From Chrysomallon squamiferum (Eukaryota > Animalia > Mollusca): a stretch of 64,000 bases of DNA. The notes under the pieces are model-generated. The model did no database searches, had not been told where the DNA came from, and saw nothing but the letters and a program-made list of their open reading frames with translations. Positions 1 to 64,000 of this stretch are shown here, piece by piece. Location: NCBI GenBank assembly GCA_012295275.1, contig CM022679.1, positions 17,608,001 through 17,672,000 on the forward strand, read 5' to 3'. Positions within the stretch are counted from its first letter, which is position 1, and every line of letters starts with the position of its first letter. The position numbers and the translations under genes are program-made.

Positions 1-64
1 TATGAACTTTTCTAGAGTTATATAAAACAATAAACGTCCTTCAAACAGGTTAATGAAGCATTAC

Positions 65-2270
65 TTGATTTTTTGAAAGTTGTCTTCGAATTTGGGGAAA
101 AAGACGTCAGCGGGAAAGTCTCCAAAAATTCTTGTTAAATAGATTCTGTTGCATCCATGGTGCTTCAAGGCAATCTGCACGTATTACATTTCATAGGTTA
201 GAAAATGTATTTGTGTATATTTTAAGACAGAGAAACTAATAAATATATTTGCAAATATTACAAATAAGGCAGGCAATATAAAGAATAGTACTTGATAAGA
301 TAATAATATCTGGAGAATGAAAATAACACATCTTTATTAATTACAAATACTGACAGCTCGAATGTCGCACTAAAGAGAATTTGTCTCTTGGAGAATGGAA
401 CGTTTCTAAATTAGATAAAAATATTGAAGATTTGAATACATTCTATTTCAAATAATAATAGCAATAACATTAGAAGCTTGCTTTAAATGGGATTATTTAT
501 ATGTGTGTGTGTGTGTTACTTCATAATTCTTGGCACCACCCATTATCCATATGTGTTCTATCTGTTCACGGACAGTCATCAGATACTCCATAGCATCATC
601 AAAAGTAGAGCATACTTTGTGTATTGTTGGATGGTGTCCATCCCTTGAAAACAAAATACAACATTAAAGTCAATGGTATTTATAGCAAGATATAATGAAA
701 TCTATGTTAGTACACGTTTTGTCAGTAATTATGTAAACAATACTTCACTCGGAAATGTTAAACAAAAATGGAAAAGAAAACAACAACAACAAAATAATAA
801 ATAAATAAATAAAACAAAATAATACCAAAAAGACAGCATTATCAGTTATGGCATTTTGCCAGTGTGTTATGTTTTTACTTTAGTTCATTTACAGTTTTTT
901 ATTTATTAATCATCAACAATGGGTATAATGAATTAAATGAAATTGGTTGTGAAAATTTAAAACAATAATCATGATTACTGTAAATTTTTGATACAAAAGT
1001 ATATAAATTTCTAAAATACTTTCCTTTATGATTATAAACATGTAGAATCCTTTCTAACTCCCTTTCCCTGTTATGTATAATATATACTGATATAGTTACA
1101 GCTTCAAATGTTTATCTCATTTATATTGAGACGGTCACAAATGAACATGTTAACTTCTGTTTTAACTATGGTTTAAAAGTGTATCAGTTATCTTTGAGTA
1201 TGTAAATGTTACTGATAGCTGCAGATAAAATATTACTATTTTTTGACACAGGTTATATACTTGATCGGCAAACCTCTCTGCCCACCAATTCACTCTTTGT
1301 ATGTAAATGCTTTCTTTCATAATGTACACACTTTATAGATGACCCCTGTTTACAGCGATGAGCGACTGATAATGCTGTCCTAAAAAATTATAGAGATTGT
1401 TTACAGAATTCAGTCACACACCACTAATTATAATCTTGACAAATTACATGCGCACACCTGCAAACAGACACACCTACCAATACACCATTATATGTTATTT
1501 GCCTGAATCCAGACTTATCACTGATCACATTAAACTGTGTATACGTACTGCAGCCTGGAACTAATAATGATGTTATGTAATCCTGGTGTTTGTCTCTCCT
1601 CCTCGTACCAATATTCCCATGTTCTTCTTCCCAGAATGAATGCTATAGACTTTCCTTCAAATAATTATGTAATCATGAAGTTATCATTAACAGTAATAAT
1701 AATATCAAAATATCCTTGCAATTAAAATCAGACTGGTGTATCAATTTTTGTATTAGTGTAAATACCCACTGAACTGTCTGGAAATCAAGTGAATAATATT
1801 TATTTATTTTTCTTCTTCTTATAACAAGAAGAAGATGAAGAAGAACAACAACAACAACACTAATATATATACATACACACACAAATACAAATGTGTATAT
1901 AAATATATCATTGTGTAATTTGTTATAGAATCGAGTGTACGCTATTTTACATGTAGTTAACAGAACACGTAGCTACATACTAAACACACACATATGCATA
2001 TTTATAAACACGACTATAAAAAATACTAATAACATTTTGGAATTTTTTAAAACAAGACGTTTTTAAAACAAACCTTTACCTAGAACCACATTTAAAATTT
2101 GTATAACTTATATTAACACTTACTTTGATTTCTTCTTGTCATGGTCAGTTTTTTATAATGATCATGGTCACCCCTGAAATTAACATGAAGAAATAGCCAA
2201 AATGTTTTCTATACTTTCAGTGCTTTTTGTTTTTTAAAGGCGATAAACATCATTATCTGTATTATTTTTC

Positions 2271-2339
<69 letters not shown>

Positions 2340-2535
2340 ACGTTTATCGTAAATTGGCAGTATAAAATGAACATCCATCTGAACCATCGGAGATCTGTTC
2401 TCATCACTGATTACCATAATATAACACTCACTTCAAATACGGCCAAGGAAAATAACCATTAAGCCCAATCCCTCGGTTAGAGTGACACATCGCCACACAA
2501 ACATCAAATCGTATATTTTTCTCCTCACCATCCAT
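65..2535 (-). CDS. DHFR: Divergent dihydrofolate reductase-like protein, exons 1-5 (last exon lies outside the window)
   Basis: Hand-spliced exons, all GT-AG: 2535-2432, 2173-2124, 1654-1549, 643-520, 174-65. Translation: MDGEEKNIRFDVCVAMCHSNRGIGLNGYFPWPYLK|GDHDHYKKLTMTRRNQR|KSIAFILGRRTWEYWYEEERQTPGLHNIIISSRLQ|DGHHPTIHKVCSTFDDAMEYLMTVREQIEHIWIMGGAKNYE|IALKHHGCNRIYLTRIFGDFPADVFFPKFEDNFQKI. It has the DHFR motifs GIGxNGxxPW, GRRTW, WIxGG, YLTRI and DxFFP. Intron phases and the 50-nt and 106-nt exons match vertebrate DHFR. The frame is open throughout. Family assignment is firm; orthology to canonical DHFR is doubtful. Confidence 0.93.
2274..2338. repeat. Compound (GT)n(GA)n microsatellite in DHFR-like intron 1
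   Basis: Directly visible dinucleotide run. Confidence 0.95.
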
Positions 2536-3513
2536 AATAACGCCAATCTGCTTTCAATCAAATTTTCCGTCACGTGTAATCAATATGCGGGTCAATGATA
2601 AAATTTGAAGACAATTATTTTTATATTAATGTAAAAGTTATTTCCCCTGGGATATCTGCCATGACAGAGAACTATGTCAACGAAATAAATGTCACATTTA
2701 ATAATTATAGATTATGGTTGATATCATTATTACTATTACTTTTTTTTTTTTTTAACTTACAAAGTAATTGTTTTATAACCTAATTACAAAAGTTGGTTAT
2801 TATAAATTCTTTAGTGTCAGCAAAATATTTATAAAATCTACTATGTGGACGGTTTCAGCATGTGAAATAACGAGACATTTTATATATTGTTTATTTATTT
2901 ATTTTTAAATTGTTAAATAGGCCTTTATTATTCCAGTTTAAATTTCTTTTTCTAAAGTGATATCACAAAAATATAGACTACACGCATTTCCTCATTTATA
3001 TTTTTTAAATTTATTTTATATTATTGCATATTTTTTATTTTCATCCATATTAGAAAGGGTTGGTGTGAAGAATTAAAAAAAATAAAAAATAAAAAATGAA
3101 TCTGTAAGTCCTTATCTATACAAAATGCGAACGAAACTTTCTGCTTAATGAGTCAGGTCACTCTGGCCCACTCAATTACAAAGTTTTAATTTAAAAATTC
3201 GTCTAAGCCGATTTTATTTACAATTTCAGTATCATTAACTAACTGTAAAGCAAGTCTCGGGCGGTTTCATGAAATGTATCGATCCACTATGCAATATTTT
3301 AAAACTTGATTGATCAAATGCGAAGGACAGATCTGCACAAGGACGAGAGCGATCGTAATTTTGTTTATGATATTTGTACCCACCATAACTGATATTTTGG
3401 CTTTTAGGAGTCTATTAATTTTGATAAATGAGATCTAATTTACTGTTGAAACATTAAACATAGAAATATGTCAGCATAAATAAATTCCCTTCTCGTACTC
3501 TCCCATCTACTGA

Positions 3514-3713
3514 GCACGCCCTTGTATCTTATCGGGAGAAATGTCAATCATATCTCTCCCCATGAACTCATTTTTAAGACACTTCCTCCGACTGGCACCA
3601 GCTTCTGTTTGTTACGTTTATTTTTCATTCCCTTCTGATGCACTCCGATCTGCTCTGCACGCCCCTAAATCTTATTGGGAGTAATGTCAATCATATCTCT
3701 CCCTATGAATTCA
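3514..3713. repeat. Two ~57-bp direct repeats (3514-3570, 3657-3713), each with an internal GGGAG...CTCCC inverted repeat
   Basis: gcacgcccttgtatcttatcgggagaaatgtcaatcatatctctccccatgaactca versus gcacgcccctaaatcttattgggagtaatgtcaatcatatctctccctatgaattca. Confidence 0.85.
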
Positions 3714-4329
3714 ATTACATGACCCTTCTACTAACTTTAGTTTGTTATATATTTATTTAATTGGATTCGTTAATTTTTCAGATTTGAAAAGTGGAGATGT
3801 TCTGTCAATTATCAAACGTAATAATAGGGGCTTTCCAGTATTTAAGAAAGTAGACAGAAAATATATTTTGCTGCTAACCGATATGAATATCCCACAGAAT
3901 GGCAGGAACAACATTTTTACCTCATTTAGTTACTATGAAAGAAATACTCTCTAGGATCGTTAGTATTAAGATGTACTAAAGTATAGTATTCATTCTTTCT
4001 TTCTTTTCTTGATATATGTATATGTTTTATATGTTTTCGGGCATACAGAATTTAATGCAGCTATATATTCCAAAAATAAGAACACACAATTTTATTTTTT
4101 TAATAAAATCAGATTTAAATCCTTTTGGCCTTTTAATAGACTGTGTATGTTATCATGTTTGCTTTAGACTAATAAGTAATAGGTAAATAAAAAATATATA
4201 ATTATTGAAGTGTATATTATTTATTACTGGTTCAGTCAATCTGAACATTATATAAGCTGTTATATGTAAAAGCTATTAGAATGATTTGGAATTGGATTGT
4301 TCAACTAACAGTCGGTTCTCAAACAAAAA

Positions 4330-5972
4330 GCATTTGTATTGCATAAAATCTGATCGCGACAAGCACAGAACATCATTTAAGACAGACTGACACGCTTGCA
4401 ACCACATCTGAAAGAACGACAAGGTAATAGTGCAGAAACAATACGATATAACGGACAGTTAAATATAATATGGACGATGATAACGAGCATCTTAGGCACT
4501 GGTACGGAATTGCTTCAGTCCTTCTGTTAATGATTTCACCTATATTGCTGATTTCAGTTACAGTTATGTTTTGGTATGTGATGATAAGTTTGTGATTCTG
4601 TATATGGTCTCGACAGAACGACACGACTGATATGAGATCATTGCAGGTTATATCAACGAGCTGCTTCTTGTTTTCAGAGACAGTCAGGATTACTTTCTGC
4701 GACGGTAGCTTCATAGTTACTTTCAGCTACAGAAAGAACTCTGATTGTTTCAGTGTTCCTTAATTTCTTGTGACATCGTTTGTGTTGTATTCATAGTATT
4801 GATCAAAAACCAGCTTCCTCTCAGTATGTTCTCTGATTTGGAAAAGTAGGTTTATATTGTACTGAAAGATAATATAGGTTTATACTGTATCACCTAAAGG
4901 AGAGCAGAGCCACTGATGACTGTGGTATCAGTGTTTAGTGCGTTTATGGATGAGCACTCGACTTTCAGTTGATTCTTTATCTCTGATAATAACTTCAGGG
5001 GAACTTGCCAGAATATTACTTTTCTCGAATAGATAACGCTGTGTCAGACATTTTTTTCACCAGTGTTTACCTTTTTCTTCATTACTGCTGTGGTAGAGAT
5101 ATTTTCATGGAAATGCTCCGGCCAGGTCTTTTTGAACTCATACATCTGTTCTCTTCCATCCAGAAGAAAATCGTGCACACTGCCTGTAGTAGTACCGACG
5201 CGGCCCTTGACAATGCTCACCATGGCTTCAGGATGACTCATTAGATCAAGAGAATCGATCCTCATCTCTTGTGTTTCTGCCTTTTCTTTCCTCTCACTGG
5301 AAATCCTAGCTTGTGCTTCCTATTTACAGATTATCTCCACCATCATCGACCATTTCATTGAGGTTGGACTTCCCGAAGATGTGAAGACTTAAGGCTCATG
5401 TTTTGAGTGTTGCGTGAAAGGAAATAAGGGAACATTTAAGTGAGTTAAAGTTCTTCGAATGAAGCTAAAGGGTCGTCTTGCAAATGACAAGAAAAATCAA
5501 AACTTATTTGATTAAATATAAACATAACTATTTGAGAAAGCAGAAGAAATGACAAGAATAGGTTAAGAAACTAAGCATTTAAAATACAATAACGGCATAG
5601 TTAAGGCTTCCTCTCGAGGACATGTGTTTTCTGCAATGGATAAAATATGGTGACCATCTTTATTTTTTTTTTGCATTTTATCAGGAAAAAATCATAGCTG
5701 AACTCGATCTTTTATATCTGAAAACGTATAACACGACCTTTAATTTGTGTTTCTGTCTTGTCTAGTAATCCTAATAAAATTTCTCGGATTCGATGGCGGC
5801 CATCTTGGATACATACATATTTGGGTAATTGAAACAGCAATAAATATTATACCAATTAATTACTTATTATTTACCTTTTAGCTATAGCTAATACGTAACA
5901 TGATAACATATATTAGTGCTTTAGACGCCAAAACGAGGTTAAGCACAAATATGGCATTTGTCTGCCGGACTA
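4330..5972 (-). mobile_element. Degenerate DNA transposon relic, probably Academ-like (XPG/PIN-like transposase fragments)
   Basis: Broken minus-strand frames give GREQMYEFKKTWPEHFHENI, VISGSALL*VI, VFDQYYEYNTNDVTR, LPSQKVILTVSENKKQLV and VLFLHYY, in the order seen in a common invertebrate transposase family. There are stops and frameshifts. Subterminal ATGGCGGCCATCTTGG-type motifs occur at ~5645 and ~5795, and a likely terminus TAGTCCGGCAGAC starts at 5972. Superfamily is inferred; the left boundary is approximate. Confidence 0.6.

Positions 5973-5974
<2 letters not shown>

Positions 5975-6016
<42 letters not shown>
5975..6016. repeat. (GT)n microsatellite
   Basis: Directly visible. Confidence 0.95.
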
Positions 6017-6019
<3 letters not shown>

Positions 6020-7489
6020 GTATAAAATAATACAAGTAATGTATGTCTGCGAGTGTGTCTGTACACATATATGCATTATATATTTAAACACATGCTGATT
6101 TATTATTAAAAAATAGAAATTCAATTATTAAAAGTTTTAGTTTTCATTGTATTGTTTATTTTTAATTATTAGTAATATAAAATCAATTCGGATACTGAAA
6201 TATATGTTTATTACATAAACAGCCTTATGGTACGTTGTTTAATATTTACAATATGCGTGAGTCAGTGTATATTATGTTTTATGTACGAGTATATACGATG
6301 TTTGTGTGCACATGTGAAGAAACTCTTGCAAATAATTATATATGGAGATGACAGTTATTATTATTCATCTGTCTGCTTATTTCTATTTTTTTACTAATAT
6401 AAAATTTCTATTACAGTATTCGTCATGTAACTTGCGTGTTTTTAATGCTGATTTATAAAATACTTTTGTTTATATATTTTTCAAACAGTACATGCAACAT
6501 TAATGAATTAAAATAAAAAGGTATTTCAAGTGACTCATCTCTGAGGTACTGCGTGTTACTGCGCTATATTTGTTTCAAGGTCACAACAAAGATCCACATA
6601 TCACTAACAGTCATCGATTCATGGCGAAAAAGGTCATTTAAGTTCAACCATGTAGTTTGTAAAGTTTTCTGATACCATTTTAAGTCGAATCCTGAAATAT
6701 TATTTATGAAGTTAATACAGATAATTATTCAGTTCATTCATGTTCATTTTAAATGTTAAATAAAAATAATATCTTAATATAATACGTCAGCTTAGTAAGG
6801 GCAGGTCCTTTCTTAAATATTCAGAAAATCAAAACGTTTTTGTTCTCTTTAAATGTGTTTACATGTTTAGTTAATGATGAAAAATTTGAGATATTTTTTT
6901 CTCTGAATGAAATGTCGTGTTGTTTACAAGCAGTGGAGTAGTGTGTTGTTAAAAACAATTATTGTTTTACGAGATGAGTGGCTAGTTGCAGGTTTTACAA
7001 TAATACCACTTTAAGTTTTTTGTGTATTATGTTATTGTTATAAGTGTGCAGTATATGTATTGGAATCTCAGTTATACATCCCTTTATTTTGCTATCATTC
7101 CGTCAAAATAATTAATACTAACATCTTATATACTGAGGATTCTCCGGTCGCCGCAATAATTGAAATTGTAAACGTACTTTAAACATATCGCTCTTGGCAA
7201 CAGTTATGTATAGTTCATTTTTGGTCTCTAATTTGTTCAGAGCACCACTAATATCAACAACTGGATCGCCCCTGAGTTTTCGATCGGTTAAAACCTGTGT
7301 AAATAAATGCTTGTCCCACACTCTTTCTGGTTTAAACGAGTTCGTTCTGCATTCTGCTAGTTAGTGTTGTCATAAACTACATAAATCGGTCATTGCTGTC
7401 TGCGTGTTGCATTCATCCACTGACTGACGTTAACACCCAAACAGGCGGCTTCAAAACTCACACTAAAACATCAACGATATATCTGATAT

Positions 7490-9718
7490 ATGGCTACAGG
7501 AAAGCTGTTTAGAAACGTATTAGGAAAGAGCGTAACACCAATCAAAACTCCACGTAAGTAATAAACAAAAAAGTTATTTTATCTGTTCCTGAATTTATCT
7601 TTTACTCCATCATAACATTTGTTTATGAATTTTAACCCTTTTGGTTATTGTGAGTGCATCTTTACAGAAAATACACCTTCTCACTTGCTGTTGACTGTTA
7701 TTTGTTCGAAAATGGCAGAGAGTAGGCTTGGTATATCATCTCTATAATTTTAATGAATTTTATTTGAGCTAAATAGATAAATAAATAAATAAATAAATAA
7801 ATAGTAATAATAAACCAATAAATATAATTTTTTATTATCTAACGTTAATAGTTCTTTAATTCTGATTTAATATAGATATTATCTTTATCAAAGGCTCTAA
7901 AATACCTACCTGCCTGTTGGCATGTAATCATAAATACAGAAGTTTCTCGTATCTGTTTTGTTAACAGCTGTGACCTAACCCAGACCCAGTGACGCCTACA
8001 CAGCGAAAAATCCCATTGATTTTTAAATATCTGATACCAGTAGTAAATAAAATAAATGGTTTCAACTGTTAGTACTGCTTCTGCTCGACAATAAAGCTAC
8101 TAATGCTACAGTTAACTATTATCGACAGTCGAAATAATAAAAACATTACCAGTAAAAACAATAGTAGTAATAATAGTAGTTGTGATAGTAATAACGTCAT
8201 AATTTATTTTTCAGAACCGTCGGGGAATAAGGCAACAGCGGCAGCGGCTGTTGCCCACGACAGACCCTTAACCGTAAGTGAACCTTCCGGACCGAAGTTG
8301 ATAACGTCTGTACCTGGACCTAAAACTAAGCAACTCAAAGAACGTTTAAACGGCATTCAGGTACTTGTAATACTATATCGTATTCCTTGTGGACACGATA
8401 ATAGCTTGTTACAGCTGGTTGCCCACTCGGGACGTGTCAGGTTTTCTAAAGTTTATGTAAGTGCACTGAACTTATGCAATTTGAACCTAATTCAAGACAG
8501 CTGAATCAGTAACTGCTTACTTAAAAACAGGTATTGCACGACAAATTTTAGCCGATATAGTTCTGCCTTGCTTAATATAACCGGTTGATGTAGTCGTAAC
8601 TATACTGTTTTCCTCTCTAAAGGTAAATCATGTAAAATCACAGACAAGGCGTACAGGCGGTGTTATATCACCTCTAAGTTTTATTTATTGTTTCTACTAT
8701 GAGAAAAAACAACAACAAAAAACCCCAGCTATTTAAACTAGAAATTGTTATTCTCCTTCCTTTTTCGAAGTAATATATTTTACTAGGAATATCTTTTATT
8801 ACTGCAATTTCAGAATACAGAAGCTATCACGTTTTTTGTTGACTATGACGAAAGCCGAGGAAACTACGTCGTGGATGTCGATGGCAACATTCTGCTGGAT
8901 ATGTACAATCAAATAGCATCACTACCTCTAGGTGTGTTGTCTACTCGTCTTTTTTGTCTTTTTTTTATTTTTACACGTTAGTACTTTAATTGCTGTATGC
9001 AGTACTTTTGGTGCTGTTAACTGTTTAAAAGCCAAAGAACATAAATATAGTCGTTAAAAACGGCAGGTTTAAATAAAAATATCTGTCGACATTTTCACGT
9101 TTTATTTTCAGGGCTAGATTAAGGTAGTGTAAGGTCTGTAGCATATATTGCAAACTCTAAAATAAACTACTGAAGCATCCACAAGCGTTCTCATCATTAC
9201 CCATTCCCACAGCAATCTCTCGCACTACACCAGTTTTATATGACAATACAGACAAACATGTAACTCAGTAAACTTAAAGTTGATCGAAATTATTTATTTG
9301 TATCGTATTTATTAATGATTACATAATAGATATCCGTAGCACCTACACTGTGTAGCCAACAACGTTGCCAGATTGTAAGATGCCGATTTCACCAGACATT
9401 TTGCGAGTATTGAGTGTGAGGTCCGTTGCATTGGACTACCGTAATATATGGCTACTTTGGATACTAGCTTAATCCGGCTCTGACTATTTTGAAATAAATG
9501 AGTGATGTTAAAATTAAAATTTGTAATTGGTTCATTTTCATGACAGGCTACAGTCACCCTAGTCTGATCAAAGCCATGAATGATCCTAACAACATGGTAA
9601 GTAATAAAACATACAAAATAGACCAGCCTCTGTCATACAAGGTAAACACTGAAAACAGAAAATATTATTATGAAATTCTCATGTTACTATCGTTAATATT
9701 GAAAGTGAAAATAATTTA

Positions 9719-9768
<50 letters not shown>

Positions 9769-12700
9769 GCACACTTACAAACACATACATACCTATATAC
9801 ATATTACATACATAAATATATAGAGACTTTCAGAGAGAGAGAGCGAGCGACAACACCTCCTCCCCTCAAAAAAAAACAACACCTGGACATTTTTATAAAA
9901 TAAAAAAAAAATAAACATAACGATATAAAATTACTTAAATTATTTTATGACTTCTTTTTTCTTTTGTAGTCTGCATTCATAAATCGTCCTGCTCTCGGTG
10001 TCCATCCACCAGGAAACTGGCCAGATAAGTTGTATTCAACACTGCTACAAGTAAGTGACTTCTGTTATTAGATTTACTTAACTATTAACGTTATAGTTTA
10101 GTAAATAATGAAATGGGATCTAAAATGAAGTGATAATCCTGTAGCTGGCAAACGGAATACTCATTAATAATGCAGTATCTATATTTTTGAAAAAGTCACC
10201 AAAAAGCCCGCACCCAAACATGTGAGCCAAAATTAATTGCTGGTTATAACGTTCATGACGGCTTTCATTATAGACAAAACTAGTATAACAAGGAAATGAA
10301 GCGCACGGGTTCAAAACAAAATCACAAAAATTTGTCGGTATCAAAACATGGTTTCAAAATACTTTATAAATAATAATAATAAAAAATTAATAACCGGGCA
10401 CAAGTGTTTAAAACTATTTTAAACATTATATGCCATTGAAAATATTTAGAACACAACTGTGACAGTGTCACCGTTTCTTTTTTTAATTAATTTCTATTAA
10501 TAATTGCACTATTTAGTCGCATTGTTAATTTTATGGATATTTTGTAACTATTAATTTTCTCTTTATTGGTTTATTGGTTTTTCTTTTACTTATTATTTAC
10601 ATGTTCATTCTGCTTTGTTGCATTAGTTTACATAAAAACAACACGGGATGTTCATTAAAAAGTCTGAATAATTTTGTTTGTGCAACGAAATAAGCAACAG
10701 GACAAACGTAATGTACAAATATCTCCGTATGAATTCCTTTTATTAACAAATAACGTTAAAAAAAATATATAAAAGAATGAAGGCTATGTATGCTCTATGA
10801 ATGTCAATATATTTCTTTTTCTTAAAATGTTGGTAATACAATCGTTAGCTTTTATCAGTCAGTCATCAGATTTTTTCTCAAATTTTTCATTAATTCTTAG
10901 AAATAAAATTGCTATAACCAAAATTTTTGATATTCTGGAATATATTAAATTATTCAGACCTTTTACTGACATTCTGAGGACGTAAAAACTTCATAAGACG
11001 CTAGTAATTTATATGATACTCGAATAAGCTTGTCGGTTGCATCTCTGCATGTTTACGAGTTGCAAGGACAAGCAAAAGAGCTTGCGGCTTGACACGGCCG
11101 GTAACTCTTCATCGTTTCGCTGTCTAATCCGACAATTCTTTTTCAGGTATAAACCTCCAAATCAGCAGTCGACCTGTTCCACTTAACTGAGGTTGTATTC
11201 GTCTCAGGAAATTTTAAATTATAAACTAGAGATCTCCCTTATTAGAAATTAAAAAAGACAAAAGTTAAAAATCAAAAACGAAAACTAACACAAAATGGAG
11301 AAATAAGAAGGAAAAAAAGCGTTTTTGTTGGCTTTAAACATAATGCACCATGTAGCTAAAGATAATATTAGAAATAGAATAGATATTTTCAGTGTGTATT
11401 ATACTTGTTCGTTTTTTTTTTTTTTTTTTGTGTGTGTGTGTTTGTATGCATTGTAAAAAGAACAGGTCATTGTTTGTTACCATGGGTAGTAACTGAAATA
11501 AACGTGCCGATATTGTACTTCGTTATTGTTTTCACATTTATTATTGTTTTAACAATCTACATATGTGAATAAAACAGGTTTTGGTTCAGCTGGAAATGAA
11601 AAGATTTAACTCTACTAATTTTTATTTACATTAAATTATTAAATCCTGTTAAGTTGAAAATTATTATCATTTAAATGTTAAATTTGTTTGTTTTATTGTT
11701 GCAAAAATACATTCATAATTCTAAATCCAGACTCTGGATGAAAGCAGTAGAACACAACATAATATTCTGTATTTGTTTTTATCTTTCTGAGTATTATAAA
11801 AACTAAATTTCACTGATGTCATTTTTATATTAATTATAGGTAGCACCAAAAGGTCTTCATGAAGTAATGACTATGGCCTGTGGCGCGTGTTCTGTTGAAA
11901 ACGGACAAAAAGTGTTGTTCATTGCTTACAGAGTAAGTCACTGATCAATTCTTATGGCTGCGTGATACACTAGTTTTAGTTTCTCATTTTTTTTAGTTAT
12001 AAAATCATCATCAGAGGCAAATTAGGATTTCGGTAAAAAAGATAATGATATAATTAGTTTGATAAATGATGTCTTCGTATATTACAGGTATATTTCTTTT
12101 CATTTAATTACGATTTACCAAAAAGCCGGTATGTTTTGTTTTATTTCTAGAACCGACAACGAGGCGATAGTCCTGCCACAGAGGAGGAAATGTCGTCATG
12201 CGTGGAAAACAGAGAACCTGGTTGTCCGCCTCTCACGTTTCTTGGATTCAAAGGTGCATTTCACGGAAGATCTATTGGTACGTACTCACTATTTCGTCAT
12301 TATAATTTCAATTCCTGCATCAACATAAATGACAAAAAAAGAAGAAAAGAAAGTGACTACAATAAAACATATTTGTATTAAATTATTTATTATTTAGGTT
12401 TGTTTTTATTTATTTATTATAATGTTTTTAAAACCAGAACAACAAAAAAAAAAAAAAAAAAAAAACAACAACATATTCAGCACAAAACTAAATTTGAAAA
12501 GCATTTTGCTTAGCTTTATTTAAAAATAAAATAAAGGTTAGAAAGTTGATGTTGTAAGTACAGATTACGTTATAAAACTATTCATGTGCCTATTTAGAGA
12601 TATCCAAAAATAAATCAATAAATGAATAAATAGTGTTCTTCTTTTGGAGTATCTAAAAAAGCAATTTTTAAAACTTACAAGGTAATAGTAAATAATGAGT

Positions 12701-13163
12701 GAGTGAATGAATGAATAAATAAATGAACGATTAAATTTAAATTCCATTTTGTATTTCAGTTAAAAATTAAAAACAACAACAACAAATCAGCAAATAAGCT
12801 ATATATATATATATTTGCTTTGGACTTCATTCTGAAATACTGAATATTTTAGGTGCCTTGGCAATCACACACTCACGACCAGTCCACAAACTGGATGTTC
12901 CCCAACCAGACTGGCCAATGGCTCCGTTTCCTAGACTAAAATATCCTTTGGAGGAGTTTATACGCGAAAACAGAGTGGAGGAGGATATGTGTCTCGCAGC
13001 GGTAATGTCATTATTTGATTATAATACAAACTATTCGTTTAGTGTAATGTAAATGAGCATTTTTTATCACCAAACTAATAACATAAAGATGGTTGAAACA
13101 ACTAAAATATGTTAATTAGATCTTTATATTATCATTAAATGTCATATATTATTATTATTATTA

Positions 13164-13210
<47 letters not shown>

Positions 13211-14055
13211 GTGTACATTTTCACCCGTATTGGAGATTTCCAAAATTTATTAATATTAAATTATTATTCTATTTTCAATGGTCTGTGTGTATATAATATC
13301 ATTAGTATTATTATCTTTTTTTAAATTTATTTTGAAGACACGAGAGCAAATTGAGAAGTACAACAAGAAAGGAACTCCCGTTGCCGGAATGGCTGTGGAA
13401 CCAATCCAGTGCGAAGGAGGAGATAATCACGCCACTGCGTATTTCTTCCAAGGCTTACAGGACATAGCAAAAGGGGTAGGAATGAATGAATATGTGTTTG
13501 GCGACTAAAAGAAAGTAATGAATGATAACAAAATGGTACACACTGGCGTCTAAATCTTCTGCGAATTAATACAAAAATATACATATTATAACATCTGTTG
13601 TTAAAGAGGAAGTTAAAACCATGTTCTGAATATTTACTGTTTTAGCCTTTTACTTATAATTATTATCATTAGATTACAGTAAACTGTTGAAAAATAATAA
13701 TAATAATAAAACAAAAACAAAAAACGAAGAAAAAAATTAGAAGTTAATTTCCATCTTACATTCACTGAAAAAAAAGTAAGTGTACACAGCTGTTAAAATA
13801 TTACGGATAGTTTTATATGTGTTTCTGTTCTGTAGTACAACATGGGTTTGCTGGTAGACGAAGTTCAGACAGGTTGTGGAGCTACTGGGAAAATGTGGGC
13901 ACATGAACATTGGAATCTTAGAGAATCTCCGGATGTTGTCACATTTGCCAAGAAGATGTTAACTGGCGGGTTTTACTACAAGGACAAATACCGTGTAAAG
14001 GAAGTGAGGAATAATGTTTTAATGGACTAAGATAACAGTAACAGTAACAATATAT

Positions 14056-14113
<58 letters not shown>

Positions 14114-15508
14114 GATGAATGAATAAGTATATATAACTTTTCATAAAAGAAATGGTTAACAAAAATATAAATGTAGATGTACAAATAGGCCTGGACCCTT
14201 TTGTATTCTTGTAACCATAACATATACAGTTTACTGCAGATATATCTTTTGAAAACCGCTGCTAATTTTTGTTCTTGTGAATTCTTTTCTCAAGGGAATG
14301 CGAATTTTCAACACTTGGAATGGTGACCCATCAAAATTGGCGTTGCTAGAAGCATCACTGAACGTCATCAAAGAAGATGATTTAATTAACAGCATGAAAG
14401 ATGTTGGTGACCATATGCAGAAAGGTCTTCGATTCTTACAGGTACCATGAACAATCATCCACATATGCACACACATACGCGCGCGCGCCGATAGATGCCC
14501 CCACATATGTAATCATGTAGGTACATAAATACACTCAACAAAGAGGTTATTTTATATTGTTTGGATGTTAGTAAAAGAAATTAGTATTTGCAAACTGTTA
14601 TTTGCAATATTCCGACAGAACCTGCTTGAAATTTTTTTTTTTTTAAATACTGTTCATTCCTCTAAAAATAGAAATCGAAATCTTTTGTTTTGTACCATCA
14701 AATGCCTATATCGGCTTCAGATACTGTGTATTTGACACTGTTTCGTATATTTCTAATGCAGCAGAAAGACTGACTAATATCAAATATGATATATATTTAT
14801 AAAAATTTCAACAAATTTTCTTTTGAAACATCTTTGTTCGCAGATTTAGATAACAGAATTCCAAATTTAATAAAATAGTTATTTTCATATTATATTGAAA
14901 TATTACAGAATCAATACCCAGGACTGGTGAGGAATGCCAGAGGACTGGGAGCAATGTGTGCTATTGATTTCATTGATGCTGAAACCAGAGACACTGCCAT
15001 ACACAAATTGAGAAATAAAGGTAAGCCAAGCAGGATACAATTTAAGGGCACAATACTGCATTATGCATGTTGTTCTGTATCAGTTTAGTTAATATTCGCC
15101 TTTATAAGCAAAAATGCACATACAAAATGGTATACACAAAAACACACAAGTATTAAACGAGACACATAAAAAGAGAAAAGGATCTATGTACTTGTATACT
15201 TTCCTACGAGGGGATGCTTTTAAAAGATCCCTTGCTGCAAGGCCCCACCTGGTTTCCTTTGACCTGACCCTTATATGTGAAGCCATGTACAGTAGATTTA
15301 AAATATTTTGAGTAAGTCATTAAATGAAAGAGTTCTTTCTTCTTTATAACGAACACAATTCATATGGATATTGTCTATTTCAGGGGTTCATACAGGAGCG
15401 TGTGGACCTGTTGCTATGAGACTGAGGCCGAGTCTGATATTCAAACATCGACATGCAGACATCTTTCTCGATATCTTCGACTCTATCCTCAAACAGCTGC
15501 AGAAGTAG
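7490..15508 (+). CDS. ABAT: 4-aminobutyrate aminotransferase (GABA-T), mitochondrial-type, paralogue A, ~505 aa
   Basis: 13 GT-AG exons: 7490-7553, 8215-8360, 8814-8931, 9547-9596, 9970-10050, 11840-11932, 12151-12277, 12853-13001, 13338-13475, 13836-14003, 14295-14441, 14909-15020, 15384-15508 (1518 nt, in frame, TAG stop). Motifs: [55 protein letters not shown] (PLP lysine), RIFNTW, RLRP. The N-terminus is basic and lacks acidic residues, consistent with a mitochondrial presequence. Confidence 0.96.
9109..9482. mobile_element. hAT-type MITE in ABAT-A intron 3
   Basis: Left TIR cagggctagattaag; right end cttaatccggctctg (reverse complement cagagccggattaag). 8-bp flanks tttatttt / actatttt (6 of 8 match). 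Confidence 0.7.
9722..9763. repeat. (CA)n microsatellite, ABAT-A intron 4
   Basis: Directly visible. Confidence 0.95.
13148..13210. repeat. (ATT)n microsatellite, ABAT-A intron 8
   Basis: Directly visible; explains the poly-Ile ORF 13139..13324. Confidence 0.95.
14057..14108. repeat. (CA)n microsatellite, ABAT-A intron 10
   Basis: Directly visible. Confidence 0.95.
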
Positions 15509-17002
15509 ACTGCGTTTCTTATTATCTGTTTTTATATTTTTGAGAGGCAAAACATGCCATTAGTAGTTAGGATCTTCTTCGAGGATAAAAAACACATTTA
15601 CCTCATATCTCTATTTTATTTTTATTTTATAGCTGTGCTTAAAGTCTGTATACTCAGATTTATAAAACATTCATGTGATTTTTGGTCATATTTTATGGTT
15701 GATACATTATATATTAATCTTTATGATTTGTAATCCCTTGTATTTTTAAAATATTGTGTGTACATGCACGGTGGCAATTCTTTTGGTGATCTAGCAAAAT
15801 CTAACTTAATTATTCTGAATTATCTAAATATTTATTTTACTCTTATGAAAATATACACATTATGTGCATTAGACAAAAATTTATTTCAAATTTCCTTTTG
15901 AAAATGTAGTATTTTAGCATAACTTTCATAAAAAAAAAAAGATTATATGTATGTAATTTTTTAAAATATTTTATTAAAAAATATTTTGATCACTTTAAAT
16001 TAGTGTTTATTTATTAATAATGCATAGTTTATTATGAATACATTACAATATGTAAGGAGTTAAATTTTGCCCTCTGAAATAATGTATGTAACAATATAAA
16101 ACATGAAGAACGACATATTAAATAAAGTATCAGTTTTTCCAAGATATATTTATATTTTTAGTTTTACAAAGACAAATAAATCCGTGTTAGAAATTCGGCT
16201 GAATACCGCGCTGAGTTACGACCAGTTCTGCGACCAGTCAGTATCGTATGCTGTACAAGAACTGCTCGTGGAAACGCGGTGTCTCAGCGTTGAGTATCTC
16301 ATTTCACATTAACCGTTCTCAGTCTGAGGTTCAATCCTGCGGTCGGTCAGTAGTTACTACACTTGAGTTCTCAGTCCCCAAAACTAAATATTTCGTTTAT
16401 AAATTTGTATTTTACTGCGCTCTCCGTAGTACACAATATAATTTTCGTTGATTGTATTTTTATATTCTGAAATAACAAAGGTGTTAATCCGAAGTTTTCT
16501 TTAGGCTTTATCTTTATTAAAAATAATTATAAAAGATAGGTGTATTATTTTATAATATCCAAACCCAGCTAATGTGTACTGTGCATGATTTCCTCTGTTC
16601 TGTATATTCAGTATATAGTGAACATTTAAAGATAGAAAAAAGTGTCATAAATGATACAAAGATGACATGAAAACGATATCAACAGATAGCTGACACAATC
16701 CCGTTACCAGTACAATATGCTTGGACTATCGAGAAGTTCGCTTAACGGCCTGTTCATAGAAACGGAATTCAGTGCTTAAGTGAGGAGTACCTGCAGATTT
16801 TGCAACATACTTTAAAAATTAAATTTATTATTATATTTTATGACTATACGTGATCGGGATTATGCGATTAAATGCGGATGGCAGTTTATGAACAGTGAAA
16901 TCCTTGTCTATGAACGTTTCATTGATATGTTTACTTTAACTTAGCAACGTGTTCAGTTTATTACTGGAAATCACTGACAACTGTATTGTGAAGCAAACAC
17001 TC

Positions 17003-17053
<51 letters not shown>
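17003..17053. repeat. (CG)n(CA)n alternating purine-pyrimidine tract
   Basis: cacgcgcgcgcacacaca... directly visible. Confidence 0.9.
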
Positions 17054-17054
<1 letters not shown>

Positions 17055-17809
17055 AAATGAATATAAATAAATAAAAATACAGAAGAAGAAAAAAAGAAAG
17101 AAAGGGAAAGAAAATAAACACAGCTGAACATATGAAAAACATTTGCGTGCACACGCAGCCATATACTTTTTTTTTAAATGAGATTTTTATTTATTTATTT
17201 ATTTATTTATTTGCTTATCGTGTATTTCAGGAACAGTAACTCGGATACAATCTATTTATACTGTCACTGAGTAAGCAGGCATACTTGGTTGTCTCAAGTG
17301 AATCTGACCAAGAGAGAATCCGCTATATTGAAGTTGTTGTATTAACCGGCTTGATGTGATTGATCGATTGACTGTCACTGATATTGCAATTTCGGTTTTG
17401 GTGTTCTTGTCGTGAAGTTGAATTCTAACAGATTATTGTAGTCTATCATCACTGATGACGAACTTAAGTTCTTGTGCTGTTTATGCTCGTGTAGTATTAA
17501 AATGGAATATTTTAAGAAAATACATACATAAATACATACATAACATATATATATATATTCATACGTAGTTCTGACATACATAGACGCACAATAAGGTGTT
17601 GAACAACAGCTGCAGGAACCTGTATAACGGACAGTGACTATATTTATATTACCGACAAGATAAAAATGCAGATGTTACTAAAGTAGTCACACCATGAAGT
17701 AAGTTGAAAAGTAAATTCGTGACAAAAAACTGGCAGCATAATTATATTTTGGGACCTCATAGTGGACACATCATGAGTATATGTTCACGAAACACAGTCG
17801 CGGTGAAAT

Positions 17810-18340
17810 TCGAAAAGAGTGAGCCCCAGTCTTTTTCTATGAATATGACACAAAATAAATTTAAACTTACATAAACTTAAGTTGATAGGCATGTCTATGA
17901 CAAAAAAACAACAACGGTCCTCTTATACTATGGCACATCATCCAACATACCCAACAATCTCTCTTTGGCATAAAGTCTGCTCTCTGCTTTTGTTCCAATG
18001 TATCATAAAATAGATGTCTCAGCCTGTCTGAAATGTGTTGTCTGTCGTGGACACTCATTTCTCTATCTTTAACAAACTTTAAGATGTATCCAGCATCTTG
18101 ATGAGGTAAATTGTGATGTATTTCCAACGACTGACAGATAAATTAATCAAAGAGATATTATCAATTTAACTTGTAATATCCAACAAAAACAAACTGAAAA
18201 TGAGAACCCAATATGCATTCTTAGATTACAAACAACATATGTGACGTTATCAACTTTTATTAAACTTTCCGGATATCTATATTTACGGAATCCATTCTAA
18301 AAGATCCCTTTTCTTCAATACAGAAGACGACTTCTCGTTA
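17810..18340 (-). mobile_element. Possible highly decayed Penelope-like retroelement 3' fragment
   Basis: Broken minus-strand frames give FRKYRYPESLI, then YIGTKAESRL, then ...LGLN, loosely in the order of a PLE RT C-terminus, GIY-YIG and terminal LN. Weak motif-level evidence only. Confidence 0.3.
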
Positions 18341-19965
18341 ACAAACTTGGAAAGTATAAGCTGTATGATACCAGTTTACTAGAATACAGGGACCATGGAC
18401 AGACAGAACAGGCCAAGTCGATTGTAGTAAGCGCGGGTCATGACTGCAAAGTACGAAGATCCTTTGGTTAAAAAAAAAACACACACACAACCTGTGACAA
18501 TTGCGAAATGCATTTATTTGTCTGATGAACACGAGCTTGAGGAGAGCACTCTGAATAAGCAGGAATGTGCCGTATACCCGCCGACCAGTATTGGCAGAGA
18601 AACTGAACCAAGCTGAACTACTGCCAGACGTGCGATCGTGAAATTGAAAAGTCGTAAATCGTAGGTCGTAATTTATAATAAATATAGTTTTAATATAATT
18701 TTGTTTTGTTATGGATTTTTTATTTTTTGATGTTTGTGTGTATGATTTTTTTTTTCTCGTTTGTTCTCATTTTTAGAGACAGAAATATAATTTTTTTAGC
18801 AACCTATATTTCCGATTAAATATTTTTTAAAAACCGAATAGTTTTTTACCCCGTGAGAGCAAAATAAATCTATTTAATAAATGACTTTACGATTGTACGT
18901 GCTTGTGCATAAGCGGCTAGAAATATGCTCTTTGAAATCAGTTTTATTAAAAAAAACAAAGACTAGGCCTACTGCAAGCATACTCGACTGTTGTTAATAT
19001 CTATACATGTTATGTATGTGTAAATGTATGTTTGTATGTATGTATTTAATATTTTTCTTCTGCATGACATTAATTATGCATTGGTCACGAGATTTGAATT
19101 AAGTAATACAATATCGAAGGATACTAATGATAAGAAAATAAGATAATTTGTTAATATGAAATCTACAGAAGAATCTAGCCTACTAGATGGCTGACCTGAA
19201 GTAAGGAATGAACTGACGTCTTGTTTACGAGACATTAACACAAATATTAAGTATTTATTATTTTGAAGGGAATGTATAAACTGTGACTGACACTTATTTG
19301 AAAAAGTTATAGAATCTTAAACCTTACAGAAGGTGACAATTAAAAAAAATGTACTGCATAAATGTTTCCTTTTTAATTTATTTACTTAGTTTACATTTGT
19401 TGGTAACCGTATTACAACACTTAAAGATTAGCCCAGTTCACGCGCAGACCTAATCGTAAGTCCTACGTATGAAGTGGAACACTGATTCGAGACGAAGTTT
19501 AACTTAATTTCCAATTAACTGTAATCTAGGTACGCTATCCTGTCCGAGCAGAAGAGAGATACAGTCTTTGAAGTTCTATACTAATATCAACATAGTGTAG
19601 ATTCAGTTACAAACAATCATTATGAGGTTTCGGACTTGAAGCTATGACTGCATCCTGTTTATGACTGAGTTAACGGATGGCATATATTACGCACTGATAA
19701 TAATGCAAGGTCAAAAATATGAAACAGTCAATGAGATTAACGAACTGGTTGTTTGTGAATGGGAATAAGCTTCATTAGGGCGGTTCTAAATAAACTAATG
19801 GGAGTTGAAAAAACTGATAATTGGTACTATAACAAAGGCGACATCATCATCAGCAACAATGCATCAATTTTTTTGTTATTATTATCATCATCAACATCAT
19901 TATTATTACTGCTACAATTATTGCTTTTATGATTGTATTAATAGTGGTGGTTTTGGTGACAGGGC

Positions 19966-20103
19966 AGTAGTAGTAGTAGTACTAGTAGTAGTGGTAGAAG
20001 TAGTACTAGTAGTAGTGGTAGAAGTAGTACTAGTAGTAGTGGTAGTAGTAGTAGTAATAGTAATAGTAGCAGTTGTAAACGTAGCAGTATCAGCAACAGC
20101 AGT
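19966..20103. repeat. (GTA)n-derived repeat containing ~2.7 copies of a 24-bp unit (gtactagtagtagtggtagaagta)
   Basis: Directly visible about 260-400 bp upstream of the ABAT-B start; explains the poly-Val ORF 19805..20140. Confidence 0.9.
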
Positions 20104-20366
20104 ATATTTATTTAAACAAGAATCTGAATGTTCATATTAAAAAGTCATTTTTACAAATTATCTAATGTAGAACGCAACACTCCGGAGCCGACCTGCACTG
20201 CTCAAAGTAAAGGTCAGTGGTGTGTAATTTGAGTTGTAGGTTAACACCACGACGCGCACAAGCTGAAGTTTTCAACAACTGCGGACAAGTGGGCACAGAT
20301 CTGCTGAAATCAATACCAGAAACCAGCTGATTCGCGAAACACAAGACCGCAGCATTTATGAAAAAT

Positions 20367-22854
20367 ATGGCCACCCTGAGACACCTGCAACGATTTGCTG
20401 CTGGTACTGTTATTCCACCAAAATTAGGTAAGCAATTGTTTCTTATATGTAGTTAGCATGTCTCTTTTGTTTTATACTCTGGTTTACCATTTGAGGAGCT
20501 GAACTATAATTATGGAGATTTGATATCCTGTTTAGCTCTACTCTATCGACCAGTCAGTTAGAGGGATAAAAACCGTTAGGTTTATGCAGTGAAAGATTAG
20601 TTGAAAAACTAGATGTTTCCCGTAAACTGAAAAGAGCATGATATTTTAATATTATGTATATATTAGAAATATAGTTTCTTAGACAACTACACTTATAATG
20701 TTATTTGAATGCTAAATTAGAATTTATTTACCACGTTTCATTGATTGACATCAAGACAGATATGCTGGAACCAATATGAGAAAGTTCAAATGATTAATTA
20801 ATTAATTTAATTCAAATCATAAGAACGTTTTGTTTGAGGAAAATATTTATCATTATAATAATTTGCATTATATAAACAAATTTACATTTCTGTTTACAAA
20901 ATGTTATCATATTAAACGTAATGTGAAATACAAGTGTTGTATTCATTAATAACAACAACAATAACAACACAGCAATGAAAATGACAAATCGAACAACAGT
21001 TACAACTGTTTTATGAGAATGACAACGCTGATGATAGTTGTATAAATTTAATTACTCGAGTATTACACTAACATCTGTTTCCCGTTCTGTTCCACACAGT
21101 TAAGTATGGAGCCTCTGTACACACTAACCCAGCTGAACCTTCGGGACCTAAAATGAAGACTGACTGCCCAGGACCCGAGTCGCTGAAACTTCTCAAAGAA
21201 TTAGATTCTATTCAGGTATTAATTTTTTATAGATCATTATTGATATTAAATGAAAAATGTTTATAACTGTATTTCATAAATTGTTTCTGCAGAAAATGAA
21301 TTTAAAACTAGCTTGTGTTAAGAGTAATCACTGCAAATGTTGTAGATCAGATGTCAAAACTGAACTTGTAATAATATAGGTTATCTTTAACATTGGATAA
21401 CATAGCAAGCTAGCTATCTGTCTACATATATATCGATATACAAAACACACATATCTACATTCAGATTAAAACAAACACGTGTATAAGTACGTGTTCATAC
21501 CTACATATACTCACACTCACAACTAAACACATATGCAAACATCATCAGGTGCATGTGCTGCATGTCTGATTTATAAAAGACTGTTTTGAGTTTATAGGAA
21601 GATGTAATCGTTGAGGTGACGGTTTCCTTAATTATTATCCAAAATAAATAATTTTTGATGCCTAAAAACAAAACACATATAACACACGTACATACACATA
21701 AACGCGTGCACGAAAATGTACGTTTCAGAGAAATAGAAGAAAAAGAGAAAAGTTTCTGGATTTGTACCAACAACCACCTTTCTATAACAAAAACAAAATA
21801 TGATGTTCTAAAGCCAATAACATTTCTTACGCCATCTGAATTAAAACCGATATAGATACGCTTATATTAACATACTCTCAAATTAAGTCACAGATGTCCA
21901 AACTGATAAAACCTGAAAAAAATATTTCTTAGTGTTTAAACAAGTCAATTGTGTTTAGTTTCATCAGCTTTAGCTTATAACAAATCGATTCTGTTTGAAA
22001 AGTTTAACGAGCTCTCGGTTTCAACGTGGATTAAGAAGATAAAAATAGGCTATGTTAAACTTCCTTTGATTACTGACAGGCGACAGGAATATGTTTCAGA
22101 CTATCGAACGAATTGAACAAGCTGTCCGTTCAGAGGGGTAATTTTTAAAAATCATTTTGGTAGACCAAGGTCTTTCTTGAACGCGATATATTTTAAGATC
22201 GTTAAAATTTGTTAAAATATCAAAATACAATTGCATGGCTGATTAAGCAGAGAAATCCCCCCTTAAAAAAAAAAAAAAAAAAAAAGAATCAGAAGACTCA
22301 AAAGAAGCATTTAACCTGCGTTAAATTAATTTTTCCATAGTGATATTTCACAATTATTAGAATTAGTACATGTCAAAGTTTCAAAGTGCGTTAATTTGGT
22401 AGACAGTAATTGTTCTATTACTTATAAAAAATAATGTATATATTAAAAAAATTATGATTAATGAAAACAGCAACAAAAAAATAAAATAAAATAAAATCAA
22501 CAATCACGACAACAATAGCAACAACAAGAATTACTCTCAAGTTTCAGAGAGTAAATTTAAAAAGTGTATAATAAATTTCGAATTTTAATAAAATCTCGAT
22601 ATCATATGGTATTTGATTTCCTTTTGCAGAATACAGGTGCAACGCAGTTTTTCGTGGATTACGACAGAAGCCAAGGCAACTATGTCGTTGACGCCGATGG
22701 CAATATTTTATTAGATCTTTATACACAAATTGCTTCCTTACCTCTTGGTGAGTTGTCCTTGGAATATTTCAAGTGTTTTTATTACTGATCTAATATAATA
22801 AAAATATTAATCAAATAAAAACGCAAACATACACACACACACATAAACACGTAC

Positions 22855-22926
<72 letters not shown>

Positions 22927-23259
22927 CGAAAAATGCAGATAATATTACTGAAGTTTGCTTCAATTACATGTACATGTGTAATGTAATTATATTTACGAAG
23001 CTTTTATATACAAGATAACGACACTGAATCGACTTGCAGTTCGAATCCTCTGCTTTCAGAAGTGATACATACACTCACGTTTCGTCTTATCACCATACCC
23101 GAATAAACGACATACACCTTATACACACTTTGTATGTTTTGTCTTCACCCTCTAGAAAAATTCCTGCCTTCATTCAAACCTGAAATATGAAGTAAACATA
23201 CGCGTCCGACCTCATCTCTCAGTTCAGAGAATTCTTTACTGTTGTTGTTTACTATATTA

Positions 23260-23298
<39 letters not shown>

Positions 23299-24668
23299 TG
23301 TGTGTGTTTGTGTGCATGTTACGGGTTGTTTTTCCTCACCAGATATATTTTACATTTGAAAATTATACGCATGGGTGTATTAGTTAATTTTCAAAATCGA
23401 TGACCAAAATAATAAACAAATTAACGTTTATTAAATATCGTAGAGACTACACGTGTTTCTGCACTTACCTCCAGTTGTTAGGTCTTTTTTACTTCTACTT
23501 TTTTCTTATTTTATGATAACGTTTCAAACTGTTTGCAGTTTAGCTTACCTTTTTATTTACTGAGTCGTAATCGTAATTAGCCACTTAACCAAAAACAACG
23601 TTTAGAGATTAGTCTCTCCGTGTGCAGTTCGCGAGTTTGTTAACTCTTATGTGATCGTTTACTTTTCACCATATTAATTCTCTGTGAAAATAATGTTGAC
23701 ATGTTTTTGTAATTCACTGCAGGAATGCAAAATATAATTATAACTAGATTAGTATTTTCAGGACCCGATTAAGATAGTGTAGGGCATGTAAGATTAATAG
23801 TAATTTAAAATAAATAAATAAATAAATAAAAAGACACATTGACGTGAATTAAATTATTTGTTTGTTATGTTCTGAAATTGCTACTTGATATATCAGTTTA
23901 AAATAGATAAAAACAAAAACAATAATAAATATAATAAATAAATACCATTCCAAGGAGAATTATTTAGTCAGGTTTCTGCTACAAAGAGTTATTTTCCTGT
24001 CGAATTAAAACGAAGTCGGCTCCGTGTGCAGCATTAAAGATGAAATTTGTTTATGTTTTCTTTTCAGAAAATACACAGTTATCAACGCATTGCTTAGACA
24101 GTTGCGAGAAGTCCAATCCTAAAGTGCGCATTATATAATAAATTCAGAAAAATGATTTGAACGAGATATTAAGGAGATTTAACGACCTGGTATAACGTTG
24201 CCTGAATTGATGAATTTCACCAGACAGCTTTCAAGTATTTAGCACAGAGCTGGATTGCTGATATACTCTTGCTAGTTGGCTAATCCGCTCTGAGTATTTT
24301 TATCAATTTCCGATAGAAAGTCTATTCGAATCCAACGGATAGACGAGATGCCAGCTATCTTCCTTTCTGTTGTTATCATTTAAAATATAGAAAAATTTGG
24401 TGAATGAACTGTAACAGATTATTACGCAAATTGTATTCAATAATCAAAAATGTTATATTGTAGTAATTTAATCCAGATTTCACTTACAAACCTGTCTTGT
24501 TATTTGACGATAATATTTTTGTTGTCTGACAGGTTACAATCATCCAAGTTTGGTCAAAGCAATGTCACGACCAGAAAATCTTGTAAGTAGTTTATTACAA
24601 ATATTTTATGAAGAAATGATGGCTAATACAACTGCAGAAATTGTATGGTTTATGTGTGTATGTATTTA

Positions 24669-24733
<65 letters not shown>

Positions 24734-27473
24734 ATGTATGCATAATTATCTGCATTTGCATGTATTAATGTATATGTGTGCTTGCATGTACGTTTATATG
24801 TATTCTTGTATATTTAATCTTTGTATATGTGAATGTATGTGGATATATGCATAATAAATGTTTTCTTTCTGTTCAGGCTGCATTTATCAACCGTCCAGCT
24901 CTGAGCATGTTTCCACCAAAAGATTGGCCACAGAAACTGCAAAATGCATTACTTTCAGTGAGTTGTTTCTTTCTTCTTCATTTTTTTTTTTTTTTTTTTT
25001 TGTTCTTGTAGCCCTCTACTTAAAGTGTTAATTCAGCCAGAGTGAATATTTAATTAATGAAATTAGCATTATTAAGAGAATGAATAAATTAACATACCTC
25101 AATACATTTTAATATAAGCGATTGTTAAATATCATTCACAACCAGACAACTATCGTTATCATCTCTCGTACATAAAGTAATTTTTATCTTGCCACTGTCA
25201 CTGGGCCCAGCGCATAAGAGGTGTCAGCTTTCAAGTGCTAACGACCCAGTTAAAATACGGCTTGTTTCGTGTCTAGGGATTGCGCATTTGGTGGACCCGC
25301 TGACTGTGCAATTAAGAAACTGTGACGATTGATTATAATAGACATATATTTTTGTGTTTGTAACGTAAGTTTGAGTTAGAACCCATTTAAGTGCTGAGAG
25401 AATAGCTATTAGTTCCGTAGTAAAGACGGATAGGTTGTTGGTCAGTCTACCTCTATAGTTGAAGGGTGGGTAGGGTAGTTCCGGCCTGACATGAAAGGCC
25501 ATGCCGGTTCTTCCCGTGAGAGGGTCTTTGGAGCCGTCTGTGTATATATGGGTGAAGTCCGAGTAGTGGTCGCTTAATGCTGCTATAAAGATTACGTTTT
25601 TAAATGGGTCGTGTTCAGTTTTTGGTACTTCCTGTCTAAGCGTTAAAGGTATGTCTAGTTGTTTTATGGTCCATGGGGGTTCTAAGGGTGGAGGGCTGTT
25701 TTCGAGTTCTAGGTCCAGTAGATTTAGTCTGTTTGCTGTCCTGTGTGTGATGTTTAGTGATGTTTCTCTGTCGTTGATGTAAGGTAGGTTGTTTGGGATT
25801 ATTGTGTTTATAGGATGGGTGGGGATTAGGTTTTTGATTTTAAACCAGTGTTTGAGACACTGTTTGCTGCATCGGATTCTCAGCGGTAGGATGTTTAGTT
25901 CCACAAACAGACTGCCAGTCGGTGTGCCTGGGGATACCTTGGCTATAATTCTTAGCGCCTTGTTGTATATCGTGTCTAATCGATTAAGCGATGTCTTTGT
26001 TCTTTGTGGTCTCTGTCTTTTACTTAATTAAACACGTCGCAGTCTTCCCTGAAGTTAGCAGAGCGAAGCTGACAAAAATTTCTTTTGTCGCTCGCTAATG
26101 ACAATAGGTGATTTCAGTAAATGGATTACTGTTAACTATCAGAAGATATTTAATTAATACATATTGTTAGGAATATTTGTAGAAATAAATGGTTAACATA
26201 TTTACTTACTTTAATGATGCATACAGGTTAATTACGAGATGTTAAACTGTATTAAAGTAAGCTATTTAAGTAAATAGTAAATATGTTTCAGACGTTTTCA
26301 AAAACTGTACCTTAAAAGGATAACAGTATAAAATATTATAATAAGTAAAAAAATAGCTACCAGCGAATTCTACAATTAGGTATAAACAAAATTGCAATCC
26401 TTGGCTTAGTAAATAAATTAGAACCAATTTGTTATGTTAAAGAAACACAGGAAACAGTACATCTAAATATCGCTGAGAAAACTTTCCACAGCTTGAACGA
26501 GTCCCTGTTAGTGTTTGATTAAGGGCCCTACTACGTAAGGTAAAAACACAGTTTACCGTCATAAAACGGAGAATACCACATAGTTCAGGTAAAAGTTTAA
26601 TGGGCACCGAGTTGGATAAATAACAGTTTTAGTTATGATAGATTACGCCTTTAAAAAGAGGTTCATAATTATACCAGTTTGTTCTCTTAACTGACAACTG
26701 TTTAAAAATAACCAAATTTAAAAATGAATAAATATATGTAACACAGTATATACAGGATATAATTAACCACAAGTTTATTTTTTTATTTTTCCAGGTTGCG
26801 CCACCAGGCCTTAATCAAGTACAGACAATGTCCTGTGGAGCATGCTCCATTGAACATGCACAGAAAGCTTGTTTCATAAAGTATAATGTAAGTATTATTC
26901 AGTTTAATAACTTAAACTTAAAGTGTGCCTACGTGATACAAAAAATAATCTAAATTATTTTGAATATTTCCAAGTTATGTTTTGTTCGTCCAGTTTTATC
27001 TATTAATATAGAACAACGACAAAGGGGTACAGTTAAAGATAGCGTGCGCCGCCATTTTTTTGTAGGTATGACGTCATCGTCAACAGGAGAGATAATTTGA
27101 GGTTTCCTCTGTGTACCAAATATCACTGTTATGAATTTGTCTCTTTTTTTTTTTTTGTCTTTTATTACTAATAAGAATGTTTGACTTATAACAAATAACT
27201 ATGACTAGTAAGTGTACTAAAGAATTTAAAGTATTAAGTTGTGTTACTTAATTTACCGTAGCAGCATCAGTACTGTCAAAAACAGTAAAACATATTTAAA
27301 AAAAAAATTGTATTATTATTTTAGTATTATTAATTGAAAAATTGATAGAAAATTAATAAAAATAATAATAATAAAAACAAACAGGAAAAGATAATAGTTG
27401 TGCAGTTGTGCAAACATGTACACGTATATCTTACATCCATTTTATTTTCATAACTAGATTTCACGTATTTAAA

Positions 27474-27525
<52 letters not shown>

Positions 27526-27638
27526 TTGTTTGTTCTTGAATTAGTATGTTTGGCGTTCAGGCAAATTTATCTGTATAGATAATGGTACGAAAATTCATTT
27601 TCATCATGCTGATAAATATTTTTATTACTCATGCAAAC

Positions 27639-27706
<68 letters not shown>

Positions 27707-30700
27707 ATTTTCCACACATTAATGGAAGCTTTCAAGCAATGGATCAACATGGGTGAAATAACCGCCCTTTAATATTAAGCTTCGTCATTCTTTTAAATCA
27801 CGACGATTATTATTATTATTTTAATTTCACTTGGAAGTTGCCGTACATTTTGCCGCCATTTTATCCAGCGATCTTGTGTTCACGTTTTGCGTTTGGCAAG
27901 CGAACTTTGATTATTTCCGCCAGATTATATTTATTGATAAATTCAGGGTACATAATAAACATACAGTGGTACCTTGACTTACGACTTTAATTCATTCCGT
28001 GACCGAGCTCGTGTATCAAATCAATTTTCCCAACTGAAATTAATTGAAATATCATTAATCCGTTCCAGCCTCCCGAAAAAAACACCCCATTTTTGTTTGT
28101 TTTTGAACGTATTTTTAAATAAGAAAAATGTATTTATAAATGACAAATACTGTATAAAAACAAAATAAAAGAGAATGTAAAGAAATAAATTGGTTTTGTA
28201 AAGTGTATTTATCTTGGAAATCAGACATTATTTTAACGCCTTTGGCTGGAGTTACACCCTTCATCTTTAGTATGGTACATATCGTAGAAGTACTACGCTC
28301 GTACTGCCTAGCCAAGTCGACTACATGCACACGTCGCTCATATTTTTCTTTAAATTCAAGCTTTAATGCAATGGACATCATCCGCTTCTTCTTCTTGTGA
28401 TCACTGACCTTTGCACTCACTTTCTTAGGATCCATGGCCAGAAAAAAGAAATTTGGTAAAATACTGCACGAAACGCAAGCACAACACAACAGAGAGGTGA
28501 GGTAACCACGTGACGTAACCAGTGAGACGCAGGATGCTGACCGGATGTTATGTGGTTCGTTGCGCCAACTCGCGGCGCGTATCTGAAGCTCGTTCATAAT
28601 TCGGATTTTGGCTCGCAACTCAAAGCAAAAAATCGAACGGGCTCGTAACTCGAAAAATTCGAAAAATTTCGATGTACCACTGTACGTTATTGCTATTCAA
28701 CGTCTGCTACACATGGTTTTATAAACGCAAGGGACTAAATAAATAAATCAGAAAAGAAGAATAACATTTGAAAAAAAGCTGCTGCCTATTTTTACAATTT
28801 CAATCACATAGAATCCCATATCAGTAAGAAATGGTCTTGTAAATTTGTAAATGAAATGATAAGTGATTGAGGATAATTACGTGTCCAGTAAAAATTACAG
28901 ATTAAAATAGGGTCCAAGACTCAATGTACTGACAGTTAAATAATTTTACCAATCTTTGTAAAATATTTAGTTAAAGATGCTGTTTTATTAGATACAGAAT
29001 ACTGATGTTTACATTTAAATGTTTAATTTATTATTCATGATAACTGCTTGATACACTTATGTATGCTTTTAATGGTAAATGGACAATTCCCCACTCCACA
29101 CATACACATACACACACAATCACATGTACATGCTCAGACATAAACACATTCAAACACACGTTGTTGTTGTTGATGTTGCTGCTGTTATTACTATTACTAC
29201 TACTACCACTATTATTATTATCATTACAGGATATTACTGTGTTGATTTTTGCCATGGACACTTACAATAAAAAAATAAGAGTGGGGAATTGTGCAAGTGG
29301 GAAATTGTCCTGGAACCTTTTTAACATATATATGTATGTTTTGACACTGATATATATTTTAATACAATGAGATAAGTTTTAACATGGTGATATGTTTTAA
29401 ACACAATTTAATTTTAACACAGTGGTGTATGTGTTAACACTTTACTGTATGTTTTAGCCCAGTGATGTATGTTTTAATGCACTGAGGTGTTTTAACACAT
29501 TGATAGTCATTTTATCATACTCTTGTGTTGTTAGGCTCATGTAAGAGAAGGCAGACCATACACAGAAGAGGAGATGCAAAGTGCACTGATGAATAAGAAA
29601 CCTGGCTGTCCTCCCCACACTGTCCTGTCTTTCAAAAATGCCTTTCATGGTAGAACAATGGGTAGGTTTTTGCTACATACTTCAATTTACACACAAACTT
29701 TAGTAACATTCAAAATGTTTTAGAAAATCAGTTTAACAGCACAGAGGTTTTTTCTAAATATTTAAACAGTTTTATTTAAATTGCTCGTTTAATAAATAAT
29801 TAACTAATTAAGCAAATGCCAGCTGATTATTTAAATTAAAATGATTCAGCATGTATGGGTGTTTGCTATTGTTCCACTTGTATAAGTATGAAAACATTAA
29901 TATCTATTGTGTGACAAATATGATAGTAATTTCTAATTAACATTTATAAGGTGCACTAGCACTGACTCATACCAAGTCAATTCACAAGCTGGATTTGCCC
30001 CAGCCAGAATGGCCCATAGCGACATTTCCACAGTTAAAGTATCCACTGGATGAGTTCACTCGTGAAAACATGGAGGAAGAAGACAGGTGTTTAGCTGAGG
30101 TAAAAATAATGTTTAATAAATAATTCTGAATATTTTTTTCCAATCAGAAATGTTTTTCATTGACATATATATATAAATAAATAGGTAAGTAACTAAGCAA
30201 GTGGATGACAATCAGACAGGCAGACAGATAAATAAATAAAATAAAATTTATAAAAATAAAGTAAAATAAAATTTATAAACTAAAAGTCAAATAAAAATTT
30301 AATTATGACATAAATAGATGAATAACTTAAAAGAGACAAGACATTTCTGAAGGGAAGTTACTGTGTTTTTTGAAACAACTTCAACCAGTAGATCATGTTC
30401 TTTCTAATCATTTTTACAAAATTTCTACAGTCTTAAAGTTGTTTTATTAATGAAAACACAAATGATCAGTAGAGGTACATCAGTCAAAAATAATCCAGTC
30501 ATTCTCTGTTTCAGGGGTTAAATATTCTGTTTTAACATCCAAACTGAAGGTGATCTGTAGGTATAGCAATTTTGAAAAACAGTTTCTCAGACTAAAGTTA
30601 AATTCAAAATACACTTTAAAATAAAAAGTTCATTGTAATTTAATTACTTATCTACTGTGTTTAATAACTCCCAGATATCTGGATGAGGCAGTGTTGTAGT

Positions 30701-33700
30701 AATTAAGAACTGTACAGATTAGGTATTTGTTTAAAAGTTCCTTTTTTCCATATAAGAAAAACTACAAGCATCATCTTCAGTCACATTTATTTATTTACTT
30801 TTTTTTTCTGAATGAAACAGTTATCGCTCCTTATTTATTGGTTAGTTTAATTCTGCAAATTATACAGAGTTATTTATTAGTTTTATTTATTTATTGTAAA
30901 GGTACAAGACTTAACAGAGATATACAAGAAGAAAGGATCACCTCCAGTTGCCATAGTAGTAGAACCAATTCAAAGTGAAGGGGGAGATAACCATGCTTCT
31001 GCTCACTTCTTTCAAGGTCTTCAGGACATTGCTCAAGAGGTGATTAGTGAGAAATATTTAATTTTGTTTTGTTTTGTCTTCAGTAAAAGATAGAATGAAT
31101 AAAGAAGAAGAAACTAAGAATATTGAACTGTGGACTGATTTAAGATTACAATGCTTCAGACATTTTTTTTATAAACAATGAATAATTATTAAAAGTAATA
31201 ATCTGACTAATGTGGAAAATAGAGATAAATTATATTTTTAAATAGTTTGTTACAGGGATTTTGTTAATTAATATGCTCAAAATATTTTTCTTCACAGAAA
31301 TTTTGTTGTCTAAGTTTTTAACAGTGCTAAGATAAATAAAATATTACATTCTTTTCTTACATTTGAATTTAGAAGATAATAATAATTTTGTTTAAAAGTA
31401 TAAAAAATACATAACAAACAATTACAGATTACTTTACATTAAATTAACTGACTATCCTTCCTATTTGTTTTGAATTAGAAATATAACACTTCGTAAACAA
31501 ACAGTTATTATTTATGAATGATAAATGAATTGACTCTTTTGGCTTCTGCATACTGAATGCTGGAACTTTGTTTGATGTTTCCACTGAATTTAGAACAACA
31601 TGGGTCTTTTGATTGACGAGGTTCAGACAGGGTGTGGTGCATCCGGAAAGATGTGGGCACATGAATACTGGAATCTCAGAGACCCACCAGATCTCGTTAC
31701 CTTTGCAAAGAAAATGATGACTGGAGGATTTTACTGCAGTAATCAGTTCAGACCTAAAGAAGTAAATTTAATATTTTTAATACTTTAAATTATATAAATT
31801 TGTTGCATTTTCACAAACTGAGTCAGAAGTTGGCAAAGCAATGCTGTAAATGTTTCCACTGTTGATAGTGTCTAAATATTGTTTCCTGCATTATTAACTG
31901 ATTTCTCTAAAGTGGTGAAAATTCATTTGCTTAACTGCCTTGGAAACATATAGAAATGACAGGTTTATGTGCTTTCGGGTAATTCTGAGACAGTCACTAA
32001 TAAACCAGGCATCACCGGAAAGTGAAATGTCATTTTTCCATATATGAGCATATATATGTTAATAACTGAGCTTTTCAACCTCTTAGATTGCTTAGAATGC
32101 ACTCCCTATAATGTTCAGCACTGTAAATAATTTTGATCACATGGTCATACACCTAGCTGTTAATCTGATCGGTTCAGTGAAAGGTCATTTAATAAACCTA
32201 AAATGGATGCATATCACGTATTTTCATCGTGAGGTAGCTGACCTAGATAAAATAAAAAGAAACAACTGATAGCATTTATCCTGGTTTTGTCAGAGAGAAT
32301 GACAGTCACAGTCATGCTTCACAACAGTTTGCTCTACTTACAATGTTAATTGTTTTCAGTCACTTCTGTCAGTGACACAATAGCATGATATTTTTTAATG
32401 TGATCATGTACAGTTCAACTGTTTCACTTTGAGTTTTTAGAGGATTTGACAGTGAGCCCGATGAGGACAAGACAATTAAATGTACTATGATAAAAACTGA
32501 TAAAGATGAAAATTACCATTTTGACTTACAGGAAAATGACTTGCAAACTGTGATGGAAGTAAAAACAAAATACACCTGTTATGGCACTGGCAGATTAGGG
32601 AATAGCATTTGTCAATCTTCCTTAACACCTGTACATGTAAATAAAAAAATAACAAGTAAAAAATATATCAGTTACTTAAATTATTGTTTTTATTACTGCT
32701 GAAAGGGAAAACAGTATTTGTACTGTTAATGTTATTCTTCTTCTTCTAGTGTTCAATGTTATAACAGTGATACATGGCTTTAAATATTTAAATAATTTAT
32801 GTAAGTAGATATAGATGTGCTAAGGCATGACATTTTTGTTTTTCGTGTTCTTTGCAAAGTGATTAACTTTATTCAGGTATTTACCTACACCATTATCAAA
32901 AAGATGTACATAGAATTATTTAAAAAAAAAAAAAAAAATTTGAATACTCCAAACTTAGTCCATCTAAATTAAGATATGTTGTGCTGGTTAGAGCCTTTGC
33001 TTCCAAACTTTGAAAACCATTTTCTGCATTTTATGGTTTTTACCCCCAATAAATTTATCATATCTTAATCCTGATAGAATTGATGAGTCATCTTATGTTA
33101 TGTTATAACATAAGAAAACAGAAATGCAACTATTTCAAATGGTCCTAATAACTCATTTTGGAATTTTTCCAACAAGCGAATCATTTTGTAAGAACATGAT
33201 TTAAATAATTAAAGTAATAACTTCATAAAATGTTTAGATTATGAAAAATGAGTTTACAAACTGTAACAATTTTTAAATACAGTTTAGCTAAATATCTAAC
33301 TGTTGTAAATAATGAAAACAAAAATACATAAAAAAACCCACAACAAAACAACAACATTACACAAAGTTGGTCAAGAAATGAAAATTTATAAATCATTTCC
33401 ATGTGTTTTTTAATCATTTGTTCATATCATATTGAACTGTTTAATAATGTACATGCTAATACCAAATGGGTAATATTAAGATAGATAGTAGATTTCAATG
33501 TTATTTGATTTCTACAGGCTTACAGAATTTTCAACACTTGGGTTGGGGATCCCTCAAAAGTTGTGTTGCTGCAGGAAGTGGTCAGTGTGATTAAAGAGCA
33601 GAATGTTCTCAACAACGTGGAACAAGTTGGAGAATATGTCAAGAATGGATTGGAGGGTGCACAGGTACATATACACGTACATAATATAAGTTCATGTAAA

Positions 33701-35903
33701 ATGAAATACATCTGAACTGAAGAATATTCAGGTACACACATACATACAGACATACATACAAACATGTATATACATGCTCACATACATACATACATGCATA
33801 TACATGCACACACTGCGATTCCATTTAAGCTGAAGGAGTTGCTGAACTGAAGAATACTAATGTATACACACACACAAAGACCTAATATGTGCTGATAACT
33901 GAAAGAGACTGAACTGCAGATACTCATTTGAATGCCTACACAAACTGACAGACAGAGAATAATATTTACTATGTTGGGAAAGTCATCTAAAATATTGTTA
34001 GCAGGTTCATTTCACATTAGTACAAACAATATGTTGAATATCTAATAACAATTAACATGCATGAATAAACATTCATTCAGAATTAGCTAATGTTAATTTT
34101 AGGTTTTAACAGTGAGAGGTTTAACCTTTATACTGGGTTGTACAAAAATAAATATTTGTGTAACTTTTACTAAACTGTAAAGTTAAATTAAATTTGTGTA
34201 TTCTGTTATTGTTATAATTATTGCCGTTACATATTTTTCTCTTTTTTTTTTCATTTCTTTTTATGATAAACAAATATTTTAGTATATATTTTAGGTATTT
34301 TTAAATTTAATTAAATTTATATATTGCTATTATTAAATGAACATTCTTCTTTTCAGAATCTTTTTCCTGGGATGTTGAATAATGTCAGAGGTCTGGGAAC
34401 CCTGATTGCTATTGATTTCAAAGATGTTTCTGCTAGAGACCAAGCCTTACTAACTCTTAGGAGAAAGGGTAAAGTTCTCAAAAATATTGTTGAAATCCTC
34501 AAAATAAAACTTAAAATTTCTGTCTCTAATTTAGCATTCTGATGTTTAATATGTGGCTTGTTCATGGATACTGATAGTCAGAACTTATGCGATCAGTGTT
34601 TATGTTTTTACCATCTTCATGGACTTACTCTAATTATACACTTTGTAATTTGAGGGAAGTCATTTTTACTTATATAAATTCCACAAGCAGATATACATTA
34701 ATAATGTCTAACTTGTTGTGAATACTGAAGCACATAACAAATATATCTGAATATTAACACAATCACAAGTATATTGATTTGTAAATATTAATTTCTCAAT
34801 TAGTTTAAAAGAATAATAGTTCATTAAATGAATAAAGTAACAGTTTCAAATGTTTTAGATGCTTGTAATTTTATATAGATTATTTTTACCGTATATACTT
34901 GTGTACAAGGCGACCTTATGTATAAGTCGATGTGTATTTTAAGACCAAACATTGCGTCATTTTAGGTATTACTTGTGTATAAGTCGACTGTAGATTCCAG
35001 GCACCGTCACTATTTTTAGACCAGTGTGACAGTGCCATGAAGGCCTACATTGTACGCCTACTGTAACATAACTTGCACGAGCTGTAACTTGCACGAACAT
35101 ACCATAATAACGTAAATGCATATATTACACGAGCTATAGCCTAAATGTATCATAAATAGTATCTCTTTAATGTAATAGGTCTAACATGGAGACCCAACTT
35201 ACCGTTATATTTAGCCGTTCCGTGATTTACAAAATTTGTCGGTAGTGGATATTAATGACGATTGCAATATTATTTCACCAAATTCTTTACAATTAAACAA
35301 GTGAGTTTTGTTTATGAAATTAGGACCGATACTTAGCGCAATTTGGCAGAGAAGTCTGCATTCCTAGATCATTGCAAGACGCCGTCAGGCATAACGCCGT
35401 ACTGACGGTTTTCTCGCTTTAAAATGTATTTTTATGTCATTAAACGGAAGAATATCATATTTTACATTCATATTTGGTTTTGTTATTTAATTTTTCAAAA
35501 AATTTTATACGATAAAATTATATTTTTGAAAAGCTGAAAGACCGCGATTATTTTAGATGCATCCCGTAGCAAAAAATAGTCAAAATGGCGACTCTTCAGC
35601 AACAGCTACAAAAGCATTACCTATGTTACTACGTATAAGTCGACCCCCAAAATATTACCTTAATATAGTCTCCCAAAAATTCGACTTATACACAAGTATG
35701 TATGGTATTTATGATACATAAAGTAACTGCCAGTTTGTACTTTATTAAATTCTTATGAAGAATAATTTTGATTTGCAGGTATTAATGTTGGCAGTTCTGG
35801 TATCCAGACACTGAGACTCCGGCCAACTCTAATCTTTGAGAAGAAACATGCAGACATTTTCCTGGATGTGTTTTATAGTGTTGTCAAAGACATGAATAAG
35901 TAA
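20367..35903 (+). CDS. ABAT: 4-aminobutyrate aminotransferase (GABA-T), mitochondrial-type, paralogue B, ~494 aa
   Basis: 13 GT-AG exons: 20367-20427 (alternative in-frame ATG at 20358), 21100-21215, 22630-22747, 24533-24582, 24877-24957, 26795-26887, 29535-29661, 29951-30099, 30902-31039, 31594-31761, 33518-33664, 34357-34468, 35779-35903 (1485 nt, TAA stop). Motifs: [65 protein letters not shown]. Confidence 0.96.
22858..22923. repeat. (GA)n microsatellite, ABAT-B intron 3
   Basis: Directly visible. Confidence 0.95.
23260..23314. repeat. (GT)n microsatellite, ABAT-B intron 3
   Basis: Directly visible. Confidence 0.95.
23759..24292. mobile_element. hAT-type MITE in ABAT-B intron 3
   Basis: Left end caggacccgattaag, right end gctaatccgctctg. 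Perfect 8-bp TSD agtatttt at 23751-23758 and 24293-24300. Confidence 0.8.
24669..24733. repeat. (GT)n(CTGT)n compound microsatellite, ABAT-B intron 4
   Basis: Directly visible. Confidence 0.95.
25365..26010 (-). mobile_element. Truncated LINE (I/Nimb-like clade) ORF2 fragment with RNase H domain, ABAT-B intron 5
   Basis: [12 protein letters not shown]...[16 protein letters not shown] (post-RT region), PPW, then IYTDGSK and [16 protein letters not shown] (RNase H motifs) in ORF 25224..25904 and its upstream frame. Clade is inferred. Confidence 0.88.
27477..27525. repeat. (ATT)n microsatellite, ABAT-B intron 6
   Basis: Directly visible. Confidence 0.95.
27641..27705. repeat. (GA)n microsatellite, ABAT-B intron 6
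   Basis: Directly visible. Confidence 0.95.
27964..28682 (-). mobile_element. Internally deleted pogo/Tigger (Tc1-mariner superfamily) element, ABAT-B intron 6
   Basis: TA|cagtggtaccttga ... tcgatgtaccactg|TA TIRs with TA TSD. The minus strand encodes only the N-terminal HTH: MDPKKV...[44 protein letters not shown]. Confidence 0.92.
29334..29505. repeat. Degenerate ~20-bp minisatellite (tatgttttaacacagtggtg-like)
   Basis: Repeated gttttaacac/gtgatgtat motifs ending just upstream of the ABAT-B exon 7 acceptor. Confidence 0.65.
34889..35705. mobile_element. Non-autonomous Tc1-mariner/pogo-type MITE (CCGTA-type TIR), ABAT-B intron 12
   Basis: TA|ccgtatatacttgtgtacaaggcga ... tcgacttatacacaagtatgtatgg|TA. 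Internal repeated TATAAGTCGA motifs at ~34921, ~34978, ~35634 and, inverted, 35681. Confidence 0.88.
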
Positions 35904-37426
35904 CAGAATCTTTATTCTGCCAGATTTTTTGTTGCCCGAGTTCATACTATCATAGTGTTGTCCAGGGAAGTGAGTAAAAAAATAATTATAATTTGTGCTT
36001 TTAGTGCTTTTTATACAATGTTGTTATTTTAGCTCATTTTATCAATAAAAAAATGGTTATTACTAAAAAATAGTTTATTACATTATGCAAGTGTGGTTAC
36101 TTCACTGTAAACAGTTGCTTTCTATAAATATACATCATTTAAGTGTTAAAATATCTGAATGTTTTTATCATTTTGTTTATGATTGTACCACATTGTTTGC
36201 TAAGATTTTCACTGATTTTCTTTAGAAAGAAAGACAAAATGGATGTTCCATATATCACTGAAAGTTTTTACCTATGATCGCCATCTTTTTTCTTCTTTGT
36301 CCTATCAACTGATCAGTTGATATTTTTCTCATTTCACAAAAACAAAAATATTGTTAAAATATTGTCAAACATTAATTCTCCAGTTTTGTCAAAATTACTT
36401 TTTACAATGTATTTGTAAATTAATTATGTATTTCTTTACTGTAATAAATGATCTGGATATTAAGAAAACTGATTTTGAAATAAAGTTAGATTTATATTTA
36501 ATGTTGGAATAAGGGTATTTACTGACAATATTAAGTTGTTCATATATTTACAGTCTTTAAAGAAACTCAAGTAATACATTTAATTATCTCATCAGATTCA
36601 TTGTTTTCTCTACATATTTTGCTCCCAATATGAACAGCCATTTAAAGTAATTTTTAAAACCAATTTCAAATTAATAAGTAGGAAAATTATATTAAACTGT
36701 TGTACTTTTTTCCTGTTTCATATATCCACTTAGTATTTAGAAATAAGTGGATGTGTAAATATTGGTAATTGAAACAATTACAACACAATCTACTTAGAAC
36801 ATTTTATTAGTATCACACAAAAATTTAGTAAATGATCTTATTATGTTTAGAATAAACCTGTACTTGTTGTGACACACAGAGAGAAAACAAAGCAATAACA
36901 CACAAACACAGATAAGTTGGTGATGTGGCCTTCAAATAGACCACATAATTTATTTTCAAACTGCAATCTGTAAATCAAATATAGAAATCCATGGGACCTT
37001 GTTGTTTACCATTTTCAGTTAAAATGAAATAGTGTGCCCTGATTTTAAATGAACACTCCAAAATATTAATCACCTGTGAATAAAGACTTAGAAATTAAAA
37101 ACTGATGTAGAAATAAGCTGGAAACATTCTGCATGTTTATTAATGGAAGTGGTCAGCTGCAATATATGCTTTTATGAATTAACTTTTATCTAAAAATTTT
37201 ATATCATCATCAAACCTTACAATTAGTCACAATCATTTACAAAGTAATCATCTGTAATGATCCACTCATAAAACACAGTTTCTTTTTAAGTCTTTTATAG
37301 TATCTTGAAATAAAATAAATTAAAATCAAATATGATTATTTTTTTTTTTTCATTTATATCAAATGCAAGACATTAAAAAAGACCATGTACAGAAAATTTA
37401 AGAAATCATCAACATTTCCTGGCTGC

Positions 37427-43081
<5,655 letters not shown>

Positions 43082-43399
43082 ATTTATGTTACTTCTTCTT
43101 CTTTTTATGGGAATGCCACACTTTGGATGTTAAAACAGAAAGCAGACTGAAGAAACTTTAAAAATGTAAATATGTAAATATATGGTTAAAAACTATTAAT
43201 TCTGTCTAGTGAAGTGTGAAGATCATATTCTTAGTATCATCTTTCTTCAGTTTTCTAGTAACTAGTGAAGTTACCAGCTGATGTTGTTACTTCTTCATAG
43301 TTTCTAAAATAAATAAAAAATAAAGTTTATTTCACTTATTTGGTTATTTATTGTTCTTGTCATTCCTGCATGATTACAATTTACATCATGCTATTCTAA

Positions 43400-43859
43400 T
43401 ATTTACGTGTTCACAATCACAGTATTACTGTATTCAGTATTGCTGTATTATATCGAATATTCTGTAGGAAAGAAATGGAAATTGACAGCTCAGTGAATCA
43501 TGAAACTTTTTTTTTACATTGCACCATCTGTCGCATATCATTAAAAATGATCATCATCAATATGGGTTCAAACATTCATGGCATATGACGATATGTAAAT
43601 TTGAAGTTGCACACGTTATATCTGAATTTCACATATTAATATATAAATGTTTGATGTAATACCTTTTTTTATAGAGTTTTTTGACAATGCATCACTGACG
43701 CAACAAATTTGCAACCTACCAAAAACAAGATCCTTGGTTACACCATAACTTGCAAATAAAACATTTCGCCAACATGTCATCAATACGTAGTTTTTATTTT
43801 TATTTTTTTATTTTATTTAAACCGGATGCTAAAAAAACACGGTGCGTGCTTGTAGTTCT

Positions 43860-43906
<47 letters not shown>

Positions 43907-44450
43907 TTTTAGATAATATTTTAAGTTTCTGAAATATAATTTATATTGTAAATTAGTTTATTCCAAAACTGACAGAAGGCTATCGGCAAATATTTCTAAT
44001 ACGTATCTAAAAAGAATAATTATTTTGATAATATTGTTACTGCTGTACTAACATTTTGTAGACGATAATTTCCGGTTCCTTTTTCGGTTTGAGAAATAAA
44101 TGTCAAATGACTTTTTGTCTGCGGATGTGGATTTTGATTTTTATTCAACAAAGAATTAACATTTCGTCTAACGATGTCACTGCCAAAACTGTGTAGTTTG
44201 CAAGTTTCTTAAATCGGTGTACGAAAAATCTTTTATTCCGCAATCAAAATTTGTCTAAATTGTTATTGCCAGGGCCAACACTCATTCAAGTCGTATAATA
44301 ATTAATATTCCATAAGGAGAATTAGTAAATTGCTAACTTAAAAAATTAATATACTAACTAAACTAAACGATTATATATCATTATACTAGTCAGTTTAGTG
44401 GCGTCAATTAACGATACAGATACTGAGATATAAATAAGCGTTACTCATCT
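43400..44450. promoter_or_regulatory. Putative bidirectional promoter for GTPBP1 and the Josephin gene
   Basis: Divergent start codons at 43081(-) and 45405(+). Local reappearance of CpG dinucleotides in an otherwise CpG-poor region. ETS-like motifs ACCGGATG (43821-43828) and ATTTCCGGT (44068-44076). TSSs are not known. Confidence 0.6.
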
Positions 44451-45404
44451 AGTTAATCTCTTAAAATTTTATATTCTGTTATCACAAATATTTATATCCA
44501 AAGTGTAGTTATCAATACATTTAATGTAATTCATGATTTTGCATTATACTAGGCAGGAAAAACTATCTGGAAAACAAAAACAAAAACAACATGCACACAC
44601 AAAAAAAAAAAAAAAAAAATGAAAAAAGAAACCCAACCACAACAACAAACAAACGCCTATCAAATAAACCTTTTAAATTATTTGATAATAGCCACTAAAT
44701 AACAATCATTTGGCTGATTAATATAAAATAGCTTATATATATACACACACACACATATATATACATTTTAATCATAAGATCAGTCTGACAATTTTAGTAT
44801 TGTATTTTTATTAGATGGTTATGAAATTGGTGAATAAAGTGTTTACAGTCTTGCCAATGTATTGTACGGTTAATTAGCAGAAGATTTATGTCAATTTTTT
44901 CAGATCTCAACTGGTTCTTAGAAAGTTGATTTCCATGGTAAAATAGTTGAAAAAACATTTTGACAAACTGAAAATGTGAATAAATTAAATTATGATACTT
45001 ACAGTATTGCTAAGAACATGATTCCATGACTATCAAAACAATGATTTAAAGAAAAATAAATTGAAATATTGAAATTCTGAATGTATTAAGCTGATGGTCT
45101 AATTAAAACATTATTGTATTATTAGTATATTTGCAAATACTTTTTATTTTAATACCATAAATGCTTCACTGAATTAAAGTGTATACTTTTTACAACATGT
45201 AGTAGTAGGTTAAGTCATCTAAATTAATACAAGTGGTATTACATATTATGCTTTACACTTAAACAACTGAAGTATGGAGTTTGATACTTTGCAATTGATT
45301 GGATGTTTTTTCATTTATTATTAGTATCAAATTATTTGTTCAAGTTTAATAATTTTGGGGTTAATTAACAGGAATAAATAATATATATTTTAACAATTTG
45401 TAGA

Positions 45405-46776
45405 ATGGGTTTACATATTGCTCGATGTCATTGTGGAACTATGAATGGTCAAGAAGAAAAGCCAGGCATCAGTAACAACAGTGGAATTTATCATGAACGA
45501 CAACAGAAGGAGCTGTGTGCAATGCATGCATTGAACAATCTCTTTCAAGTGCAAGGGGCTTTCACAAAGAAGGATCTAGATGAACTATGCAACAAGTGAG
45601 ACTTTTTAATAATAAATCTTTAAGGTATTATCCAATTTTGTGCAGTTGAAGGTTCTTTTCTTTATAATTTTCTTTATTTTTTTATTTAAAATATATGTAG
45701 ATATGTAAGTGTTTATATTAAATATTACATATTACACACACACACATATTCTTTAATATATACTGTTTTGTACTTTTACTTCTTCACCATCAGACATCTA
45801 ATTTTTAATTTAATTTTAGCCAAAAAATCAGTTATAAACAATGCCTCTAAAAACAATATCCAGAGGTGGTAATTAACATTATATATGATGAGTGTTTATT
45901 TTAAGTTTCTTTAGATTCATATTAATAAACAAAAATTAGCATTCGCAACAGATTATCACCTGAAGCATTCTTCAACCCCCATCGCAGCATCCTTGGTCTG
46001 GGCAACTATGATGTTAATGTAATTATGGCAGCTTTACAGAAGAAGGGATATGATACTATCTGGTTTGACAAGAGAAAGTAAGAAAAAATATATTTGTTTT
46101 AGCCACTAATGACATTTAATGAAGTTTAATGTTGTAAATCTTAATACACAAAATGTATGAGTTTTAAGGTTGTAGAAGGACATTTTTTTTATTTTCAAGT
46201 GCTCATGTAGTACATGAGACAATATTGATATAAATATACATTACTAATATAATGTTTTTAATGTAGATATACTATGGAAACAAAATAAGAGAAAACTAAA
46301 AATTTCAGTTGTAATGTACAGAAATATTTTCACTTTGAAGGACATTAAACTTTATTTACAATTTGTATTACAGGAGTATAGATTGTCTTCAATTTGAAAA
46401 TATCATGGGCTTTATACTGAACATCCCAACTGAATATAAATGGGGCTTTGTGAGGCTCCCCATTAATCGTAAACACTGGATCTCTATAAAATGTATTAAT
46501 AATCAGTATGTTAATCTTGACTCTAAACTTGACTGTCCAGAAGTGATTGGTGACTCTGCAGCACTCAAGGAATTTCTCCATACACAGCTAATGGACAGTG
46601 ACAAGGAACTGCTGTTGGTGGTGACACAGGAAGTGGGTGAGACAGGAGCTTGGAGAAAGGAATGTTGTATGTTCCCACCGTTAGCAACAGCTGAGGCTAT
46701 ATGTGATTCTGAGGCTGGCATTTCCAATGGATCCATAAAACAGAAATCTCAGGAACATTTTCCAAGCTCAATTTGA
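45405..46776 (+). CDS. JOSD1: Josephin-domain deubiquitinase (JOSD1/2 co-orthologue), ~239 aa
   Basis: 3 coding exons: 45405-45595, 45952-46077, 46374-46776 (720 nt; alternative start at 45441). [21 protein letters not shown] (catalytic Cys), [26 protein letters not shown] (His), NLDSKL (Asp). No UIM or polyQ, so not ataxin-3. Confidence 0.95.
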
Positions 46777-49700
46777 TAATTAAATAATTCATGTAATTCT
46801 GTATGCATGAGTGTAGATACTTCATTGCTTATTAGGTCAACTAAAATACAAACATTAACATGTATATATAATTTGTAATACACATGCACAGTGACAAAAA
46901 ATTTCATGACATCAGATATTTCATAATGCCATTTACAAGATTACTAGATAAACAGCTGTCATTGTCTAAAGTCATACTGTAAGAAGAAAATATTGTCTCC
47001 TGTATTTATTATTCTTTCAACTTTTCTAATTTACTTGGTGTTTTCATTTATTAAGTCACATAAATATGTTAAAAATATTTTGATTTTTATACCTTTATTT
47101 TGTAGAAATTGAAGTTGCAAACAAACAGAAAATGCCATTTTAGTATTCAAAGCTATTAAGTGGCACTTAATGGGTTAACTCATATAAATTATAATTTCTT
47201 TTAATTTTTCTTTCTGCAGCTGGATTGCAAACTTACTATACTGAAATAATTCTTAAGTAAAAGTATTGAAAATATTATATATTTCTATTTAAAATATAAT
47301 TTCTGTTATCAAATAAAATTGTTAAGTATTCACAGTTTTTAAGTATATTCAATAATTTGATTATTTTCCTTTCAAATTTAGCTGAATGTTTATAACTACA
47401 TATTAATGATTTACTGGATTATTAAAACTAAATGTTAATGATTCACATTTGTTTTATTGAAATTCAGTCACTTCACAAAGATAATAATATATTGAAAAAT
47501 AAATGATATAAGCATATTTGTATTTGCTTTTGCTAGGGCTACTTCATAATGCAGACTGTATTGTACATGATTTTCTGAATGTGATTTGTTTTTGTGTATA
47601 TAATTTTGCCAGTGATACTAGCATATTTTTTATTTTGTACATAATTTTGCAAATACTATTTACAACATGTACATTTATTTATTTTTTAAATTTTTTACTT
47701 TTTTTGTTAATTTTTAAATCCCGATTTATGTACAAAATATAATTTTGACTCAGAATGATCGTGAAATCATTGATTTACTTGTATTATGCAGATTAATATC
47801 TTGTATCTGAATGAAATCTTGTTCAGTAGATTTATTTCTTCATTGTTTTTTTTTGTGTTTTTTTTTTACTTATTATTATGTTATAATAATTAAATACTAA
47901 AATTCAAATTAATATTCAGTTTTTCTTATACAAATCTTTCAGTTTTAATCCTCGGTTTAAAATGACATGACATATATACTGCCATAGGGCAGACAATGAT
48001 ACTGTTTGAAATTGGTTATATTAACAGAGATTACACTTCTTCAATTCATTAATATCAAAGTAACTAGTAAATATATTCTAGATTTGTTTTTAATGTTGAA
48101 ATATGTATTCACATTCATTTCTCATATTTACATAGTTGTCATATTTTTTCCAATAATTTTATGTATACATTAATAATATATAGATGTATATAATGCATTG
48201 TAAATAATAATAAAAGCTATGTGTAAAGATATAAAGTGCTGTTTACTAAATATGTTTTCAATATCATGTTTTAAGATATTTAAAATGTTGTTAAGTTTTA
48301 GATGATTTTTAATGTGAATCTGTCTAGTGCCGGTCATTGTTTGATATTTTTCATCAACTAAATGGCCATGGAAAGGATGGCATAAACTTGAATTTTGGTA
48401 TCTAAATTGATATATATATAGAACAAAGAAAGAAAAGATAGTCAGATGAAAAAATTACTCATCAATCAATGTTGATTAACTTGTTTTAAAAATTTTAATA
48501 AAAATATATGCAGTAACTCTCAAAAGAGCTTTTCAGACAAAATAAAACTGTACTAGTGTGACTGTTCTGAATAACTGTCTTTTTATATTGTTTACAAGTT
48601 GAATGCTGTCATGATATAAAATAAAAATGGAAAATATTTATTTAGCACTTCCAATTTTAATAATGACAATGTTTATAAAAAAAAAAAGAAAAAAAAAAGA
48701 AGTAGGATGATTATAAAGATTCTCTTAGCTTTGACAGATCATTAAAAATACATAAATTGGCATTTGTTGAGAGACCCTCCCTTCTTTTGTTAATCTGTTG
48801 GACTATTTTGATAGAATTATGTTCAAATTAATAATTTTTCCACATCACTCAGTAAATAGCATATAAAATACATTATGCTACAGTGGGTAATAAAATAAAC
48901 ATTATAAAGTGACATAAAATATAACCCAGTCAGTGTACAATAACAGTGACACAAAATGTTAATGAATGATGTAATGACATACAGTGCATTATTTAAATGC
49001 ATACTTCTTACTGCTTTTTCCCCCATACATCACCAGGTTGCAGTAAAACATAGCATTTTTGTTTACCCATAATCATCAGTTGGCAGTACAACATAGCTTT
49101 TTTGTTTACATCATTCACAGATCTTAATAGTAAAAGCGATTGATGCATGTTTGAGTATATGAAATAACTTCTGCAGTAGATATACATCATATTTTAATTA
49201 GCCGTTAATAAACTATGTATATTTACACTGGGCTTGTGTTAATCTAGGAAAACAAAATGATGAATTTAGTTGTAGTGTTTTTGAAAAACGAAGGCTATGA
49301 TATGTATAAACAAGCAGTTCATTTTGGCTGTGAAAATAAATGTATCATAAATTGTTATATCTATAAATCTTGCTGAATCATGAAGCTTTTTTTTTATCAA
49401 ATATTTCTACTTGATATCCACGTTTGTGAATAAGTACATAGATTAAATAATTTTCTATAATGAGATTACTTCAATTTAGTTATATTAGAAATAACATTTC
49501 ATTTAGTTGGTATATTTTTAGTTAAACATTTACTTGCATGTATAGATTGGAAGTAAGTCAAAGGTGATAAAAAAATTAAGAGTCTTGTGATTTTGTGCAA
49601 TAAAACAGTGTTAACTGTAAAATCAGTCAAACCAAAGCATCAGTTTCTAGAAAGTTTTCTTGTTTTATCAGTTCTCTTTAGTATTTACAGTGAATATATA

Positions 49701-51305
49701 AAAGTAACTTATATTTAAAGAAAATAAACAAATAACAATTGTTCAGACAAATGTAAAATGTCCACTAAAATATAAAACAATAAATACTTTCACAGTGTTA
49801 GTCATTTATTTATTTTCTGATCTAGTTCTTTGTTTTGAAAAAAACAACTTTTTACATTATTATTATTATTTTTTAAAATAATTTTCCATTTAAATATGAA
49901 CATTGTATTTTTATATTATATATTAAAGATATTCATAGATTTCAGATTTGATGTCTTTTCAACAATGGTTGTGAAAATTACTAAAACATGCAGATCATTA
50001 AAGATAAAAAATTTAACTGAATATACATTGTGTCACTATTTGTTTGACCTTTGTTTACACGAATCATGTTATTGTTGTTTATAACAGTATTGAATATATG
50101 AATACAAGTTTACTTGGAGAAAGACTGTTATTTTCATTCATGTTTCATTGATAATCTGTGATATTATTTGAAATATTTAATAAAAATTATTATCATTCAT
50201 CATTCAGTGTCTGATAGGAAATTACTCAAACTGGTATAGTATTTAATCAAAAGATGTTTTACAGTGATATACATCTTCTATTTTTTAAATGATAGTATTT
50301 TGTTTGTTGCATTTTGAATAGCTGGTCCAAAATAAAAGTACCTTAGTTAAAAGATAGCTGAAGTTAAAGCAACTGTCAATCTAAATTAATTTGATTAAAC
50401 ACCTAAGGTTAGGTGAGGATCTGTGATGGGATTTTAATGTTAGCCACAATTATATTAGATATCTTCAAGTATTACATAATAGCAGGTTTTTAAACTAGAT
50501 ATTAATTTAGTGATCGTTTTTACCAAGCTGTTTGATAACATAATTATTTATTGTCACAGTTCAGTGTGTATACCCATTAGATAAATGTTATCAGTGGACA
50601 TTACCATGAGCTGCAGCTCAGAGTACAGATTTGTCTCCAGTCAAAATACTTTAATGCTTGAACATTTGTTTCATGGAGATTTTTGTCTTTGTATTCTCAG
50701 TGTTTTATTTTTAACTCCCATTATTTATAAATTTTATTTTTCGTGGTTTTTTTTTTTTTTTTTTATCATTTTTCTTTTTCTTTTGTTTTAATGGGAATAA
50801 AAGAGGAGATTTTTATTATTATTTCTAAAGATATATTATTTTTAGCTAGTTTTTCTTTCTGTCTTGATTAAATTATTTCTCATAACTGAAATTTTAGCCG
50901 ATTTGGCTTGTTTTTGTTTTTTTCTTCATATTATTTGTGTAATACATAACCTTTTGATATATAAGAAGACAGAAATTTCATTTATTTTTCTAGTTCCAGT
51001 ACAAAGCCCTGTAAAATATGGGTATTCAAAGCCAAAGATAAAGCAGGAAATGTTTCTTGAAGGCAGCTTCAGTTTATAAAGTCATGTATAACTGCACATT
51101 TAGTTTTGTAAAATTAATGTTATTTCATTACTATGTAGACATTGTTTTATTCATAAAGGATATTCATTATGCATGGTATTGTTCAATATCATAAAATAAA
51201 TCACCAAATTACTCAAAATAACTTTGTTTTTGTTATGTCATCCTTTCACACTTGTTTTATCCTAAATCTAATGTAAATGTTTTCACTGACCCACAGTTTA
51301 CAACT

Positions 51306-52045
51306 CGGTGATTTTCAACCAGTGTGCTGCAAGATCTTCCTAAGTGTGATACAAAATTTTGTAGAAAAAGAAAATCCAAATCTCATTCATACCCATTGCT
51401 TTCTAAATAGAGAAGTTCTTGTTTCAAAAATATTGCAGGAAGAATTAAAGGTTGTGTTAGATCAAGTTACTGGAATGGTCAATTATATAAAAAGTAGGCG
51501 ATTGAAGTCATGATTATTTGAACAACTGTGCAAAGAGATGGACTCTCAGCATGTTAAGTTAATAGTGCACACCTTGCTGGCTGTTGAAAGGCAAAGTACT
51601 AAATCGTGTTCACGAACTGCACAAGGAATTACTATAATTTTTTTTCTCCAGGAAAAGCAGGAAAAATTCAGTGAATACCTTAGTTGAGAATTTTGGATGT
51701 CTAAAATGGAATACCTAACAGAAATATTTAGTGAACTAAATAAAACAAACAGTAATATGCAAGGTAAAAACGAAAATATTCTCGCTTCAACAGACAAGTT
51801 AGTTGCCCTCAAAAAGAAAAATGTGATTTGGAAAAAAAGAGCAATTGCTGGCAATCCTGATATGTTCCCTTTACTGCGTTCTACCTGTGTTAGAGAAATG
51901 ATCCCTGTTGTGTTTATTCATCTGACAGCCCTGGATGAAAGCATCTTATTCATGTGTATTTTTCATATATATTTAACTAGGCGTGCTGCTATGTTTTCAT
52001 GTGTTCCAAGGTGTGCTTTTGGCAAAAAAAGGTTGAGAACCACTG
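51306..52045 (+). mobile_element. Internally deleted hAT (Buster/Charlie-like) transposon
   Basis: TIRs cggtgattttcaacc / ggttgagaaccactg. Perfect 8-bp TSD ttacaact on both sides. Transposase remnants HTHCFLNREVLVSK (CxxH-like region), MVNYIKSRRLKS and YLTEIFSELNKTNSNMQG, with stops and frameshifts. Confidence 0.94.
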
Positions 52046-55000
52046 TTACAACTGAATATATAAAATATTTTTAAATATTTTTATTTCATTTGTATTACAT
52101 AAGTCAGTGTAGCAAGAAATAGATTTTTAAAAATCTAGTCATTCTTTAGAATATGTTGCACAATTAAAATTTGTTCTTACAAGAAAAGTCATGTACATAC
52201 ATTTAAGGAACATAAACTGAAGTAACAGAAAATAATTTGTTCTTGAAATGAAATAGGTAAGTGTATCACATATTTTTATTTAACTGCAAACAATTAAAAT
52301 GTCTGCTCCAAATCACACTGCTATTTAATGATTTCTAAGTCTATAACATTAATAATTCTAAATAAAACGAATAAAACTAATACATTTTTATTGTTCATTA
52401 ACATCAAATAATTATGAGTAGATATAGTCCAGTAATATGGTCCTGTTATTAATGATAACCACATTATATATTTATTATAATTTGATGAATCTAATTCAAG
52501 AATATTTTCTTCATTCTTCTTAAAACATATAGTGAAAATCTTTCAAAATGATAATGCTTATACTAAAAATATTCAGGTTTGACATTACAATTTTATTCAT
52601 TTATTTATTTTTATTTTATTATTATTACTTTTTTCAATATACTTATTTTTCTTTAGTTAAAGTGAAAATCAAAATGTAACACATACTGATGATTATAAAA
52701 TTATATAATTTAGACAAACATGTCATGATTTCAGAATCCATTTATACTTTACAATTAAAACAAAAAGAGAAAATCATGAAATTCCCCATACAAATATACT
52801 GATTATTTATAACATATACAAATACATATGTTAAATTACATAAAACAAATATTGCACAATAGGAATATTTTCAACTTTCAATGATTTACAAAATGTGCAT
52901 CAGAACAATAAAAACTTTCTTGTAATAGAAATTGCAGTTATTTCAAAAACATAACAATTATTAAACAATTACTGATGAAAAAAAAAAATAATAATAATAA
53001 CTAATAAATAAAGAAAACAATATTAAAAAAAATTCCTGCAATTTACAATAGTTAAAATTATGCAAACATTTGTGCAAAAATTAACAACCAGTATGTTTCC
53101 ATGTTAATATAAAAGTAAATGATAATTATGTTTTTGTTAACATTTTGGTCAAATTGTAAAAGCATTTTACAGGCACAAAGTAAGAAAAATGAATCCCATT
53201 AATCATTTGCATGTTTATATCAAAACAATCATTATACAGACAATTGTATTAAACATACACTAACATTTAACATCATTCAGTCTGTCATTACTATAGAGGA
53301 AATTGAAAAAAAAAAAATCCCTATGCCTGTCAGTAATTTTACTATAATGAAATAGAAACAGATAAATAAAATTAATGTACAAAAGCTTGTTATTTTCCTG
53401 ACAAAATAATCAGTTTGAGGTCCTTTTTAATGTTCACATAATTAACAGAGACATGAATAATGTCTACCAAATAATCAAGAGACTACATCTGTAGAAATAC
53501 TTATATCCAATTTGTTAGTCAAGTGTAAATGATAAAATGGTTAGTCAACTTAGCAAACCACATAATGAAAATATGAAAATCATGATTTAAAGACCCACTG
53601 TTCCGAGATGAAACTAGCAGAAAATATAATAGGCACTGTGTTTAATTCATGTATGACATTAAAAGTTAAACAAAATACGTAGCTGAGATGCATCTTGGAA
53701 CAAGCAACATCAAAAAACCTACTACAAACAAATACTTATGATAATAAAAATAGGATAACAATAAATAAAAATGTAAGTACATGAAATTTAACTAAACTGT
53801 ATTTACTGATTTAAATATTTTCATTCTTGTTTCATTTTGTTCAAAGATAAAACATATTCACAAATTTACTCACAACCAAAGAGCAGATTCATCTAAACAG
53901 CCAACAACAAATCAGAACTGAATATAAAATAATTTAAATATGTCTCCTTCAGACTTGCTGCATTGCTCGTAAAGTATTCTGTAAGTAATAAAATAGCACA
54001 AATTTTCTGAAATATCAATTGTAATTATGTATAAATATGGTTAATTATGTAAATTATTATGACAAATTATTTTCTGGCAATAAAATGGCACTGAAATACA
54101 TTTATGATATGTAGCAAAGTTGGTTTTATAAACAAAAAAATATCATCTTTCTGGAAAATAATATAACTGACAATGTAAATAACTTCATTATTACAGGATA
54201 TTTTGTTAACCTTTGGTTGAGCATCCAAAAAGCTAATTATTTTTATTTTTTAACCTTCCAAACTAGTCATTTATTTCCTTATGTGTACCAGTCTTTTATA
54301 ATAATAAAATGACAAAACAGACATTTTCTGTTACAATTACTTCATGTTGTATAGATATGTTAGAATACCTTTTGATAAACTTGTTTATTACATTCTCATT
54401 TTATCAGGGGCTTTTTTTTTTTCTTGTTTTGTTTCCCAAATATGTTTGTTTGTTGTTTGTAAATTTTAATGAAACGACACCATAACAAACAATGTCAGGT
54501 TCCAGGCATCACCAAATTGTTATTATTTTGTCACGGTCCATTATTAATACTAAGATGGTTCTATAAACAAATAATACATGTATCAAGGCCACCAACAGTA
54601 GGTACACTTTAAAATGTATTCAAATTAGTGAATATATGTTTCATTCCCTTTTATTTGTTTTTTTTAGTGCTGATTTAAAAAAGTAATATTTTCAATTTTC
54701 TTAAACAGTGATAAAAACATTCATTATAAATGAAAATGATCTGAGAATAAAAATGTAATTGGTTTATTTATATATCTAAAACAAATTATTTTACAAAAGA
54801 ATGACAAAATATTTCTGGAATGATTGTAAGTAAATATTTCTTATTACTGACAAAAACCCTTGGATTAAATATATTTTTTTAAATATAATATTTCTTTTCA
54901 AAAACAGAAACTTAAATAACAATTTATTTTATGTTCACATCAATGTTTTAGTTCCTATGTGTATTAGCAATGGGCTTAAATAAAAATAATTACTACTGGG

Positions 55001-55612
55001 GAATGAAAAAAGGTTATTGATATCATTTGAAAATAACATTTAAAGTAATTTTATATCACTTCATATTACAATGAACATTTACTAAGTACATGATTCTATG
55101 TTATTTAATCAGTAACAGTTAATACAACATCATGATTCTTTTGCTGGACCAAATGTATGTCATTTTTATGTATACTGTTATAATAAAGAATAACAATCAT
55201 TCTTAAAATACAAAAATATGTGAAAATATACAGGCTAACACTCAGGCCATAGTATGTCCTGTAACAATAAAGTATCATAATTATTATTAAAAGCTACACA
55301 TTTTCATTTATAAATTACTGAACTGAGAAATATTACAATCCACATAATTAACATACTGATCATAATGGCCATTAAATATATTTATTTATGATAATAATTA
55401 CTAACAACATATCTTCATATATCAATCACTGAACCAGTAAACTGTAAACTAAATAATATCTTTGTAAAATTCTGATCATACAATATTGTGATAATAAACC
55501 ATTGTGATTGATCATCATATAAAATATACTCTTGAAGGTCAGACAGTGACTGTACACTATGTAAAATCCACACTGTAGTCTATGTGTATTGACATGACAG
55601 TATGAAGTCAAG

Positions 55613-58600
55613 TCATAAGCCATTGTAGTCTGCAGAGGTAGACGGAACTTCACTCAAAGGCTCTGATGATGCAGTTTCGAGAGGACTGCCAGCACGCACG
55701 TTGCTTTTTCTTTTACTTTTTTTCCCTGGTTTTTCAGGCTGATCACTAATATAAAAAGTAAGAGTAACTGTATTCTCTGAAAATGATGTCATTAACATCA
55801 AAATCTGCTTTAAAATAACTAAATTCTTAGATATAAAATTTATATTTATTTTTAATATTTTCTTTTTGTAGAAGAATTTTGCATGTGCTTCTATGCATAA
55901 GAAGCTGTAAAGACATAACTGTTAAACATGATTGATAATTTTACAATATTCATATTTTTAATAATTTTTGGTAAAATGTTTGTGAATTGGATTTTGTTAT
56001 CCAGAGGAAACTAATAGCAACTCACCAGAAAAAAGGAATTATTTTTGACAAGTCTTCCTTGTTGACATTAGTGGCCAACTCTGGATTTTTCTCAACAAGC
56101 AAATTGATGACATGACGAAGATAGTTCTGTAAAATTCTGCGTCTAAACTCCACAATTTTAGCATCCTACAAGCAATTATTTTTAATAATCAACAAAAATA
56201 ATAATTTTGTTCATTTACAACATTTTTTAACATTAATAAGGATCCTTAAAGTTAAAACTATAAAACATTTGATGTCAGAGCCATTTTCATTAAATTCATT
56301 TCATTAAGAAGCCATGACTGATCAAATAAAACTGAACACAAAAAAAAAAATTTTTTTGTATGTATACCTTTTTACCAAAGTTTTTTTTTGGAGGAAATTC
56401 AAATTTTCCAACAACTGGATAAACTTTTTTCAGCTTATTGTGAAGTTCATGAAACTGACTATATCGACGATAGATGTTCCATTCTTCATCCTTAATTCTT
56501 ATATAGATCTTTAAAAAAAATATTAACAAACCATATATTATTGATTTATTAATTAACATCCTGACATAAAATTAAATGTAATATACAAACTAAGCAATAA
56601 TTACATGATTTTTTCTAGAAAATAAGTAACAGAATGAAAAAACAAATTTTGATTTGAATGTGTTATAATTAATAAATTTATTTATTTGTAAACAGTCGAT
56701 GAATTTTACCTGGTAAACATGGTGGGAACTGGTGGCTGAACCTCTGAGAAATGCTGAAGGAATCCAAATGTTGATGAGAGTTCGAGACTGAATACTAAAA
56801 TTATAAAATGAAAAACATGGTTCTTATATAGCACAAAAGGAAAAAAATAAAAATAAAAATAAAAATGTAAATGTAAATGTAACAGTAATAAACTAAATGA
56901 AAAACATATAAATACATCAAAACTAAGTAAGACAGTGACAAAAACATATAAATACTTCAAAACAAAATAAGACAGTGTCAAATATGTTTCATATATATAT
57001 ATATATATATATATGAAAAAATGAAATAAATAGTGAAAAATAAAATAAAATAAAATAAGATAAAACAGGACAATTGATAGATAGTTTCATTTACTGAACA
57101 TTCTTACAGAAATTATTGTTGATAACAGTATAAACCATACATTTATCACACAATTAAAGCATTTTTCAGTTGTTAACTAACTGTTGCTTACATAATAGCA
57201 GACTGGAATAAAATTATTCAGAAACAAATATTCAAAACAGTAAAATAAACAAAAACTGACATACTTATCAAATTCACTTGGTGCATTCACCTCTGTAAGT
57301 TGATTTTCATGTGGTAACTAATATTTAAAAAAAAAAGAACATAATAAAAATTTGAAACAATTTATATCTAATTCTTAAGATAACACAACATTGCATTCAT
57401 TAAACATTTTTAGACCAGTGGCTTTTTAAACCTTTTTTTTTTTCAAAACCTGTTTTCAGATAATTTTGAAAGATGGCAGCACTGAATTTTGTACTGGTCA
57501 CAGAAGTATGATGAATTAGTACATTTAAAACATTTGTATGTTTATATATATTTAAATACAGATATTTTTACAGTCACCCATGAGGGTGCTACTGCACACA
57601 CTGAGAATAAATGACTATAGAACATGTAGATGAGTGGCTAATAATTAGCTTTAAAGTTATGAACTTCACTGTCAGTAACTACCTGATGCAAACAAAAAAG
57701 AAAGGAAATAAAAGGAGAATGTTTTCAATGCTTTATTTAAATTCTAAATACTGGCTCAAGAATATTACATTTTTATTATATTGAATGGAATATAGAAACA
57801 GCATTACGTTAATTAATATTATTTATATACTGAAAATGTAATAGCTGATGTGTATGTCATTACTAAAGATCTTAGAAAATAGTGAATTACTTACTGGTCC
57901 CCTCAACTCAATAAGCTCCTGCTTTAATTGACATAGAAGTAATTCTTTTACATTCAGCTGACGATGAAGGAGTTCATTAAACTCCATCAGTTCACCATGC
58001 ATTTCTGCAACCTGTAAGTATATCAGTACATGCATTTGCACTTTGTTAAATATTAAGGTGCATGTAAAATAAAAGACTGAAAGCAGCCAGTATGAAAAAC
58101 TACAAAACATGAATAAGCTTTTAATCAGATAAGTTTCAAGTGACATAGATTATTATACAGAAACCATATTAAAAACAAAATAGCTGAGCTTTGTGAAAAA
58201 ATAAATCTTTCATTGTGATGTTATATTCTATTAAAAAAAGCAGAAAATAGACCTGAATTAATTTCTTTTCATATTCTGAAGCTTCGAAGCTGTAGTCAAT
58301 ATTAGGTTTCTCTGGAGGTATCACTGGCTGGGGCTCATCCAGCTGAATTCCTAACTTCTCATCTGAAAAATAACAATAAAAATTCTTATCTTAAACTAAT
58401 ATTATCATTATAAGTTCATTTGTTTCTCATGTTGTTTTTTATTATAATACAGAAAGAATTTGATAATAATATATCACCTTATACATCCTTCATATAAACA
58501 AAATCCTTTCTTGCAAACATAAGTATCAAAAACTGAACTAATGGCAACAATAAAAAAGTTGTAAAATTAGTAGAAATTAGAAGAGCAGTGATAAATCTCT

Positions 58601-61600
58601 ATGTTGAATATATTTCTACTAGTGGTAGGTAGCGTTAAAAAACGCTGCAGTGTTCTGGTTAAGTGAAGAAACTGACAAACCTTTCTTATTTGCTGCCTCA
58701 GTTCTCAACATCTGAACTGCACTGACATACTTCCTCAGCTGATGTTTCAAGAGTTCATTTTCTCTATATAAACAATAACAATTAAACAAATTAACAGTTG
58801 GCTGAAATTGATTTTGTTTGGTAATTCCAAATTAACACATTCATCATTAAAACCAAGTCCATAAGGAATAAATTGAATTATTATATTTATTTTTATTTTA
58901 GATTAACTTTTAATGTCTTTTTAAATTATGTAAATTCACTTGTAAAAGCTGAATTATAATAAAAATATGTATTAAGCAGTTTTTTGTTAACAGCAGACAT
59001 ACAGTGTGAATATTTTCATACGAACGCTGTGAAATCAATAACCTACTTTTGCAGTGTTTGAATTTTAGCAATTTCTATCTCTTGTCTGGCTTGGTGAGCA
59101 ACTTTCATGTCTTCAATCTCTGCTCTTAAAGTTGAAGATGCTTCCATCTCATGTTCCAGCATTCCTTTCAGTGTCCTGTAAAACAAGTAGAACGTATAAC
59201 CTTGCAAAATTATTGATCTTTCTTGAAATATTGTTATCTTTCTGTCTATGAAATTAGATCACAAAATAAGCTAATATACAAATCTTTATGTATCTTCAGT
59301 ATGTGACTAATTTATTTTAATAATTATTAAGGGCTGACAACTATTATTTAAAACAAAAATTATCACTAGAAAGCATGCAAATGCAACTGTTCCTACTACT
59401 GCAGATTCAGTGTAACAATTAACATGTACTGAAATAATGCAGTTGGGCTCTATCAGTAATACTTACTTATTCTGTTCTTCCACTTCATCTTTTCTTAACA
59501 TCATAGCAACAACTGCCTGCTTCAAATCATCTATACACATTACATTCAAAATATTACAGATGTATAGAATAAGGATCAATAGTATTATCAAAAATGTCTA
59601 CAAAAGTAACCATGACCATTACATTTTAAAATAATTTTACTATTTCATTGCTTTAGTTGTTCTTATTAAGTATAAATAGTAAGTGTTTAACTGATGTATT
59701 ATTTTAATATTCTGTTGGATTTTTTTTTTTTTTTTTTTAATTAGCATAAAATGCAGTTTTTAAATAAAATTAACATTTTCTGAACACGTAATCATTATTT
59801 CAATATATTTTTAGATACAGGTGGAACCTTAGGTTGTAAAAGTGTTCAGGAGTGTTCAGGATATTTAATATTTTGGAGTATACATTTACATAGTACTTAA
59901 CGTTTCTGGTTTTTTAAATTTTCAGAATATATAATTGCTACAGCAACTTATATCAGTATGAAAAAGTACAGGAGCAATTTTCTCCTAATTCAAAGAGATC
60001 TGTGAGTAAAATGCAATTTCAAAACCACAAAGAAGAGTATGTGTAGGTTTAGTGTTCATAAAAGCAAAGAAATGATCAAATTTAAGGCTTAGGGAAAGCA
60101 AAACATAGATTCTTTAGCTATTTGATTAAAATAGAATACTGAGGAATAATTTTGAAAACTAACTACTTGTAAACCAAAAGTTTTACAAAATGATTTGAAA
60201 TAAACATTTTATAAACACACATTATTTTACTATTTTAAATTTTCACCAAAACAAAACCCAGCTGCCCTTTTAACAGAAAACATTTACTAAAGCTGTCAAA
60301 TGTGACTCAAATTTATTTTTATTTTGAACAAGTTTGTAAAATCAGAAAGCTCACATTGACATATAGGAGTGTGCTCAGGACTTGGGGGTGGGAGGCTGTC
60401 TAGGGTAAACATACACTGAGTCTCGCCAGCAAGTTTAGGATCATGAATTTCTTCCACACTTCCACCATCACCGTCTGTACGAGGACTGCAGGTGAAAATA
60501 ATCGACATACTTTTTCAAATATTCTCAGTGTGTTAAAATAATTAATATTTAATCTATTTCTAATTTTACTTTAACAGTGTTTTATCATTTAATCAAATAT
60601 TAATAATAATAATGGCATTTGATTTACATTAAAATTTCCATCTTTATTTTCATTTTAATCAATAATTACATCTGTTATGGGTTTTAAAAGAAAAAGTTAC
60701 ATTCAGTAATCATTTCATGTATTAAACATATATATTATTTTCTATGTAAAAAAGACAGCAAGCATTACCTGCATTACAAACAAAAAAAACAAAAACAAAA
60801 AAGAAAGAAAAAAAAGAAACTTTAAATCTTTTTATTACATTATCAGTTAAATGCCAATAAGACAAATTGTATTCTATAAACTGCAATTAAGTTATAAAAT
60901 AAGAAGAAGTTAACCTTTCACTAAGACCTTTCTGGGCAAGAGCTAAAGCTAAAACAGCTGACTCCACCTCCTGTCCAGTGTAATTAGAGATACTGCTTGA
61001 ACCATCTGAAAAACAGAGGAATAAATAGCAATAAATGATGTTTAATAGCAACTAAACATAAAATGTCTTGTTATTAGGTAGATAGTTCAACTGTTATTTG
61101 TGTGAATAGACTCAACAAAATTAACTGACATTTTTCTTAGAAAATTTTAAATGTTAAGAGTTCTTTTTTGTGTTCTTTCTTAATTATAAAGGAATCACAT
61201 CTTCTGCAGTTGAAAAACTATTTCATAGAATGTTTAACATAATCTTTATTAAGGTTCAATCGTAGATCAATTTAAAAAAATAAAATAAAGCTACAATCTG
61301 TCAAAAGGGTTTATTTTAATAGGAAATTTTCAATTCTGTTTTGTAAGTTTATCTATCTCTGAAGTTATTTTTCTAAAATTACATACCAAACATAGCTATA
61401 ACATATTCAAAAGCAAATTTCAGAGCAAATTTAGTATTTTATTTCTATTTTATTCTTCTAGATCACCAGTCTAAAATGGTTTTATATTATGGGTAAATAC
61501 CAATAACAGAAATAAATAAGGTCTGAACTTACAAAGTCATTTTTGCATTACAAGCAATGTTATAACATATGTTTTAAATGTATAAAAATATGAAAAAAAA

Positions 61601-61757
61601 CATCAGAATAAATTTAGAACTGCTATTTATAATACCCGATTTTGTTTTTGCTGAAGTGTTAGCAATGATGTCTGATTCAAAAGGAAGGCCTGATGGATTC
61701 AAAGGTGTCAGAGTTACTCTACTGTCACTGAAAAAAATGACTAGTGTAATTTTTATT

Positions 61758-61807
<50 letters not shown>

Positions 61808-63742
61808 TCAATAAAACAATAAATAAACAAACAAATAAATAAAGTATAACACAAAAAAAGAAATAACAGACTCAGTAGAACACCATTTGAATACTAATTA
61901 AAAAATCTAACGTTATCTACATTTCCATTCTGATTTTTCATTTCTAAATTCCATTTTTCTAAAAATATTTATGATTTGACAAAATAATTATAGTTTTAAA
62001 AAAGACATTGTTATTGAATGGAATATGTGCTATTTAAAGTTAATTAGCCTAACAAATATTCATTTTCATGAAAATAGTCAATTCAACATGATTGTTTTAA
62101 ATAAAAATTTTAACATTTTGTTTTTTTGATTATTACTTTAATAATTAATTTATTTCACATGAAACATTTTTATCTAAAAGTTAATAGTATTTTGTATCAT
62201 ACCCGAGATCATCAACATCAGCTGAACTGAAAGACCCATGACTGGATCGGGAGCAGAGATCAGATGAAGCTACTGAAACTGAACTGACAGTACTTGATAC
62301 TCGGTCTAATGAGGCATGTTTTGTTGAAGTGTTAACATTAACAGATTCATAATTTTCTTCATCTGTGCCAGTCTTAAACACATCTTCACTGCCAGCTGAC
62401 ATGTTAGATATGCTATCTTTGTCATGTTTAGTTTCAGCACTTTGTCTGGCATCATCATCATCAAAACTCACAATGTGGGCTACCTTTTTCTTCTTCTTCT
62501 TTTCTTTTTTCTTCCCAGTTTCCACTTCATCTGAAACATGAATTTAGAAAAAAAATAAGATTTCCAGCAACTAACTCTGGGATAAAATTTATCTGATCAT
62601 ACATCCAAAGTCATAGTCTTGTATAAATTATATAAAAATACTTGTTTAAGTTGTGTATCAGTTATAAAATTTCAGATTTCTACCCTTTATTCACAAGTTT
62701 CAGAATTCTCTAAATGTAACATTTATGCTATATGAATTACATCATCAATCATCTTTCTTAAGCACTGACATATATCATAAATGCAATATATAACATTGAC
62801 TATGACACATACTGCCACAGAGTGTGTAGATGCAGACATATACAAACCACTTGGCCAGGTGTCAGCTGCTATCACAGGACTTGGCTCATCTTCAGTATTG
62901 GAAATTAAATGAGGTGAAGACTGGCTGATGTGTATACTGTGCATAACTGGACTCTTGTTAAATTCCTGTCGGTCAATGTTGATAGCAAAGAGAATGGATC
63001 CAAGACCTGCAATGGAAAACATATCATTAACAGCAGAATGTCTGATGGAAAAAGTTTGTCTTTGGTAATAAATAAAAATAATTATTTTGTTATCATAATA
63101 ATATGCTAATATAAATATATTATGTCGACAAACAACATTTGAATTTTTTCGTTTACCATGAATTTTAGATAAACAAATCTTCTTTACAGCAAGAATAAAA
63201 TTAGAAATTATTCCTACTGAAATATATCTTACCAGCAGCCATCATTGGAAGCATGCTGCTTCTTTCTTGGTCTCGAAGAAATGCCCAGTCTTCATAATTC
63301 TGCCTGAAACACAATGAATGTATAAAAGAATGATTATTTTTTAAACAGATCTCAGTACATTTCACTGACAAGTGTTATTTGGTGTCAAACATTTGCTATT
63401 TTTGGTTTTAAGATCAAAGCTTTTCTCCACTCCACAAGCTACTCCTTTTGAGCAGCAACAAAGAACTCTGTATTATCTCAAAAATATTTATTCTATAAAT
63501 CACTAAGATAAAAGTTGTGTATCAGATGAGTCAACTGATACTTTATGTAATAACACACTATAAATACCTGAGAATGTCCTCACTGTCAATCAACATGTGC
63601 ATGTAACGTTCCAGTGAATGTTCATTGAAAGCTGCTCTCAGCCAGGCTCGACCTCGGCCCATGTCTGTGTTTACAAGCTTCAGATTGTGAAATCTTTGTA
63701 CATCATGGTGAGTCAGATGTTCCTTTACACAGTGCCAGAACA
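55613..63742 (-). CDS. SNX29: Sorting nexin 29 (RUN + coiled-coil + PX), 5'-partial
   Basis: Exons: 63742-63568, 63303-63233, 63006-62848, 62530-62203, 61727-61636, 61005-60915, 60485-60415 (or 60355), 59530-59467, 59175-59047, 58763-58681, 58362-58253, 58011-57895, 57317-57265, 56794-56710, 56508-56368, 56165-56026, 55745-55613. RUN: GRGRAWLRAAFNEHSLERY, SMLPMMAAGLGSILFAINID. Coiled coil: ENELLKHQLRKYVSAVQML, YEKKLIQVAEMHGELMEFNE. PX: INIWIPSAF, EWNIYRRYSQF, FPPKK. Upstream exons lie outside the window. Confidence 0.94.
61759..61807. repeat. (AAT)n microsatellite in an SNX29 intron
   Basis: Directly visible. Confidence 0.95.
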
Positions 63743-64000
63743 CTAAAATAAATAAATAAATAAATATAAACTGAACACAACAGATAATATCTACTAAACA
63801 TCATGATAACCCATTTGTTAATTTAAAAAAATATATGAATAATAATAACAGCAGAAAAATTCAAATGTCAGACTAGAATACAAATAGTGGATAATGTAAG
63901 AGACAGTAAAAATATTGGCAACTGATAAAATATTTTAAAACTTCACTCAATAATTGAAGCCCTGGGAATAGTCTACACACATCACCATAAATTTTATATG

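What the first reader, a model, noticed from the sequence alone, without database searches (positions are those of the whole stretch)
65..2535. Intact DHFR-fold enzyme with the folate pABA-glutamate pocket systematically rebuilt
Seen: five in-frame exons with DHFR intron positions, invisible in the ORF track. Aligned by eye to human DHFR, it retains the NADPH-binding elements (A9, G15-I16-G17, G20, G53-R-R-T56, S76, G116-G117, Y121) and the pterin-ring catalytic set (W24, acidic residue 30 as Asp, T136). Residues lining the substrate and tail site are replaced: L22F, F31H, F34Y, S59Y, I60W, P61Y, N64E, P66Q, L67T and R70L. Established: R70 is the near-invariant partner of the folate glutamate carboxylate, and L22/F31 changes confer antifolate resistance. 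Inference: bulky aromatics fill the pABA site and the charge is lost or reversed, so this is probably a neofunctionalised NADPH-dependent C=N reductase for unconjugated pterins or another small imine, not the housekeeping DHFR.
Basis: partly seen in the sequence, partly recalled or inferred. Interest (0 to 1): 0.82.

Follow-up and report, generated by a model that had tools for sequence, protein, structure and literature searches.

The report
Ancient second DHFR lacking folate grip
This is an intact, spliced snail gene from an old second branch of dihydrofolate reductase, fused behind the normal enzyme in bivalves, annelids, ribbon worms and bryozoans, which keeps its NADPH and pterin-ring residues but has lost the arginine that grips folate's tail, so it likely reduces a small non-folate pterin instead.

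Summary
Observation confirmed and extended. Five GT-AG exons on the minus strand give 164 open codons, and RNA contigs (one study) splice them and run on into a sixth exon outside the window. The listed residue changes are real. The gene is not a one-off. Its closest relative is Gigantopelta aegis 'DHFR-like' (75% identical), then abalone and Littorina proteins. All group with a second domain ('B') fused behind a canonical DHFR in bivalves, annelids, a nemertean and a bryozoan. Of 23 other B domains, all keep Asp/Glu30, Trp24, Arg54 and Ser76, and none keeps Arg70. Across the family the folate-tail site is mostly relaxed, not rebuilt to one design; the aromatic Tyr59-Trp60-Tyr61 patch is local to this snail lineage, and the charge is neutralised, not reversed. 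Best reading, untested: an NADPH reductase for an unconjugated pterin such as 7,8-dihydrobiopterin (about 45%). Rivals are a non-catalytic partner, a low-affinity folate reductase, or another imine substrate. I found no paper on the family in a library that lacks most subscription journals. I could not check for a canonical DHFR in this genome. The scan earlier noted an Arg70-less DHFR in another, probably arthropod, genome; kinship was not tested.

The parts
2536..2580 (-). 5' untranslated part of exon 1, with an in-frame TGA at 2556-2554, seven codons before the ATG
   Evidence: Spliced RNA contigs begin at 2579, 2580 and 2562 and show no loose end on this side; stop position
2432..2535 (-). 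Coding exon 1 (104 nt): strand A, A9, G15-I16-G17, G20, F22, P23-W24-P25; ends in K28, phase 2
2124..2173 (-). Exon 2 (50 nt): helix with D30, H31, H33, Y34, K35, T38; phase 1
1549..1654 (-). Exon 3 (106 nt): L52, G53-R54-R55-T56-W57, Y59-W60-Y61, E64, Q66-T67, L70 in place of Arg70, S76; phase 2
520..643 (-). Exon 4 (124 nt): W113, M115, G116-G117, Y121; three residues shorter than in Gigantopelta; phase 0
65..174 (-). Exon 5 (110 nt): T136 and the DVFFP-type motif; phase 2
1..64 (-). Start of intron 5; the last exon lies beyond the window edge
   Evidence: GT donor at 64; RNA contigs in 3 runs have 255 loose letters beyond 65, whose first 30 read (by hand) as sense codons in frame

Best explanation
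The gene encodes the free-standing snail form of an old second DHFR ('B') that is fused behind canonical DHFR in bivalves, annelids, a nemertean and a bryozoan, and it likely uses NADPH to reduce a pterin that lacks folate's p-aminobenzoyl-glutamate tail, most plausibly 7,8-dihydrobiopterin. Shown: the spliced intact reading frame, the family, the fusion in relatives, the kept NADPH and pterin-ring residues, and the loss of Arg70 in every member seen. Inferred: one tandem duplication in an early lophotrochozoan, with fission in gastropods. The canonical copy would keep folate duty, while B would bind the 2-amino-4-oxo pterin face through Asp30, Thr136 and Trp24 and take the hydride as DHFR does. 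The family-wide polar changes (Tyr34, Glu64, often Lys52 and Thr60) would suit a short polar side chain. This snail's Leu52/Trp60/Tyr61 would close the vacated tail groove, or mark a further shift of substrate. The identity of the substrate is a guess from the residue pattern.
For: Expression and splicing. Ortholog in Gigantopelta at 74.5% with the same F22, D30, H31, Y34, L52, W60, Y61, E64, T67, L70. All 23 B rows, the window protein included, form one side of a 59-row tree (SH-aLRT 99, quick search). With the pocket columns removed, the tree holding B together is 10 log-likelihood units better than the free tree found (p-AU 0.67). A profile built only from 13 fused B domains scores the window protein 172.7 bits, against 133.6 for a profile of 21 canonical domains. 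In 23 other B domains: D/E30 23, W24 23, R54 23, S76 23, T56 22, G116-G117 and T136 22 of the 22 that reach them, R70 0, acidic 64 in 21, Y/F/H31 in 22. Mean top-residue share in 17 B rows: NADPH set 0.82, pterin-ring set 0.73, tail set 0.44, other positions 0.51; in 15 canonical rows 0.94, 0.82, 0.77, 0.56 (residue sets assigned from recalled structures). The Gigantopelta ortholog folds as a true DHFR (pLDDT 93.7, pTM 0.88; TM 0.83-0.86 to human DHFR). The Arg70-equivalent is mutation-intolerant for folate function in E. coli and Pneumocystis scans (passages of PMC7377907 and PMC13241008). DHFR is the known salvage reductase of 7,8-dihydrobiopterin (passages of PMC11664145 and PMC4423366). 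A duplicated bacterial DHFR changed its pterin substrate (DmrA; PMC6193120).
Against: No activity was measured and no ligand was docked. With pocket columns removed, the free tree split B: the Watersipora domain fell away and two unnamed canonical-type sequences fell inside, and a Watersipora-specific duplication is not rejected (p-AU 0.53). Some NADPH-side residues drift in B: S59 is mostly lost, K55 varies, G20 is kept in 12 of 23, which also fits a weaker or dead enzyme. A relaxed tail site is expected for a non-catalytic domain too. The window protein departs from the family at 52 and 60, so its substrate may differ from that of the fused domains. K28 and K35 remain and could still hold a folate tail. 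Recalled, not checked: a human Arg70Lys enzyme stays active while losing methotrexate binding. The higher pocket identity to Gigantopelta (19 of 21 against 101 of 138) is not significant (p = 0.11). No gastropod canonical DHFR was retrieved by my searches. The 23 rows are not independent (four scallops, near-identical pairs). RNA support comes from one study.
Confidence: 0.45

Rival explanations
1. B is a non-catalytic or barely catalytic partner that binds NADPH and a pterin and regulates, stabilises or buffers the canonical enzyme, which explains why the two are one chain in most lineages.
For: Fusion behind canonical DHFR in 13 full-length and 4 partial proteins from four phyla, with short linkers. 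B diverges faster than A in the same 14 proteins (mean pairwise identity 0.39 against 0.50). Drift at S59, K55 and G20.
Against: The catalytic acid, W24, T136, Y/F121 and the Gly-Gly motif are kept in all members that reach them. Gastropods keep B as a separate gene, and abalones appear to have two distinct B types. B-only and A-only records exist in Mytilus and Mizuhopecten.
Confidence: 0.2
2. B is still a folate reductase, but one with low affinity or a changed preference (for example antifolate-tolerant, or holding the tail through Lys28, Lys35 or Lys52).
For: The whole catalytic set is kept. K28, K35 and R65 remain in the window protein and K52 in 17 of 23 relatives. F22 is the change in the methotrexate-resistant human variant 1DLR. 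Databases name these proteins DHFR or DHFR-like.
Against: R70, I60, P61, P66 and M52 are invariant in 21 canonical animal domains and lost together in B. The window protein has Leu at both 52 and 70. F22 occurs in only 4 of 23 relatives, and a canonical domain is present in the same chain in the fused forms.
Confidence: 0.17
3. B, or at least its aromatic-rich form in this snail lineage, reduces a non-pterin imine or iminium, as the bacterial DHFR-fold protein SacH does.
For: SacH shows that the fold can reduce bulky iminium compounds with NADPH, using tyrosines to position the substrate (PMC10031226, section 2). The window protein has gained H31, Y59, W60, Y61.
Against: SacH is a distant relative (Z 14.8, 11% identity, against Z 24.3 for nematode DHFR) with an enlarged pocket. 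B keeps the exact pterin-face residues and loop lengths of animal DHFR.
Confidence: 0.12
4. This is the animal's only DHFR, or a duplicate in decay.
For: No canonical DHFR lies in the 64-kb window, and none from a gastropod was retrieved. No genome could be searched. The last exon was seen only as 30 letters.
Against: Spliced transcripts, a 75% identical full-length ortholog and members in four phyla argue against decay. Other molluscs have a canonical domain: fused in bivalves, alone in the chiton record XP_064596477. My searches were built to favour B-type sequences, so missing a gastropod canonical copy is weak evidence.
Confidence: 0.06

Closest known systems
Canonical animal dihydrofolate reductase (EC 1.5.1.3, Pfam PF00186; human 1DHF/1DRF, W. 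bancrofti 8E4F, S. mansoni 3VCO)
   Same: Fold (ortholog model: TM 0.83-0.86 to human, Z 24.3, rmsd 1.9 A over 177 residues to 8E4F), intron positions, NADPH motifs, W24, acid 30, T136, Y121.
   Different: No Arg70 and no RPL motif; I60, P61, P66, L67 and M52 replaced; about 29% identity to a mammalian DHFR (45 of 157); belongs to a separate branch.
Database 'DHFR-like' proteins of gastropods: Gigantopelta XP_041356335, Haliotis XP_046543781, XP_046351922, XP_067653695, Littorina XP_070205414
   Same: Stand-alone single domain, same branch, no Arg70; 75%, 50%, 50%, 42% and 44% identity.
   Different: Automatically named only; I found no functional study. Haliotis members keep Lys/Gln52 and Thr/Ser60, whereas this snail, Gigantopelta and Littorina have Leu/Met52 and Trp60.
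C-terminal domain of two-domain DHFRs (Mytilus CAC5415032, Argopecten XP_069101861, Pecten XP_033725588, Capitella ELU06433, Paralvinella KAK2164111, Lamellibrachia KAI0215959, Tubulanus XP_074661162, Watersipora XP_067938869)
   Same: Same branch and signature (acid 30, aromatic 31, Tyr/Phe34, acidic 64, Trp113, no Arg70).
   Different: Fused behind a canonical DHFR. The window gene has its own start, an upstream in-frame stop and no canonical exons in the window.
DmrA, dihydromethanopterin reductase of Methylobacterium
   Same: A duplicated DHFR that still uses NADPH but prefers another pterin (PMC6193120, passages and Discussion part 1). It is the closest functional analogy.
   Different: Bacterial and, by inference, independently derived; its sequence was not compared here; its substrate has a long non-glutamate tail.
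RibD_C-type DHFR-like proteins (SacH 7XH4, Leptospira DHFR-like 8JSV, RibD reductase domains)
   Same: DHFR fold and NAD(P)H use; SacH reduces a non-folate iminium.
   Different: Far more distant (Z 13-15, 11-17% identity). The B family carries PF00186 and descends from animal DHFR.
Human DHFR2 (DHFRL1) retrogene (recalled, no call)
   Same: A second animal DHFR gene.
   Different: As I recall, a recent intronless primate copy that keeps Arg70. B is intron-bearing, ancient and has lost the tail site.

Membership tests
Canonical DHFR (EC 1.5.1.3) | DHFR fold | tested here: met
   Tested on the 75% identical Gigantopelta ortholog, not on the window protein itself: pLDDT 93.7, Foldseek TM 0.83-0.86 to human DHFR, Z 24.3
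Canonical DHFR (EC 1.5.1.3) | NADPH-binding residues (A9, G15-I16-G17, G53-R54-x-T56, S76, G116-G117, Y121) | tested here: met
   S59 is replaced by Tyr
Canonical DHFR (EC 1.5.1.3) | Pterin-ring catalytic set (W24, acid 30, T136) | tested here: met
   W24, D30, T136 present
Canonical DHFR (EC 1.5.1.3) | Folate-tail site: Arg70 and the S-I-P...R-P-L motif | tested here: not met
   L70, Y59-W60-Y61, R65-Q66-T67; R70 in 146 of 150 other domains and 21 of 21 canonical animal rows
Canonical DHFR (EC 1.5.1.3) | Reduces dihydrofolate with NADPH | not testable with these tools
   Needs an assay
Lophotrochozoan DHFR B subfamily (defined here) | Groups with B domains rather than canonical domains | tested here: met
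   SH-aLRT 99 in a quick tree; profile scores 172.7 against 133.6; weaker without pocket columns
Lophotrochozoan DHFR B subfamily (defined here) | Signature: acid 30, aromatic/His31, Tyr34, acidic 64, Met10, Trp113, no Arg70 | tested here: met
   the common Lys52 and Thr60 are not shared
Two-domain A-B DHFR | Canonical domain spliced in frame upstream of B | tested here: not met
   No canonical exons in the window by tblastn of 150 proteins or by profile search of 3517 six-frame stretches; spliced contigs from 3 runs pass an in-frame stop upstream of the ATG. A rare fused isoform from outside the window is not excluded
RibD_C-type DHFR-like reductases (PF01872; SacH, RibD) | Closer to RibD_C than to DHFR_1 in sequence and structure | tested here: not met
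   Relatives hit PF00186 only; Z 13-15 to RibD_C-type chains against 20-24 to DHFRs
DmrA dihydromethanopterin reductases | Sequence clade and loop insertion described for DmrA | not tested
   No DmrA sequence was fetched; treated as an analogy only
Pseudogene | Broken frame, bad splice sites or no transcript | tested here: not met
   the last exon was seen only in part; dN/dS not computed (no DNA of relatives)

The most novel reading that the evidence does not exclude
Molluscs, annelids, nemerteans and bryozoans have carried, since before these phyla split, a dedicated second DHFR-fold enzyme that ignores folate and recycles an unconjugated pterin such as dihydrobiopterin, usually as half of a two-headed folate/pterin reductase and as a free enzyme in snails. 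It would be an animal division of labour in pterin metabolism with no vertebrate counterpart.
Probability: 0.4. Interest if true: 0.8.

Novelty: new variant of a known kind. Interest (0 to 1): 0.62.

Why it matters
Animal DHFR is usually treated as one housekeeping domain that does both folate reduction and biopterin salvage. Here a large animal clade keeps two anciently diverged domains, often in one chain, and the second has lost the folate-tail site while holding on to cofactor and pterin residues. That gives a natural, directly assayable test of how the fold separates folate from pterin specificity. It also warns that 'DHFR-like' and 'uncharacterized' 360-380-residue annotations in molluscs and worms hide a distinct protein, and it bears on how antifolates and biopterin-dependent pathways (amine neurotransmitters, nitric oxide) behave in these animals.

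Tried and rejected
Single exons as queries found nothing in the 5.8-billion-protein set (weak searches) and only weak Atlas hits. The window's own protein did not turn up in any search. The Atlas search with the Gigantopelta ortholog returned only generic DHFR clusters. The window's genome is not held, so a canonical DHFR, synteny and dN/dS could not be checked. An upstream canonical domain in the window was sought and not found. Two in-frame AG dinucleotides at 2551 and 2548 could act as an acceptor, but the tract before them is purine-rich and the contigs read through them. The model of the Mytilus two-domain protein has well-folded domains (pLDDT 88.9) but pTM 0.59 from a 16-sequence alignment, which gives no verdict on how the domains pack; its listed PDB matches each cover one domain. 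The complex prediction for the two Mytilus domains was not folded by the tool and gives no evidence either way. The careful tree search did not finish, so the quick tree is quoted; clade tests for Tubulanus and Paralvinella did not finish. A metagenome scan with the B alignment could not run. Rows left out of counts and trees: partial or duplicate isoforms P0004, P0008, P0051 domain 2, P0085, and in some runs P0007 domain 2, P0018, P0151, P0160, P0163, P0164, P0168, P0171 (listed). Literature searches for the family found nothing relevant in the listings: (one search was loose: none of its 20 listed papers mentions DHFR). Searches found no usable paper on Arg70. The library lacks most subscription journals, and I read no supplements, where gene-family tables could mention these proteins. 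Rejected: 'aromatic filling' as the defining feature of the family, and 'charge reversed'.

Full report
1. The observation. The window is AT-rich animal DNA (GC 24-37% in 2-kb bins). Five minus-strand exons at 2535-2432, 2173-2124, 1654-1549, 643-520 and 174-65 have GT..AG ends and join into 164 codons without a stop. Single exons hit solved DHFRs weakly but consistently. Public RNA contigs from four runs of one study show the first three joints, and one contig each in X2 and X3 carries all five exons and continues 255 letters past the window's exon 5. The first 30 of those letters read by hand as sense codons in frame and resemble the start of the Gigantopelta last exon. Introns 1-4 sit at mammalian residues 28, 45, 80 and 122, the human positions as I recall them. 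Arg70 is present in 146 of 150 other DHFR domains. One correction: Lys28, Lys35 and Arg65 remain, and the tail-site charge is 0 rather than negative.

2. What it is. Single-exon searches failed, so I aligned four exons on a scaffold DHFR and searched 1.84 billion representatives. The eight best hits were 282-379-residue proteins with two DHFR domains: six from annelids, a bryozoan and bivalves and two unnamed. A second search with the divergent domains added Mytilus, Argopecten, Pecten, Capitella, the nemertean Tubulanus, and single-domain proteins from Gigantopelta and Haliotis; Littorina and Haliotis asinina came. In every two-domain protein the first domain (A) is canonical and the second (B) lacks Arg70. 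The fusion is unlikely to be only a gene-model artefact: complete 368-388-residue frames lie on unnamed contigs of 1.35-1.54 kb, which I take to be transcript assemblies. A-only and B-only records also exist for Mytilus and Mizuhopecten. The window protein is closest to Gigantopelta aegis XP_041356335 (74.5%), then Haliotis (50%) and Littorina (44%), so the animal is probably a gastropod near Gigantopelta (inference).

3. One family. In a 59-row quick tree, all 23 B rows including the window protein form one side (SH-aLRT 99). Because shared pocket changes could drive that, I removed the pocket columns. The free search then split off the Watersipora domain and let two canonical-type rows in, but the tree with B held together had a higher likelihood (by 10 units, p-AU 0.67). 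A Mytilus-specific duplication was rejected (p 0.005) and a Watersipora-specific one was not (p 0.53). A profile from 13 fused B domains, with no gastropod in it, prefers the window protein over a canonical profile by 39 bits; of 221 domains scored, the 27 that prefer it are all B domains. One old duplication is the simplest reading, with moderate support.

4. Free-standing here. No canonical exons lie in the 64-kb window. Spliced contigs from three runs start at 2562-2580 and pass an in-frame TGA at 2556-2554 with no loose end. The next gene upstream is a GABA transaminase on the other strand. All five named gastropod records are single-domain. Whether this genome has a canonical DHFR elsewhere could not be tested, and my B-biased searches returned none from a gastropod.

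5. The pocket across the family. Among 23 other B domains (not independent), acid 30, Trp24, Arg54 and Ser76 are kept in all 23; Gly116-Gly117, Thr136 and Trp113 in all 22 that reach them; Arg70 in none. Position 31 is Tyr, Phe or His in 22, position 34 Tyr in 17, position 64 acidic in 21, and position 52 Lys in 17. In a thinned set (17 B, 15 canonical), the NADPH and pterin-ring positions of B stay well above background (0.82 and 0.73 against 0.51), while the tail positions fall below it (0.44; canonical 0.77) (sets assigned from recalled structures). So the family has mainly released the tail site and fixed a few polar residues. The window's Tyr59 is unique among those rows, Trp60 is shared with 2 of 16 and Tyr61 with 1 of 16. 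Against full enzyme function: Ser59, Lys55 and Gly20 drift in B.

6. Structure. The Gigantopelta ortholog models confidently (pLDDT 93.7, pTM 0.88) and matches animal DHFRs best, well ahead of RibD_C-type proteins such as SacH and the Leptospira DHFR-like enzyme (Z 14-15). The window protein itself was not folded, and no coordinates were available for docking.

7. How it most likely works. Established: the acid at 30 with Thr136 and Trp24 holds the pterin face, and Arg70 holds the glutamate (recalled). Arg70 moves with the substrate tail (passage of PMC3210774) and its equivalents are mutation-intolerant (passages of PMC7377907 and PMC13241008). DHFR also salvages 7,8-dihydrobiopterin (passages of PMC11664145 and PMC4423366); the latter suggests that the C. 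elegans DHFR may not do so, so invertebrate DHFRs may differ in this. A duplicated DHFR has changed pterin substrate before (DmrA; passages and Discussion part 1 of PMC6193120), and a distant DHFR-fold protein reduces an iminium (abstract and section 2 part 1 of PMC10031226). Inference: keeping cofactor and pterin-face residues across four phyla while releasing the tail site best fits a reductase for a tail-less pterin (0.45). Rivals: non-catalytic partner (0.2), altered folate reductase (0.17), other imine (0.12), sole or decaying DHFR (0.06). Recalled and unchecked, and against my reading: a human Arg70Lys enzyme remains active.

8. Novelty. The proteins are in public databases under automatic names. 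I saw no paper on two-domain animal DHFRs or on this branch in the listings; the library lacks most subscription journals and I read no supplements. Verdict: a real, expressed member of an apparently undescribed ancient DHFR subfamily; a new variant of a known kind; interest 0.62, held back by the lack of any biochemical evidence.

Noticed in passing
window 8814-8930 (+) and neighbouring exons from about 8216: An exon of a 4-aminobutyrate aminotransferase gene (E 1.6e-12 to 1OHV); it lies head to head with the DHFR-like gene, about 5.6 kb away.
   Followed up: partly
window 37430-37861 (-) and 46339-46773 (+): Exons of a GTP-binding protein 1 relative (E 4e-23) and of a Josephin-domain protein (E 2.5e-9), also on opposite strands.
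   Followed up: partly
B-domain alignment, mammalian position 25: B domains carry the extra proline of the vertebrate-type PWP loop (21 of 23), while 17 of the 19 canonical rows that cover the site, including nearly all partner A domains, lack it. This may affect active-site loop motion.
   Followed up: no
P0026 against P0170 and P0171: Abalones seem to have two different B-type proteins (H. asinina XP_067653695 is not sister to the H. rubra/H. rufescens pair), which suggests a further duplication.
   Followed up: no
P0206, P0216, P0218, P0222, P0223, P0224: Mytilus and Mizuhopecten have A-only, B-only and fused records, so the bivalve locus may make both separate and fused products.
   Followed up: partly
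P0042: An unnamed 816-residue protein with a degenerate DHFR domain, a second near-canonical one and a phosphorylase-superfamily domain; apparently an unrelated tandem arrangement.
   Followed up: no
window 25227-26027 (-), 28118-28696 (-), 51688-52071 (+): Long open stretches that look like transposon remnants by eye; the first has a weak RNase H hit (E 0.013).
   Followed up: no
window 1541: One A>G difference in an RNA contig, inside intron 3, at depth 5; probably an allele or an error.
   Followed up: no
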